Positions 1 to 64,000 are shown, counted from the first letter of the stretch. The stretch: DNA of 64,000 nt from Escherichia coli (GCF_044324875.1 NZ_CP172185.1); one strand, 5' to 3'. Notes: generated by a model not told the origin, from the sequence alone. Translations and numbers: made by a program.

Positions 1-663
1 AAGATTTTTATTAGCATTGGGTGGCTGGCGCTCTTGTTATTGAGTTTGCAACCGGTAGCCGACCGCCTGCTGCGTCCCATCGAAAGCACCTATCCGACAT
101 GGAATAATTCGCAAAAAGTGGACTATATCGTGGTGCTCGGAGGTGGTTATACCTGGAACCCGCAGTGGGCACCAAGCTCGAATTTAATCAATAACAGTCT
201 GCCCCGCCTGAATGAAGGTATTCGCTTATGGCGCGAAAATCCGGGATCAAAACTGATCTTCACGGGAGGCGTAGCAAAAACCAATACGGTGAGTACAGCC
301 GAAGTAGGTGCCCGAGTTGCGCAATCGCTGGGCGTGCCGCGCGAGCAAATTATCACTCTGGATTTGCCAAAAGATACCGAAGAAGAAGCTGCGGCAGTGA
401 AACAGGCGATTGGTGACGCCCCTTTCCTGCTGGTGACATCCGCGTCTCATTTGCCGCGGGCGATGATCTTTTTTCAGCAGGAAGGGTTAAATCCGCTGCC
501 AGCCCCGGCGAATCAGTTGGCCATCGACTCGCCGCTTAATCCGTGGGAACGGGCAATCCCTTCTCCGGTCTGGCTGATGCATAGCGATCGTGTTGGCTAT
601 GAAACGCTTGGCCGCATCTGGCAGTGGCTGAAAGGTCCGTCAGGCAAGCCACGGCAAGAGTGA
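1..663 (+). CDS. elyC: Envelope biogenesis factor ElyC (DUF218), 5'-truncated by window edge
   Basis: Open frame runs from position 1; translation matches DUF218/ElyC-type protein; synteny next to ycbJ-kdsB. Confidence 0.8.
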   Translation, partial: KIFISIGWLALLLLSLQPVADRLLRPIESTYPTWNNSQKVDYIVVLGGGYTWNPQWAPSSNLINNSLPRLNEGIRLWRENPGSKLIFTGGVAKTNTVSTAEVGARVAQSLGVPREQIITLDLPKDTEEEAAAVKQAIGDAPFLLVTSASHLPRAMIFFQQEGLNPLPAPANQLAIDSPLNPWERAIPSPVWLMHSDRVGYETLGRIWQWLKGPSGKPRQE

Positions 664-1533
664 TTTTGATGCCAGATCGAAGTTGCGCCGACTAAATCGT
701 CCGGTATTAACCAGTTGCGCAACTTCATCCCATAACACATACAACCAACGCCGCCAGATGAACGACTCCGCCACTGGCGCGCGTTGCAGGTAGCTCCAGA
801 GCAAATCTTCCGCCAGAGAATTATCCATTAGTCGGAACAGTTCGTATTCTCGCGGTGCCCAAAGCATTAGTCCCGGCCCGACCATCGCCAGTAACTGATC
901 GCTGCGCGAATCTTTCAGCATGCTGCGTAAACAGAAGTTACCGTGAATCAGCACACAATTGTCGTTAAAGCCTTCAAATAATGCCGGAAGACATTCGCGA
1001 GTACGAAACAGGATCCGCTTATCCTGCATCGTTAGACCGGTGTTATTGAACTGATTGAGCGTGGTCCATAGCACTTCAACATGTTGCCGGTACCATGAGG
1101 GCCAGAAATTTTCCTGAGTATTGTCGACCGCACCGACGCAACCGCGACTGTCCTGACGGTGCCAGGCCAGTAAGGCTTCAACGATTTGATCTTTGAGTTG
1201 TTCCCAGCGTTCTGGTGTTCGGGCTGGTGCCTCCACCGAAACACCACGCATCCGCTCCAGTAGCAGGACATCGGGGCCGGGGTGTTCTTCATGCGTCATC
1301 ACACCATAAATAGTCGGCATACGGACAGTCCCACTTCTTGCCAGCATGGTGGTTTTCCATGCCAGTTGTCGGGCTTTTCCGGGCGTACTAAAGCTTCTTG
1401 CCATTAACGGCATTGGGTTTCCCTGGCTGTCATACAAAGCCCACAACGCCGTATCCGCTTTTTCATTGACGCACTCAATACGACTGAGTTTTTCGCCCAG
1501 TAAATGGCTTAATTCGGCACGCAGCTGTTCCAT
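640..1533 (-). CDS. ycbJ: Putative phosphotransferase/kinase-like protein YcbJ (297 aa)
   Basis: 297-aa ORF, conserved position upstream of kdsB. Confidence 0.85.
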   Translation of the reverse strand: MEQLRAELSHLLGEKLSRIECVNEKADTALWALYDSQGNPMPLMARSFSTPGKARQLAWKTTMLARSGTVRMPTIYGVMTHEEHPGPDVLLLERMRGVSVEAPARTPERWEQLKDQIVEALLAWHRQDSRGCVGAVDNTQENFWPSWYRQHVEVLWTTLNQFNNTGLTMQDKRILFRTRECLPALFEGFNDNCVLIHGNFCLRSMLKDSRSDQLLAMVGPGLMLWAPREYELFRLMDNSLAEDLLWSYLQRAPVAESFIWRRWLYVLWDEVAQLVNTGRFSRRNFDLASKSLLPWLA

Positions 1534-1686
1534 TCAGATTACCCTCATAAAAGCTACTGCTTTCATAATGAGCGCCAATATAAAAGATGTCACCTGAATG
1601 AGATCAATTGTTGAAAAGAAAAATTGAGGAAAATCGTAACGGTACGACACTCCTCCCAAAATTGGCTGGAGTGTCGTGAAGTGAAA

Positions 1687-2612
<926 letters not shown>

Positions 2613-2663
2613 AGTTCCTCCAGATGGATCGGGTTATGAATGCATAAATCTTATCATAATCAT

Positions 2664-3896
2664 TTATGCGACGGGGTCTATTTCCCAGCCAGTGCGGCAA
2701 TCAGTAAAGAGGCCTTGCGGGCAGCGTCCTAATGTCACCCGCGTTGCCTGCTGCCAGTTAGCGAAATCAGTAATCGCCTGACGTAACCCTTTTTGCAGCG
2801 TTGTCGTTGGTTTAATGCCTTCCTGTAACCACAGAGAGATAACTTCAAGGATGCCTGTCTGGCGATGCATTTTGGCATCCATTCGCCCAACTAATTGCCC
2901 ACGATGTAATAACGGCAGAACAAAATAGCCATACTGGCGTTTCGGCGCTGGGGTATAGCACTCCAGCCGGTAGCTAAAATCAAAAAGCTGCTCTGCGCGT
3001 TTACGATCCCAGACAACAGGATCAAAAGGCGAAAGTACCGCGCTGTGCGTTGCAGTGAGCTTTCCGGCCAGCGCACGCTCGAGTAGCGGCAGCAAATCAG
3101 CATGCAGCCAAATATTGCCCAATTTTTCAACATGCACAGCAATGATTTGCCGCTGTTCAGCCCTCGCTTCGCGCCACGCTGCCAGTGCCGGACGTTTCAG
3201 CCGATAGTAATCTGCCAGCCACTGTTCGCGGAATATTCCCAGGCTACGCGCACTGTTATCCAGCATGATGATTTCTGCTTCTGTTTGCGAAACGAGATCG
3301 CGCTCATCATCCCAGTCAGGCATGACACGGTAGGTTAAATCATAAACGCGCTGGAAGTTGCGCCGTTCAATCACCATCACTTTCCCGGCAGTAAATAAAC
3401 CTTCCAGATGCCGTTTATGCGGCTTCCATTCCCACCAGCCGCTTGCACCTTTACGAGGATGCTCAAAATCGGCTGAACGTACCGGCCCCTTATCATGAAT
3501 ATGCTGAATTAACTGTGCAATTTCCGCCTCATGTTCCTGCATCCAGGCGTCATTGTATTTCCAGCCCATTTTTTCAGGTGCCAGCATGCGGTGGCGAATA
3601 AGACGAAAGTCGCTACGCGGCATAAAGCAGGCTTCATGCGCCCAGTATTCCATTAATTCGCCACGCGCCAGAGACTCATCCAGCCACTGGGCAGGATAAT
3701 TTCCCAGACGACTGAAAAGCACCAGATATGGACTACGGGCAACAATATTAATGGTATCGATTTGCAGCAAGGACATGCGGGAGATCGTTGCCGGAATATC
3801 CTCCAACGATGCTCGACGGCGGGGTTTGTTTAACAGGCCTTGCGCGGCGAGGTGAAGATTACGCGCATCAGCAAGAGAGAGGTGCGGCAGCGACAT
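2664..3896 (-). CDS. ycaQ: Winged-helix DNA-binding protein YcaQ (410 aa)
   Basis: 410-aa ORF in conserved position between lpxK and ycaR. Confidence 0.9.
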   Translation of the reverse strand: MSLPHLSLADARNLHLAAQGLLNKPRRRASLEDIPATISRMSLLQIDTINIVARSPYLVLFSRLGNYPAQWLDESLARGELMEYWAHEACFMPRSDFRLIRHRMLAPEKMGWKYNDAWMQEHEAEIAQLIQHIHDKGPVRSADFEHPRKGASGWWEWKPHKRHLEGLFTAGKVMVIERRNFQRVYDLTYRVMPDWDDERDLVSQTEAEIIMLDNSARSLGIFREQWLADYYRLKRPALAAWREARAEQRQIIAVHVEKLGNIWLHADLLPLLERALAGKLTATHSAVLSPFDPVVWDRKRAEQLFDFSYRLECYTPAPKRQYGYFVLPLLHRGQLVGRMDAKMHRQTGILEVISLWLQEGIKPTTTLQKGLRQAITDFANWQQATRVTLGRCPQGLFTDCRTGWEIDPVA

Positions 3897-3932
3897 TCAT
3901 GACTCCATCAATCGAACGCTGCCGCGGCGTAA

Positions 3933-4919
3933 CTAGTTGCCAGAAGCCAGCGAGGTTAGTTGCGCAAGCAGTTTCGCTGGTTCATCACCTGAAAGCTGTG
4001 CGTCTACAGGCAAATACCACCAATTTTCTTCTGCAAAGGCCCGGCATTTCACCGCATCTTTTTCAGTCATTACCAGCGTTTGCCCGGCGTTTACCAACGC
4101 GCTGACATCCGCATGGTTCAAAGACTGATGATCGGCCAGCGGTACACATTTTTCCGGTTGTACGCCGCACATCTTCAGCGTGGCAAAAAAGCGCGGCGGA
4201 TGTCCAATCCCCGCCATCGCCACTACATGTTCAAGCTGAGCAACGTCACAACGCGTACCGGTACGTAAATTCACCGCCTGACCCGGCAGCAGATGCATGG
4301 GGATTTCACCGCTGCGGGGGACACCGCCGTTGACGATTACCGCATCAACCGACTTTAAGCGCCCCGCTCGCTCACGCATTGGCCCCGCCGGCAACCACCA
4401 ACCATTGCCAAAGCGACGCACACCATCAATAACGACAATTTCCACATCACGCGCCAGACGGTAATGCTGTAAACCGTCGTCGGTTACGATGATCTGCACA
4501 TCAGGGTGTTGCGCCAGAATGGCTTTTACCGCATCAGAACGCACGGGAGAAACCGCAACGGGCGCGCCAGTGCGTTGATAAATCAACACAGGTTCATCAC
4601 CCGCCTGTGCTGTGGTGGTATCTGCCGACAATAACAGCGGATAAGATTCAGCCTTACCACCATATCCCCGCGATACGACCCCCACGCGAATACCGCGCTG
4701 TTGCAGCTGTTCCACCAGCCAGATAACGACCGGGGTTTTTCCGTTGCCGCCTGCGGTGAGATTACCAACCACGACAACCGGTACGGGGGCACGCCAGGCG
4801 CGCTTCAGTTTTAGTTTATAGCAAAGACGGATCGCGCCACTCACCAGGCCATACAACCAGGAGAGTGGCAGCAATAGCCGCCACAAAGGGGATTCACCAG
4901 ACCAGATTTTTTCGATCAT
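3933..4919 (-). CDS. lpxK: Tetraacyldisaccharide 4'-kinase
   Basis: 328-aa ORF with P-loop [14 protein letters not shown]; overlaps msbA stop. Confidence 0.96.
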
Positions 4920-6664
4920 TGACCAAACTGCATTTTGTGAAGTTGCGCGTAAACGCCACGGTGCTCAAGCAAATCGTTATGCGTACCGCGTTCCACAATG
5001 ACACCATCCTCGACGACCACGATTTCGTCTGCCTTTTCAATGGTAGACAAGCGGTGGGCAATCACCAGAGAGGTACGGTTTTTCTGCAACTCATCCAGTG
5101 CCGCCTGAATCGCACGTTCGGATTCGGTATCCAACGCCGAGGTAGCTTCGTCCAGAATCAGAATCGGGCTATCACGCAACAAGGCTCGAGCGATGGCAAT
5201 ACGCTGACGCTGACCGCCAGAGAGCAGCACGCCGTTTTCACCAATCACTGTATCGAGACCGTTATCCATCTTATTGATGAAGTCCATGGCGTAGGCCATA
5301 CGCGCCGCTTCTTCAATTTGCTCACGGCTGTACTGTTCAGTCCGTGCGTAAGCAATGTTGTTGGCAACCGTATCGTTAAACAGATGGACATTCTGCGACA
5401 CCAGAGCAACCTGGTTACGTAACGACGCCAGGGTATACTCGCGCAGATCGTGACCATCCATCAGGATTTCGCCTTCATCAATATCGTAAAAACGTGTGAT
5501 TAGGCTGGCGATGGTTGATTTACCTGAACCAGAGCGTCCAACCAGAGCAACCGTCTTCCCTGCCGGAATTTTCAGGTTGATGTTACGCAATGCGGGCACG
5601 TCACGTCCCGGATAAGTAAAGGTGACATTGCGGAATTCCACGTCGCCAGTCGCACGCTCGATCACGCGCTTACCTTCGTCTTTCTCCTGCTCACTGTCCA
5701 GAATGGTAAACAGCGTCTGACAAGCCGCCATACCGCGCTGGAACTGGGCGTTAACGTTGGTCAGCGATTTCAGCGGACGCATCAGTGCAATCATTGAAGA
5801 GAAAACAACGGTAATCGTACCGGCAGTCAGGCTATCCATGACACTTGGGAAGCTCGCCGCATACAGAACAAACGCCAGCGCCAAAGAGGCGATCAGCTGA
5901 ATGATCGGATCAGAGATGGAAGAGGCTGAAACCATTTTCATCCCCTGAAGACGCATTCGGTTACTGACTTTATCGAAGCGTTTCGTTTCCACTTCCTGAC
6001 CACCGAAAATCAATACTTCTTTGTGGCCCTTCAGCATTTGTTCTGCGCTGGTGGTCACCTGCCCCATGGTGTTCTGCATGTTTTTACTGATGTTACGAAA
6101 ACGCTTCGATACAACGCGAATCGCAATCGAAACAATCGGTGCCAGCACAATCAAAATGATCGACAGTTGCCAGCTGTAATAGAACATCATGATGAACAGG
6201 CCGATGATCGACGCACCTTCACGCACAACAGTAATCAGTGCGCCGGAAGAAGAAGAAGCAACCTGTTCGGAATCGTAGGTGATACGTGACAACAGCGTAC
6301 CCGTTGACTGTTTGTCAAAAAATGAAACAGGCATTCCCATCATGTGACCAAACAGGCGGCGACGCATGGTCATTACCACCTTTCCTGATACCCAGGAGAT
6401 ACAGTAGCTGGAGACATAGCTGGTGATACCACGTAAAATCATCAGCCCGATCACCACCAGCGGCATCCACACCAGCACGGAGCGATCTGTTTTACCAAAG
6501 CCATCATCAAGAAGTGGCTTAAGGAGCGATAACATGAAGGTATCGCTGGCTGCGTTGAGGATTAACGCTACGCCCGCCACGATCAGACCCGCTTTAAAAG
6601 GCGCAATGGTTGGCCACAGTCGGCGGAACGTCTGCCACGTAGAGAGATCTTTGTCGTTATGCAT
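4916..6664 (-). CDS. msbA: Lipid A/LPS ABC exporter (flippase) MsbA
   Basis: 582-aa ORF with TM domain plus ABC ATPase motifs ([17 protein letters not shown]). Confidence 0.97.
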
Positions 6665-6700
6665 TCAAAAAACCAGCATTTGTTGAAATAGCCGCATATT

Positions 6701-8965
6701 CTACCCGTTATCCACTGGCACGCCAAACCACTGATGATACCAACGAGGTAAAATTTGCTCCCTGAGGCTGCTAATCCGCCAGCCTTGCGCTGAAAAATTG
6801 ACCGTTATTTGCCCCTGATGAGGAGTATCAAGCCACTTATAACCCTGTTGTTGATAGCGATGTTTAACTTTGCTTGAGGGCAGTCGCCATGCGTTATAGC
6901 GCGATGCCGATGCGAGTGCCACTTTTCCATTCACTCGCTGAATTAATGGCAACGATGATGAGGTATTACTGCCATGGTGAGGTATCTGAAGTAATGTTGC
7001 CTGCATTTGCTGCCAGTAACGGCTTAGCATCTTTTGTTCAGCGGGGGCTTCAATATCACCGGTTAGAAGAATGCTATTCGTCCCGTCATCAACCTTAACC
7101 ACACAGGAATGGTTATTTCCTTTATCGTTGCTACCTTGTAAAGGCCAGTGCGCGCTGAAACGCAATCCTTGCCATTGCCACGCTTCGCCACGCACACAGG
7201 GCTGATGATGTTCCCAGTTTAACGGACTTCTGATCCATAACATCGGCCATGTATGCAATATTGAGTCCAGCCCTCCCCGGTGATCCAGATGTTCATGACT
7301 CAGAATAACGCCTTCCGGTTCAAGATTATGCCAGTGGAGCCAGGGGATAATCAGTTGTTGCCCACTATCTCCTTCAGGCCAGGCCAGTCCCGTGTCATAG
7401 AGAATCGCTTTGCCGTTTCTGGCTATCACCATTGCCAGCCCTTGCCCGACATCAAGCATGTACACTTGCCACTCGTCAGGTCGAGGTTTTTGCCACAGCG
7501 GCCAGCACATCAGCAAGCCTCCAGCCACACACATTGCTGGCAACGTTCGCCAGGCGTTTAATCGCCATACCACCAGTAAGAACCATGGGGAAAATGATAG
7601 CCATTGCCAACGTTCAGCAATGTTGATCCACCCTTCCGGCAAACTCTTTAACCCCCAGAAAAGTAAAGCCAAAGACCGGTCGGCAAGAAAGCATAACCCC
7701 TGTTCCAGGATTAACGGCCCGCTTAAATGCACAACCATCGCGGCGAGGATTAATGGAACCGTGATAAATGTCACCAGGGGAATTGCAAAAAGATTTGCAA
7801 TAAACGAGGTCAGACTAATGCCATGAAATATGACGATTTGCACGGGCATAAGCAGGAGTGTGATTCCCAGTTGCAGATGGATGAGGGAAACAACCGCACG
7901 CAATACCGGCGGCAGCTGCCACTCAGGACAGGGAAACCACTGATACCAAAAAATCAGTGCCGCGACCGCAGCGGCAGAGAGCCATAAACTTTGCGAGAGA
8001 ATGGCAACAGGATCCATCAGCAAAATTGCCGCCAGACAACATATCCACACATCCCAGCCACTCCATTGTCGCCCACTTAACTTAAGCATTCCCCACATGG
8101 CAAGCGCCACCACGGTACGCAATGCAGGAGGTTGCATCCCAGTCAGCCAGGCATAAAAAGCAGCACAGCAGATTCCGCCAATTAATGGCATTTGCCAGTG
8201 GATCCAGCGCCCAGGCAGAAAAACTTGCCCACCGCGAATGAGTCCGGCAGCCAGCAACGCCGCAAAAGCGATATGCAATCCCGATATCGCCATTAAATGC
8301 GCCGTTCCAGTATCGCGCATGATATTTTTGATTTCTTTGGGAACGGATAACCGTTCCCCCATACCTAAACCAAGAATAACCGCATTCCACGGATAGGGTT
8401 GCAGCGTTGTTTGTAATGACGCCAGATACTGTGCACGCAAGCTACAATTCGGTTCAATGACACTTGCCTGCAGAAAGCGGCCGGTCAGCGGCTGATGCTG
8501 GGCAATGGCATAACGCTGGCTATCAAAGCTGCCATCATTAAGTTGGCCATGAACTGCACGAACTTTGAGTTTCATTGACCATAGTTGTCCGGCACAAACC
8601 GCTTGCGGGAGATATTCACCATACAGCACGAGGCCTGGCGCAGGGAATATACGTCGACCTTGTAGATGAGTGATTTGACCGTAATGAGTGGTCATGCCGT
8701 CAGTAGCAGTGATCTCAACTATTGCATCCTGCGTCGCGCCAGTTAAGGTTTCTCCTGCCCACAAAATTTGCTTTGCCGCTGATATGCCCCAAAGAAAAAA
8801 CAGCAACGTCAGCGCGATATAACGGACGGCTTTAACAGGAATAAATGCCAGTACGCAGGCGAAGACAGTCAGAAACGCAAGGGTTAATGTCCCAGGCAAT
8901 TGGGGCAAAACCAGCAACGGAAAAATTCCGCAAATTATGCATACGCCGACTGTCGTTATTTTCAT
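6701..8965 (-). CDS. ycaI: ComEC/Rec2-family inner membrane protein YcaI
   Basis: Start chosen at internal ATG (MKITTVG) preceded by GGGAGGGG SD; ~754 aa polytopic membrane protein with C-terminal metallo-beta-lactamase-like HxHxDH. Confidence 0.88.
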   Translation of the reverse strand: MKITTVGVCIICGIFPLLVLPQLPGTLTLAFLTVFACVLAFIPVKAVRYIALTLLFFLWGISAAKQILWAGETLTGATQDAIVEITATDGMTTHYGQITHLQGRRIFPAPGLVLYGEYLPQAVCAGQLWSMKLKVRAVHGQLNDGSFDSQRYAIAQHQPLTGRFLQASVIEPNCSLRAQYLASLQTTLQPYPWNAVILGLGMGERLSVPKEIKNIMRDTGTAHLMAISGLHIAFAALLAAGLIRGGQVFLPGRWIHWQMPLIGGICCAAFYAWLTGMQPPALRTVVALAMWGMLKLSGRQWSGWDVWICCLAAILLMDPVAILSQSLWLSAAAVAALIFWYQWFPCPEWQLPPVLRAVVSLIHLQLGITLLLMPVQIVIFHGISLTSFIANLFAIPLVTFITVPLILAAMVVHLSGPLILEQGLCFLADRSLALLFWGLKSLPEGWINIAERWQWLSFSPWFLLVVWRLNAWRTLPAMCVAGGLLMCWPLWQKPRPDEWQVYMLDVGQGLAMVIARNGKAILYDTGLAWPEGDSGQQLIIPWLHWHNLEPEGVILSHEHLDHRGGLDSILHTWPMLWIRSPLNWEHHQPCVRGEAWQWQGLRFSAHWPLQGSNDKGNNHSCVVKVDDGTNSILLTGDIEAPAEQKMLSRYWQQMQATLLQIPHHGSNTSSSLPLIQRVNGKVALASASRYNAWRLPSSKVKHRYQQQGYKWLDTPHQGQITVNFSAQGWRISSLREQILPRWYHQWFGVPVDNG

Positions 8966-9120
8966 GCACCCCTCCCTGTTTATGGAAAGTGTGCAACTTT
9001 GTTGAGCGGTTGTCTGGTGGGAGTTTTGCGTTCCCCGAGGCACGTTCAGAAGAATTTAACGAGAGGGTGAAAACTGCTCAAAACTCTGCGAGGCAGCCTC
9101 CAGTTCCAGATTAGAGAAAT

Positions 9121-9148
9121 GAAAAAAGCACCCGACAGGTGCTTTTCT
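9121..9148 (-). terminator. Rho-independent terminator downstream of ihfB
   Basis: Minus-strand hairpin AGCACC-N5-GGTGCT followed by T6. Confidence 0.6.
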
Positions 9149-9171
9149 CGCGTTCAAGTTTGAGTAAAAAC

Positions 9172-9456
9172 TTAACCGTAAATATTGGCGCGATCGCGCA
9201 GTTCTTTACCTGGTTTAAAGTGAGGAACGTATTTTCCTTCCAGTTCTACTTTATCGCCAGTCTTCGGATTACGTCCGGTACGTGGTGCGCGGTAGTGCAA
9301 AGAGAAACTGCCGAAACCGCGGATTTCAATACGCTCGCCCTGCGCAAGAGTCGAGGCCATATGCTCCAGCATCTCTTTTACTGCATCTTCAACCGTCTTG
9401 GCGGGAATGTGCGATTGCTGGGTGGCAAGTCTTTCTATCAATTCTGACTTGGTCAT
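9172..9456 (-). CDS. ihfB: Integration host factor beta subunit
   Basis: 94-aa [13 protein letters not shown]...[17 protein letters not shown] fold signature. Confidence 0.97.
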
Positions 9457-9615
9457 GATTCCTCCGGTTCCTTAAAGGCAAATTTAGCGGCTGCTGTTGC
9501 TGCATTGATTAAGGGCGGCCGTAGCCGCCCTTAGTGCTTGATTACAGGACGAAACCTGCAATCTGTCAAGTAAACTCAACAAACTTCGGAATAAAAATCC
9601 CGAAGAGTCAGAGAA

Positions 9616-11289
9616 TTACTCGCCTTTAGCTGCTTTGAAAGCTTCAGCCATTGCGTTGTTGGAGAAGTTTGCATCTTCCTGTTTGTTAACAGTTGCGATT
9701 GCATCTTTCTCGTCAGCTTCGTCTTTCGCACGAACAGACAGGCTGATTGCGCGGTTTTTACGATCAACGCCGGTGAATTTAGCTTCAACTTCGTCGCCAA
9801 CGCTCAGAACCAGGGTAGCGTCTTCAACGCGGTCACGGGATGCTTCAGAAGCACGCAGGTAACCTTCAACGCCGTCAGCCAGTTCTACGGTTGCGCCTTT
9901 AGCGTCAACTGCAGTTACTTTACCGGTTACGATAGCGCCTTTCTTGTTCAGAGCAACCCAGTTGTTGAACGGATCTTCTGCGAGCTGTTTAACGCCCAGG
10001 GAGATACGTTCACGTTCTGCGTCAACCTGCAGAACAACTGCAGCGATTTCGTCGCCTTTTTTGTATTCACGAACTGCTTCTTCGCCTGCAACGTTCCAGG
10101 AGATGTCAGACAGGTGAACCAGGCCGTCGATGCCGCCGTCCAGGCCGATGAAGATACCGAAGTCAGTGATAGACTTGATTTTACCTTCAACACGGTCACC
10201 CTTGTTGTGGGTTTCCGCGAACTGCTGCCACGGGTTAGCTTTGCACTGTTTCAGACCCAGGGAGATACGACGACGTTCTTCGTCGATATCCAGAACCATA
10301 ACTTCCACTACATCGCCAACGTTAACAACTTTGGACGGGTGGATGTTTTTGTTGGTCCAATCCATTTCGGAAACGTGTACCAGGCCTTCAACGCCTTCTT
10401 CGATTTCAACGAAGCAGCCGTAGTCGGTCAGGTTGGTCACGCGACCAGTCAGTTTGGTACCTTCCGGATAACGTTTAGCGATAGCTACCCACGGATCTTC
10501 GCCCAGCTGTTTCAGGCCCAGGGATACACGGGTACGTTCGCGGTCGAACTTCAGCACTTTAACAGTGATTTCGTCGCCCACGTTGACGATTTCGCTCGGA
10601 TGCTTAACGCGTTTCCAGGCCATGTCAGTGATGTGCAGCAGGCCGTCAACGCCGCCCAGATCAACGAATGCACCGTAGTCAGTGAGGTTCTTAACGATAC
10701 CTTTAACTTCCATGCCTTCCTGCAGGTTTTCCAGCAGCTGATCGCGCTCTGCGCTGTTTTCGGATTCGATAACGGCACGACGAGAAACAACAACGTTGTT
10801 GCGCTTCTGATCCAGCTTGATTACTTTGAATTCAAGCTCTTTGCCTTCCAGGTGCAGAGTGTCACGCACCGGACGAACGTCTACCAGAGAACCTGGCAGG
10901 AACGCACGAATACCGTTCAGCTCAACAGTGAAGCCGCCCTTAACTTTGCCGTTGATAACACCGGTAACAGTTTCAGCATCTTCGTAAGCTTTTTCCAGCG
11001 TGATCCAGGCTTCGTGACGTTTAGCTTTCTCACGGGACAGCAGAGTTTCACCGAAGCCGTCTTCTACTGCGTCCAGAGCAACGTCAACTTCGTCACCTAC
11101 CTGGATTTCCAGCTCGCCCTGGGCGTTTTTGAACTGCTCAGCCGGGATGGCGGACTCAGATTTCAGACCAGCGTCAACCAGTACTACGTCTTTGTCGATA
11201 GCAACAACAACGCCACGAACGATAGAACCCGGGCGGGTTTCGATTTCTTTTAAGGACTCTTCAAAGAGTTGAGCAAAAGATTCAGTCAT
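9616..11289 (-). CDS. rpsA: 30S ribosomal protein S1
   Basis: 557-aa [24 protein letters not shown] with six S1 repeats; strong codon bias creates a spurious antisense ORF. Confidence 0.98.
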
Positions 11290-11399
11290 GTTTAATCTTC
11301 AGGTTTATATTTAACGTCCACCTGGCTCCATGCCGGATGGGGTTGTTTAACATACCCGCTGTCATTCCATTGCAACGGGGGTACTGCAAATTCGGTCGC

Positions 11400-12083
11400 T
11401 TATGCGAGAGCCAATTTCTGGCGCGCGTATTGTAGCGCTTTTTCAATCACTTGCTCAATGCTTAAGGTGGTGGAATCCAACACTAAAGCATCGGCTGCCG
11501 GAACCAGTGGCGCTACCGCTCGGTTACGATCGCGGTCGTCGCGTTCTTTGATCTCGGCCAAAAGGCGCTCAAAGTTAACACTAAAGCCCTTCTCCTGCAA
11601 CTGTAGCATGCGGCGATGCGCACGTTCTTCCGAGGAGGCGTCAAGGAAAATTTTCACTGGCGCATCAGGGAATACCACCGTTCCCATGTCGCGGCCATCG
11701 GCAATCAAGCCTGGTAATTCGCGAAACGCGCGTTGGCGACGCAATAATGCTTCACGAACGCGTGGGAATGCCGCGACTTGTGAAGCAGCATTCGCCACTT
11801 CCTGAGTACGAATTTCGCCACTGACATCTTCCCCTTCGAGGATCACTTCCAGATTGCCATTGGTCGACACAAAACGTACATCCAGATGGGATGCCAGCGG
11901 CACAAGCGCATCTTCCGATGCAACATCAACATGGTGATGTAATGCCGCCAGTGCCAGTACGCGATAAATTGCACCCGAGTCCAGCAGATGCCATTGCAAC
12001 GCTTCCGCCATAGCCTTACACAAGGTGCCTTTCCCTGCACCGCTTGGGCCATCAATGGTAATAACCGGGGCAATTGCCGTCAT
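11400..12083 (-). CDS. cmk: Cytidylate kinase
   Basis: 227-aa ORF with P-loop GPSGAGKGT. Confidence 0.97.
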
Positions 12084-12255
12084 CTTTATCTCCTTAAAAC
12101 AGGCGTACCGTTAACATAACCGCGCGCATTATACGCGCCGACGCCACAAATCGTTAACGTTGTGTGCAAAAACCAGTTTTGTCTGTATTCAGATGGGGAT
12201 TTATTGCGCAATTATAGCGGGCTGGCAGAAGACCAGCCCGAAAGATGACAATGAT

Positions 12256-13020
12256 TTACTTACCAGAGGCGATACGATCACGGATGTGTTGCGCACGCTC
12301 TGTTGATGGTGGGTGAGAGTCAAACATGGACTGGGTACGACCGCCATCCAGGCTGGCCAATTTTTCAAAGCTGCCAACCAGCCCCTGGGTGCTGATGCCA
12401 CGTTTCTTCAACAGATCAAAGGAGAAATCATCTGCTTCGGACTCTTTATCGCGGGAGTATTTAGCATTGATCGCGCCTTCTGCGATATCACCTAATTGTG
12501 AGCGAGAAAGCTGGGAAGCCACACCGCTGGTAGCGGAAATCGCATCACGTGCGGCAACGATCGCATAAGAAGCTTTCATTTCAGCCAGCGAGTGACCCAA
12601 CGCGACGTGGCCCAGTTCATGACCCAGAACGCCTTCAATTTCGTTGTCGTTCATCATGTCCATCAGGCCACTGTAGACACGAACACAGCCGTTCGCCATC
12701 GCCCATGCGTTGACGTCGCTGGTCATATAAACCTTATAGTTGACCGGCGTGCCATTAATATTGTTACCCAATGCTTTGGCGATTTTTGCCAGACGTTTAC
12801 CGTACTTGCTGGATTTACTTGCGACTTTATTGCCGCTGTCCATTTCGACACAGCCCTGATTGGCGATTGCTTTAGCATCAGCATCGCTTAATGTTGCGGC
12901 TTTATAAGCATTCAGACCTGAGCTGATAGCCAAATCGGTATTAATACCGTGCGTATTCTGACATCCTGTCAGTAAGGCTGCAGAGGTCGCAATCGCCAGC
13001 AATAATTTAGTATTCTTCAT
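12256..13020 (-). CDS. ycaL: M48-family metalloprotease lipoprotein YcaL
   Basis: Lipobox LLTGC and HELGH zinc motif; start set at second ATG (MKNTKLL), alternative start at 13029. Confidence 0.85.
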   Translation of the reverse strand: MKNTKLLLAIATSAALLTGCQNTHGINTDLAISSGLNAYKAATLSDADAKAIANQGCVEMDSGNKVASKSSKYGKRLAKIAKALGNNINGTPVNYKVYMTSDVNAWAMANGCVRVYSGLMDMMNDNEIEGVLGHELGHVALGHSLAEMKASYAIVAARDAISATSGVASQLSRSQLGDIAEGAINAKYSRDKESEADDFSFDLLKKRGISTQGLVGSFEKLASLDGGRTQSMFDSHPPSTERAQHIRDRIASGK

Positions 13021-13117
13021 GTGAATCATCCGTTGATTAATTATATATAAACATTATGTATCAATAAGTTACATTGATAATTAACGCTACCATTAATAAA
13101 AATACCCCACAAGGTCC

Positions 13118-13148
13118 GAAAAAAAACGCCGGCAATGTGCCGACGTCT
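13118..13148 (-). terminator. Rho-independent terminator after aroA
   Basis: Minus-strand hairpin (GACGTCGGCA / TGCCGGCGT) followed by T8. Confidence 0.6.
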
Positions 13149-13189
13149 TTGAAAAGAAAGGATTGTCTATGTTATCGCCCGTTATTCAT

Positions 13190-14473
13190 TCAGCCGGGTT
13201 GACTTATCCGCGCCAATTGCTCGAAATAGTCTGGAAAAGTTTTAGCGGTACATTTTGGATCAAGAATCGTCACAGCCGTATCTGACAACGCCACCAGCGA
13301 GAAACACATCGCCATCCGGTGATCATTGTATGTTGCGATCTCGGCAAAGTTCAGTTTTTCCGGTGGAGTGATACGAATGTAATCGTGCCCCTCTTCTACT
13401 TCCGCACCAACTTTACGCAGTTCTGTTGCCATCGCAAACAGGCGATCGGTCTCTTTAACACGCCAGTTATAGATATTGCGCAGCGTGGTGGTGCCTTTTG
13501 CAAATAACGCCGCCGTGGCAATGGTCATCGCCGCATCAGGAATATGGTTCATATCCATATCAATAGCGTTCAGTTCACCCCGCGTGCAGGAAATATAATC
13601 ATCGCCCCAGCAAATGGTCGCGCCCATTTTTTCCAGCACATCAGCAAAGCGAATATCACCCTGCATACTGTTGCGTCCAATGCCGGTCACTTTTACAGTG
13701 CCGCCTTTGATTGCTGCTGCTGCCAGGAAGTAAGAAGCCGAAGATGCATCGCCTTCGACCAAATAAGTACCCGGAGACTGATAAGACTGCCCGCCTTTTA
13801 CGACAAATTGTTGATAGTGCTGATTTTCAATTTCAACACCAAACGTCTTCATCAGATTGAGTGTGATGTCGATATAAGGTTTAGAAACCAGATCGCCTTT
13901 AATACGAATAACCGTATCTTCCGGCGCAAGAGGCGCAGTCATTAATAGTGCGGTGAGGAACTGGCTGGAAACGGAGCCATCAACGTCAACGTTGCCGCCA
14001 GTAAAGCCGCCCTGTAAACGCAATGGTGGATAATTTTCTTGTTCCAGGTAAGTGATCTTCGCCCCGCCCAGGCGCAGCGCATCCACCAGATGACCAATCG
14101 GGCGCTCTTTCATACGCGGCTCACCAGTCAGCACAATATCATTGCTACCCAGACAAAGAGCTGCCGCCAGCGGGCGCATTGCCGTTCCGGCGTTTCCGAG
14201 GAACAACTCCAGGGCACCTTCTGCGTGTAATGGACCGCCGTTACCGATAATTTCGCAACGCGTACGATCAGCTGAAAGCGTATAGCTTACCCCTAACGCT
14301 GCTAATGCATTCAGCATATGGCGCACGTCATCGCTATCCAGCAGATTGGTTAATACTGTTTTGCCGTGTGCTAATGCCGCCAGCAATAAAGCGCGGTTAG
14401 AAACGCTCTTGGAACCGGGCAGATTAATAGTGCCATCGACACGAGCGATGGGTTGTAACGTCAGGGATTCCAT
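13190..14473 (-). CDS. aroA: 3-phosphoshikimate 1-carboxyvinyltransferase (EPSP synthase)
   Basis: 427-aa [26 protein letters not shown]. Confidence 0.98.
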
Positions 14474-14493
14474 GAACTCAACTCTCTACAACA

Positions 14494-14524
14494 GAAATAA
14501 AAACCCCACAGGCTGACTGTGGGG
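14494..14524 (-). terminator. Intra-operon terminator/attenuator between serC and aroA
   Basis: Minus-strand hairpin CCCCACAG-N6-CTGTGGGG followed by TTTTTATTT. Confidence 0.6.
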
Positions 14525-14543
14525 ATTAAGCAAAATTTCGGCA

Positions 14544-15632
14544 TTAGCCGTGACGGCGTTCGAACTCAATCATGAAGTCTGTCAGCGCTTTAACGCCTTC
14601 CAGTGGCATGGCGTTATAAATGGACGCGCGCATTCCGCCGACCACACGGTGACCTTTCAGTGCATGAAGGCCAGCAGCAAAAGACTCTTCAAGGAACAAT
14701 TTGTCAAGCGCACTGTCCGCCAACTGGAACGGCACGTTCATCCGCGAACGGTTAGCTTTCGCCACGTCATTGCGGTAGAAATCGCTGTTATCAATCACCC
14801 CATACAGCAGTTCTGCTTTTTGCTGATTGATTTTATCCATTGCAGCTACACCGCCGTTCGCTTTCAGCCATTTAAAGACCAGACCAGACAGATACCAGGC
14901 AAATGTCGGCGGCGTGTTAAACATGGAGTCGTTATCGTTGAGAATGGAATAATCCAGAATCGACGGACACGCGATATTCGCTTTGCCCAGCAAATCTTCA
15001 CGAACGATGACGATTGTCAGGCCAGCCGGGCCGATATTTTTCTGCGCGCCAGCGTAAATTACACCATAACGGCTGACGTCAATCGGACGGGAAAGAATGG
15101 TTGAAGAGAAGTCGGCGGCGACCACCACATCTTTGCCGAAGTCTGGCGTTTCGTCGATAGCGATACCGTCGATGGTTTCATTCGGGCAGTAATGCATATA
15201 AGCAGCATTATCAGAGAGTTGCCATTCGCGCATTGGCTTAACCGCGCGCAGACCATCAACAGTCACTTTGGCGTCGAAGACATTAGGCGCGCAATATTTT
15301 TTCGCTTCTTTAATGGCACTTGCCGCCCAGTAACCAGCATCAACATAATCTGCGGTGGTTTTATCACCAAGAATATTCAGCGGTACAGCAGCAAACTGAC
15401 CACGACCGCCGCCGTGGCAGAACAATACTTTGTAGTTGGAGGGGATGTTAAGAAGATCGCGAAAATCCTTCTCGGCTTCCTCTGCAACCTGAATGAACTC
15501 TTTGCCACGGTGACTCACTTCCATCACCGACGTACCAAGACCGTTCCAGTCGCGCAGTTCCTGTTGAGCCTGTTTAAGCACCTCTGCCGGTAGCATTGCC
15601 GGACCAGAACTAAAATTGAAGATTTGAGCCAT
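14544..15632 (-). CDS. serC: Phosphoserine aminotransferase
   Basis: 362-aa [18 protein letters not shown]. Confidence 0.98.
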
Positions 15633-15830
15633 TTCCCCTCACCACGTTGCGTTGCTATTAACCTGCGGTCAATCGATTGCGACCACAGGTAATACATTAT
15701 TCCTGTGGCTATCGGTTTTATCATTCAGTGACACACATCGCAATGAGTAAAACCGTTGAGGGCAAAAATGTGGCTTGCATCACACAAAAGAATCTCTCGG
15801 ATTATTAGCAAAAAGCCGATGTTTTTACTG

Positions 15831-16523
15831 TCACGTCACCCGTTTTGCCCGACTTGCCTTCGTCCATTCTGGATTTGCACAGCGCGGACATAATTGTTTT
15901 TCCCCCGCGTTCATATGAATGATTTCACTGCAACGAATGCAGGCATAGTCCGCCGACTCGGGTACCACTTTGTAACGCTGAGTACAGTCACTGGGTAAAA
16001 TAAGTAAGCCCGGTTTCACCTTGTCATCTTCAAAGAAATAGACACTGATTTGCCCGTTGGTTTCGAGAATCGCCAGACGTACTTGCCCCAACTGCTCTAC
16101 ACCGCGCAATCGTAGCTCCATAAAGAACTCAAATTCCGTCATGTTGGAGTTATTGAGTTTTGACCAGGCCAGCTCGCCATCTTCAATAATGACAACCGGC
16201 TTGCCTTCCAGAAGATCTTCCAGTTTTTCACTGTGCGCCATCAACCACATTACCAGGCGGTATAACAACGCCAGAGTAATAAAGACGATAAGTACCGGGA
16301 CCATCGGCACATCATCATAAAACGCCACATCTCCCGCCGCTGATCCCAGCGTCAGAATGATTAACACTTCAAAAAGCGACATCTGCCGCACACCGCGTCT
16401 TCCGGTCATTTTGAGGAACAAAAAAACCAGTACAAAGGTATAAAGACTACGTAGTGCCACTTCGCCAAGGAAATCAAAAGGCACTTTATCAAATGCCATA
16501 CGGTGGAGATCGAACGCCTTCAT
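15831..16523 (-). CDS. ycaP: DUF421-family membrane protein YcaP
   Basis: 230-aa ORF, conserved location divergent from ycaO. Confidence 0.88.
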   Translation of the reverse strand: MKAFDLHRMAFDKVPFDFLGEVALRSLYTFVLVFLFLKMTGRRGVRQMSLFEVLIILTLGSAAGDVAFYDDVPMVPVLIVFITLALLYRLVMWLMAHSEKLEDLLEGKPVVIIEDGELAWSKLNNSNMTEFEFFMELRLRGVEQLGQVRLAILETNGQISVYFFEDDKVKPGLLILPSDCTQRYKVVPESADYACIRCSEIIHMNAGEKQLCPRCANPEWTKASRAKRVT

Positions 16524-16652
16524 TTTTATGCTCTTATCGTGGTTTATCCACTAAAAGCATAGTCAACAGTTCATCGGCATGGCGGCGGTGATAGTGCCTT
16601 TGAGATAAAACCCGTATTATTGCGCGCTTTCCGTACGACTAAAGTGATTTTC

Positions 16653-18413
16653 ATGACGCAAACATTTATCCCCGGCAAAGATGCCGCACTGGAAGATTCC
16701 ATCGCTCGCTTCCAGCAAAAACTTTCAGACCTCGGCTTTCAGATTGAAGAGGCCTCCTGGCTGAATCCGGTGCCTAACGTCTGGTCTGTACATATTCGCG
16801 ACAAAGAGTGCGCACTGTGTTTTACCAACGGTAAAGGCGCAACCAAAAAAGCGGCGCTGGCTTCTGCACTCGGTGAATATTTCGAGCGTCTCTCAACCAA
16901 CTACTTTTTTGCTGATTTCTGGCTGGGCGAAACCATCGCCAACGGTCCGTTCGTGCATTATCCCAACGAAAAATGGTTCCCACTGAGCGAAAATGACGAT
17001 GTGCCAGAAGGGCTGCTCGATGACCGTCTGCGCGCATTTTACGATCCGGAGAATGAACTGGCCGGCAGTATGCTGATTGACCTGCAATCCGGTAACGAAG
17101 ATCGTGGTATTTGCGGTCTGCCGTTTACGCGTCAGTCTGATAATCAGACCGTTTATATTCCGATGAATATCATTGGTAACCTGTATGTTTCTAACGGTAT
17201 GTCCGCTGGCAATACCCGTAACGAAGCACGCGTTCAGGGGTTGTCCGAAGTTTTCGAACGCTACGTGAAAAACCGCATTATTGCTGAAAGCATCAGCTTG
17301 CCGGAAATCCCGGCAGACGTGCTGGCGCGTTACCCAGCGGTGGTTGAAGCCATCGAAACGCTGGAAGCAGAAGGTTTCCCAATCTTTGCTTATGATGGTT
17401 CGCTTGGCGGTCAGTATCCGGTGATTTGCGTGGTACTGTTCAATCCTGCTAACGGTACCTGCTTTGCCTCTTTCGGTGCGCATCCTGATTTTGGCGTAGC
17501 ACTGGAACGTACCGTGACCGAGCTGCTGCAAGGTCGTGGCCTGAAAGATTTGGATGTGTTTACTCCGCCAACCTTCGATGATGAAGAAGTTGCTGAACAT
17601 ACCAACCTCGAAACGCACTTTATCGATTCCAGCGGTTTAATCTCCTGGGACCTGTTCAAGCAGGATGCCGATTATCCGTTTGTGGACTGGAATTTCTCCG
17701 GCACTACGGAAGAAGAGTTTGCTACGCTGATGGCTATCTTCAACAAAGAAGATAAAGAAGTTTATATTGCCGATTACGAGCATCTGGGCGTTTATGCATG
17801 CCGAATTATCGTACCTGGCATGTCCGATATTTATCCGGCTGAAGATCTGTGGCTGGCGAATAACAGTATGGGCAGCCATTTACGTGAAACGATTCTTTCG
17901 TTACCAGGCAGCGAGTGGGAAAAAGAAGATTACCTGAACCTCATTGAGCAACTGGATGAAGAAGGTTTTGATGACTTTACCCGCGTGCGTGAGCTGTTGG
18001 GTCTGGCGACCGGGTCGGATAACGGTTGGTACACCCTGCGTATCGGAGAATTAAAAGCCATGCTGGCGCTGGCTGGTGGCGATCTGGAACAGGCTCTGGT
18101 CTGGACCGAATGGACGATGGAGTTTAACTCATCGGTATTCAGCCCGGAACGCGCCAACTATTATCGCTGCCTGCAAACGTTGTTATTACTGGCGCAGGAA
18201 GAAGATCGCCAGCCGCTGCAATATCTGAATGCGTTTGTTCGCATGTACGGCGCAGATGCCGTGGAAGCCGCCAGTGCGGCAATGAGCGGCGAAGCGGCGT
18301 TTTATGGCTTGCAACCAGTAGATAGCGATCTGCACGCGTTTGCTGCACATCAGTCGTTGTTGAAGGCCTACGAAAAGCTGCAGCGCGCCAAAGCAGCATT
18401 CTGGGCAAAATAA
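16653..18413 (+). CDS. ycaO: YcaO-domain protein (ribosomal S12 methylthiolation accessory factor)
   Basis: Start at ATG giving MTQTFIPGKD (586 aa); YcaO family. Confidence 0.92.
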   Translation: MTQTFIPGKDAALEDSIARFQQKLSDLGFQIEEASWLNPVPNVWSVHIRDKECALCFTNGKGATKKAALASALGEYFERLSTNYFFADFWLGETIANGPFVHYPNEKWFPLSENDDVPEGLLDDRLRAFYDPENELAGSMLIDLQSGNEDRGICGLPFTRQSDNQTVYIPMNIIGNLYVSNGMSAGNTRNEARVQGLSEVFERYVKNRIIAESISLPEIPADVLARYPAVVEAIETLEAEGFPIFAYDGSLGGQYPVICVVLFNPANGTCFASFGAHPDFGVALERTVTELLQGRGLKDLDVFTPPTFDDEEVAEHTNLETHFIDSSGLISWDLFKQDADYPFVDWNFSGTTEEEFATLMAIFNKEDKEVYIADYEHLGVYACRIIVPGMSDIYPAEDLWLANNSMGSHLRETILSLPGSEWEKEDYLNLIEQLDEEGFDDFTRVRELLGLATGSDNGWYTLRIGELKAMLALAGGDLEQALVWTEWTMEFNSSVFSPERANYYRCLQTLLLLAQEEDRQPLQYLNAFVRMYGADAVEAASAAMSGEAAFYGLQPVDSDLHAFAAHQSLLKAYEKLQRAKAAFWAK

Positions 18414-18744
18414 AATCAAATAGCCTACGCAATGTAGGCTTAATGATTCGTCTGAGTTATATTACGGGGCGTTTTTTTAATGCCCCGCTTTACATATATT
18501 TGCATTAATAAAATAATTGTAATTATAAAGTTAAATATCGGTAATTTATATTTAATAAATACGATCGATATTGTTACTTTATTCGCCTGATGCTCCCTTT
18601 TAATTAACTGTTTTAGCGGAGGATGCGGAAAAAATTCAACTCATTTGTTAATTTTTAAAATTTATTTTTATTTGGATAATCAAATATTTACTCCGTATTT
18701 GCATAAAAACCATGCGAGTTACGGGCCTATAAGCCAGGCGAGAT

Positions 18745-18758
18745 ATGATCTATATCAA
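18745..18758 (+). promoter_or_regulatory. FNR-type half-site dyad in focA-pflB promoter region
   Basis: ATGAT-N4-ATCAA close to TTGAT-N4-ATCAA consensus, followed by TATAAT-like hexamer; exact promoter assignment not resolved. Confidence 0.5.
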
Positions 18759-18818
18759 TTTCTCATCTATAATGCTTTGTTAGTATCTCGTCGCCGACTT
18801 AATAAAGAGAGAGTTAGT

Positions 18819-19676
18819 GTGAAAGCTGACAACCCTTTTGATCTTTTACTTCCTGCAGCAATGGCCAAAGTGGCCGAAGAGGCAGGTGTCTATAAAGCAA
18901 CGAAACATCCGCTTAAGACTTTCTATCTGGCGATTACCGCCGGTGTTTTCATCTCAATCGCATTCGTCTTCTATATCACAGCAACCACTGGCACAGGAAC
19001 AATGCCCTTCGGCATGGCAAAACTGGTTGGCGGTATTTGCTTCTCTCTGGGGCTGATTCTTTGTGTTGTCTGCGGAGCCGATCTCTTTACTTCCACAGTG
19101 TTGATTGTTGTTGCTAAGGCGAGTGGGCGCATCACCTGGGGTCAGTTAGCGAAAAACTGGCTAAATGTCTATTTTGGCAACCTGGTCGGCGCACTGCTGT
19201 TTGTACTTTTAATGTGGCTTTCCGGCGAGTATATGACCGCAAATGGTCAATGGGGACTAAACGTCCTACAAACTGCCGACCACAAAGTGCACCATACTTT
19301 TATTGAGGCCGTCTGCCTTGGTATCCTGGCAAACCTGATGGTATGTCTGGCAGTATGGATGAGTTATTCTGGCCGCAGCCTGATGGATAAAGCGTTCATT
19401 ATGGTGCTACCGGTCGCGATGTTTGTTGCCAGCGGTTTTGAGCACAGTATCGCAAACATGTTTATGATCCCGATGGGTATTGTAATCCGCGACTTCGCAT
19501 CTCCGGAATTCTGGACCGCTGTCGGTTCTGCACCGGAAAATTTTTCTCACCTGACCGTGATGAACTTCATCACTGATAACCTGATTCCGGTTACGATCGG
19601 TAATATTATCGGCGGTGGTTTGTTGGTTGGGTTGACATACTGGGTCATTTACCTGCGTGAAAACGATCACCATTAA
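18819..19676 (+). CDS. focA: Formate channel FocA
   Basis: GTG start giving VKADNPFDLL (285 aa); ORF track extension from upstream TTG is not the real start. Confidence 0.94.
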   Translation: MKADNPFDLLLPAAMAKVAEEAGVYKATKHPLKTFYLAITAGVFISIAFVFYITATTGTGTMPFGMAKLVGGICFSLGLILCVVCGADLFTSTVLIVVAKASGRITWGQLAKNWLNVYFGNLVGALLFVLLMWLSGEYMTANGQWGLNVLQTADHKVHHTFIEAVCLGILANLMVCLAVWMSYSGRSLMDKAFIMVLPVAMFVASGFEHSIANMFMIPMGIVIRDFASPEFWTAVGSAPENFSHLTVMNFITDNLIPVTIGNIIGGGLLVGLTYWVIYLRENDHH

Positions 19677-19730
19677 TGGTTGTCGAAGTACGCAGTAAAT
19701 AAAAAATCCACTTAAGAAGGTAGGTGTTAC

Positions 19731-22013
19731 ATGTCCGAGCTTAATGAAAAGTTAGCCACAGCCTGGGAAGGTTTTACCAAAGGTGACTGGCAGAATGAAG
19801 TAAACGTCCGTGACTTCATTCAGAAAAACTACACTCCGTACGAGGGTGACGAGTCCTTCCTGGCTGGCGCTACTGAAGCGACCACCACCCTGTGGGACAA
19901 AGTAATGGAAGGCGTTAAACTGGAAAACCGCACTCACGCGCCAGTTGACTTTGACACCGCTGTTGCTTCCACCATCACCTCTCACGACGCTGGCTACATC
20001 AACAAAGCGTTGGAAAAAGTTGTTGGTCTGCAGACTGAAGCTCCGCTGAAACGTGCTCTTATCCCGTTCGGTGGTATCAAAATGATCGAAGGTTCCTGCA
20101 AAGCGTACAACCGCGAACTGGACCCGATGATCAAAAAAATCTTCACTGAATACCGTAAAACTCACAACCAGGGCGTGTTCGACGTTTACACTCCGGACAT
20201 CCTGCGTTGCCGTAAATCCGGTGTTCTGACCGGTCTGCCAGATGCTTATGGCCGTGGTCGTATCATCGGTGACTACCGTCGCGTTGCGCTGTACGGTATC
20301 GACTACCTGATGAAAGACAAACTTGCACAGTTCACCTCTCTGCAGGCTGATCTGGAAAACGGCGTAAACCTGGAACAGACTATCCGTCTGCGCGAAGAAA
20401 TCGCTGAACAGCACCGCGCTCTGGGTCAGATGAAAGAAATGGCTGCGAAATACGGCTACGACATCTCTGGTCCGGCTACCAACGCTCAGGAAGCTATCCA
20501 GTGGACTTACTTTGGCTACCTGGCTGCTGTTAAGTCTCAGAACGGTGCTGCAATGTCCTTCGGTCGTACCTCCACCTTCCTGGATGTGTACATCGAACGT
20601 GACCTGAAAGCTGGCAAGATCACCGAACAAGAAGCGCAGGAAATGGTTGACCACCTGGTCATGAAACTGCGTATGGTTCGCTTCCTGCGTACTCCGGAAT
20701 ACGATGAACTGTTCTCTGGCGACCCGATCTGGGCAACCGAATCTATCGGTGGTATGGGCCTCGACGGTCGTACCCTGGTTACCAAAAACAGCTTCCGTTT
20801 CCTGAACACCCTGTACACCATGGGTCCGTCTCCGGAACCGAACATGACCATTCTGTGGTCTGAAAAACTGCCGCTGAACTTCAAGAAATTCGCCGCTAAA
20901 GTGTCCATCGACACCTCTTCTCTGCAGTATGAGAACGATGACCTGATGCGTCCGGACTTCAACAACGATGACTACGCTATCGCTTGCTGCGTAAGCCCGA
21001 TGATCGTTGGTAAACAAATGCAGTTCTTCGGTGCGCGTGCAAACCTGGCGAAAACCATGCTGTACGCAATCAACGGTGGCGTTGACGAAAAACTGAAAAT
21101 GCAGGTTGGTCCGAAGTCTGAGCCGATCAAAGGCGATCTCCTGAACTACGATGAAGTGATGGAGCGCATGGATCACTTCATGGACTGGCTGGCTAAACAG
21201 TACATCACTGCACTGAACATCATCCACTACATGCACGACAAGTACAGCTACGAAGCCTCTCTGATGGCGCTGCACGACCGTGACGTTATCCGCACCATGG
21301 CGTGTGGTATCGCTGGTCTGTCCGTTGCTGCTGACTCCCTGTCTGCAATCAAATATGCGAAAGTTAAACCGATTCGTGACGAAGACGGTCTGGCTATCGA
21401 CTTCGAAATCGAAGGCGAATACCCGCAGTTTGGTAACAACGATCCGCGTGTAGATGACCTGGCTGTTGACCTGGTAGAACGTTTCATGAAGAAAATTCAG
21501 AAACTGCACACCTACCGTGACGCTATCCCGACTCAGTCTGTTCTGACCATCACTTCTAACGTTGTGTATGGTAAGAAAACGGGTAACACCCCAGACGGTC
21601 GTCGTGCTGGCGCGCCGTTCGGACCGGGTGCTAACCCGATGCACGGTCGTGACCAGAAAGGTGCAGTAGCCTCTCTGACTTCCGTTGCTAAACTGCCGTT
21701 TGCTTACGCTAAAGATGGTATCTCCTACACCTTCTCTATCGTTCCGAACGCACTGGGTAAAGACGACGAAGTTCGTAAGACCAACCTGGCTGGTCTGATG
21801 GATGGTTACTTCCACCACGAAGCGTCCATCGAAGGTGGTCAGCACCTGAACGTTAACGTGATGAACCGTGAAATGCTGCTCGACGCGATGGAAAACCCGG
21901 AAAAATATCCGCAGCTGACCATCCGTGTATCTGGCTACGCAGTACGTTTCAACTCGCTGACTAAAGAACAGCAGCAGGACGTTATTACTCGTACCTTCAC
22001 TCAATCTATGTAA
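19731..22013 (+). CDS. pflB: Pyruvate formate-lyase (glycyl radical enzyme)
   Basis: 760-aa ORF with glycyl-radical motif RVSGY near C-terminus. Confidence 0.98.
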
Positions 22014-22055
22014 TTAGATTTGACTGAAATCGTACAGTAAAAAGCGTACAATAAA

Positions 22056-22081
22056 GGCTCCACGAAAGTGGGGCCTTTTTT
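22056..22081 (+). terminator. Rho-independent terminator after pflB
   Basis: GGCTCCAC-GAAA-GTGGGGCC followed by T-run. Confidence 0.7.
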
Positions 22082-22204
22082 AGCACGAGAGCCTTTTTTG
22101 TCAGCTATCTATACTTTAAGGTGACTGCCAAAACAGACTCGACGTAGCCTTCGAGCTGCGCACCAACACGGCCTCAGATGGGCCACATCTGGAGAAACAC
22201 CGCA

Positions 22205-22945
22205 ATGTCAGTTATTGGTCGCATTCACTCCTTTGAATCCTGTGGAACCGTAGACGGCCCGGGTATTCGCTTTATCACCTTTTTCCAGGGCTGCCTGATG
22301 CGCTGCCTGTATTGTCATAACCGCGACACCTGGGACACGCATGGCGGTAAAGAAGTTACCGTTGAAGATTTAATGAAAGAGGTGGTGACCTATCGCCACT
22401 TTATGAACGCTTCCGGCGGCGGCGTTACCGCATCCGGCGGTGAAGCAATCCTGCAAGCTGAGTTTGTTCGTGACTGGTTCCGCGCCTGCAAAAAAGAAGG
22501 CATTCATACCTGTCTGGACACCAACGGTTTTGTTCGTCGTTACGATCCGGTGATTGATGAACTGCTGGAAGTAACCGACCTGGTAATGCTCGATCTCAAA
22601 CAGATGAACGACGAGATCCACCAAAATCTGGTTGGAGTTTCAAACCACCGCACGCTGGAGTTCGCCAAATATCTGGCGAACAAAAATGTGAAGGTGTGGA
22701 TCCGCTACGTTGTTGTCCCAGGCTGGTCTGACGATGACGATTCAGCGCATCGCCTCGGTGAATTTACCCGTGATATGGGCAACGTTGAGAAAATCGAGCT
22801 TCTCCCCTACCACGAACTGGGCAAACACAAATGGGTGGCGATGGGTGAAGAATACAAACTTGATGGTGTTAAACCACCGAAGAAAGAGACCATGGAACGC
22901 GTGAAAGGCATTCTTGAGCAGTACGGTCATAAGGTAATGTTCTAA
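22205..22945 (+). CDS. pflA: Pyruvate formate-lyase activating enzyme (radical SAM)
   Basis: Start at [14 protein letters not shown] (246 aa); CxxxCxxC radical SAM motif (CLMRCLYC). Confidence 0.96.
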
Positions 22946-22955
22946 TTTCCCCGTA

Positions 22956-22988
22956 AAGCGGCAACTTTTTTGAGTTGCCGCTTTTTTA
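22956..22988 (+). terminator. Rho-independent terminator after pflA
   Basis: AAGCGGCAACT...AGTTGCCGCTT followed by TTTTTTATT. Confidence 0.7.
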
Positions 22989-23154
22989 TTCCGCGCTGCA
23001 TAAATAATTCAGAGCTCTATTTCTAACGCCCTTACAGCACAGCTTCCAAATGTATTACCCAAACCGCCAGTATATGTCCTGCGGCTTGCGCGCATTTCTC
23101 GATTATGTAAAAACGGGTCAGATCTGCCAGAGTCAGCGTCACCGGCCACAATAA

Positions 23155-24585
23155 TTATTTGCCATTCGCTTTACGCGCCAGCAGCGGGAATATCAGCCCT
23201 AATCCTACCAGCACAAACGGCGTTGCAACATTCAGCGCCAACTGGAATGTCCACTCTGCGGTGAAGGCTTCCATTTTCGGGAAAATACCAGTCAGGCAGG
23301 CAAAAGCGGTAAAGGCAAAACACCAAATTCCGACGGTCATTGCCAGCGGCTTATTACGAATAAAGACATATTCTGGTTTATATTTCTGCGCCAGGCGAAC
23401 AACTGCAATAAATGCAACAAATACCCATAAATAACGCAGCGGCATCACTACCGAGTTAAGATTCAACAGCCATTTATAGAGATTGTTCATATCACCAATG
23501 CCGAGAGTCGGCAGCATTATCAGGATCGCCACCAGCACCAGGGTCAGAAAATAGCCATTAACGGGCGTACCAGAAGCGTTGGTACGACATAAACTGGCTG
23601 GAATATATTTGCTGTCAGCATCGCCTAATAACACTTTAAGCGGCGCATCAATCGAGAATACCAGCGCAGCTACTTGTCCCAGGGTATTCGCAATGGCATA
23701 AATCACCATTAAAGTATTACCCATGTTGTAATACTCGCCCAGCTTCTGAAAGGCGTAATACTGACCGTTAGTCATTAAGTCATCCGGGATATTACGCGAG
23801 TCAAACATCATCCCCATCGCCAGTGAGCCCAGAATGGCACAAACCGCAACCATCACCGCCAGGCATAACATCCCTTTTGGAAATTCTTTTCCTGGGTTGC
23901 GCGTTTGATTAACGTAAGGAGAAATCTTCTCTGCTCCGCCAACCGCGAAAACCAGCATTGAAATAGTGGTAATGTAGGTAAAGTCGATATGAGGAATGAA
24001 CGTTTCCCAGGTAATGTTTGTGGTCGCAATATGCACTTCAGTAATTGCAGGCGCGGTTACCGCCATCGCCACATACAGGAGCGACATAACAAACATCGCA
24101 ATCCCTGCCACAGAACCGACGATTTTCAGCGATTTCATACCGCGTGAAGCAACCCACATAAAGAAGATAAACAGCACCAGCGTTAACCCCTGTAACGCTA
24201 CGACTGAATATTCTTTGATTAACGAACCGTCGCCTTTCATCGCCCAACCGAGCGCAATCAGTATTGCCTGGGGTTTTTGTGCCAGATAGGGAATATGCAC
24301 TACCCAGTAGGTCCACGCGGCGAGGTAAGCCAGTCCGGGTCCCATCGTGTGTTTAATCCAGGTACTGACCCCGCCCTTCCCATCTTTGAAGGTCGAGCCT
24401 AACTGACCAACAATTAGCGCATAAGGTGTGAAATAGAGCGCAAAGATAAACACCCATGAAAAAACAACCACCAGCCCCTGGTTGGCGTAGTTATTAACAA
24501 CGTTGCCAAAACCCCAGACAGTGATAAAAGACATCAGCGCAATGTTGTACCATCGCAGCTGTTTTTCCTGAACATTCCCAGCCAT
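23155..24585 (-). CDS. ycaM: APC-family putative transporter YcaM
   Basis: Start set at ATG giving MAGNVQEKQLRW (476 aa); polytopic membrane protein. Confidence 0.88.
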   Translation of the reverse strand: MAGNVQEKQLRWYNIALMSFITVWGFGNVVNNYANQGLVVVFSWVFIFALYFTPYALIVGQLGSTFKDGKGGVSTWIKHTMGPGLAYLAAWTYWVVHIPYLAQKPQAILIALGWAMKGDGSLIKEYSVVALQGLTLVLFIFFMWVASRGMKSLKIVGSVAGIAMFVMSLLYVAMAVTAPAITEVHIATTNITWETFIPHIDFTYITTISMLVFAVGGAEKISPYVNQTRNPGKEFPKGMLCLAVMVAVCAILGSLAMGMMFDSRNIPDDLMTNGQYYAFQKLGEYYNMGNTLMVIYAIANTLGQVAALVFSIDAPLKVLLGDADSKYIPASLCRTNASGTPVNGYFLTLVLVAILIMLPTLGIGDMNNLYKWLLNLNSVVMPLRYLWVFVAFIAVVRLAQKYKPEYVFIRNKPLAMTVGIWCFAFTAFACLTGIFPKMEAFTAEWTFQLALNVATPFVLVGLGLIFPLLARKANGK

Positions 24586-24794
24586 AGACAAATCCTTCGC
24601 CAAAATTAAAGGGGCATCTGTAAAACGAGGGATTATGCGCGGCAAATAAGAAGTGCGGAAATAGCGAAATGCAAAATTATAACCTGCTGCACATTTTATT
24701 TTGAAACGAATAAAATTTTGAAAAAAGCAAGTCAGAGAGAAGAAACAGAAAAGCAGAGTGTGAAACAGTAAGTTCACACTCTGCGTTAATTCAT

Positions 24795-25943
24795 TTACAC
24801 GTGAGCAACGGGTTTCGGCGTATGACCGGCGTTGCGAAGCAGCATCAGCAAATAGATAAACGATACGCTGGCGATCATGATAAACAATAAATTATCGGAG
24901 AAATTCTGCATTAGCATAGCGGTAAATGACGGGCCAAGCAGACTTCCCACGGTATAGCTCAACAGTAAGGCCTGGTTCATCGCCACCAGTTGATGATGTT
25001 CAACTTTCTCGCAAGCCCATGCCATCGCCACCGGATATAGCGTAAAGCCAGCGGCACCGAGGATGAATAACGCTGGGGCCATCGCCGCCTGGCTAAGCAT
25101 CGCGATACTGCCGAGAATGACGACAAAGACCTGAACACGCAACACCAGCAGTCGACCAAACTTATCCGCCAGACGTCCAATCGGCCATTGTCCAAGGATA
25201 CCCGCACTGACCAGTACCGCCATCCAGAAACCAATGCTGGCATTGCTCACCCCTTTGTGATTGAGGAACAGCGGCATCAGGCCATATAGAGATCCCAGAA
25301 CGATTCCTGAGATAATGCAGCCATTCACGCCAAGCCGCGCCTGACGGAGTTTTAGCATTGACGTAATTGACGTCGAATCATGGTTTTCAGCCTGCTGATT
25401 CAGCACACGCGTAAACAACAGCGGTAAGATCCCTGCCAACGTCAAACCTGTAACCCACGGCAATACGGACATCAGCTCGGTTGAAACTTTGCTGACCAGT
25501 AACTGGCCTAAAAACGTTCCCACGTAATAAACCATCATATACGCAGCAAGCAAACGCCCACGGTTACGTGACGTCCCACTGCACATCAGCGCGCTCTCAA
25601 CAACCACCCAAATCATGGCACAGCCGACGCCGGCGACAAAACGCCAAGCCAACCAGCTCCAGAATCCAATCATCAGGCCAAGGCCGGCACAGCCAGCGGC
25701 AAAAATGAAGGAGGCCAGATAATAGCTGCGGTTAAAGCCAATGCGCTTAATGACATACCCTGTCAGCAATGTACCGACCAGGTTGCCGGTAAAATAGGAT
25801 GAGCTGACAACGCCTACCTGCCATGTGGACATGTGTTCCTGGGCGAGCCAAAGCGGCACGAGTGTATTTAACACTGCGATCGCCAGAGTCAACAAAAGCA
25901 GGCCAGACAGCAAAAGCATGACAGGCCGGGTATACGTGGACAT
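24795..25943 (-). CDS. ycaD: MFS transporter YcaD
   Basis: 382-aa ORF, 12-TM MFS-type sequence. Confidence 0.92.
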
Positions 25944-26257
25944 GAATTAAAACCGTGAGGAAGTTCAAATTTCATGCGCATCATGCCACCGCCAAAAACA
26001 TTGTCAATGGGTGAAAATACGCGCATATCGCAGCGGAGGTATTATCGATTTATATTACTCATTCATAACGCTAATGCTGGAGAGACGATTAATCTCATCT
26101 GATTGTTTTTATTGATCTAACACAAATTTCATACGCTTCGTTCAGTCGAAAAATTTCATGGTCACAGCAAACTCATATTTCCCGTCTATGCTTTCAGAGC
26201 AATGCATCGCGTCTGACCGATTTCAGACGTACCACTGACTCTCGAAAGGAGAAGAGG

Positions 26258-26884
26258 ATGACCAAACCGTATGTTCGTCTTGATAAAAATGATGCTGCCG
26301 TTTTGCTTGTTGATCACCAGGCTGGTTTACTTTCCCTTGTACGGGATATCGAACCCGATAAGTTTAAAAATAACGTGCTGGCGCTGGGCGACCTGGCTAA
26401 GTATTTCAACTTACCTACTATTCTTACCACCAGTTTTGAAACCGGTCCTAACGGCCCATTAGTTCCAGAACTGAAAGCACAGTTCCCCGATGCACCTTAC
26501 ATTGCTCGCCCGGGCAATATTAACGCCTGGGATAACGAAGATTTTGTAAAAGCTGTCAAAGCGACAGGTAAAAAACAGTTAATTATTGCCGGTGTGGTAA
26601 CCGAAGTTTGCGTGGCATTCCCGGCGCTTTCAGCCATTGAAGAAGGGTTTGATGTATTTGTCGTGACTGATGCATCAGGGACCTTTAATGAAATTACCCG
26701 GCATTCGGCGTGGGATCGCATGTCGCAAGCTGGTGCGCAATTGATGACATGGTTCGGCGTGGCTTGCGAGCTGCACCGTGACTGGCGTAATGATATTGAA
26801 GGACTGGCGACGTTGTTCTCTAACCACATTCCTGATTATCGTAATTTGATGACCAGTTATGACACATTAACGAAGCAGAAATAA
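26258..26884 (+). CDS. ycaC: Isochorismatase-family hydrolase YcaC
   Basis: 208-aa ORF MTKPYVRLDKNDAAVLLVDHQ. Confidence 0.94.
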   Translation: MTKPYVRLDKNDAAVLLVDHQAGLLSLVRDIEPDKFKNNVLALGDLAKYFNLPTILTTSFETGPNGPLVPELKAQFPDAPYIARPGNINAWDNEDFVKAVKATGKKQLIIAGVVTEVCVAFPALSAIEEGFDVFVVTDASGTFNEITRHSAWDRMSQAGAQLMTWFGVACELHRDWRNDIEGLATLFSNHIPDYRNLMTSYDTLTKQK

Positions 26885-26889
26885 AAGAG

Positions 26890-26911
26890 AACCGGGGTCG
26901 AAACCCCGGTT
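26890..26911. terminator. Bidirectional hairpin between convergent ycaC and dmsC
   Basis: AACCGGGGT-CGAA-ACCCCGGTT perfect inverted repeat. Confidence 0.6.
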
Positions 26912-26919
26912 GTTACTGA

Positions 26920-27783
26920 TTAGCTTGCGACGGCCATCCCCACGGTCATATGCAAACCATAGAATACGCCGCGACCGATTAATTCTCCTGCCAGAAGCAG
27001 AATGAATGAGACGGATAGTAGCGGAACCGCAGGCTGATAACCTTTTAGCTGTGGTGCAATCCACAAACACAGGGCAACAGCCAAAAGCACGATCCGCCAG
27101 GACATCAGCGCACCATAGTCCGGCACCAGCGCTGCGGCCTGCTGCACAGAACTATGAATAGTCGCCAGCTCTGCGCCCTGCATCACTGACATCACGCCAC
27201 TCACTACCAGGGCCAGTACAGAAATGGCTGGCAGCAGACGCATCGCCCAGCCATCGACGCCAGCCAGACTCAGCAACAGGTAACCCAGTAACGGGCCGCC
27301 CATGAACATCGTCAGGAAGAAGCCCATCGGTGTCCAGATGCTGTACCAGGTCGGAACGGTATCGATGCTGTTATAGACACGCACCATCATCCAGACAAAG
27401 ACTACGCCAAGAACCATCGTCACCACCAGCCACAGCGTACGCAATGCCGGTGACAGCTTGTTCAGCATTGCCAGTAACCAGCCGATGCCACCAACAGCAA
27501 AAAAGATCGAACCGCTGGCGATTTCGTTACTGAGTGCTGAAGCCCCTACCCGGTTGAGCGAGTTAAAGGCGCGCATCGGTGAACCAAGATGAAGCATAGA
27601 GGCGATAAAGCCAATGCCCATCAGCACCCATAAACCAAACATGCAGGCAATAACACGCTGCTGGGCTTCTGCTCGCAGGTCGCCTTTGAGCAGCGCCAAA
27701 GCCAGAACGATAAAACCACCCGCTACACATTGCCCGAAGACCGTGAAGATCATCAGCGGCCATTCATGCCATCCACTTCCCAT
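26920..27783 (-). CDS. dmsC: DMSO reductase membrane anchor subunit
   Basis: Start at ATG (MGSGWHEWPLMIF) with AAGGAGG SD; 287 aa. Confidence 0.94.
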   Translation of the reverse strand: MGSGWHEWPLMIFTVFGQCVAGGFIVLALALLKGDLRAEAQQRVIACMFGLWVLMGIGFIASMLHLGSPMRAFNSLNRVGASALSNEIASGSIFFAVGGIGWLLAMLNKLSPALRTLWLVVTMVLGVVFVWMMVRVYNSIDTVPTWYSIWTPMGFFLTMFMGGPLLGYLLLSLAGVDGWAMRLLPAISVLALVVSGVMSVMQGAELATIHSSVQQAAALVPDYGALMSWRIVLLAVALCLWIAPQLKGYQPAVPLLSVSFILLLAGELIGRGVFYGLHMTVGMAVAS

Positions 27784-27784
27784 C

Positions 27785-28402
27785 TCACACCTCCTTCGGG
27801 TTTGCCAGATAGCCAGTGGTATCCCCAGTCGGGCGGCTGTTGGCATTGGGTTTGATCACAATATTCGGTTTGGTAAAGTGAGCTCGCGGCAACGGCGCAA
27901 CGGCCGCCAGATCGCCATGTTTTTTACGCAGCTCGTCGATAGGGCCGAAATCCAGCGCCCGCAGCGGGCAGGATTCTACGCAGATCGGCTTTTTCCCTTC
28001 CGCAACACGGTCATAACAACCATCGCATTTGGTCATATGGCCTTTCGTTTCGTTATATTGCGGTGCGCCATACGGGCAAGCCATATGGCAGTAGCGGCAG
28101 CCAATGCACACATCTTCATCGACCACAACAAAACCATCTTCACGTTTATGCATCGCACCGCTCGGGCAGACTTTAGTACAAGCCGGATCTTCGCAGTGGT
28201 TACATGAAATCGACAGATAGTAGGCAAACACGTTCTGATGCCAGACACCGTTATCTTCCTGCCAGTCACCGCCAGCATATTCATAAATGCGGCGGAAGCT
28301 GACTTCCGGCGTCAGATCTTTATAGTCTTTACAGGCCAGCTCGCAGGTTTTGCAACCGGTGCAACGGCTGGAATCAATAAAAAATCCATACTGGGTTGTC
28401 AT
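27785..28402 (-). CDS. dmsB: DMSO reductase iron-sulfur subunit
   Basis: 205-aa ORF with four Cys clusters (CxxCxxCxxxCP). Confidence 0.97.
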   Translation of the reverse strand: MTTQYGFFIDSSRCTGCKTCELACKDYKDLTPEVSFRRIYEYAGGDWQEDNGVWHQNVFAYYLSISCNHCEDPACTKVCPSGAMHKREDGFVVVDEDVCIGCRYCHMACPYGAPQYNETKGHMTKCDGCYDRVAEGKKPICVESCPLRALDFGPIDELRKKHGDLAAVAPLPRAHFTKPNIVIKPNANSRPTGDTTGYLANPKEV

Positions 28403-28412
28403 CGGTTACTCC

Positions 28413-30857
28413 TTACACCTTTTCAACCTGAACAAGGTTTGTATGTGACGGATTCCCCTTAGCGAGAGGAGACGGACGTTGAGTGGTCAGTACATTGATA
28501 CAACCGCCCTTATCGACACGTTTTGCATCCGGGTCATACCAGGCACCTTCACCCAGTGCGACCACACCCGGCATCATTCGTGGCGTCACTTTCGCCTCAA
28601 TATGAACCTCACCACGATCGTTAAAGATCCTGACTTTATCGCCGTTGTTGATACCGCGTTTTTGCGCATCAAGCGGGTTGATCCACATTTCCTGACGGCA
28701 AGCCGCTTTCAGCACATCAACGTTGCCGTAAGTTGAGTGAACGCGAGATTTATAGTGGAAACCCGTAAGCTGCAGCGGATATTGTTTGTTCAGCGGATCC
28801 TGATAACTTTCAAAGCCCGGCGTATAGATCGGCAGTGGATCGATCACATCGCCTTCTGGCAATTCCCAAGTCGCGGCAATGTCAGCCAGCGCCTGCGAAT
28901 AAATCTCAATTTTACCCGATGGCGTGGTCAGTGGATTTGCCTGAGGATCTTCACGGAAAGCTTTATAAGCAACGTGGTGCCCTTGTGGGTCGCGCTTTTT
29001 AAAGATCCCCTGCTTGCGGAACTCTTCAAACGTTGGCAGTTCAGGAATCGCTTCCCGCGACTGGGCATACAGATGCCGCATCCACTCTTCCTGTGTACGG
29101 CCTTCAGTAAACTGTTGCTCAACGCCAAGACGTTTTGCCAGTTCGCTGGTCATTTCATAGATGGTCTTACATTCAAAGCGCGGTTTAATCACCTGATCGT
29201 TGAAAATCACGTAAGACATATTCCCGCAGGATGCATCCAGTGCAAAGTCCATCTGTTCGGAAGCGGTGCAGTCAGGCAGCAGGATGTCAGCATATTTCGC
29301 TGATGAGGTCATGTGGCAGTCGATAACCACAATCAGCTCGCACTTCTTATCATCCTGAAGGATTTCATGGGTACGGTTGATTTCAGAATGCTGGTTAATC
29401 AGGCAGTTACCGGCATAGTTCCAGATCATTTTGATCGGCACATCCAGCTTATCTTTCCCGCGCACACCATCACGCAGCGCTGTCATTTCCGGGCCACGTT
29501 CAATGGCATCGGTCCACATAAACATCGAAATGCTGGTCTGGATCGGGTTTTCGAGGGTCGGCATACGGACAAACGGTAAGCTGTATGAACCTTCACGCGC
29601 GCCGCTGTTGCCTCCGTTAATACCAACGTTACCGGTCAGAATCGCCAGCATCGAGATAGCACGGGTTGCGATTTCACCGTTAGCGTGACGCTGCGGGCCC
29701 CATCCCTGGCTGATAAACGCCGGTTTGGTACTACCGATTTCACGAGCCAATTTGATGATTTTGTCTGCCGGAACACCGGTGATTTGCGAGGCCCATTCCG
29801 GCGTTTTAGCCACGCCATCTGGCCCTTCACCCAGAATATAAGCTTTATAGTGACCATTTTTCGGCGCACTGGCTGGCAGTGTTTTCTCGTCGTAGCCAAC
29901 GCAATATTTATCGAGGAATGCCTGATCCACCAGGTTTTCGGTGATCATGACATACGCCAGACCGTTAACCAGTGCGGCATCTGTTCCTGGACGAATAGGG
30001 ATCCACTCATCTTCGCGCCCGGCACCGGTGTCGGTATAGCGCGGATCGATGATGATCATGCGGGCATTAGATTTCTGACGCGCCTGTTCAAGATAGTAAG
30101 TCACCCCACCGCCACTCATTCGCGTTTCGCCAGGGTTATTACCAAACAGCACTACCAGCTTACTGTTTTCGATATCCGACGGGCTGTTACCATCTGCCCA
30201 GCCGCCATAGGTATAGTTCAAACCTTCCGCAATTTGCGCGGAAGAGTAGTCACCGTAATGGTTCAGATAACCGCCGCAGCAGTTCATCAGGCGAGCGACC
30301 AGGGTATTTCCCGGCGGCCAGGAGCGGGTCATGGTGCCGCCCAGCGTACCGGTACCATAGTTCAGATAGATAGACTCGTTGCCGTACTCTTTGATCAGGC
30401 GCTGCATATTGGTCGCGATGATGTCGTAGGCTTCTTCCCAGCTAATGCGCTCGAATTTGCCTTCACCGCGCGCCCCGACTCGTTTCATCGGATATTTCAG
30501 GCGGTCCGGATTGTAGACACGGCGACGCATGGAACGCCCACGCAGACAGGCGCGCACCTGGTGCAGGCCGTCATAGTTGTCATCGCCGGTATTATCCGTT
30601 TCAACATATTTAATTTCACCGTCCACAACGTGCATACGTAGCGGGCAGCGACTACCACAGTTAACTGTACAGGCGCTCCAGATAACCTTTTCGTCTGATT
30701 TTGCCGGAAGGGCACTATCAACAGCGTGCGCAATCCGACTAAAAGGTAATGTTAACGCGCTGCTTGCCATTGCCAGGCCGCCGATCGCTGTCGTTTTTAC
30801 CAAACCACGGCGACTCACCTCAGCAGCCAATACCGCATCAGGGATTTTCGTTTTCAT
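28413..30857 (-). CDS. dmsA: DMSO reductase molybdopterin catalytic subunit (Tat signal)
   Basis: 814-aa ORF with twin-arginine leader (SRRGLVKTTAIGGLAMA). Confidence 0.97.
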   Translation of the reverse strand: MKTKIPDAVLAAEVSRRGLVKTTAIGGLAMASSALTLPFSRIAHAVDSALPAKSDEKVIWSACTVNCGSRCPLRMHVVDGEIKYVETDNTGDDNYDGLHQVRACLRGRSMRRRVYNPDRLKYPMKRVGARGEGKFERISWEEAYDIIATNMQRLIKEYGNESIYLNYGTGTLGGTMTRSWPPGNTLVARLMNCCGGYLNHYGDYSSAQIAEGLNYTYGGWADGNSPSDIENSKLVVLFGNNPGETRMSGGGVTYYLEQARQKSNARMIIIDPRYTDTGAGREDEWIPIRPGTDAALVNGLAYVMITENLVDQAFLDKYCVGYDEKTLPASAPKNGHYKAYILGEGPDGVAKTPEWASQITGVPADKIIKLAREIGSTKPAFISQGWGPQRHANGEIATRAISMLAILTGNVGINGGNSGAREGSYSLPFVRMPTLENPIQTSISMFMWTDAIERGPEMTALRDGVRGKDKLDVPIKMIWNYAGNCLINQHSEINRTHEILQDDKKCELIVVIDCHMTSSAKYADILLPDCTASEQMDFALDASCGNMSYVIFNDQVIKPRFECKTIYEMTSELAKRLGVEQQFTEGRTQEEWMRHLYAQSREAIPELPTFEEFRKQGIFKKRDPQGHHVAYKAFREDPQANPLTTPSGKIEIYSQALADIAATWELPEGDVIDPLPIYTPGFESYQDPLNKQYPLQLTGFHYKSRVHSTYGNVDVLKAACRQEMWINPLDAQKRGINNGDKVRIFNDRGEVHIEAKVTPRMMPGVVALGEGAWYDPDAKRVDKGGCINVLTTQRPSPLAKGNPSHTNLVQVEKV

Positions 30858-31027
30858 AATGGCTCACTCAAGCTTGCTCACGATTGATTCCAGTAACAAA
30901 CCGTATTGTGTAATTATTTCTATAGCAGTTCGCTATATAGGCTTGTATACATCGAATAATTTGAAAATCAAAGAGATAGGTAGATTTTCACTCGAAAGTA
31001 GTATTACGTGTAAGTGAGGAGTAATTA

Positions 31028-31041
31028 TTGTTCGGTATCAA
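31028..31041 (-). promoter_or_regulatory. FNR binding site of dmsA promoter
   Basis: Minus strand reads TTGATACCGAACAA (TTGAT-N4-AACAA) about 170 nt upstream of dmsA ATG. Confidence 0.7.
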
Positions 31042-31153
31042 AGGGAGACAAAAAAAGCGCCCGCAGGAGATTTAACGGTACTTACTCCTCTTGCTGATTT
31101 CCTTATTTTTCAATAAGTAAACAAAAACAAGGGGAGCAAATTATCACAAATAA

Positions 31154-32158
31154 TTACTGGTCGATGGACAGTTTATGGACACTTTCAGCCAGCGGATTAA
31201 AGCTGATCGCATCCTGTAAAAAGTCCGGTGAAAAATGCGCATACGTCATCGTTTGCTGAATCGTGGCGTGACCCAGGATCCTCTGCAACGTGACGATGTT
31301 CCCGCCGTTCATCATGAAATGCGTGGCGAACGTGTGCCGCATGACATGCGTGGCCTGCCCTTTGGGTAAGTCGGGCTTCACCTCCTGAAGGATCTCCCTG
31401 AAACTGAGATAATCAACCTGATATAACAGGCCGGTCCGGCGGGTTTTAATTAACGGCACAACGGAATCAGCTACAGGAACCGAGCGCGATTTCCCGTTCT
31501 TTGTGTTAAAGAACGTCACCCTGTTACCCACGATGTGTTCCCCGCGAAGCGTTGACGCCTCTTTCCATCTGGCCCCGGTCGAAAGGCACAGAATGGCAAT
31601 GCGTCGTGCATCACCCTCAAGCCGTTTCAGAAGGCGATCAATCTCGTCATCTGAAAGAAAGGCCATTTCTGTATTCTGAACCTTGAGTTTACGTATTCCG
31701 CGCACAGGGTTTTCGTTATGATAAACCTCCGCGTCAATTAACAACGAAAACATCGCAGATAAGGCGCACAGGTCGCGATTGATACTGGACGGCATCAGTC
31801 CCGCCTGCAACTTATCCGAGCGATACTCAATCACGAATTTTCGTGTCATCTGGCTGGCGCGCGGGTCCCCCATTTCACGTATCACCTTCTCCAGTCTGGT
31901 TCTGTAGGTATCACCATATGCCTGATTACGACCATCAAGCATCCACCACACCTCAATCAGTTCTGATAACCGCCGTTGATCGGCGGGCCTTGCCTGCCAC
32001 GGGTTATTGTGGAAATTCTGAAGAACGTATCTTTCGAATTCCTGCGCCTTTGATTTCAGGGTGAAAATCTTACGAATCCGCCTTCCTCCCGCCCCCTGAG
32101 GCCTTACATCAACCTGATAACGTCCGTCTTTGAGTTGCTTAATCGACATGATCAGCAC
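31154..32158 (-). CDS. int: Phage tyrosine integrase (P2 Int-like)
   Basis: 334 aa; conserved ILCLSTGARW...ATHVMRHTFATHFMMNGG...LQRILGH...YAHF (R, H-x-x-R, Y catalytic residues). Confidence 0.93.
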   Translation of the reverse strand: MLIMSIKQLKDGRYQVDVRPQGAGGRRIRKIFTLKSKAQEFERYVLQNFHNNPWQARPADQRRLSELIEVWWMLDGRNQAYGDTYRTRLEKVIREMGDPRASQMTRKFVIEYRSDKLQAGLMPSSINRDLCALSAMFSLLIDAEVYHNENPVRGIRKLKVQNTEMAFLSDDEIDRLLKRLEGDARRIAILCLSTGARWKEASTLRGEHIVGNRVTFFNTKNGKSRSVPVADSVVPLIKTRRTGLLYQVDYLSFREILQEVKPDLPKGQATHVMRHTFATHFMMNGGNIVTLQRILGHATIQQTMTYAHFSPDFLQDAISFNPLAESVHKLSIDQ

Positions 32159-32218
32159 CTCCGACGGATAAACCTGTTAACCCCTGCTTACTGAACGCCG
32201 CCCGTTCAATATACAGCG

Positions 32219-32560
32219 TCAGCCAGCATTGCGGCCTGATTGGGGTGATTTTTGGGTATTGCGGGTTGAAACCTGATCGTCCTCCGACTGCGTGGAGCCA
32301 TCAAGAGAGAGAGCCGGGGCGATCTGACCGGCAACAGGTAGCGTCTTATCTTTGATTAGCCAGAACATATATTTTTCAAACCGATCCACTTGAAGGACGG
32401 CCTCAACAATCTTTGCTCTGGCGATCTTTTGCCCTGACTCATAATTCCTGACAGTTGCCAGAGATAACCCTGTAATATCAGCAAATTGCTTTTGAGTTAG
32501 CCCTTCCGTCTTGCGTATCAAACGCAACTTTTTCGCATAGTCTATTGACAAGATACTCAT
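32219..32560 (-). CDS. Phage immunity repressor (P2 C-like, XRE-type HTH)
   Basis: 113 aa; HTH LTQKQFADITGLSLATVRNYESG; position between int and divergent early operon. Confidence 0.8.
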   Translation of the reverse strand: MSILSIDYAKKLRLIRKTEGLTQKQFADITGLSLATVRNYESGQKIARAKIVEAVLQVDRFEKYMFWLIKDKTLPVAGQIAPALSLDGSTQSEDDQVSTRNTQKSPQSGRNAG

Positions 32561-32663
32561 TTGGGGATTAATCTCCTACAAAAGATAACCGTACGATTAT
32601 CTTTACAAGTCATCAAAAATCATCAAAAGGCGCAACAAGCGCACCAATGCAAGAGGATAACAA

Positions 32664-33185
32664 ATGCGGGAGATTATTGCCGACAAAGAGTTATCTGGCG
32701 CTCAACCGGTTCAGGATGATGGCGCGGACAATGAATTCATTGAAGCTGCCAACGACAACGAACACCTGGAAACCAAAACCAGACCGTCCTACAAAAAGGG
32801 CGCAACCCTACGACTGGACGGCCCAGTCGCAGGACTTGTGTCACTGGAAAAAGGGGCTGCCTATCTGGGGGTAACAAAATCTGCGCTACGCGCCGCCATT
32901 CAGCGCGGGCAGATGCCGGGTCACAAAACGCGCTCAAATCCCGAAGATGAAAAGTCAGACGGTACATGGTGGTTTAACGCCAAAGCCTGGGACGAACTAG
33001 CCGACGAACTACTGGAGTGCGAACCGCCAGAGTGGCACAACTGGAAAAGCTACTGGACGTACGACCGCAAGAAAAGAAAGTTTTCACCGGCAAACAAGGA
33101 GGACTGCCAGACCGTTAAAGGTAAGCAGGTTTACTCCCCCAGAGTTTCAAAACTGGAGCAACTCAAAAACAACCAGCCCGGCTAA
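32664..33185 (+). CDS. Cox/excisionase-like early protein (173 aa)
   Basis: AGAGGA SD 7 nt upstream; central HTH-like AYLGVTKSALRAAIQRGQMP; first gene of rightward early operon. Confidence 0.55.
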   Translation: MREIIADKELSGAQPVQDDGADNEFIEAANDNEHLETKTRPSYKKGATLRLDGPVAGLVSLEKGAAYLGVTKSALRAAIQRGQMPGHKTRSNPEDEKSDGTWWFNAKAWDELADELLECEPPEWHNWKSYWTYDRKKRKFSPANKEDCQTVKGKQVYSPRVSKLEQLKNNQPG

Positions 33186-33193
33186 ACACGAAA

Positions 33194-33400
33194 ATGACCA
33201 GCAATATCATCAATGCCGTTTTGAACATTATATTCCTGGAATTAGGCGTAGTAGTGATTTATCTGCTTGGCAAGCTAACAGGACAAAAAGAACGTTTTAT
33301 TGTCCTCAACGTTCATTACGTCGCAGCTTATTCTAAAGGGCTTTTTCCAATAGTTGTTGGCGCGGGACTTACAGCGTTTGTCATCTGGCTCATCAGGTAG
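33194..33400 (+). CDS. Small hydrophobic protein (68 aa, two predicted TM segments)
   Basis: ORF directly following cox-like gene; weak RBS. Confidence 0.4.
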   Translation: MTSNIINAVLNIIFLELGVVVIYLLGKLTGQKERFIVLNVHYVAAYSKGLFPIVVGAGLTAFVIWLIR

Positions 33401-33682
33401 AGGCACACAACGTAATCATTCGTAGCTATATTTCCGCAATAGTATTCAAGTAAAGGAAGACAACAACATGAAACCAAGACAAAGATTAACCTCCAGAAGT
33501 AGTGACGCATTGCACTTTAAAGCAAAAGACATAATAGCCACAACAAAGGTAGGAGCATAAGTCTATATACACTTTCAGAATTTCTATCTGGAGAGAACAT
33601 TAAAAACGGAAGAGGAAGCCAATGAGTATTTGTTATTCATGAAAGATTGCATAGAAGGAAAAATAAGCGCAGGAGATAAATA

Positions 33683-33991
33683 ATGCGAAAACATTATTCA
33701 CAGCCACATTTCCGCAACAGTGCACCACGCAGCAATAACCGCTGGAGCCTGCGCGAAACACACGCAACGCCGGGCGGTCATGCTGTAAAACAGACTGGTC
33801 AACACACCTGGCTGATTGAGCAGGCCGGACTCGTGATCCACAGATGCCACCGCAATCCGTTTACCGGAAACCGCATTTTTGCACTGAGCAGCGGCGACAA
33901 TCAGTTCGGACAGGATTTCACACTGCACGAAGCCTTGCGAACTGCCGACCGCTTAATCGAGGGGCGCAGCTTTCAGCATACCGACTACTAA
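33683..33991 (+). CDS. Hypothetical phage early protein (102 aa)
   Basis: AGGAG SD upstream of ATG. Confidence 0.45.
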   Translation: MRKHYSQPHFRNSAPRSNNRWSLRETHATPGGHAVKQTGQHTWLIEQAGLVIHRCHRNPFTGNRIFALSSGDNQFGQDFTLHEALRTADRLIEGRSFQHTDY

Positions 33992-34029
33992 GGCAAAAGG
34001 AGTCTTAATAAGACAGAAGAGGCAGCAAG

Positions 34030-34272
34030 ATGAAAAGAGCCTATAAAGAACTCATTAACGACGCGCTTCAGAATTACCATTACGGACTTACAAGCCGTGG
34101 CACTAACGGTGACGCTGTTTCACTTGCAGCACTGACTACAGCAATCAAGGGCCTGACCTGTTGCGCCTTTGGTTCCGGAGATAATGAAGCTCTGACGGAA
34201 TTACAGGCCATTAATAAAGACCTGTCTGAAGGAAACGTAATAACCCCCTTTGTAATTCAGGAGGAAGCATGA
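34030..34272 (+). CDS. Hypothetical phage early protein (80 aa)
   Basis: ORF with plausible RBS; stop overlaps next start (ATGA). Confidence 0.5.
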   Translation: MKRAYKELINDALQNYHYGLTSRGTNGDAVSLAALTTAIKGLTCCAFGSGDNEALTELQAINKDLSEGNVITPFVIQEEA

Positions 34273-34394
34273 GCGTATTTATGTCATGGTTAATTCTTAT
34301 CCTTGCCATTATTTGCGCTGTGGGGATTATGCGGGTAATTAACAGCATTAACACCATTGAATCGTTATTTACTGGCGATAAGCGCCGTAAATAA
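34269..34394 (+). CDS. Small membrane peptide (41 aa), translationally coupled
   Basis: AGGAGG SD, ATGA overlap with upstream ORF; MSVFMSWLILILAIICAVGIMRVI hydrophobic helix; below ORF-track size cutoff. Confidence 0.45.
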   Translation: MSVFMSWLILILAIICAVGIMRVINSINTIESLFTGDKRRK

Positions 34395-34474
34395 ACAGGC
34401 GTTTAACACCAGAAACAACCAGAAACATCCGCTCACGCGGAGGGGTTGACCCGCTCAAAAAGGAGAAATCAGGA

Positions 34475-34768
34475 ATGCTTAATAATAAAAAAAACCGAAT
34501 CATTGATAACAGTGAACAGGTCAACAAAATAATCGAAGGCACAAACAAATTAATTAAGAAAAAAAACAAACTAAGCCGTGAATTAATGGAACATCCGGAA
34601 GAAATATTATTAGCCATGATGCACCAGACAGAAGCGATAGCCATCGCCCTTGCCGTGCAGGCGCTTTCTGAGTTCCGGGAAGAAAACATCAGGCTGGCTC
34701 AGGAGCTGAAAAACCTCAGACGTCAGCTTCAGAGCACTGAGGCTGGCACGTCATCACGAATACACTGA
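34475..34768 (+). CDS. Hypothetical Lys-rich protein (97 aa) in AT-rich island
   Basis: AAGGAG SD; AT-rich codon usage unlike flanking phage DNA. Confidence 0.55.
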   Translation: MLNNKKNRIIDNSEQVNKIIEGTNKLIKKKNKLSRELMEHPEEILLAMMHQTEAIAIALAVQALSEFREENIRLAQELKNLRRQLQSTEAGTSSRIH

Positions 34769-34778
34769 GGGCCACACC

Positions 34779-34988
34779 ATGACTGCAATTCTGAGAAGAC
34801 GCAATAAAACGCTTTTTACCGATACATCCGGGATGGAATACGAAGTGGAAAGCAGTGTCATCGCCACCACCACCCGATGCCCGGCAGGTGACGAACTGAT
34901 TTACGTCCACCTGACGGACGGGTCACAGATAACCGTCCTGACAGAGTCATGGCGCGAACTCGAGATAATAAGCGAGGTAAGAACATGA
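34779..34988 (+). CDS. Hypothetical phage early protein (69 aa)
   Basis: GAGGG SD; compact spacing. Confidence 0.5.
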   Translation: MTAILRRRNKTLFTDTSGMEYEVESSVIATTTRCPAGDELIYVHLTDGSQITVLTESWRELEIISEVRT

Positions 34989-35197
34989 GCAGCAAACACG
35001 ATACCAACGCACGCAGACCAGGCAAAGAGGCGCGTCACCATATCGCCGTAATGCGCAACCTGCTTATGAGTGAAATCGACGATTTTGTGGCAGGCCTGGG
35101 GCAACCGGGCGAACCAGCAACACCAGGCCAGATACACAGGGAATTACGCCGCCGCGTGGAAAACGTCGTGGATTACGTCATAAACCCGAACGACTGA
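34985..35197 (+). CDS. Hypothetical phage early protein (70 aa)
   Basis: ATG overlapping previous stop; GAGGT SD. Confidence 0.5.
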   Translation: MSSKHDTNARRPGKEARHHIAVMRNLLMSEIDDFVAGLGQPGEPATPGQIHRELRRRVENVVDYVINPND

Positions 35198-35236
35198 CGG
35201 GAACATGGCGAGCGTCAGATGACACACGCAGGGCAC

Positions 35237-35719
35237 TTATCGGGAAAAACCGATCGTAATGGCAGCCATCATCTTTTCAGCGAAAGAGAGAGATTCACGA
35301 TGACTGATATTCAGAGACATACAGGCTTTGTTGTACGCCACATTTTCCATGCATTCCAGGACAGGAGAGTCATGCATCTCAAGCTCTGGAAGGCGTGCCA
35401 GCAGAGCTTCCGTACTGAGGAGGGCGCTTTTGGTAATCAACTCATTGTAGCGATGGGCATGCTCACTCGCCGCCTGCGCACGTTGCCCGAAACGACATAT
35501 GAAATTACAGGCTCCGAGAACCACCACCACTGCCCCAAGCACCCAGCCGAAATGCCAGCCGGCTACGATGAACGCACCCGCCGCAAGGATCAAAATGTTG
35601 ATGATCGCATCAAGGCGACGATTGAATACCGCCGCGATGCGCTCCAGCCAGTAGCTGTACCAGAGACGGAACATGACCTCATCCCGTTCTCTCGATTTTT
35701 TACGTTGGTTGTTTTGCAT
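35237..35719 (-). CDS. Membrane protein (160 aa, central double TM hairpin), opposite strand to early operon
   Basis: GAGGGA SD before ATG; hydrophobic stretch INILILAAGAFIVAGWHFGWVLGAVVVVLGACNFI; more protein-like than the overlapping plus-strand ORF. Confidence 0.55.
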   Translation of the reverse strand: MQNNQRKKSRERDEVMFRLWYSYWLERIAAVFNRRLDAIINILILAAGAFIVAGWHFGWVLGAVVVVLGACNFICRFGQRAQAASEHAHRYNELITKSALLSTEALLARLPELEMHDSPVLECMENVAYNKACMSLNISHRESLSFAEKMMAAITIGFSR

Positions 35720-35953
35720 GGTGTTTTATCCCTCATCGTCATCGCTCTGCCCCTAATCAGCGCAGAGTGCAGGGTAACCTGGCTCGTGGAATTTTTGCAG
35801 CCAGACATCTTTACCCCCGGGCGTGTTGAACAAAGTGTCCGCCAGATCCACTGAACGGCGGATTCATCAATGCTAACACGCCCTTCTTTTCCGGTTGAAG
35901 GCGAAAAAACCGGACCATTACCCCGACACAAAACAGAACAACGGAGAACAACT

Positions 35954-36508
35954 ATGCCCGCACTTAAACCTATGGGTGTATCAGGTGTACCACCGAAGCA
36001 TGTCAGAGCCTGGACACAACAGGAAGATGCTCTACTGGTCGGTTTATACCCCTCCCACACCGTACCAGAACTGACAAAACACTTTCAGAGAACCGGGCCA
36101 GCAATACGAAGCCGCATCCGTCTTTTGCTCTCTCAGGGGGTTATCCACACCAAACAACCCCCCCTGAATACAAAAGAACTCAACACGCTCATCAGGAATC
36201 GCCACACAAAAACCATCCGGGAACTCGCGAATGAACTGGGGCGCTCGACATCCACGGTGGGACTGAACCTGAGAAAAAGAGGGTACCGGTTCAGGAAATA
36301 CGGGGAACTCCACCACAGAGCCAGATACAGCGATCACCTGGTGGAGTTGGTAACTGAACTGCGCGATGAACAGGGGATGACATTCAGCGAAATCAGAAAG
36401 TACATCCGGGACATGGCCGGGATATCCCTTAAAAGATGGGTCCTCGCCCGGCTTTACGCACGATATACCGCCGCTGACACCGTGCTTTGCGAACTGCTAC
36501 CGGACTGA
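35954..36508 (+). CDS. DNA-binding protein with repeated Myb/HTH-like units (~184 aa)
   Basis: Start at ATG with GGAGA SD (MPALKPMG); repeats resembling W-T-x-x-E-D-x-x-L Myb/SANT pattern. Confidence 0.5.
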   Translation: MPALKPMGVSGVPPKHVRAWTQQEDALLVGLYPSHTVPELTKHFQRTGPAIRSRIRLLLSQGVIHTKQPPLNTKELNTLIRNRHTKTIRELANELGRSTSTVGLNLRKRGYRFRKYGELHHRARYSDHLVELVTELRDEQGMTFSEIRKYIRDMAGISLKRWVLARLYARYTAADTVLCELLPD

Positions 36509-36606
36509 GTAACCACTATGCACACACAAAAAAACCGCTTGCCATGCCGCAATCAGTCAGGTTACATTTCCGCTGCACCTCATAAAACGGGTGCCGGGAT
36601 TGCAAC

Positions 36607-36648
36607 CCCCGCTGACAACTACAGCGCACAACCGCGCCAGCGGTTTTT
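36607..36648 (+). terminator. Candidate rho-independent terminator
   Basis: CCGCTG...CAGCGG hairpin followed by T7. Confidence 0.45.
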
Positions 36649-36828
36649 TTGTGCGTACCGTATCGCCACGTCTTTTTCGCGCCAGAATTATGGCGGGGCG
36701 TATGGGGCCGACTTCGGTCGGGCCGGTTTCTGTAGTTGCCGGTGGTTGCAACCCTGTACGTCTCGCCACCCAGAATTGCAACCTCTGGATGGTGAGTTTT
36801 CAAAACTTGCAACTACAGAGGCCACACC

Positions 36829-37053
36829 ATGGCAAACCGCAAACAACAGCGCGCATACGCTGCGCGTCGTCACATCCAGACTGAAATCAACCGCAGACTT
36901 TTCCGCGCATTCCGCGTCGCGCATATCATGCACATCAATATGCTGCATGAGCGCAGCCACGCACTGTCAAACATGTATTCCGCCGCTGTATTCAGCTACC
37001 TGGCGGATGACCTGCGCGAGCTGCAGGACCTCATTAACCAGCACCACCACTAA
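36829..37053 (+). CDS. Hypothetical small basic protein (74 aa)
   Basis: ATG preceded by AGAGG; preferred over overlapping low-complexity 205-aa ORF. Confidence 0.4.
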   Translation: MANRKQQRAYAARRHIQTEINRRLFRAFRVAHIMHINMLHERSHALSNMYSAAVFSYLADDLRELQDLINQHHH

Positions 37054-37121
37054 TCAACATCCCGGAGCCATCCCGCCCCCGTACGCGGGAGGCTTCCGCA
37101 CGTCCGTTTCCGGAGGTTCTC

Positions 37122-37535
37122 ATGAAGAGCGTTAAGGGACTTTCAGATATTCAGGATTTTTTTAACTGGATGTGGGCGGTGGATCCACGCCTCGCTTCCC
37201 GTCTCAATGACCTGCACGACTATTACCGCCGCGCCTGTAAACAGGCAGCCCGCAGCGCTGCCACATACGGGGATTTTTCCTTCACCGTTGACGACCGTTA
37301 CCGCGTGGATGTCAGAGACCAGAACCACAGCCTGGAGCTGGGCCTGTTCCACATCAACGGGTGCGACAGCAGCGTTATCAGCTGGTCATCGTCAGAAATG
37401 GTGCTCGTTCTGGAAATGACCACCCACAGCGTGGTCGTGAAAGGGATTAAAACAGCAGAAGACTTTATCGCTGAATACCAGCGCCTTCTTGTGCTGTACC
37501 GGGCTGCATTTCAGAAGGCAACAGCAGGGGAGTAA
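37122..37535 (+). CDS. Hypothetical phage protein (137 aa) immediately upstream of gene A
   Basis: GGAGG SD; tight spacing to replication gene. Confidence 0.55.
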   Translation: MKSVKGLSDIQDFFNWMWAVDPRLASRLNDLHDYYRRACKQAARSAATYGDFSFTVDDRYRVDVRDQNHSLELGLFHINGCDSSVISWSSSEMVLVLEMTTHSVVVKGIKTAEDFIAEYQRLLVLYRAAFQKATAGE

Positions 37536-37540
37536 GCGGA

Positions 37541-40051
37541 ATGAGCCATCACCACACGCACCTGGCGTACCCGTGGAACGCCCCGCTGCCGGTTATTGAT
37601 CCTGAGACATTCGGCAGAGCATTACCGCAGAAGCCAACCGCATTACAACGGGCAATCCGTGACTACCTCACCGAAGACATTCGCACTGAGGCCCGGCTGG
37701 ATGAAGAAACCGTGGCCTTCCTGACAACCACGGACAAAGGTAAGCAAATTAATTCACACCTTCACCGGGACGAAGAGCGGCAGATAAGGCTGGATAAGCT
37801 GGCACGACACAGACGCGAAAATCCGCCAACGGCGGTATCGGAGGCGATAGCCGAACTTCGCACCCTGCCCTCGTTTCTTGCCAGTGTGTTGATCCGTGAT
37901 CTGGCACGACTGAACCGGAAACAGCAAAGTGCCCGCAGTGAAGGTGTAAAAAACAACAGCGCATACGTGGCCGATAATTTCGTTCGCCGTGGACTGCGTG
38001 CGCGCCTGAAACGTATTGAAAGGGTTAACGACCGCTTTGCAACGCCGGCATTCAAAACCACCGTCGTGCGCCATCGCCTTGAAGAACTGCTCACACTGCC
38101 GCAACTCACCCGTGACGAAATCCAGCGCATCGCCACACTGACAGCCCAGGCATTCGCCGCAGAATTTGAACGCATATGTGATGAAGTTCTTGAACGGACA
38201 GGCAAGGATAATGACAGCCCGGTTATCTGGCTGCTGGCCTACCAGAAGGTGGCACGCACAGCCTTAATTCTGGGCATGGTCCCGCCATACTGGCCGGAAC
38301 TCGAAATCAGGCACAACCGACGCACACCGCCGGACCCTGAACGGGTTCCGGGTGCGGTACTGCGCATCACCTGCGCGACCTGGTGGAACAACCAGTTACG
38401 CCACGTCGCCGATCTCTGGCGGGAGGAGTTACTGCGCGCCGCCGGCAGAGTGTCACGTAAACAATCCCCCTATATCAGCCATGAGTCACTACTGGAGTTC
38501 CGCGAGAAGCGCCAGCGCACCTGTGACTTTCTCAAAAGCTGGGATATTGAAAACGAAGACGGCGAGCGCCTGAGTCTGGAGGACGTGTACTGGGCTGGCC
38601 TGGGTAATCCACGCAACCGCCGCAATGAAATGATGGTCTGCGTCAGAGGGATGGAGATGGTGGCCGAATTACGGGCTGACGTCGCATTCTTCATCACAGT
38701 AACCACCCCTTCCCGCTTTCACAGCGTGAACGAGAACGGCAGCCTGAACCCGAAATACAACGGTGCCACAGTACGAGATGCCAGTGATTATCTGGTTTAC
38801 GACTTCTTCGCAGCCGTAAGAAAAAAAATAAAAAAAGAGGGGCTGGGCTGGTACGGCGTGCGAACCGCTGAGCCACACCATGACGGCACGCCACACTGGC
38901 ATATGCTGGTATTCACTTCCCCGGAGAACGCAGAGCGCATCATCGAAATTATGCGCGAAGCAGCAATTAAATCAGATCGCCACGAACTGGGGGACGATAT
39001 TTCACCGCGCTTTAAATGCGAGAAGATAGACCCGGAAAAAGGCACACCGGCAAGCTATATCGCAACCTATATCGGTAAGAACCTGGACGCCAGCGCTTTC
39101 CACAACAATGATCCGAAAACCGGAAAACCTTACGTTGATGAGGAATCCGGGAAAACCATGGCGGAAACCGTGGAGAACGCCATTGCCTGGGCAAGCCTTC
39201 ACCGCATCCGTCAGTTCCAGTTTTTCGGCATTCCGCCCCGCCAGGTATGGCGTGAACTCCGCCGCCTTGCAAGCCAGATGGAGCGCAACCCGGCATCACC
39301 GAAGCACCTCGATCATGACGATATTGACGCCATTATGGCTGCCGCAGATGTGGGATGTTTTGCCACCTACATCATGAAACAGGGTGGTGTGCTCATTCCG
39401 CGCAACCAGTATCTGGTCCGCACCGCATACGAAACCGCAGACGAAGCCAACGACTACGGTGAATTCCCTCAACGTATCTACGGAATCTGCGCCCCGTCGC
39501 TCGGAGAGCGGTACACCATATGCACCCATCCGGACGAGTGGAAACTGGTTAAAAAAGAAACAATACCAGACAACCGCACGGGCGAGGGTTTTGACCTTCA
39601 GGGCGACCCCGTCGCCCCTTGGACTCGTGGCAATAACTGTCCCCGGGATGAAAAAACAGACAATCACGGACCAGAAAACAGGCAGGACCCCGGACGACTG
39701 ACGCTTCCCGAAGAGAACCTGGAAAGCTGGCTGAATACGTTAAGCAGGGGCGATCGGAGAAAACTGCGTAATCAGATTAAAAATCAGCCGTCGGGCGCAA
39801 AAACCGGACAAAACGACACCACACCGGCATCTGACACCCCTGTAAGGGTGGGGATTGTCGTGCCTGCGGATACCGCGACGGACACGCAAATCGCCCGCGA
39901 ACTTGATGCGCTGGGTGTGCAGTTGCCTGACGCGGCCATCATCTCCGTGCGTAACGGTGCCCGTGTGCGTCTGGATAACGGGGGAACAGCGTACTGGGAT
40001 GAGTCAGCCCGTCACATCATCACAGAGCAGCCAGTGGAGGCGGGAGCATGA
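37541..40051 (+). CDS. Phage replication initiation endonuclease (P2 gpA-like, rolling-circle HUH)
   Basis: 836 aa; HUH-type motif GTPHWHMLVF and tyrosine motif YIATYIGKNLD. Confidence 0.88.
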   Translation: MSHHHTHLAYPWNAPLPVIDPETFGRALPQKPTALQRAIRDYLTEDIRTEARLDEETVAFLTTTDKGKQINSHLHRDEERQIRLDKLARHRRENPPTAVSEAIAELRTLPSFLASVLIRDLARLNRKQQSARSEGVKNNSAYVADNFVRRGLRARLKRIERVNDRFATPAFKTTVVRHRLEELLTLPQLTRDEIQRIATLTAQAFAAEFERICDEVLERTGKDNDSPVIWLLAYQKVARTALILGMVPPYWPELEIRHNRRTPPDPERVPGAVLRITCATWWNNQLRHVADLWREELLRAAGRVSRKQSPYISHESLLEFREKRQRTCDFLKSWDIENEDGERLSLEDVYWAGLGNPRNRRNEMMVCVRGMEMVAELRADVAFFITVTTPSRFHSVNENGSLNPKYNGATVRDASDYLVYDFFAAVRKKIKKEGLGWYGVRTAEPHHDGTPHWHMLVFTSPENAERIIEIMREAAIKSDRHELGDDISPRFKCEKIDPEKGTPASYIATYIGKNLDASAFHNNDPKTGKPYVDEESGKTMAETVENAIAWASLHRIRQFQFFGIPPRQVWRELRRLASQMERNPASPKHLDHDDIDAIMAAADVGCFATYIMKQGGVLIPRNQYLVRTAYETADEANDYGEFPQRIYGICAPSLGERYTICTHPDEWKLVKKETIPDNRTGEGFDLQGDPVAPWTRGNNCPRDEKTDNHGPENRQDPGRLTLPEENLESWLNTLSRGDRRKLRNQIKNQPSGAKTGQNDTTPASDTPVRVGIVVPADTATDTQIARELDALGVQLPDAAIISVRNGARVRLDNGGTAYWDESARHIITEQPVEAGA

Positions 40052-40479
40052 CGCGATTTTGCTGCACCATGCAGCGCCCACAGTTTGAGGCCATCATGCG
40101 CCAGCGTATGCCGGTGCTGACACTGTTCAGGCCTGCCACAAGGCCACAACCGGGCGACGAGCTGGAAATCACGATAGTCAGCCCCGATCGCACCACGGAG
40201 ACCACCATCGCCGACATACTCAACAGGCGGCCGGGCAGCGAGAGCCATAGCTGGACTGTCGTCATTCGTCCGCGCCGTTCGCCGGAGGAACCGGAGCCGT
40301 GCACGCCTGCCGGGAAAATCATGCAGAGATATCACGAAGAGCGGACACGCAGGCACAACGGCGGACTGGCCAGAACACTGAACACAGTCAATCACAAGGC
40401 CGCGCTGGCGCGAATGGTCTTTTCACCACAACGCAATTCATTCGCCAGACCAGCACAGAACGGGAGGAAACAACAGTGA
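40048..40479 (+). CDS. Hypothetical phage protein (143 aa)
   Basis: ATGA overlap with gene A stop; GGAGG SD. Confidence 0.5.
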   Translation: MTRFCCTMQRPQFEAIMRQRMPVLTLFRPATRPQPGDELEITIVSPDRTTETTIADILNRRPGSESHSWTVVIRPRRSPEEPEPCTPAGKIMQRYHEERTRRHNGGLARTLNTVNHKAALARMVFSPQRNSFARPAQNGRKQQ

Positions 40480-40670
40480 GCAGAATATTACTTTTTCTGC
40501 TGTTTTTCGCGCCATTCGCACAATCAGCCACGCCGAACTGCGTAGCGAAAAAGAGCAACACCGTTGTCATTGTCCAGTGTGATGACGGCACGGTAACAAT
40601 CACCGACTCGAGCAAAGGAAGCGTCATTGTCTGCCGTAAAGAGAAACCCTGTCAGCGAACCGAACTTTGA
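40476..40670 (+). CDS. Small putative secreted Cys-containing protein (64 aa, GTG start)
   Basis: N-terminal signal-peptide-like SRILLFLLFFAPFAQSA; overlaps previous stop. Confidence 0.4.
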   Translation: MSRILLFLLFFAPFAQSATPNCVAKKSNTVVIVQCDDGTVTITDSSKGSVIVCRKEKPCQRTEL

Positions 40671-40681
40671 AGGAAAAATAT

Positions 40682-40761
40682 ATGAACAGGAAACAGAAGC
40701 AGGAACTGAAAGGCTTCTTACGTAAAGAAATTGCCAGGCTGGAAGATGTGGAATCTCAGTC
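40682..40761 (+). pseudogene. 5' fragment of small phage gene interrupted by IS21-family element
   Basis: MNRKQKQELKGFLRKEIARLEDVESQS... continues in frame at 43407 once the IS and one copy of the target duplication are removed. Confidence 0.8.
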
Positions 40762-40860
40762 TGCGTATTCCGCTCTATTCGATCACGGATTGGCATCGAA
40801 GTCCGATCAGCGATTCGCATCCATTCGATCAACCGGGAACTTAACTTTTTCTACCGCTTT

Positions 40861-41616
40861 TTAACGCGTTTTTTCGCTGCTTTCCACTACCGGGGGATTT
40901 TTCCTCAGTGACTCTCCCTGAAGGACCACTCGGTGTGAGTTATGTACCAGTCTGTCCAGGATGGCATCTGCTGTTGTTGGGTTCTCCATCAGACCATGCC
41001 ATTTATCTACCGGGAACTGGCTTACCACTATCGTGCTGCTTTGTCCGTAACGATCCTCTATGAGCTCCAGAAGGTCATTACACTGGGCGTTACTTAACTG
41101 TTCCAGCCCCAGATCGTCCAGGATTAGAACCTGTATTTTTTGCAACTGTTTCAGATATTTCAGCCAGCTGCCATCAACACGTCCCTGAGCCAGTTGTTCC
41201 AGTAATCGCCCGGTTCTACAGTACCGGACGCTGTGTTTCTGTCGACATGCCTGTTCGCCCAGCGCATTGGCTATCCAGCTCTTGCCACATCCTGTCGGAC
41301 CGGTTATCAGCAGGTTTTTCCTGTGGGTTATGTAGTGGCCGTTCAGCAGTTCTCTCATCTGTTCAGCCCGCAGACCTCTTGAGGCCGGATAGCGCAGCCC
41401 TTCCGGTGTTGCCTGGTATTTCAGGCCGGCATTTTTTCTCAACCGTGCCACACGGCTGTTTTCCCTGCTCAGAAGCTCGTCATCAACCAGCAGCGTCAGC
41501 CTTTCCTCGAACGACAGTTCGTCGTAGGTCTGAGGCGTTTCCCGCTGCCGTATCAGGCTCCCGGCCATCGCCGGGAGTTTCAGTTGGGTCAGTTTGTTTA
41601 ACAGGTTATCACTCAT
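40861..41616 (-). CDS. istB: IS21-family helper ATPase IstB
   Basis: Start MSDNLLNKL; Walker A GPTGCGKS; 251 aa. Confidence 0.93.
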   Translation of the reverse strand: MSDNLLNKLTQLKLPAMAGSLIRQRETPQTYDELSFEERLTLLVDDELLSRENSRVARLRKNAGLKYQATPEGLRYPASRGLRAEQMRELLNGHYITHRKNLLITGPTGCGKSWIANALGEQACRQKHSVRYCRTGRLLEQLAQGRVDGSWLKYLKQLQKIQVLILDDLGLEQLSNAQCNDLLELIEDRYGQSSTIVVSQFPVDKWHGLMENPTTADAILDRLVHNSHRVVLQGESLRKNPPVVESSEKTR

Positions 41617-41632
41617 ACTGTTGTTCCTTCTG

Positions 41633-43168
41633 TCAGTGGTAGTAGCCCGGACCACGCAGGTTTTCATGCTCTGAAGCATATGCCGGATGTTGTTCGCCCT
41701 GGCGGGATAATGGAAGCTCCAGGTTCTCCCGATGGTGACGCAGCAGATTGTCGATAAAGCGTCTGTCAGGGGCGTTATAGTGCAGGGCAACGTAACAGGC
41801 CTTTTCCAGCCGTTCCGGGCCGTATTTTTTCTGAAGTGCCAGCAGCCCCAGAACTGCACGATAAGCCAGTTCCGGATGGGGTTTTGCCTTCAGCATGGAT
41901 TCAACCACCCGGCCTGTGGACGGGCCCGTACGTTTTCCCTGCTCGATCAGGCGTTCCGGTGTCCATGTCCCGTGCTGCCGGTGGCGCTCTGGCATGTGAA
42001 GCGGATTGGTTGTGTGTTTATATTCATGTGTGCTGCGCGGATGTTGCGCCACACACTGCCCCTTGTGCCAGAGCTGTACCACCGACTGCCCCGCCTTCAG
42101 TGACAGACGCTGACCGACCAGTTCGTGTGGAACGGAGTACCAGTGACGGGCATATTCAACGTGGTAGTCAGGGCCAACCTTCACAGCTTTGTATTCCGTG
42201 TATTCATAAGGTGCCAGAGGCAGCGGAGAGAGTGCTGGCGCATCCAGTATGCGGAAGCGTTCTGCACGGGTTTGATTGCCGTACCCCTTCATTGGCCGGT
42301 TATTCATGTCTGTCAGTAACTCCCTAAGGCGCGCATTCAGCGCCCTGAGCGTGTGGAAGGTTTCATTACGGATGCGGGCAAGAAGCCATCGTTCAACGAT
42401 GAGGACGCCGTTTTCTGCTTTTGGTTTATCTTTAGGTTTGCGTGGTCGGGCCGGGATGATAACCGTGCCATAGTGCTCAGCCAGTGCCTGATAACTGTCG
42501 TTGATGACAGGCTCATATCGATCGGCCTTTTTCACTGCGCTTCTGAGGTTATCGGGGATGAGCAGCTTCGGTACGCCGCCCAGGAAGGTCAGGCAACGGC
42601 TGTGGGCATTTAACCATGACATCATGTCCTGACCTTCGCACGCTTCAACGTAGGTATAGTTGGACGCCCCCATTACGGCCACGAAGATTGCCACGCGGCG
42701 TATCTCACCGGTGTCCGGATTAATAACAGGAACCGTAGGACCACAGAAGTCGATAAAAAGCTTTTCGCCGGCACGATGCTCCTGGCGCATGGAGAGACGT
42801 CGCGTTTTTTTCCACTCCCGGTAGCAACGGCAGAAGTGCGAGTATCCCATCGCTTTGTTACCCGCCTGTGCCTTGTATTCCATCCACAACAGTTGCCGCG
42901 TCACACCTGGTTTTCTCATTTCCGTATCGAAGTACAACATGTCAGGCATTACAAGCTCTGATGCAAAGGTGTCTTTGGGCGGAAAAATGAGTTTCTCCAG
43001 CGTGTCATGGGATATATCAGCAGGTAATGGCCATGACAGAGAAGAGGCTTTGAAGCGGGCAAGAACCTCAAAAACGGTTGAGGCGCTGATGTGTAACGTC
43101 AGTCCGATACAACGGTTAGTCAGCTTCTTGTCGAACTTGAGCTGAAGGATCTTAAAACAGGTTTCCAT
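41633..43168 (-). CDS. istA: IS21-family transposase IstA
   Basis: Start METCFKILQ with AGGAG SD; DDE integrase core region; 511 aa. Confidence 0.92.
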   Translation of the reverse strand: METCFKILQLKFDKKLTNRCIGLTLHISASTVFEVLARFKASSLSWPLPADISHDTLEKLIFPPKDTFASELVMPDMLYFDTEMRKPGVTRQLLWMEYKAQAGNKAMGYSHFCRCYREWKKTRRLSMRQEHRAGEKLFIDFCGPTVPVINPDTGEIRRVAIFVAVMGASNYTYVEACEGQDMMSWLNAHSRCLTFLGGVPKLLIPDNLRSAVKKADRYEPVINDSYQALAEHYGTVIIPARPRKPKDKPKAENGVLIVERWLLARIRNETFHTLRALNARLRELLTDMNNRPMKGYGNQTRAERFRILDAPALSPLPLAPYEYTEYKAVKVGPDYHVEYARHWYSVPHELVGQRLSLKAGQSVVQLWHKGQCVAQHPRSTHEYKHTTNPLHMPERHRQHGTWTPERLIEQGKRTGPSTGRVVESMLKAKPHPELAYRAVLGLLALQKKYGPERLEKACYVALHYNAPDRRFIDNLLRHHRENLELPLSRQGEQHPAYASEHENLRGPGYYH

Positions 43169-43406
43169 AGTGCTCCTGGATTTTCTCTTTCTGGACATTG
43201 ACGTCTCCACTGGTTTAAACACGGCAATGGAGACTGTGGTGAAAAGAGTTAATTCCCGGAGTGACTGGCAGGATGCCAATCAATGATCGGAAGCATGCCA
43301 AATCGTGATCGATTGTGATGCCAAACTGTGATCGGAGATGGATGCCAAATCATGATCGATTCGAATGCCAAACTGCGATCGATTCAGATGCCATTTTGCA
43401 TCAGTC

Positions 43407-43641
43407 ATCAGATATTCCATTCGGAATGGATATCAACGACGCCTGTATGCTCCAGGTATACCGCATAGCTCAGGCTGCACTACAGGCAAAACCGTCAGAT
43501 GGACTGGTTAGAGCAGTACGTTTCTATGAACTGGTAAAGCGTGAGAATCCGCCAGTCGAAACCGGAGCATGGCAAGACGCTGTTGACTGGGTGCTCAAAG
43601 AGGCTTGTCAGGTTGTAAACACTGGCATCAAAGGAGACTGA
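43407..43641 (+). pseudogene. 3' fragment of the IS-interrupted phage gene
   Basis: In-frame continuation SDIPFGMDINDACMLQVYRIAQ...; reconstructed intact ORF about 104 aa. Confidence 0.8.
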
Positions 43642-43642
43642 T

Positions 43643-43852
43643 ATGGCTATTGCCGCAAGTTACACCATGCATCTCTATTGTGATTGTCGCCAGTGTACAA
43701 ATGGTAAATATCAAACGCCAGACTTCGGTGAATATATCGGTACGTCATGGACTGGCTGTGCAAAAGAGGCGCGTAAGGATGGCTGGCGAATAAGCAAAGA
43801 CAAAACTCGTGCTTTTGCGCCCGGGCATAAAGTTTTGAGGATTAACAAATGA
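43643..43852 (+). CDS. Small Cys-rich (zinc-ribbon-like) protein, 69 aa
   Basis: AAGGAG SD; CxC-x2-C plus distal Cys. Confidence 0.5.
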   Translation: MAIAASYTMHLYCDCRQCTNGKYQTPDFGEYIGTSWTGCAKEARKDGWRISKDKTRAFAPGHKVLRINK

Positions 43853-44250
43853 CCACTATAACCAAAGAGCGACTACTGACAATCAGGCAGTGGCGCGAAA
43901 CATACGGACCTGGTAGCAACGTTGTACTGCCAGCCGAAGAAGCGGAAAAACTGGCACGGATTGCTTTGGCATCGCTGGAAGCAAAACCAATAGGTGCTTT
44001 CCACATTGCAGAACAGCAGGTCGATGGCACAAGTGACTACATCAAGGATGGGGAGTACCGCTTGCTGACATCTGAAGAACAAAAGATAGCCCAACTTTTA
44101 GGCGATGCATGGAACCTGTATTTTACATTGCCAGTTGAGCATCCAATGGGTAGAGATGAATTTTGCCGGGCAATTCATCATTGCCAAAATATGGTGTTGG
44201 CACGCCCTGCCATCAGGGCGCTGGCCAGTAAGGGGCAAGGCTATAAATAG
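43849..44250 (+). CDS. Hypothetical phage cargo protein (133 aa)
   Basis: ATGA overlap with previous ORF; GAGGA SD. Confidence 0.55.
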   Translation: MTTITKERLLTIRQWRETYGPGSNVVLPAEEAEKLARIALASLEAKPIGAFHIAEQQVDGTSDYIKDGEYRLLTSEEQKIAQLLGDAWNLYFTLPVEHPMGRDEFCRAIHHCQNMVLARPAIRALASKGQGYK

Positions 44251-44257
44251 ATGAGCA

Positions 44258-44284
44258 AAACGCCCTCCTCCAGGGCGTTTATTT
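44258..44284 (+). terminator. Rho-independent terminator after cargo operon
   Basis: ACGCCCT-CCTCC-AGGGCGT followed by TTATTT. Confidence 0.55.
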
Positions 44285-44287
44285 CAA

Positions 44288-44314
44288 TGCACAATAGTGC
44301 ACAAATTTGCACAA
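44288..44314 (+). repeat. Three tandem 10-bp-phased TGCACAA repeats (candidate operator)
   Basis: TGCACAAtag TGCACAAatt TGCACAAttt at 44288, 44298, 44308. Confidence 0.6.
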
Positions 44315-44738
44315 TTTTTTTGAACGACTTTTTGCCCTTCCGGCCCGTGTGGCGTCTGGATCCGTCGGGGATCCGTGCGTGCACGAAAAAAGGCCTTTTT
44401 CTGCGCGCAGGTGACGGGGGAACAGCCCGCGTTTCAGGGGGTAAATAGCATTCCCTGAACGATGTTGCAGTGACACAACAGAATGGCTGTATTTCTCACG
44501 CTGAGCGTGAAAAAGACGTAAGGGCTTTTGATTTGATGGGGTGAAAGATAAGGCCGTCAAAATCGCACTGAGGCAGCGAGAATATGTCGTCAGAGTTGCG
44601 GGGTTGCGTAAGCATCCGCCCGGCGATGATGGCTACAGGGCTGGAGATGTTGTGAAATTATCTGAAGGAATAACCAGCTTGCAGGAGAACCCGGGCAAAG
44701 TCAGAATAGCGGCAGGCATCAACTCAAAAGAGGATAAT

Positions 44739-45245
44739 GTCATGAGCCACTTTAATGATTTATGCCAGATCAATCGTGAAGCTGAAGAAAAACGCGCTGA
44801 GGCAGCTCAAATTTTGCGGGATGAAGCGGCAAGGCTGATTGATTTCTATGAAGAATGGCTGGGGCTTCCATCCATGTACTGGGAAGACGATGATGGCGAC
44901 CTGCACCGCTACGTGGAGACAGGCTTGCCATGTAAGACAGCGGCGGATTTTAGTCCTCTTTCAGTCCACAATATCGCATCTGCACCAGACAATATTTTCC
45001 GCATGGCCGTGCGAACCTGGGTTAAGTCATCTGACAGCAGCTACCCGGTAAGCGTGGTTATTGCACTTGAATTATATTCAGTAGATGCGGAACGGGTGTC
45101 TCTGAGAGTCCGGGTGGAAGACGATATTTCTGTTCGCGTATTTATCAATAAACCCAGCGAAGAAGCCTGGGGCGATGTTGTTATGCACATGAAAAAGCAC
45201 ATCGCTAATCACCTGAAAAAGCGAGCGCCATCAGCACTTCGTTAA
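44739..45245 (+). CDS. Hypothetical protein (168 aa; possible GTG-extended 234-aa form from 44541)
   Basis: AGAGGA SD before ATG 44739; preceded by ~490-bp structured leader. Confidence 0.5.
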   Translation, partial: VMSHFNDLCQINREAEEKRAEAAQILRDEAARLIDFYEEWLGLPSMYWEDDDGDLHRYVETGLPCKTAADFSPLSVHNIASAPDNIFRMAVRTWVKSSDSSYPVSVVIALELYSVDAERVSLRVRVEDDISVRVFINKPSEEAWGDVVMHMKKHIANHLKKRAPSALR

Positions 45246-45260
45246 GCAGAGCTGGAGAGT

Positions 45261-45285
45261 CGGGGCATAAATTTTTTATGCCCCG
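45261..45285. terminator. Bidirectional hairpin terminator between 168-aa gene and portal gene
   Basis: Perfect palindrome CGGGGCATAAA-TTT-TTTATGCCCCG. Confidence 0.6.
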
Positions 45286-45311
45286 GCGAAGCAGCAGACA
45301 AGCGAAGCGCG

Positions 45312-46367
45312 TCAGGATATGGGCTGGGTGTCTAACAGTGCGTAAGGGTTAAAACGGATCACCTCTTCGCCCAGCCAGTCGTTGACGTGTTTCATTGCTT
45401 CCATGACGGGCATCAGTTCGTTAATGGCAAACACACGGGCTGCCTTCTCCACATCCCCGAATGACCCCTTCTCACCCGGCATGGCCCCCATCAGCTGCGG
45501 CGGTACACGGTGCACGGACAGCACATCATCACGCGATGCAGCCTTGACGTTCATGAACTCATCCTTTGCGGTGATTTGCTGAAACGGCAAAATCTGTACG
45601 CCATCCTTACCACCTCCCGCCGCGTGGATGAGCAGATTTTTAAACGCCCCGCCACCACGCGCGCTTTGCAGTGTTTCCCGCAGTTTTTCCATGCTTTCAC
45701 GGTCAACCTGCGCCGCACCGATGTAGACAATACAGCCCGCGTGTGAGCCGTTATCGTAGTAGAGCTTGCGGAAGATATCGGCGGAATGTGACAGGCTGGC
45801 AGACAGCAGGCCGCCCAGGTAATCCGGCATCCCGTAAATCTCCTGGTTGATATCAGGATTCATCAGGTGGCATATCGTCCCCTCACGAAAGCGGTACTCT
45901 TCCTGTCCTTCCTGTATATACCACCATGATTTCATATCGCTGCCACGTCGCATGTATTTCGCCAGCGCCCGGCGCAGGGCCAGCGGTTCGCCAAGCATGT
46001 TGCGCCGCAGCTCAAGACAGGCATTACCGAACACAAACCAGTCCATCGCCACCCCGGCGAACTCCTGGCGGGACAGCAGAGGATGTGGAATATAGCAGCC
46101 CAGCAGCACATTACGTTTGAAGCTGAGCGCCGACTGGTGCCAGGACGTCTGGCGGGCAGCCCGTGCCAGTCCGTACCAGTCAACGGGCGTTTCAAACCAC
46201 CGCCCGTTGTCGGCGCAGTACATGCTGTCCAGCAGGTCGGCCCCTGACAGCCGGTAAGGTCCTTCAAACGTGAAGGCACTCAGTGTCGGGTCGCTTCGCA
46301 GGGAATCCGCAAGGCTGCCCTGCGCTGCGCGGGCGTTCGTACGTCGTTGTTTATTTTTTCTGCTCAT
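45312..46367 (-). CDS. Phage portal protein (P2 gpQ-like)
   Basis: 351 aa; position and sequence type of P2 Q, adjacent to terminase. Confidence 0.9.
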   Translation of the reverse strand: MSRKNKQRRTNARAAQGSLADSLRSDPTLSAFTFEGPYRLSGADLLDSMYCADNGRWFETPVDWYGLARAARQTSWHQSALSFKRNVLLGCYIPHPLLSRQEFAGVAMDWFVFGNACLELRRNMLGEPLALRRALAKYMRRGSDMKSWWYIQEGQEEYRFREGTICHLMNPDINQEIYGMPDYLGGLLSASLSHSADIFRKLYYDNGSHAGCIVYIGAAQVDRESMEKLRETLQSARGGGAFKNLLIHAAGGGKDGVQILPFQQITAKDEFMNVKAASRDDVLSVHRVPPQLMGAMPGEKGSFGDVEKAARVFAINELMPVMEAMKHVNDWLGEEVIRFNPYALLDTQPIS

Positions 46368-48118
46368 CAGAACTCCGTAACACTGAAGGGGGCGGCATCA
46401 TGTTCACCGCCGACAGGTTCGTTGATAACGGCCAGCATGGTGGCCCATGCAAGATCGCCATGGCTTACGCCTCTTGCGCGATCTGTTTCGTAGGTGATAA
46501 ATCCGGCCTGCGTTTTTGTTTTGCGTACCGCGTTAAAGGCGCTCACCAGTTCGCGCTCGCTGCGGTCGTACTCCCACCGCCCGGCGCGCATGAGCTGCAG
46601 CATCTTCAGAACCAGCGTGCGCTTTGATGACAGGGTGAAGGTGTAGGGAATGGCTGCCGGAAAAAAGCGCTTCACAATCTGATACACCGCATCCCCGTGA
46701 CCGCCGGTTACGTCAATACCGATATGCTCAACGTTATAGCGAAAGGTGAACTCTTCAATCACCTTCGCCTGCGCCTCAAACTCCAGCCCCTGCACCCGCC
46801 GCGTCTCCACGGTGCGAAAACGCCCGCCCGGTACGGCTGGCGGCACCACCACGACAACCGCCCCGCTGTCACCGTTCCCGCTACTGCCGTTGGCGTCGTA
46901 CCCAATCCACACAGGGCGGTTCCCCATCGGACGCGGTGCAAACGGCTTCCAGTCCGGCCACTCGTCGTATCCGTCAACACCGCAGCCAATCAGGATATTC
47001 AGGTTAAATGCCGATTCCCCTTCGCGAGCAAATTCACACATGTAGAGATTGCGGAACTCGTCTTCAGTGTTATTGCGCCGGATTTTGTCAATGTTGGTTA
47101 ACGTCCATCCCTGACTGACCACATCTTCCAGCGTCACAATTTGCCGCCAGATATAGTCAGGACAGATAAGGCCGTTATGAAGCGCATTCCAGCTCACATC
47201 AAAATGCTGACGTTTATGAGTACGAAGCCCTTCATTCCAGTGATCGCCGTTCCAGTATGCATACGCCTCATGTGTTTCACTTGATGGCGTGGAAAAATAG
47301 GTACACCGCAAACCATCCAGCGTTGCCATAGCAGCAGCCACCTTGCGCAGCTCTGCGAAACGCCCCGTCCAGAAAAACTCATCAAAATACAGATTCCCTG
47401 TGTACGCTTGCGCGGTGGCCGCAGAAGTGCCGAGAAAATGCAGCTCTGCACCGTTGGAGAGGATGACTTTATCGCCCCCTTTCAGTTCCACATCAACTTC
47501 AGATGCAGCCTTCTGAATAATGCTTTTAAACTGGAGCGCCTGACGACGAGACGCAGACAAAAAAATCTGGTTACGCTGGTAAGGTTGTGCCACATCGTCA
47601 CGCAGCGCCATCAGCAGCGCTTCCTGCGCAAAATACCAGGTCGCCCCAATCTGGCGGGATTTCAGGATCATCCTGTCAGTAATTCCGGCACGCTCACAGG
47701 CACCGATAGCATCAAGCCATTTGCGCTGGTGTCCGGCCAGCCTGTCGGTAATTTTTTCCCGCAGCGCCGCGATCTGTTCCGGCGTGAAATGATTTTTGCG
47801 TTTTTTCGCCCGGCCTTTCTTTCCTGTTGCCGTCTCATCCGGCAGACCGTCATGCAGCTTTTTAAGCTGACGGGTCAGCAAATCAATTTCCTTAAAGTCC
47901 CCGCCTGTTTTATTCTGTTTTTCCGTGAGCTGAATGAGTCGCGCATCCATGGACTGCGTGACACGCTGAACCGGGGGCGTCTCATCCCACTGGTCGCGTT
48001 TTTTCCACGAATGGATCGTGTTCTGGTTGATACCCATAAGGCGGGAAATTTCCGCAACAGGGTAACCCTGCCAGTACAGCTGGCGTGCCCGCTGGCGAAC
48101 AAATGTATCCTGAATCAT
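46367..48118 (-). CDS. Terminase large (ATPase) subunit (P2 gpP-like)
   Basis: 583 aa; N-terminal HTH, ATPase/nuclease-type body; divergent from scaffold gene. Confidence 0.9.
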   Translation of the reverse strand: MIQDTFVRQRARQLYWQGYPVAEISRLMGINQNTIHSWKKRDQWDETPPVQRVTQSMDARLIQLTEKQNKTGGDFKEIDLLTRQLKKLHDGLPDETATGKKGRAKKRKNHFTPEQIAALREKITDRLAGHQRKWLDAIGACERAGITDRMILKSRQIGATWYFAQEALLMALRDDVAQPYQRNQIFLSASRRQALQFKSIIQKAASEVDVELKGGDKVILSNGAELHFLGTSAATAQAYTGNLYFDEFFWTGRFAELRKVAAAMATLDGLRCTYFSTPSSETHEAYAYWNGDHWNEGLRTHKRQHFDVSWNALHNGLICPDYIWRQIVTLEDVVSQGWTLTNIDKIRRNNTEDEFRNLYMCEFAREGESAFNLNILIGCGVDGYDEWPDWKPFAPRPMGNRPVWIGYDANGSSGNGDSGAVVVVVPPAVPGGRFRTVETRRVQGLEFEAQAKVIEEFTFRYNVEHIGIDVTGGHGDAVYQIVKRFFPAAIPYTFTLSSKRTLVLKMLQLMRAGRWEYDRSERELVSAFNAVRKTKTQAGFITYETDRARGVSHGDLAWATMLAVINEPVGGEHDAAPFSVTEF

Positions 48119-48180
48119 TTCTCCCCCTCATGTGATTCAGGCAGTTTACTCACCCCTTACAGGCCTCCTGCCATGCCCGG

Positions 48181-48204
48181 TGTTGTCGGCATTCGCTTAC
48201 AACA
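48181..48204 (+). promoter_or_regulatory. Late-promoter activator site of Ogr/Delta type in divergent P-O intergenic region
   Basis: TGTTGT-N12-ACAACA dyad (contains TGT-N12-ACA) ~70 bp upstream of scaffold gene ATG. Confidence 0.55.
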
Positions 48205-48272
48205 AACGCACTTTGTCTGTCCCTGCCCCGTTTTGCCATCATGAGACAAACGATCATCACGAGGGCCCGACA

Positions 48273-49109
48273 ATGCCTGAACAGAAAAAAACATCCCGTA
48301 AAACATTCCGCGTGGCCGTTTCCGGTCCCACCGCAGACGGTCGCGAAATCAGCGCCGCAGATTTGCGCGCGGCGGCCAGTAACTTCAACCCTGAGATTTA
48401 CGGCGCACGCGTGAACGTGGAGCACTGGCTTTCACCGGTTCCGTCCAGTGAATTTTCCGCCATGGGTGATGTGACGGCACTGAGCACAGAAGAAATCACC
48501 GAAGGTCCGCTGGTCGGTCGTACTGCGCTGTATGCGGAAATCGAACCCACCGACCGCATGAAAAATCTGGTCTCCCGGGGTAAGAAAATTTACTCCAGTA
48601 TTGAGCTGGCACGAAATTTCACCCCTACGGGCACCCCGTATCTTATTGGCCTTGCCATGACAGACACCCCGGCAAGCATCGGCACGGAGCGTCTTCAGTT
48701 CGCCCTGCAGCAGCGCCGTTCGGTCATGACCTTCAATAATCAGCAGACGGAAGCACCGATGTTCTCTGACGCCATTGAGGCTGAAGTGATCGAACTGACG
48801 GAGCGCCGCAGCGAGGAAGGTGCGCAGTGGTTTAACCGCGTGATGAACATGATTGGGCGAGGACGCAGGGCTGACGACACCCGGTTCTCCCGCATTCATG
48901 ACGCCGTTGAGGGGATAGCCTCATCGCATGCCGACCTTCTCGACCGCTTCAGTGCACTGGAATCGCGCCATCAGGCAGACAGACAGAAAGTCGCCACCCT
49001 GTCCACTGAGCTGGCAGAGCTGAAAAACAGACTGCGCGGACTGGACGCTGATCAGCAAAGTCGTTTTACGGCAACCGGCGGGCAGTCCAGACAACTGGCT
49101 GACTACTGA
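48273..49109 (+). CDS. Capsid scaffolding protein (P2 gpO-like)
   Basis: Start MPEQKKTSRKTFRVAVSG with GAGGG SD; 278 aa. Confidence 0.88.
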   Translation: MPEQKKTSRKTFRVAVSGPTADGREISAADLRAAASNFNPEIYGARVNVEHWLSPVPSSEFSAMGDVTALSTEEITEGPLVGRTALYAEIEPTDRMKNLVSRGKKIYSSIELARNFTPTGTPYLIGLAMTDTPASIGTERLQFALQQRRSVMTFNNQQTEAPMFSDAIEAEVIELTERRSEEGAQWFNRVMNMIGRGRRADDTRFSRIHDAVEGIASSHADLLDRFSALESRHQADRQKVATLSTELAELKNRLRGLDADQQSRFTATGGQSRQLADY

Positions 49110-49137
49110 CAGAAATAACCACAAGAGGTGATAACCG

Positions 49138-50277
49138 ATGAATCGGATCATGAGCGATGCCGCGCGGGCCGAGCTTTTTGCTTACCAGGCACAACAGGCG
49201 GAGATGAATAACATCACGATATCTGCGCTCTCCTCCCGCTTTTCGGTACAGCCGGCAGTGCAGCAGAGATTTGAAAACGCATCAAAGGAAAGCCATGATT
49301 TTCTTCAGAAAGCCAACAGCATTGGTGTGACAGAGCAGAAAGGTGAAAAGGTACTCCTGGACACCACCGGGCCGGTTGCGCGCACGAACAGCAGTTATGA
49401 CGGTACAAATCGTCGTAACCCGCTGAATGTGGTGGACATGAAAGCGCGACGCTATGAGTGCGAGCAGGTGAACTACGACACCTTCATCTCCTACCCTCAG
49501 CTTGACATGTGGGCCGGACACCCTGACTTCCAGCTGCGTGTGAGTCGCCAGATTGCCAGACAGGTGGCACTTGATCGCATCATGACAGGTTTTAACGGTA
49601 CGCACCATGCGGAAGTCTCGGATATAAAAAAACACCCGCGACTTGAGGACGTCAATAAGGGGTGGCTGCAGGATATCAGGGACCAGGCCCCGCAACGCGT
49701 CATGAAAGACGTGATGCTGACTGCGCGCAATATGGACAATTCGGTGGCATACACAGGCAGATACGCCAATCCCGATGCACTGGTCCAGGATGCACGCTCA
49801 TCCCTGCTTGACGAATGGCACAAGGACGCAGACGACCTCGTTGTCATCATGGGGCGAAACCTCTTTAACTCCCTGCGCCTGCCGGTCCTGAACAGTATCA
49901 GCATGCAGAATGCGAATGCCGAACTGCTTGCCGGACAGCTCATTGTGTCAACGCGGACCATTGGCGGCCTTGATGTGTACCTTGCGCCATTTTTCCCGGC
50001 TCAGTCAATGCTCATCACCTCATTCAGCAACCTGTCGGTTTACTGGCAGAAGGGGTCCATGCGTCGTCTCATGAAGGATGAGCCCGAATACAACCGTATC
50101 GCCATCTATCAGTCCGTTAACGACTGCTATGTGGTTGAGGACCATGGTAAGTGCGCACTGATTGAGAATATCAGCTTTGCCGAATATGACCATGACGCGC
50201 CGGACTGGTACCGGGACGCCACAAAAGCACTGTCAGCGCAGGCTGAAGACAGGGATGCAGGGGAAGAGGAGGATTAA
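49138..50277 (+). CDS. Major capsid protein (P2 gpN-like)
   Basis: 379 aa; AGAGGTGA SD; conserved NRYECEQVNYD...QLDMWAG...DFQLR region. Confidence 0.92.
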   Translation: MNRIMSDAARAELFAYQAQQAEMNNITISALSSRFSVQPAVQQRFENASKESHDFLQKANSIGVTEQKGEKVLLDTTGPVARTNSSYDGTNRRNPLNVVDMKARRYECEQVNYDTFISYPQLDMWAGHPDFQLRVSRQIARQVALDRIMTGFNGTHHAEVSDIKKHPRLEDVNKGWLQDIRDQAPQRVMKDVMLTARNMDNSVAYTGRYANPDALVQDARSSLLDEWHKDADDLVVIMGRNLFNSLRLPVLNSISMQNANAELLAGQLIVSTRTIGGLDVYLAPFFPAQSMLITSFSNLSVYWQKGSMRRLMKDEPEYNRIAIYQSVNDCYVVEDHGKCALIENISFAEYDHDAPDWYRDATKALSAQAEDRDAGEEED

Positions 50278-50279
50278 CC

Positions 50280-51062
50280 ATGCTGACACCGGCACAGGCT
50301 CATTTCCAGCGCGTGATGGCTTTACGGGCAGGAACGGCAGCAGAAAACGAGGATATCGTGGCCCGCACGGCTCATGAGCAGGTCCTTCACCGTCTGCGCC
50401 TGGCACAGCAACGCATAAAGGGCGTCCAGGCAAAAGCGGCAAAGGCCGCGCTCAAGCGTGAAATGCTGCCGGGTTTTGCAGGCTGGATAGACGGCACGCT
50501 GGAAGCCGACGGCGGACAGCAGGATGAGGTGATAGCCACACTCATGGTGTGGGCCGTGGACTGTGGCGACCTGGCGCTTGCACTGCGCATCGGGGATTAT
50601 GTGGTTCGCCACAACCTCACGATGCCTGACAACTTCGGGCGTACGGCAGCCACGGTACTGACCGAGGAAATCTGCAACCCTGTTCTGACACAGGCCGGAA
50701 CGGATGCACACGCCGATTTGTCCGGCTACATCGAACCGCTGGACACCCTCTGGCAAATTGTCGCGAACCGGGACATGCCCGATGAGGTCCGCGCCAAGCT
50801 GTGCAAGGCATGCGCCTTTGCCCGTCGTGGCCTGACCGATGCCGACAGCATGGCGGTGAGTCTGAAGCTGTTCCGTGAGGCAATGCACCTTAACCCGAAT
50901 GCGGGGGTAAAACGTGAGATTGCCACGCTTTCACGGGCCCTGAAAAAGGCCGGACAGGATGAAGCCGCTGCCGCACAGGAGCCTGCGGCACAGAAAGATA
51001 CAACCAGAGAACAGACCACGACGCCGAAGGCGAAAGCGAAAGCGAAGGCGAAACGTGGTTAA
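50280..51062 (+). CDS. Terminase small/endonuclease subunit (P2 gpM-like)
   Basis: 260 aa; DMPDEVRAKL motif; C-terminal Lys/Ala repeats. Confidence 0.88.
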   Translation: MLTPAQAHFQRVMALRAGTAAENEDIVARTAHEQVLHRLRLAQQRIKGVQAKAAKAALKREMLPGFAGWIDGTLEADGGQQDEVIATLMVWAVDCGDLALALRIGDYVVRHNLTMPDNFGRTAATVLTEEICNPVLTQAGTDAHADLSGYIEPLDTLWQIVANRDMPDEVRAKLCKACAFARRGLTDADSMAVSLKLFREAMHLNPNAGVKREIATLSRALKKAGQDEAAAAQEPAAQKDTTREQTTTPKAKAKAKAKRG

Positions 51063-51164
51063 CGGCTGACCCCGTCAGAAGGCGGCGTGCCGGGCGTTCC
51101 GGTTACGGTTTTCCGTTCCCCTTACACCCGGCACCCACCGCTTTTTTTTCTGAAGGAGCGATTT

Positions 51165-51659
51165 ATGAGCATGGTCGCAAGACCGGAAGCCGCCCCTGCG
51201 CGGGACGACATCACCGACACCGACGACGGCGACGCCACCATCACCGCCGGGGCATTCTGGCCGGAGATTGTGCTGCGGGAGCTGCGCCTTGCAGTACGCC
51301 TGCCGGGCCGCATCACCTCCACACGTCTGGCGCACGTTGCCACGGGAGCCGTGGCTCACGTCACGCGGGAGCTGGAAGAGTGGCAGAAGGCGCAGTCTGC
51401 CGCAGGGTTCAGCATCCTCGCAGAAGTGCCTGCCGCCACCATCAACGGTGAGAGCGTCAACGTATGGCATTACCGCAACGCCGTCTACAGCGCCACCCGC
51501 GCCCTGATTCTGGAACGCTGGCGGGATGTGGACACCACTGATAAAGGGGACCGCCGGGCTGACGCACTGGATGAGCAGATGGAAGACTTATGGCGCGATG
51601 TGCGCTGGTCCGTGGCAGATATTCTGGGTCGCCCCCGTCTTTTTGCGGAGCTGGTGTGA
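51165..51659 (+). CDS. Head completion/stabilisation protein (P2 gpL-like)
   Basis: Start at ATG with AAGGAG SD; 164 aa. Confidence 0.85.
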   Translation: MSMVARPEAAPARDDITDTDDGDATITAGAFWPEIVLRELRLAVRLPGRITSTRLAHVATGAVAHVTRELEEWQKAQSAAGFSILAEVPAATINGESVNVWHYRNAVYSATRALILERWRDVDTTDKGDRRADALDEQMEDLWRDVRWSVADILGRPRLFAELV

Positions 51660-51856
51660 TGAAAGTGAGGGCACTCCAGGGGGATACCGTCGATTTACTC
51701 TGTTTCCGGCACTACGGCACCACGCAGGGGGTGACCGCACAGGTACTTGATGCCAATCCAGGGCTCTGCCGCCAGGTAATTCTGGAAGCGGGACAGGAGG
51801 TGGAGATGCCGGAGCCGGAAAGGAAACAGCAACGCGAAAAGGTAAAGCTATGGTGA
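51659..51856 (+). CDS. Tail protein X-like small protein (65 aa)
   Basis: ATG overlapping gpL stop; position equivalent to P2 X. Confidence 0.7.
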   Translation: MKVRALQGDTVDLLCFRHYGTTQGVTAQVLDANPGLCRQVILEAGQEVEMPEPERKQQREKVKLW

Positions 51857-52140
51857 CGGGATTTTTTCAGCGCGTCAGTGACTGGATCACCTTCTGGGCG
51901 TCAGTGACGGCAACAACCATTGGTGTTATGACCATCAGCGAAAAAATTGCGCTGGCCGGGCTGCTTCTGGGGTCACTTTCCGCCATCCATGCCTGGTGCC
52001 ACCGCAGGCGTACGGAGCAGGCAATGAAGCGCCGCAATGACCTTATCGCCCGCATCCTGGCACGTTCAGAAAACCGCGAGCTTCACGACGGTGAGAGACG
52101 GGCACTGGACAGCGTGAGACAGGACGGAGAAGAGCGGTGA
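51850..52140 (+). CDS. Holin (two TM segments, 96 aa)
   Basis: Membrane protein directly upstream of endolysin, overlapping starts/stops. Confidence 0.7.
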   Translation: MVTGFFQRVSDWITFWASVTATTIGVMTISEKIALAGLLLGSLSAIHAWCHRRRTEQAMKRRNDLIARILARSENRELHDGERRALDSVRQDGEER

Positions 52141-52682
52141 AACTGCCGGTAAAACGTTATGCGGTGGCGGCCATTGTGGCGCTGGGCGTCTCCATGGCAC
52201 CCGGTGAACTGAGAACCTCACGGGAAGCACAGATAAAAATCGCCACCCGGGAAGAGTGCCGGGCGACACCGTACCGTGATATTGCAGGAGTAATGACCGT
52301 GGGATGTGGTTCAACAGGGGGCGTGGAGAACCGGGTTTACGGAGAAAAGGAGGTGGCCCGCCGCTGGGTGAATGACCTGCGGCACGCGGAAAACTGTATC
52401 AACCAGAACTTCAGCGGTGCCGCCATGCCCCAGTCCGCCTTTGAGGCGATGACCGACGCGGCGTTCAACGTCGGCTGTACCGGCCTGATGTGGTACCGGG
52501 ACAGGAGCGGCAACCGGCAGCGCACCACCATCTGGAAGCACGCACAGGCGCACCGCTGGGTGGCGATGTGCGGGAGACTGACCGATTTTGTCAACAGTGG
52601 CGGACGCCGCTCACAGGGGCTGGTTAACCGCCGGGAGGAGTTCAGACAGTGGTGTCTTCGCGACACGGGAGGCAGCACATGA
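52137..52682 (+). CDS. SAR-type endolysin (T4-lysozyme-like GH24 with N-terminal signal-anchor-release segment)
   Basis: N-terminal YAVAAIVALGVSMAPG; catalytic spacing E-x8-D-x5-T (EECRATPYRDIAGVMT). Confidence 0.82.
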   Translation: MKLPVKRYAVAAIVALGVSMAPGELRTSREAQIKIATREECRATPYRDIAGVMTVGCGSTGGVENRVYGEKEVARRWVNDLRHAENCINQNFSGAAMPQSAFEAMTDAAFNVGCTGLMWYRDRSGNRQRTTIWKHAQAHRWVAMCGRLTDFVNSGGRRSQGLVNRREEFRQWCLRDTGGST

Positions 52683-53086
52683 GACCGGTTTACGCCGTGA
52701 TTGTTGCCCTCATGGTGACCACCCTGACGGCGGCGGCCATGTGGCAGTCATACCGGCTGGGGCGTGCCGGTGAGGCACGTGACGCCGCAGAGCAGCAGCT
52801 GGGCGAATACAGCCGGGCGCTGCGTGAGTCCTCCGCCGTTATCAGCGATGCCTCCGCCGTACTGCATGAGGTGATGACGCAGCGACAGAAAAGGGCACAG
52901 GAAGGAGAAGTCAGACGTGAACAGCTTCGCGAAATTGCTGCGACGGATGAGTGCGCCGGCACTCTTCCTGACCACCGTTTTACTGACCGGCTGCGCGAAC
53001 ACACGGAACGCGCCACTGCCCGCGCCCTCCTTCCGGTTCATTCCGGCGGGACTGACGACGGGAACACGGCCCCCGCCCTTCCCTGA
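52679..53086 (+). CDS. i-spanin (LysB/Rz-like)
   Basis: Start MRPVYAVIVALMVTTLTAAAM (N-terminal TM), coiled-coil-like remainder. Confidence 0.7.
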   Translation: MRPVYAVIVALMVTTLTAAAMWQSYRLGRAGEARDAAEQQLGEYSRALRESSAVISDASAVLHEVMTQRQKRAQEGEVRREQLREIAATDECAGTLPDHRFTDRLREHTERATARALLPVHSGGTDDGNTAPALP

Positions 53087-53231
53087 ACACCCCACATGGG
53101 GAAATATCGGGATATGGAGCGACAGCCTCCTGGATGCACTGGAAACCTGCAACGCAGACAAACAGGCCATTGAGGCGCTGGAGCGCCGGAGACTCAACCG
53201 ACAGAACGGAGGGGGACATGCTGAAAAGTAA
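52917..53231 (+). CDS. o-spanin lipoprotein (LysC/Rz1-like), embedded/overlapping with i-spanin in alternate frame
   Basis: GTG start with AAGGAGAAG SD; lipobox LLTGC; Pro-rich mature region. Confidence 0.6.
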   Translation: MNSFAKLLRRMSAPALFLTTVLLTGCANTRNAPLPAPSFRFIPAGLTTGTRPPPFPEHPTWGNIGIWSDSLLDALETCNADKQAIEALERRRLNRQNGGGHAEK

Positions 53232-53682
53232 ATCCCTGAGCACACACATGAGTACAGCGTGCCGGTGGTGCAGGGCCAACCCGGAAAAGTTCACCGTGTT
53301 CATTGAACGTGGCGGGATAGAGACCACCGGCGAGACGCCGACGTTCGTGTACAACTACCGGCTGGTGATGTTCGTGATGGACTACACGGGCGATCTGGAC
53401 AACCTGACGCTTCCACTGATTGTCTGGCTGGCAGAGAACCAGCCGCAGTTGCTGCTTAATCCTGAGCGCAACAACGATATTCAGTTCACGGCGGCCATTA
53501 ACGACGACGACAGCGCGGACGTGCTGTTTGAGCTGCCGTTACGTGAACGCGTGCGCGTCACCCGCAGGGATGACGGCACCCTCATGACAGAACATCTACC
53601 GGAGCCGAAATCACGCATCCCGCAGGACGGCGACTGGTCACACATTCTGGAGGATGTGACGTGGAACATTGTCACCGGATAA
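53218..53682 (+). CDS. Tail completion protein (P2 gpR-like)
   Basis: Start ATG with GGAGGGGGA SD; 154 aa. Confidence 0.8.
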   Translation: MLKSKSLSTHMSTACRWCRANPEKFTVFIERGGIETTGETPTFVYNYRLVMFVMDYTGDLDNLTLPLIVWLAENQPQLLLNPERNNDIQFTAAINDDDSADVLFELPLRERVRVTRRDDGTLMTEHLPEPKSRIPQDGDWSHILEDVTWNIVTG

Positions 53683-53697
53683 CACGCGGAGAATGTT

Positions 53698-54354
53698 ATG
53701 GGGAAACTGAGATACCGTAACCTCGTTCCCGCTGAAGGAATGAGTAACATGTTTGTCAATATCCGGCTGGCAACCAGCCCGCAGGCAGTGAAGCGCATTG
53801 CCGCGCATGTGGGTAAGGAGCTGCGGCGCGTGAACCAGAGCCGGATGCGCGCCCAGAAAGCGCCGGACGGTTCGGTGTGGACACGCCGTAAACGCCGTAT
53901 ATCACGCCTTCAGGAGCGCATCAGCTTTATCTGGCAAAACCAGAACCGCACCCTGAAAAACTGGCATCACGGTTCAGGAAAATACGGCCAGACCATCACC
54001 GGCTGGGATGAAGACCGGAGCGGCATACGTACCTTTTACCGGAGTGATATCCTCCGTTTCCTTGAAATCAGGACACGCCGCATCAACCGTGACACCACAA
54101 AAACGGTGCCGATGTTTGCGAAGCTGCGCACGGCCCGTTATCTGAAAGTGAAGGCGGACGCATCAGGCGTGACGGTGGGCTACAGCGGCGTGGCGGCACG
54201 CATTGCCCGCGTTCACCAGTTCGGGGAGCGCGACCGGGTGGCCGCAGGGATGTATACGGATTATCCGGCCCGTGAACTTCTTGGAATAACACCGGCAGAT
54301 GAACGACTTATTCAGCGTATCATTATGGACAATATCGCGAGGGCTGTGGCATGA
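53698..54354 (+). CDS. Tail completion/virion morphogenesis protein (P2 gpS-like)
   Basis: 218 aa; DGSVWTRRKRR motif typical of S family; alternative start at 53740. Confidence 0.78.
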   Translation: MGKLRYRNLVPAEGMSNMFVNIRLATSPQAVKRIAAHVGKELRRVNQSRMRAQKAPDGSVWTRRKRRISRLQERISFIWQNQNRTLKNWHHGSGKYGQTITGWDEDRSGIRTFYRSDILRFLEIRTRRINRDTTKTVPMFAKLRTARYLKVKADASGVTVGYSGVAARIARVHQFGERDRVAAGMYTDYPARELLGITPADERLIQRIIMDNIARAVA

Positions 54355-54932
54355 ACGCGGAATTAATGCGCCTTATCAGCAACATCATCAGAACCGGCGT
54401 GATTTTCGACGTGAACCCGCAGACCTGGGAGGTCCGGGTGCGCAGTGGCGGACTGGAGACAGGCTGGCTTCGCTGGAGCACCGCGCGGGCGGGCGCGTTC
54501 AGTGTCTGGGTGCCGCCAGCCACCGGTGAACAGGTGGCGTTCGTCTGTATCGGTGGTAATCCCGAAACCGCGATAATCATCGGCAGCCTCTGGAGCGATG
54601 ATATCCCGGCACCGGGCAGCACACTGAAGGAAATCATCATGACAGCACCGGACGGTGCGGTATTCCGCTACGATGCAGACGCCGGTGCACTGGAGGTTAA
54701 GGGGATTAAAACAGCCAGCATTCAGGCCGACACGCGCATCACCCTGGACACGCCGGAGGTGGTGTGTACCCGCAAACTTATCACCGCCACCCTGGAGGTG
54801 CAGAACGGCGGCGAGATGCGCGGCAGCATATCCCACAGCGGCGGCAGCCTGACATCCAACGGTATCACCGTTCATACGCACACCCACGGTGGCGTCAGGA
54901 CGGGCCCGGGCACCACGGGAGGCCCGCAATGA
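54351..54932 (+). CDS. Baseplate spike/assembly protein (P2 gpV-like)
   Basis: 193 aa; C-terminal HTHTHGG spike-tip motif. Confidence 0.9.
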   Translation: MNAELMRLISNIIRTGVIFDVNPQTWEVRVRSGGLETGWLRWSTARAGAFSVWVPPATGEQVAFVCIGGNPETAIIIGSLWSDDIPAPGSTLKEIIMTAPDGAVFRYDADAGALEVKGIKTASIQADTRITLDTPEVVCTRKLITATLEVQNGGEMRGSISHSGGSLTSNGITVHTHTHGGVRTGPGTTGGPQ

Positions 54933-55279
54933 CCGCTGTTTACAGGGGGATGAACCCGCAGGGAACCGGCACGCTGAGCGACAGCGAACACCTGAAAAAC
55001 AGCGTGCGGGATATCCTGACCACACCGCCAGGCAGCCGGGTGATGCGCCGCGAATACGGCAGCCTGTTACCGGACCTCATCGACGAGCCCATGAACGACA
55101 CCACGCGTTTACAGTGCATGAGCGCCACGGTGACTGCGCTGGCGCGCCATGAACCCCGTATAGCACTGCAGAACGTCGATGTGAACTGGCGGGCTGGCGG
55201 ACGCGCCGTGGTGACGTTATCCGGCATCATCACCGAAACCATGCAGAACATCACATTCAGTATCACCCTGAGGGAGTAA
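54929..55279 (+). CDS. Baseplate wedge protein (P2 gpW / gp25-like)
   Basis: Start MTAVYRG overlapping V stop; 116 aa. Confidence 0.87.
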   Translation: MTAVYRGMNPQGTGTLSDSEHLKNSVRDILTTPPGSRVMRREYGSLLPDLIDEPMNDTTRLQCMSATVTALARHEPRIALQNVDVNWRAGGRAVVTLSGIITETMQNITFSITLRE

Positions 55280-55282
55280 ATC

Positions 55283-56179
55283 ATGCCTTCCGTTGACCTG
55301 TCACAGTTACCGGAACCGGCCATCATCGCGCAGCCGGATTTTGAGTCCATCCTGGCAGACATTAAAACCATGATGGTGAGCTCCTTCCCGGAAGAATACC
55401 GCGCCGCCGTCACCCGTGCCCTTACTCTGGAATCCGAGCCATTGAACATCATTTCCCAGGCCATGGCCTTTCGTGAAATGCTGCTTCGCCAGCGCATCAA
55501 TGAAGCCGCCCGCGCCTGCATGCTCAGCCACAGCCGGGGCAGTGACCTGGACAATCTGGCCGCCAACAACAACACCCGCCGCCTGGTCATTCATCCGGCC
55601 ACTGATACCACGGAAGCAGTGATGGAAAGCGACACATCGCTGCGTCTGCGTGCCCAGTCAGCCTGGGACGGCCTGAGTGTGGCCGGACCGTCCGGCGCGT
55701 ATGAGTATTTTGCCCGGAGCGCAAGCGGTCTTGTCCGTGATGCGCGCGCCATCAGCCCGTCACCGGCCACAGTCACCGTCTCCATCCTGTCAGCAGACGG
55801 TGACGGCACCGCCGGTGAGGCGTTACTGAACACGGTGCGCACCGCCCTGAATGCCGAGAACGTGCGCCCGGTTGCCGACCGCCTGACTGTGCAGAGTGCT
55901 ACCATCGTGAACTGGGTAATGGAAGCGAAGCTGTATTTTTATCCAGGGCCGGAGTCTGAACCCATGCTTGCGGCCGCTGACGCCGCTTTCCGTGCATGGC
56001 TGGCAGACCAGGGCCGTATCGGTCAGGACGTGGCCCTGTCAGCCATCACTGCAGCGCTGCATGTTCACGGTGTCCAGCGCGTTGAGGTCATAAAACCCAC
56101 GCAGAACATCACCATCAGTGACACTCAGGCAGCCAGATGTACCACATTCAGCATCAGCGAAGGAGGACGCAATGAGTGA
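55283..56179 (+). CDS. Baseplate assembly protein (P2 gpJ-like)
   Basis: 298 aa, conserved position and size. Confidence 0.9.
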   Translation: MPSVDLSQLPEPAIIAQPDFESILADIKTMMVSSFPEEYRAAVTRALTLESEPLNIISQAMAFREMLLRQRINEAARACMLSHSRGSDLDNLAANNNTRRLVIHPATDTTEAVMESDTSLRLRAQSAWDGLSVAGPSGAYEYFARSASGLVRDARAISPSPATVTVSILSADGDGTAGEALLNTVRTALNAENVRPVADRLTVQSATIVNWVMEAKLYFYPGPESEPMLAAADAAFRAWLADQGRIGQDVALSAITAALHVHGVQRVEVIKPTQNITISDTQAARCTTFSISEGGRNE

Positions 56180-56735
56180 CAGGAAAAAAACAGACAGCGC
56201 ACAGCACAGTACATCACTGCTTCCACCGTCCGCAGGGCCATTCATGCGCGCCACAGAGGCGACAGGAGTACGCATCAGTGCCATACCGGTGGACGCCGAC
56301 ACCCTGTGGTCGCCGGACCGCTGCCCTGCTCACCTCCTGCCCTACCTTGCATGGGCATGTTCCGTTGACAGCTGGGACCGCAACTGGCCGGAAGAGACCA
56401 GGCGACAGGTGATTCGGGACGCATGGATGATACATCGCCACAAAGGGACCATCAGTGCACTCCGCCGCATCGTTGAACCACTGGGCTACCTCATCCGTGT
56501 ATCAGAATGGTGGGAGTTTGACGGCTCGCCCGGGACCTTCACCATTGAGATTGGCACACTTGAAACCGGAGTAAGTGAAGAGCTGCATGAAGAAATGGAG
56601 CGTCTGATTGCCGATGCGCGCCCCGTCAGCCGCCACCTCGTGGGGCTTAGTATCATCCAGGAAATACACGGTGCCATTTACGCCGCTGCCGCAGGTTACG
56701 ACGGCGACATCATCACCATTTACCCGGAAGACTGA
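56172..56735 (+). CDS. Baseplate protein (P2 gpI-like)
   Basis: Start MSDRKK with AAGGAGGA SD, overlaps J stop; 187 aa. Confidence 0.87.
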   Translation: MSDRKKTDSAQHSTSLLPPSAGPFMRATEATGVRISAIPVDADTLWSPDRCPAHLLPYLAWACSVDSWDRNWPEETRRQVIRDAWMIHRHKGTISALRRIVEPLGYLIRVSEWWEFDGSPGTFTIEIGTLETGVSEELHEEMERLIADARPVSRHLVGLSIIQEIHGAIYAAAAGYDGDIITIYPED

Positions 56736-56738
56736 ACC

Positions 56739-58973
56739 ATGAGCACGAGAAAATTCAGAACCCTTATCACCGACATCGGGCTGGCAAAGCTGGCCGCAAC
56801 AACGGCGCCTGGCGGTAGACCTGTACGCCTTACGCACATGGCTGTAGGGGACGGCAATGGAGAGCTTCGTCAGCCGCAGAAAAACCAGACATCGCTTTAC
56901 AATGAGGTTTGGCGCCAGTCTGTCAACCGCGTCTTCACCGACCCGGAGAACCCGAACCGCCTCATCGCCGAACTGGTCATTCCTCCTGAAACCGGCGGAT
57001 TCTGGGTGCGTGAAATTGGTGTGTTTGATGATACAGGTACAATGATTGCAGTAGGAAATACCGCTGAAAGTTACAAGCCCACCAGAGAGGAAGGTTCAGG
57101 GCGGGCGCAGATATTCCGTGCAGTAATCACCGTCACCTCCGACGCCGTGGTGGAACTGGTCATGGACACAACAACAATTCTGCCGACCACGGACTACATT
57201 GATGAGAAAATGGCGGAACACGCACGTTCCCGTAACCACCCTGACGCGACACTGACAGAAAAAGGATTCACCCAACTGAGCAGCGCCACAAACAGCACCT
57301 CTGAAACACTGGCCGCCACACCGAAGGCCGTCAAGGCTGCATATGACCTTGCAGCCGGTAAAGCACCCGCCAGCCACACCCACCCGTGGAATCAGATAAC
57401 TGGTGTGCCATCAGCCTCGCTGACGGCAAAAGGCACCGTACAGCTGAGCAGTGCCACAAACAGTGAGTCAGAGACTGAGGCGGCCACCCCCAAAGCGGTT
57501 AAAGCCTTACACGATATGGTGACGAGCAAGTATACAGGACAGGATGCAACCACCGGACGCAAAGGCATCGTACAGCTGAGCAGCGCCACAAACAGCAATT
57601 CCGAAACACTGGCGGCCACACCGAAGGCAGTAAGTGATGCACTGAGCATGGCGTTCGTGAAGCCAACAACATCCCTGGGGGAAACAGACCTGAACACTCT
57701 GGGGCGTAAGGAAGACGCGGGAGATTATTACCAGCAGAGTGACTCAGGTGCGAGAACAGACAGAAACTATCCTGTAGAGAAGGCAGGAGAGTTACGCATC
57801 CGTGTTGGTGCATGGGGATTCTGCCAGCATGAATACACGAGCTGGGATCCGCCACGAAAATTTATCAGGACAGTTACCGGAAACTTTAACGGTAACGGCC
57901 CATGGTCAGAGTGGGTGGAGGTGACAAACACAGATGCAACAACTGGACGCAAAGGCATCGTACAGCTGAGCAGCGATACAAACAGCAATTCCGAAACGCT
58001 GGCGGCCACACCAAGAGCCGTCAAGGCTGCATATGACCTTGCAGCCGGTAAAGCACCCGCCAGCCACACCCACCCGTGGAATCAGATAACAGGTGTGCCA
58101 TCAGCCTCGCTGACGGCAAAAGGCACCGTACAGCTGAGCAGTGCCACAAACAGTGAGTCAGAGACTGAGGCCGCCACCCCCAAAGCGGTTAAAGCCTTAC
58201 ACGATATGCTGACGAGCAAGTATACAGGACAGGATGCAACCACCGGACGCAAAGGCATCGTACAGCTAAGCAGCGCCACAAACAGCAATTCCGAAACGCT
58301 GGCGGCCACACCAAAAGCTGTTAAAGCTGCGTATGACCTTGCCAACAGCAAAGCCTCGGCAGCCCACACTCATCGCTGGGCTCAGATCACAGACGCCCCT
58401 GTTTTTTCGTCTGTTGCCCGCGTCATCATGGGTAAACAAAGCATAAAAGATATTCTTGATTACTTTGGTTTAGGAGAAGGCTCGACGCTGCCAGTTGGCG
58501 TACCCGTTCCGTGGCCTTCGTCAAGACCACCTGAGGGGTGGTTACAGTGCAACGGTGCCGCATTCACGCGTACAAAATACCCAAAACTGGCGGTGGCCTA
58601 CCCTGACCTCAGGCTACCAGATTTGCGCGGGGAATTTATTCGTGGATGGGATGACCTGCGAATGATTGACAGGGGACGCTTATTGTTATCCACACAGGAA
58701 GCAACATATATTTGTACCGCCATACAGGCGTACCACGGCGTAGCGGGAGGTGCAGATATTCAGGCAGGGATTTCATTTGCATCACATGATAACGACATCA
58801 TAAACATAACCCCTGATCAACCCAGAACCGGTAACGGCATCCTGTACGGCACAAAACCAGTTGACAGATGGGCAATAGCCAGAGCCGGTAAGCTGGTGAG
58901 TAATGAAAAAGACAGATGGATAGCGATCAGACCGCGCAATATCGCTTTTAATTATATTGTGAGGGCAGTTTAA
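56739..58973 (+). CDS. Tail fibre protein (P2 gpH-like) with internal repeat array
   Basis: 744 aa; repeated TGRKGIVQLSSATNSNSETLAATPKAVKAAYDLA units; C-terminal receptor-binding region. Confidence 0.9.
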   Translation: MSTRKFRTLITDIGLAKLAATTAPGGRPVRLTHMAVGDGNGELRQPQKNQTSLYNEVWRQSVNRVFTDPENPNRLIAELVIPPETGGFWVREIGVFDDTGTMIAVGNTAESYKPTREEGSGRAQIFRAVITVTSDAVVELVMDTTTILPTTDYIDEKMAEHARSRNHPDATLTEKGFTQLSSATNSTSETLAATPKAVKAAYDLAAGKAPASHTHPWNQITGVPSASLTAKGTVQLSSATNSESETEAATPKAVKALHDMVTSKYTGQDATTGRKGIVQLSSATNSNSETLAATPKAVSDALSMAFVKPTTSLGETDLNTLGRKEDAGDYYQQSDSGARTDRNYPVEKAGELRIRVGAWGFCQHEYTSWDPPRKFIRTVTGNFNGNGPWSEWVEVTNTDATTGRKGIVQLSSDTNSNSETLAATPRAVKAAYDLAAGKAPASHTHPWNQITGVPSASLTAKGTVQLSSATNSESETEAATPKAVKALHDMLTSKYTGQDATTGRKGIVQLSSATNSNSETLAATPKAVKAAYDLANSKASAAHTHRWAQITDAPVFSSVARVIMGKQSIKDILDYFGLGEGSTLPVGVPVPWPSSRPPEGWLQCNGAAFTRTKYPKLAVAYPDLRLPDLRGEFIRGWDDLRMIDRGRLLLSTQEATYICTAIQAYHGVAGGADIQAGISFASHDNDIINITPDQPRTGNGILYGTKPVDRWAIARAGKLVSNEKDRWIAIRPRNIAFNYIVRAV
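57328..57625 (+). repeat. Copy 1 of ~300-bp near-identical direct repeat inside tail-fibre gene
   Basis: Near-identical to 58018-58315 (offset 690 bp) with five single-base differences noted in the aligned core. Confidence 0.8.
58018..58315 (+). repeat. Copy 2 of ~300-bp direct repeat inside tail-fibre gene
   Basis: See copy 1. Confidence 0.8.
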
Positions 58974-59584
58974 TGAGTAACACTGCAGTTCTGGATGAAA
59001 ACGGTATCGCCACTTTCGCAGGCGATATCACTGTATATCACTATGATGAGGAAACCCGGGAATACACCTCATCCTCTGTGGAGTATCTCGCCCTGGGGGT
59101 GGGTACCCCGGCACATTCATGCGCCGATGCCCCGCCAGAGGCAATGCCGGGTTACGTGATTTGCCGGACGTCCACGCTGGACGGGTGGGAGTATGTCCCC
59201 GATCATCGTGGAGAGACGGTATACAGCACAGAGAACGGTAATCCGGTCCAGATTACCCAACCAGGTGACTACCCGGAAGGGACAACGACAAAACAGCCTG
59301 CCACACCATGGGATACCTGGAACGGTGAGGCGTGGGTAACCGATACAGAACGGCAGCAAGCCGAAGAGCTGGAGGTTGCCAGACAGCAACGCAAGGAACG
59401 GGTGGATCAGGCGATGAAGTCCATCGACCTCATCAACCTTAAGTTGCGGGCAGGTCGCAGTCTGACACCAGAAGAAACGGCAAAACTGAATGCCGTGCTG
59501 GATTATATCGACGAGCTGAACGCACTGGATATCAGCACGGAGCCTGAAATAAGCTGGCCGGAAACACCACCAGAAATGGAATGA
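58973..59584 (+). CDS. Tail fibre assembly chaperone (P2 gpG-like)
   Basis: 203 aa; start overlaps H stop. Confidence 0.87.
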   Translation: MSNTAVLDENGIATFAGDITVYHYDEETREYTSSSVEYLALGVGTPAHSCADAPPEAMPGYVICRTSTLDGWEYVPDHRGETVYSTENGNPVQITQPGDYPEGTTTKQPATPWDTWNGEAWVTDTERQQAEELEVARQQRKERVDQAMKSIDLINLKLRAGRSLTPEETAKLNAVLDYIDELNALDISTEPEISWPETPPEME

Positions 59585-59654
59585 GCGGGGAAAAGGAACG
59601 GGCATTCATAAATAATTCATCATGCAGGTGCCGCAAGAATGCGGCACATTACCT

Positions 59655-60143
59655 TCACATCAGATCATTTACGCCGCTTACTGTGGTATTCCAGACCGAA
59701 CTTAACTTCCCTTTCATTCCCGAAAGCATATCAGACACCGGCGACGAGGCCATACTCTCCCGCAAATCCTCATCACAGCGTTCCAGACTGACAGTGAACT
59801 CAATTTTTTTGGCCTTACCGTGGCGGTCAAGTTCGCTTCGCGTTGTGCGGACAGCCGTTATCACATACATGCCGTATATCTGCCCCACACCGTCAATCAG
59901 CGGCCATGGGCGACCAGTGTAAGCCTGCGTCGTTAAAAGGCTGAGGGAAACCTCACCGCCGGTAATTTCGGGATAAAGCACACCGGACAACGTGATCTGG
60001 TCGTCACCCGCCCCGATATACTGCCAGCTGGCCGAACGATTGATGCGTTCATTTTTAACGTGGCGCCAGGTTTTATTATGTTGCAGTTGTTGATGAGGCA
60101 GCGTACGCAACTCAAAAACAAACATGCCGTAAATCATCATCAT
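59655..60143 (-). CDS. Tail protein U-like
   Basis: 162 aa; follows tape-measure gene on minus strand; conserved ITLSGVL...GRPWPLIDG...YGMYVIT region. Confidence 0.82.
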   Translation of the reverse strand: MMMIYGMFVFELRTLPHQQLQHNKTWRHVKNERINRSASWQYIGAGDDQITLSGVLYPEITGGEVSLSLLTTQAYTGRPWPLIDGVGQIYGMYVITAVRTTRSELDRHGKAKKIEFTVSLERCDEDLRESMASSPVSDMLSGMKGKLSSVWNTTVSGVNDLM

Positions 60144-60154
60144 GCGAGGTACTC

Positions 60155-63100
60155 CTAATCTCTGTCACGGAAACTACCGACTGTCTGGCGGATACGGCGT
60201 TCCATTTCCGCACGGACGGCATCACCCACCATTTTTGCCAGTTCGCGCGGGTTTTGCGTGTGAACATCATGCAGGTGAATATGCAGTTCGCCAGTTAATC
60301 CCCATGGTGCCGGCTCACTCTGGCGCGGTCGGGGCGATGCGGGGGATATGGGCTGGCGCACAGCCTCAACCACCGGACGGGATGTTGCCGCCATCACTGG
60401 TGTCATTAGCGGGGAGAACGTCGGCATGACATCGTGAGTCATAACCGGTTTGATCACCGGCGGAACCACTGGCGTAATATTACCGGACAGTACCGGACGG
60501 ACGACCGGAGGAATAACCGGCACATTATTCACGGACACCACCGGCTTCACGACCGGCGACACGTTCGCCGTGGTGGATATCAGCGGCGAAACACTGACAG
60601 GCGGTGGCGCTGGCAGCGGTGGCAACGAAGGCACACTGACCGACGGCACCTGCGGCAGTCTGACAGGTGGCTCACTGACACTACCCGGTAACAGGGAAGC
60701 TGCTCGGTTAAAGCGTTCCTCCTTCCACTCACCACGAACGGCCAGCGCTTCCGGCAGGTTTTTAAAGATAATATCGCCGGGACCAGCGCGTTTTTTCGCC
60801 TGTTTCGCCTCATCCAGCAGACCACCGGTGTTATCGACGATTTTGTTCAGGCGGCGCATAGTGCCGGTATTCTCCCCCGTCAGGGGTGGTTGCCCCCCTT
60901 TGGGTTTTTCGCCGTCTTTTTTATCCTCGTCCTTTTTCGGCGGATTAATGACGTTAACATCCGCCAGAAGCATGGCAGCTTTCTCGTTCAGCAACTCCTT
61001 CTGTTTTAGTTCTTCCGCCTTTTTCCGGGCGCGCTCAACCGCCGACGGAATCAGCCCGAGTTTTTCCAGCACCCGGGTTAATGAGTCAATCAGCAGCGTA
61101 ACCGGACCGGTCACCAGATTGCTGATAAACTCCCCTACCTTCTGCCCGAACGTACGCCCGGCTTCCGTGCACTTGTCCAGCTCATCCTTTGTTGTGCTTA
61201 CCGGCGCGAACAAATCCACGAACCACTGCCACACACGCCCGATTGTCTGCCCGACATACTCAAACAGCGGTCCCAGTGGTGCCACAGCCTCGCGCAGTGG
61301 CGTAAGCCCCTGCCACAGGCCGGACAAGAACCCGCCCACGACAGCCTTCAGCTGGTCCCAGTGCCGCCAGATAAGCACTGCCGCACCGACCAGTGTCGCC
61401 ACCACAAGGCCCACCGGACTTAACAGAAAACCCAGCGCCCCGCCAAGTGCGCCCACCGCACCACTCACCATCCCCCACAGTGCGGGCAGACCTGACAGTC
61501 TGAGCGCCAGTATTCCGATACCGCGCCCCAGTGAAATCAGTGCGCCGCCAGGTGAAGTGAACGCAGCCAGCAGACCACCACGCAGCGCGCCAAGTCCCGC
61601 CTGCACACCACGAAGCCGCCCCGCAACTACGCCCAGCAGTGCAGCAAACCGTCCGGCACCGGAGGTGATACCGACAAACAGCACGCGCCAGCCACCGATA
61701 CCGCCCAGCGGACCACCGAGTACGCCGCGCAGCTGCGTCAGTAACGGCAGCGCACGACCGAGGCCGGATGTGCCGGTCAGCAGGGCAAACCCAAGACGCA
61801 GTTTTGCCAGCGGCCCCATCAACACACCAGTGGCAAGTGACAGCGCCCCCATGGCCGCAACCGCAGCCAGCAGTACACCACCGGCAATCAGCAGTTGTTT
61901 TGTCAGTTCAGGGTGCGCCTGAGCCAGCGCGGTGACTTTCGCAATAACCCGGGTGAACGACTGCGTGACAGAACGCAGCGGCCCGTCAACGAGGTCAGCG
62001 ACACGGATACGCAGTCCTTCCCATGCGCTGTTCAGTGATTTCAGGTCACCGTCCAGGTTATCAGCCATAACACGGGCAGTGTGATTAAGTTCCCCGGTGG
62101 CCAGTTCAATCTCCTGCGTAAGACGGGGAAGATTATTTTCCCCCGCCGCAGTGACAAGATTCATCAGGGAAACATAGGACTCCTGCCCGGCAATAGCCCT
62201 GAAAAAGGAGACCTGCGCGGCATTACCGTATTTTCGGGTGGCCTGGTACAGCTCATTCAGGATATTTTCCATCCGGCGCATGTTCCCGTAAGCATCCTGC
62301 GTCTCCACGCCAAGCTCTTTCAGTGCCATTGCAGCGGCCTTCGGCGGATCAACCAGACGTGACAGACTGGCACGCAGCGCCGTACCTGCATCACTTCCAC
62401 GGATCCCCACACTGCCAAGGACACCCGTCATGGCTGCCGCCTGTTCAAGGGACAGGCCAAGTGAAGCTGCAACCGGACCCGTGTACTTCATGGTTTCACC
62501 CAGTGAACGGAGATCCGTATTGGTTCGTGTGAAGGTGGCGGCCAGCGTGTCACCCACGCGATCCATCTGGTCAGCGGACAGACCAAACTGTGTGAGGATA
62601 TTCGAACTGATATCGGCAGTCTGTCCCAGGTCCATCCCTGCAGCCATTGCCAGATCAAGCACGCCGGGTAGCGCCGCCTGTATGGCCTGTGGTGTGAAGC
62701 CGGCCATGGCAAGGAACGCCTGACCGCTGGCAGCATCACCGGCGGTAAACTGCGTTTCAGAGCCCAGCTTAATGGCCTGTTCGCGCAGCGCCTTAAACTG
62801 CGGACTGTTTTTGTCAATACGGGTCAGCGCCTGGACGCGTGACATCTCCTTACCAAAACTGACCGCCGGTTGCAGGAAACGTCCGGCCGCATAGCCGCCT
62901 GCCGCCGCCGTACCAACCGCCGTAAGTCCGACCGTTTTAAGTTTTCCCGCCGTCTCCTGAGCACGGGAATATTGCTGGCGTGCCTGCGTGACACGTGCCA
63001 GCGCCTGCCGTTCGCGTTCCAGCTGGTCGTTGTATTGCTGTGTTCGCCGTATGGCCTGTTGAATGGTGTTGTCACTGCCGGAAAGCGCAATACCGTGGCG

Positions 63101-63466
63101 CCGCAGCTCACCACCCAGTTCGCGCATTCGCTGAACTTCACGCGCACGGACCTCATTGAGACGCTCAAGTTTGAGGCTCAAATCGTTCATCAGCTTTTTC
63201 TGTTTGTCAGACAGCACGGTTCCGGCGCGCTGAATTTGCTGAAGTGCGCTTAACTGGCGTTGTGCCCGGGCAATGCCGTTTCCGGCCTTGTTTGCAGCCT
63301 CGCGGGCGCGATCAAATGAACGGGCGTGGCGTTCCAGGTTTTTGATCGCACCCTGCGTTCTCTGTATGGAGTCGCCAAGCTGGCCCATCATGCGACGGGC
63401 GTTTTCGGTGGGACGGGTCAGCCTGTCAACAGCGCTGAAGGCGACCCGTATATCAAGCGTTTTCAT
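60155..63466 (-). CDS. Tail tape measure protein (P2 gpT-like), with C-terminal Pro/Val-rich repeats
   Basis: About 1100 aa; start set at ATG (MKTLDIRV) that overlaps the stop of the predicted E' frameshift extension; upstream GTG alternative at 63502. Confidence 0.88.
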   Translation of the reverse strand: MKTLDIRVAFSAVDRLTRPTENARRMMGQLGDSIQRTQGAIKNLERHARSFDRAREAANKAGNGIARAQRQLSALQQIQRAGTVLSDKQKKLMNDLSLKLERLNEVRAREVQRMRELGGELRRHGIALSGSDNTIQQAIRRTQQYNDQLERERQALARVTQARQQYSRAQETAGKLKTVGLTAVGTAAAGGYAAGRFLQPAVSFGKEMSRVQALTRIDKNSPQFKALREQAIKLGSETQFTAGDAASGQAFLAMAGFTPQAIQAALPGVLDLAMAAGMDLGQTADISSNILTQFGLSADQMDRVGDTLAATFTRTNTDLRSLGETMKYTGPVAASLGLSLEQAAAMTGVLGSVGIRGSDAGTALRASLSRLVDPPKAAAMALKELGVETQDAYGNMRRMENILNELYQATRKYGNAAQVSFFRAIAGQESYVSLMNLVTAAGENNLPRLTQEIELATGELNHTARVMADNLDGDLKSLNSAWEGLRIRVADLVDGPLRSVTQSFTRVIAKVTALAQAHPELTKQLLIAGGVLLAAVAAMGALSLATGVLMGPLAKLRLGFALLTGTSGLGRALPLLTQLRGVLGGPLGGIGGWRVLFVGITSGAGRFAALLGVVAGRLRGVQAGLGALRGGLLAAFTSPGGALISLGRGIGILALRLSGLPALWGMVSGAVGALGGALGFLLSPVGLVVATLVGAAVLIWRHWDQLKAVVGGFLSGLWQGLTPLREAVAPLGPLFEYVGQTIGRVWQWFVDLFAPVSTTKDELDKCTEAGRTFGQKVGEFISNLVTGPVTLLIDSLTRVLEKLGLIPSAVERARKKAEELKQKELLNEKAAMLLADVNVINPPKKDEDKKDGEKPKGGQPPLTGENTGTMRRLNKIVDNTGGLLDEAKQAKKRAGPGDIIFKNLPEALAVRGEWKEERFNRAASLLPGSVSEPPVRLPQVPSVSVPSLPPLPAPPPVSVSPLISTTANVSPVVKPVVSVNNVPVIPPVVRPVLSGNITPVVPPVIKPVMTHDVMPTFSPLMTPVMAATSRPVVEAVRQPISPASPRPRQSEPAPWGLTGELHIHLHDVHTQNPRELAKMVGDAVRAEMERRIRQTVGSFRDRD

Positions 63467-63616
63467 GCTCTGCGTTCCCGCTGCGAAGGGCCGCCCGCTC
63501 ACGCCAGGCGACCACCTCGCCGGGATCCATCAGGAAGATTTCAGCGGGAGACCAGTTGAAAATAACGGCGATATCCGCCACAAAGTCTTCAATATGCTCA
63601 AAGGGCACGACGGTTA

Positions 63617-63979
63617 TCAGCCTGCCGTCGCCGCCACGCTCTTCCCGCCAGAGTCCTGACCGGCCAAAAAATTAACCGCCACCCCGCACAGCTGAATAAA
63701 ATCAGCGGACCCCATGCGCTTAAGCAGAACCTCGTCCAGTCGCGGCGAAGTGACGCGCGGGAGTAACTCAAACATCGCGTCCGTTTTCATGTTCAGCACG
63801 TCAAGCAGTGACAGCCCGCGCAGTGAACCGGCCTGCTGTACAGCAGGCGTGATTTCCACATACGTGATTTTTTTGTTACCGAGCACAAGGGGCGTTTTCA
63901 GCGTCACGCCGCGCTCACTGGTCACGTCCGCCGCATCAGCACCGTCAGTAACAGGGGCAACAACCGGATTTTCTTTCAT
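63617..63979 (-). CDS. Tail tube-associated protein E-like (zero-frame product)
   Basis: 120 aa; immediately upstream of tape measure; contains slippery heptamer near 3' end. Confidence 0.72.
   Translation of the reverse strand: MKENPVVAPVTDGADAADVTSERGVTLKTPLVLGNKKITYVEITPAVQQAGSLRGLSLLDVLNMKTDAMFELLPRVTSPRLDEVLLKRMGSADFIQLCGVAVNFLAGQDSGGKSVAATAG
63665..63671 (-). other. Candidate programmed -1 frameshift site (T TTT TTG) for E/E+E'
   Basis: Minus-strand AAT TTT TTG in E frame; -1 frame stays open ~63 codons and stops (TGA) overlapping tape-measure ATG. Confidence 0.55.
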
Positions 63980-64000
63980 GCATAAAACCTCAAATCAGGG

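What the first reader, a model, noticed from the sequence alone, without database searches (positions are those of the whole stretch)
63452..63979. Conserved programmed -1 frameshift signal for tail proteins E and E+E'
The E reading frame contains the slippery heptamer T TTT TTG near its 3' end. The -1 frame then stays open for about 63 codons and terminates with a TGA that overlaps the tape-measure ATG at 63466. This is the arrangement known for the P2 FETUD operon and for lambda G/GT. It supports the tape-measure start assignment and indicates that this part of the tail module was functional at least until recently.
Basis: partly seen in the sequence, partly recalled or inferred. Interest (0 to 1): 0.4.

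Follow-up and report, generated by a model that had tools for sequence, protein, structure and literature searches.

The report
P2-type tail chaperone frameshift site
This is the well-known programmed -1 ribosomal frameshift that lets P2-like phages make two tail-assembly chaperones (E and E+E') from one gene start; here it sits intact in an E. coli prophage, so it is real but ordinary.

Summary
On the minus strand, gene E (63979..63617, 120 aa) carries an in-frame T TTT TTG at 63671..63665, 15 codons before its stop. The -1 frame is closed by a TAA immediately 5' of the heptamer. It then stays open for 70 further codons, not about 63, to a TGA at 63455..63453. That TGA lies 11 nt inside the tape-measure gene (ATG 63466), not on the ATG.

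The -1 extension encodes Pfam PF06528 'Phage P2 GpE' (E = 4e-12). The reconstructed 175-aa fusion aligns with P2 E+E' over the whole P2 protein (36% identity, E = 1e-27).

All 76 distinct related viral loci and 12 reference phages have an in-frame X XXY YYZ heptamer at the homologous site. It is mostly TTTTTTG, sometimes AAATTTT or CCCTTTC.

Across 70 relatives, the bias towards synonymous change switches from the E frame to the -1 frame exactly at the heptamer. None has an ATG between the slip site and the E' domain.

The geometry alone is not rare in this window, so the case rests on homology and comparison.

Verdict: an unannotated but typical member of the P2 E/E+E' frameshift class. RefSeq calls E' a separate 51-aa gene. 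Low novelty, low interest.

The parts
63617..63979 (-). Gene E: tail assembly chaperone, the zero-frame product of 120 aa.
   Evidence: ORF. It matches phrog_103 'tail protein' at 4e-31. BLASTP against P2 gpE gives 35% identity, E = 2e-14. PGAP annotates the identical CDS as 'phage tail protein'.
63988..63991 (-). GAGG Shine-Dalgarno, 8 nt upstream of the E ATG.
   Evidence: Read directly from the sequence.
63665..63671 (-). Slippery heptamer T TTT TTG (X XXY YYZ in the E frame; codons F104 and L105).
   Evidence: It is identical to the P2 site annotated in NC_001895. A heptamer is conserved at this position in 76 of 76 distinct related loci.
63672..63674 (-). TAA stop in the -1 frame, immediately 5' of the heptamer. 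The -1 frame can therefore only be entered at or after the slip site.
   Evidence: translation of the -1 frame; 'open upstream 0'.
63453..63665 (-). E' extension: 70 codons in the -1 frame plus TGA at 63455-63453. With E residues 1-105 it gives a 175-aa E+E' fusion.
   Evidence: It matches phrog_1756 at 6e-33. tblastn finds it in 304 phage records, including P2 E+E'. The synonymous-substitution bias is in this frame from the heptamer onward.
63474..63581 (-). Pfam PF06528 'Phage P2 GpE' domain (fusion residues 134-169), encoded in the -1 frame.
   Evidence: E = 4e-12, 45.8 bits against a cut-off of 23.
63606..63608 (-). GTG that PGAP uses as the start of a separate 51-aa 'GpE family phage tail protein'. 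It is probably not a real initiation site.
   Evidence: One search gives the annotation. A start-type codon is present in this column in only 34 of 70 distinct relatives, none has an ATG between the heptamer and the domain, and only a weak SD-like GCAGG lies upstream.
60155..63466 (-). Tape-measure gene (gpT homologue), ATG 63466, 1103 aa. Its first 14 nt overlap the end of E'.
   Evidence: It matches PF10145 at 6e-53. It is collinear end to end with the P88 tape measure at 55% identity, with two insertions.

Best explanation
This is the E/E+E' tail-assembly-chaperone gene pair of a P2-like (Peduoviridae) prophage of E. coli, expressed through a programmed -1 ribosomal frameshift.

**Proposed mechanism**
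1. Most ribosomes translate E (120 aa) and stop at 63617.
2. A minority pause with tRNA-Phe in the P site and tRNA-Leu in the A site on U UUU UUG. Both tRNAs slip back one base onto UUU UUU.
3. Those ribosomes then read GGC CGG ... in the -1 frame for 70 more codons. The product is a 175-aa fusion, E+E', with the junction ...AVNFL-GRSGLW...
4. The fusion stops 14 nt inside the tape-measure gene.

**Proposed role.** By analogy with P2 E/E+E' and lambda G/GT, the shared E part binds the tape-measure protein. The E' extension, present in a fixed low ratio, links the complex to the tail-tube subunit during tail assembly.

**What is shown and what is inferred.** Shown here: the sequence anatomy, the homology, the conservation of the slip site, and the switch of coding constraint at the heptamer. 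Inferred: that frameshifting actually occurs in this prophage, its efficiency, and the chaperone roles.
For: - **Anatomy.** The heptamer is in frame, a -1 stop lies just before it, and 70 codons are open after it.
- **Homology.**
  - The -1 frame encodes PF06528 at E = 4e-12 and phrog_1756 at 6e-33.
  - The fusion aligns with P2 E+E' over the whole P2 protein at 36% identity, E = 1e-27.
  - The slip-site Phe is invariant in the 11-phage alignment.
- **Check on the method.** Applied to P2, the same reconstruction gives 91 and 142 aa. These are the published sizes (PMC3091744). The P2 record marks the frameshift at the same heptamer.
- **Gene order.** Sheath, tube, E, E', tape measure in 99-100% identical E. 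coli genomes.
- **Conservation of the slip site.**
  - 12 reference phages from at least 10 Peduoviridae genera have a heptamer at the homologous site.
  - So do 80 IMG/VR loci, 76 of them distinct. Among those 76: TTTTTTG 45, AAATTTT only 14, CCCTTTC 14, TTTTTTA 2, TTTTTTC 1.
- **Coding constraint.** The synonymous fraction of single-base codon differences is given below.
  - Upstream of the heptamer: 0.67 in the E frame, 0.08 in the -1 frame.
  - In the 15 overlap codons right after it: 0.67 in the -1 frame, 0.27 in the E frame.
  - After the E stop: 0.62 in the -1 frame.
- **Conserved motif.** G-x-W...ER-G-GDG lies in the -1 frame upstream of the annotated GTG.
- **No independent start.** None of 70 relatives has an ATG between the heptamer and the E' domain.
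Against: - There is no direct evidence of frameshifting in this prophage.
- The geometry alone is not statistically unusual in this window.
- No stimulatory RNA structure was found 3' of the site (z = -0.3 to -0.5), and no conserved SD-like element lies 5' of it. P2 is also reported to lack a downstream structure (PMC3091744), so this does not count against the mechanism.
- The E part does not reach any Pfam or NCBIfam threshold. Its homology to P2 gpE rests on BLASTP and PHROGs.
- The pairwise substitution counts are not phylogenetically independent.
Confidence: 0.9

Rival explanations
1. E' is an independent small gene. It would be translated from the GTG at 63608 as a free 51-aa 'GpE family' protein, as RefSeq/PGAP and several phage records annotate it, with no frameshift.
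For: PGAP annotates exactly this CDS. That 51-aa sequence is on record from at least 999 contigs. The GTG lies 9 nt after the E stop, so re-initiation is conceivable.
Against: - A start-type codon is present in that column in only 34 of 70 distinct relatives, and no relative has an ATG there.
- The sequence upstream of the GTG has only a weak SD-like element.
- The -1 frame shows coding constraint and a conserved W...ERGGDG motif already between the heptamer and that GTG.
- Two Klebsiella phage records could not call any E' ORF at all.
- The P2 record in RefSeq annotates E+E' as a -1 frameshift fusion and an essential tail protein.
Confidence: 0.04
2. The same fusion arises by transcriptional slippage. 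RNA polymerase would add one extra U in the T6 run, rather than the ribosome slipping.
For: The site contains a run of six T. An inserted U would put downstream codons in the same -1 frame. Nothing computed here can separate the two mechanisms for this one sequence.
Against: - A run of six is shorter than the runs usually associated with efficient transcriptional slippage (my own knowledge, not tested here).
- About 28 of 76 distinct relatives have only AAATTTT or CCCTTTC at the site. These break the homopolymer but keep the X XXY YYZ pattern needed for tandem tRNA re-pairing.
- The register with the E frame is kept everywhere. Only a ribosomal mechanism requires that.
Confidence: 0.04
3. It is an artefact or a decayed gene. 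On this view there is a single E-E' gene, broken by a one-base sequencing error or a mutation in the T run, or the match is a chance heptamer next to a chance open frame.
For: Homopolymer runs are prone to error. The heptamer plus open frame geometry is not rare in the window.
Against: - The two-frame arrangement recurs in 29 complete E. coli genomes at 99% identity or more, in 12 reference phages and in 76 distinct viral contigs.
- The E stop lies within a narrow range (25-73 nt) 3' of the heptamer in all of them.
- The short E tail after the heptamer is retained throughout.
- The Pfam hit in the -1 frame (4e-12) excludes chance.
Confidence: 0.01

Closest known systems
Bacteriophage P2 genes E and E+E' (FETUD tail operon; Christie et al. 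2002, as cited in PMC3091744; RefSeq NC_001895 P2p25/P2p26)
   Same: - The slippery heptamer TTTTTTG is identical and sits in the same register near the 3' end of E.
- The shift is -1.
- The extension carries the PF06528 domain.
- E' ends a few nucleotides inside the tape-measure gene T (8 nt in P2, 14 nt here).
- The genes lie between the tube gene and the tape-measure gene.
- No downstream RNA structure is evident.
- The fusions align along the whole P2 protein at 36% identity.
   Different: - E is longer here (120 against 91 aa), with an extra N-terminal stretch of about 18 aa. It misses the Pfam PF10109 threshold that P2 E passes.
- The E tail after the slip site is 15 codons, against 6 in P2.
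- E' has a lineage-specific insertion of about 10 aa carrying a conserved W...ERGGDG motif.
- The fusion is 175 aa, against 142 aa in P2.
- D and ogr lie upstream of the sheath gene on the opposite strand instead of following U.
E/E' loci of Xuanwuvirus P88, Gemsvirus 500465-2 and Escherichia phage Chuche (the closest sequenced phages, about 77% nucleotide identity)
   Same: - The geometry is the same: heptamer 52 nt before the E stop, 72 -1 codons, and TGA inside CTTGAT of the tape-measure start MKTLDI.
- The fusion is 73% identical to that of P88.
   Different: - These phages have two overlapping heptamers, A AAT TTT TTG. Some relatives keep only A AAT TTT.
- The window has TAA TTTTTTG, so only the T TTT TTG site is usable and the -1 frame is closed right before it.
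- The window's tape measure is 168 aa longer than that of P88.
Phage lambda G/GT and the general conserved tail-chaperone frameshift of long-tailed dsDNA phages (Xu, Hendrix and Duda 2004, as cited in PMC3091744 and PMC5009743)
   Same: - It follows the same logic. Two overlapping ORFs lie between the major tail gene and the tape-measure gene.
- A low-level -1 shift near the end of the first ORF gives two products that share an N-terminus.
- Lambda assembly needs these in a set ratio (PMC5009743).
   Different: - No sequence homology to lambda G or T was tested or is claimed.
- The lambda slip site differs.
- Lambda is a siphovirus, whereas this is a contractile-tail (P2-type) module.

Membership tests
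P2-type E/E+E' frameshifted tail assembly chaperone (Peduoviridae) | The gene pair lies between the tail tube gene (FII) and the tape-measure gene (T). | tested here: met
   The tape-measure gene is directly downstream in the window (PF10145). The tube and sheath genes are directly upstream in E. coli genomes that are 99-100% identical over this region. The window itself ends 21 nt upstream of the E ATG.
P2-type E/E+E' frameshifted tail assembly chaperone (Peduoviridae) | An in-frame X XXY YYZ slippery heptamer (TTTTTTG in P2) lies near the 3' end of E. | tested here: met
   T TTT TTG lies at 63671..63665, in register, 15 codons before the E stop. It is identical to the annotated P2 site.
P2-type E/E+E' frameshifted tail assembly chaperone (Peduoviridae) | The -1 frame is open from the heptamer to the start of T and encodes the GpE' domain (Pfam PF06528). 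| tested here: met
   There are 70 open codons ending 14 nt inside T. PF06528 scores E = 4e-12, above its cut-off.
P2-type E/E+E' frameshifted tail assembly chaperone (Peduoviridae) | The N-terminal (E) part is homologous to P2 gpE. | tested here: met
   BLASTP against P2 gpE gives 35% identity over 88 aa, E = 2e-14. It matches phrog_103 at 4e-31.
P2-type E/E+E' frameshifted tail assembly chaperone (Peduoviridae) | The E part matches the Pfam model that P2 gpE matches (PF10109, Phage_TAC_7). | tested here: not met
   There is no hit, even at E up to 10, whereas P2 E scores 1.4e-12 in the same call. This reflects divergence of this lineage. It is a property of the curated model, not a defining biological feature.
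P2-type E/E+E' frameshifted tail assembly chaperone (Peduoviridae) | The slip site is conserved in homologues at the homologous position. | tested here: met
   12 of 12 reference phages and 76 of 76 distinct IMG/VR loci have an in-frame heptamer there. 45 of the 76 have TTTTTTG.
P2-type E/E+E' frameshifted tail assembly chaperone (Peduoviridae) | Protein-coding constraint passes from the E frame to the -1 frame at the slip site. | tested here: met
   The synonymous fraction is 0.67 (E frame) against 0.08 (-1) upstream of the heptamer. It is 0.27 against 0.67 in the 15 codons after it (70 distinct sequences; the pairs are not independent).
P2-type E/E+E' frameshifted tail assembly chaperone (Peduoviridae) | Two proteins with a common N-terminus are actually made, and both are needed for tail assembly. 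| not testable with these tools
   This needs protein analysis or genetics. It is recorded for P2 only through the RefSeq annotation and the citation in PMC3091744. The primary paper, PMC135442, is not held.
Lambda G/GT-type tail chaperone frameshift (general class of Xu et al. 2004) | Two overlapping ORFs between the major tail gene and the tape-measure gene are joined by a -1 shift near the end of the first. | tested here: met
   The arrangement is the same.
Lambda G/GT-type tail chaperone frameshift (general class of Xu et al. 2004) | Sequence or structural homology to lambda gpG and the T domain. | not tested
   No comparison with the lambda proteins was run. A profile search of the PDB found no solved relative. 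The claim made here is 'works like', not membership.

The most novel reading that the evidence does not exclude
The lineage that includes this prophage (the P88, Gemsvirus and Klebsiella Reipivirus relatives) carries an extra linker of about 10 aa at the start of E', with a strongly conserved G-x-W...ER-G-GDG motif. It also shows turnover of the slip site itself (TTTTTTG, AAATTTT, CCCTTTC) at one fixed position. The motif, which lies in the dual-coding stretch, might be a distinct functional element. It could be a nascent-peptide or mRNA feature that tunes frameshift efficiency in place of an RNA structure, or an extra binding site. In the window, the TAA in the -1 frame abutting the heptamer might also contribute to the signal.
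Probability: 0.08. Interest if true: 0.4.

Novelty: new member of a known kind. Interest (0 to 1): 0.13.

Why it matters
The main value is for annotation.

- In this prophage lineage, present in at least 29 complete E. coli genomes, RefSeq splits the locus into a 'phage tail protein' and a separate 51-aa 'GpE family' protein.
- The 175-aa frameshift product is absent from a collection of about 15 billion proteins.
- Recognising the frameshift gives the correct gene model and confirms the tape-measure start.
- Together with the full-length tape-measure gene, it argues that the tail-assembly core of the prophage is intact.

The comparative series of slip-site variants is a small but clean natural experiment. 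It favours ribosomal slippage over transcriptional slippage. No new biology is implied.

Tried and rejected
- **RNA stimulator 3' of the heptamer.** Folding the 65 and 105 nt downstream gave energies no better than shuffles (z = -0.29 and -0.46). Rfam gave no match at E up to 1.
- **SD-like stimulator 5' of the heptamer.** The window has GGGGTG 8 nt upstream, and P2-type sequences have AAGGTG. The columns are not conserved across 70 relatives and are explained by codons, so I dropped the idea.
- **Geometry-only statistics.** These do not discriminate, so I do not use them as evidence.
- **Family and structure libraries.** Pfam and NCBIfam gave nothing for E. A PDB profile search found no solved relative.
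- **Primary literature.** The primary P2 paper (PMC135442) is not held. One paper search failed on a two-letter term. P2 facts therefore come from the RefSeq record and from PMC3091744 and PMC5009743.
- **Rivals considered and rejected.** These were independent initiation at GTG 63608, transcriptional slippage, and a sequencing error or pseudogene (see the rival explanations).
- **Is the tape-measure gene decayed?** PGAP flags it as incomplete in LH50-c and NRZ14408. In the window the ORF is continuous and collinear with the P88 tape measure from first to last residue, so I treat the flag as an annotation artefact.

Full report
**1. What is in the sequence**

The genes in 60155-64000 lie on the minus strand.
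- An ORF of 120 codons starts at ATG 63979, with GAGG 8 nt upstream, and stops at 63619-63617.
- Fifteen codons before that stop the sequence reads AAT TTT TTG (N103 F104 L105). The heptamer T TTT TTG at 63671..63665 is therefore in the X XXY YYZ register required for tandem -1 slippage.
- In the -1 frame, a TAA at 63674-63672 directly precedes the heptamer.
- From the heptamer on, the -1 frame is open for 72 codons: the two re-read Phe codons plus 70 new ones. It ends at TGA 63455-63453.
- The tape-measure gene starts at ATG 63466 in the same frame as E. E' therefore ends 14 nt inside it.

- The extension is 70 codons, not about 63.
- The terminating TGA is not the one in ATGA at the tape-measure start, which is in the other frame. 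It is the one in CTTGAT, 11 nt further on.

**2. Is it more than chance?**

The geometry alone does not show that.
- Among 245 stop-to-stop ORFs of at least 80 codons in the window, ten have an in-frame heptamer near their end that opens a -1 extension of at least 40 codons.
- About a fifth of random positions have at least 72 open codons.

The evidence that counts is comparative.

**3. Homology**

- The -1 extension matches Pfam PF06528 'Phage P2 GpE' (E = 4e-12, 45.8 bits against a cut-off of 23) and phrog_1756 (6e-33).
- tblastn finds the extension in 304 phage records. One is phage P2, where the hit lies under the feature annotated 'E+E''.
- The E part matches phrog_103 (4e-31) and P2 gpE by BLASTP (35% identity, E = 2e-14).
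- The E part does not reach Pfam PF10109, which P2 gpE hits, nor any NCBIfam model.
- The reconstructed fusion has E residues 1-105 followed by GRSGLW...ENA and is 175 aa long. It aligns with P2 E+E' along the whole P2 protein (36% identity, E = 1e-27).
- In an alignment of eleven fusions from different Peduoviridae genera, the slip-site Phe and a string of E' residues are invariant.
- As a control, the same reconstruction applied to P2 gives 91 and 142 aa. These are the sizes reported in the literature (PMC3091744). The heptamer I located in P2 abuts the 'site of -1 translational frameshift' marked in NC_001895.

**4. Genomic context**

- The 601 bases around the site are 100% identical to E. 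coli LH50-c and at least 99% identical in 29 of 5426 complete E. coli genomes.
- In those genomes the order is sheath, tube, E, E', tape measure, then a gpU-like tail protein. D and ogr lie on the other strand upstream of the sheath gene.
- The element is a complete P2-like prophage with integrase, Cox, replication endonuclease, portal, terminase, capsid, lysis, baseplate and fibre genes. It occupies the window from about 31000 to beyond 64000.
- The closest sequenced phages are about 77% identical in nucleotides: Chuche, Gemsvirus 500465-2 and Xuanwuvirus P88.
- PGAP annotates E' as an independent 51-aa 'GpE family phage tail protein' starting at GTG 63608.
- The exact 175-aa fusion is absent from a collection of about 15 billion proteins. 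E is on record from 198 contigs and the 51-aa E' from at least 999 contigs.

**5. Conservation of the signal**

- In twelve reference phages an in-frame heptamer sits at the homologous place.
  - TTTTTTG occurs in P2, P88, Chuche, 3LV2017, SEN5, Milagro, vB_YenM_201.16, phiE12-2 and PHB48.
  - TTTTTTT occurs in Smp131, TTTTTTC in vB_YenM_42.18 and C CCT TTC in ST16-OXA48phi5.4.
- A scan of IMG/VR returned 80 loci, 76 of them distinct. Every one has an in-frame X XXY YYZ heptamer at that position.

| Heptamer at the site | Distinct loci (of 76) |
|---|---|
| TTTTTTG (with or without an overlapping second heptamer) | 45 |
| A AAT TTT only | 14 |
| C CCT TTC | 14 |
| TTTTTTA | 2 |
| TTTTTTC | 1 |

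The variants that break the T run but keep the X XXY YYZ pattern and the register argue for ribosomal slippage rather than transcriptional slippage.

**6. Where does -1 frame coding begin?**

I used 70 distinct relatives with the same geometry. I counted codon pairs that differ by one base and asked whether the change is synonymous in each frame.

| Region | Synonymous fraction, E frame | Synonymous fraction, -1 frame |
|---|---|---|
| 44 codons upstream of the heptamer | 0.67 | 0.08 |
| 15 codons between the heptamer and the E stop | 0.27 | 0.67 |
| After the E stop | 0.16 | 0.62 |

- Coding constraint thus passes to the -1 frame at the heptamer itself, upstream of the GTG that PGAP uses.
- In line with this, the motif G-x-W...ER-G-GDG is conserved in the -1 frame in that stretch across very different nucleotide sequences.
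- No relative has an ATG between the heptamer and the E' domain. A start-type codon occurs in the PGAP start column in only 34 of 70.
- Caveat: the pair counts are not phylogenetically independent.

**7. Stimulators**

- The 65 and 105 nt downstream of the heptamer fold no better than shuffled sequence (z = -0.29 and -0.46).
- Rfam has no match.
- No SD-like element is conserved upstream.

This agrees with what is reported for P2 and its Burkholderia relatives (PMC3091744).

**8. Mechanism and role**

- The best-supported explanation is a low-efficiency tandem -1 slip of tRNA-Phe and tRNA-Leu on U UUU UUG. It yields E as the major product and E+E' as the minor product.
- By analogy with lambda G/GT, the shared part binds the tape measure and the extension binds the tail-tube subunit (PMC5009743). 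In the P2 record both E and E+E' are annotated as essential tail proteins.
- For this prophage these functional steps are inferred, not shown.

**9. Tape measure and module integrity**

- The ATG at 63466 and the N-terminus MKTLDIRVAFSA are shared with P88.
- The 1103-aa ORF aligns with the 935-aa P88 protein from first to last residue (55% identity). It has two insertions, one Gly/Ala/Leu-rich and one Pro/Val-rich.
- PGAP flags this gene as 'incomplete, missing C-terminus' in LH50-c and NRZ14408. That is probably an artefact of the divergent insertions.
Elsewhere in the prophage an IS21-family element is inserted.

**10. Verdict**

- The finding is correct and its interpretation is supported.
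- It is an unannotated but typical instance of a mechanism that has been known for P2-like phages since 2002.
- Novelty is limited to this lineage's details: a longer E, a 10-aa ERGGDG linker in E', a -1 stop abutting the slip site, and slip-site turnover among relatives.
- Interest is low.

Noticed in passing
window 40762-43400: An IS21-family element (istA 548 aa at 41633-43279 and istB 332 aa at 40861-41859, both on the minus strand; ISSso4-like, 99.8% identical to copies in many E. coli chromosomes and plasmids) is inserted in the early region of the prophage. It interrupts a small hypothetical gene that is intact in strain NRZ14408. That strain instead carries an ISEc12 about 1.4 kb further on.
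   Followed up: partly
window 60155-63466 (minus strand): The tape-measure protein is 1103 aa, against 935 aa in P88. The difference comes from two insertions: a Gly/Ala/Leu-rich hydrophobic segment (about residues 510-600) and a Pro/Val-rich segment (about residues 930-1020). PGAP marks the near-identical gene as an incomplete pseudogene in LH50-c and NRZ14408, although the ORF is continuous and collinear with P88 at both ends. If tail length scales with tape-measure length, this prophage would make a longer tail.
   Followed up: partly
window 57243-58392: The tail-fibre gene contains internal direct repeats. There are four copies of a unit of about 160 nt, with spacings of 300, 390 and 300 nt. 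There is also a 300-nt pair 690 nt apart at 94% identity (cross-matches also seen).
   Followed up: no
L017, L019-L036 and L061-L075 (IMG/VR relatives); L005: Relatives have replaced TTTTTTG with A AAT TTT, shifted one codon 5', or with C CCT TTC at the same position. P88-type sequences carry two overlapping heptamers, A AAT TTT TTG. This shows evolutionary turnover of the slip site at a fixed location.
   Followed up: yes
window about 31000-64000 and beyond: The second half of the window is a complete P2-like prophage, with its integrase near 31150. In this lineage D and ogr lie upstream of the sheath gene on the opposite strand, unlike the P2 order FI-FII-E-T-U-D-ogr. The prophage sits next to copA in LH50-c but next to serS in NRZ14408, so the same phage occupies different sites, or there are multiple copies per genome.
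   Followed up: no
window 10057 (plus strand): Another in-frame TTTTTTG, in a stop-to-stop ORF of 84 codons, opens a 398-codon -1 frame. It is most likely a spurious short frame overlapping a real long gene. I did not examine it.
   Followed up: no
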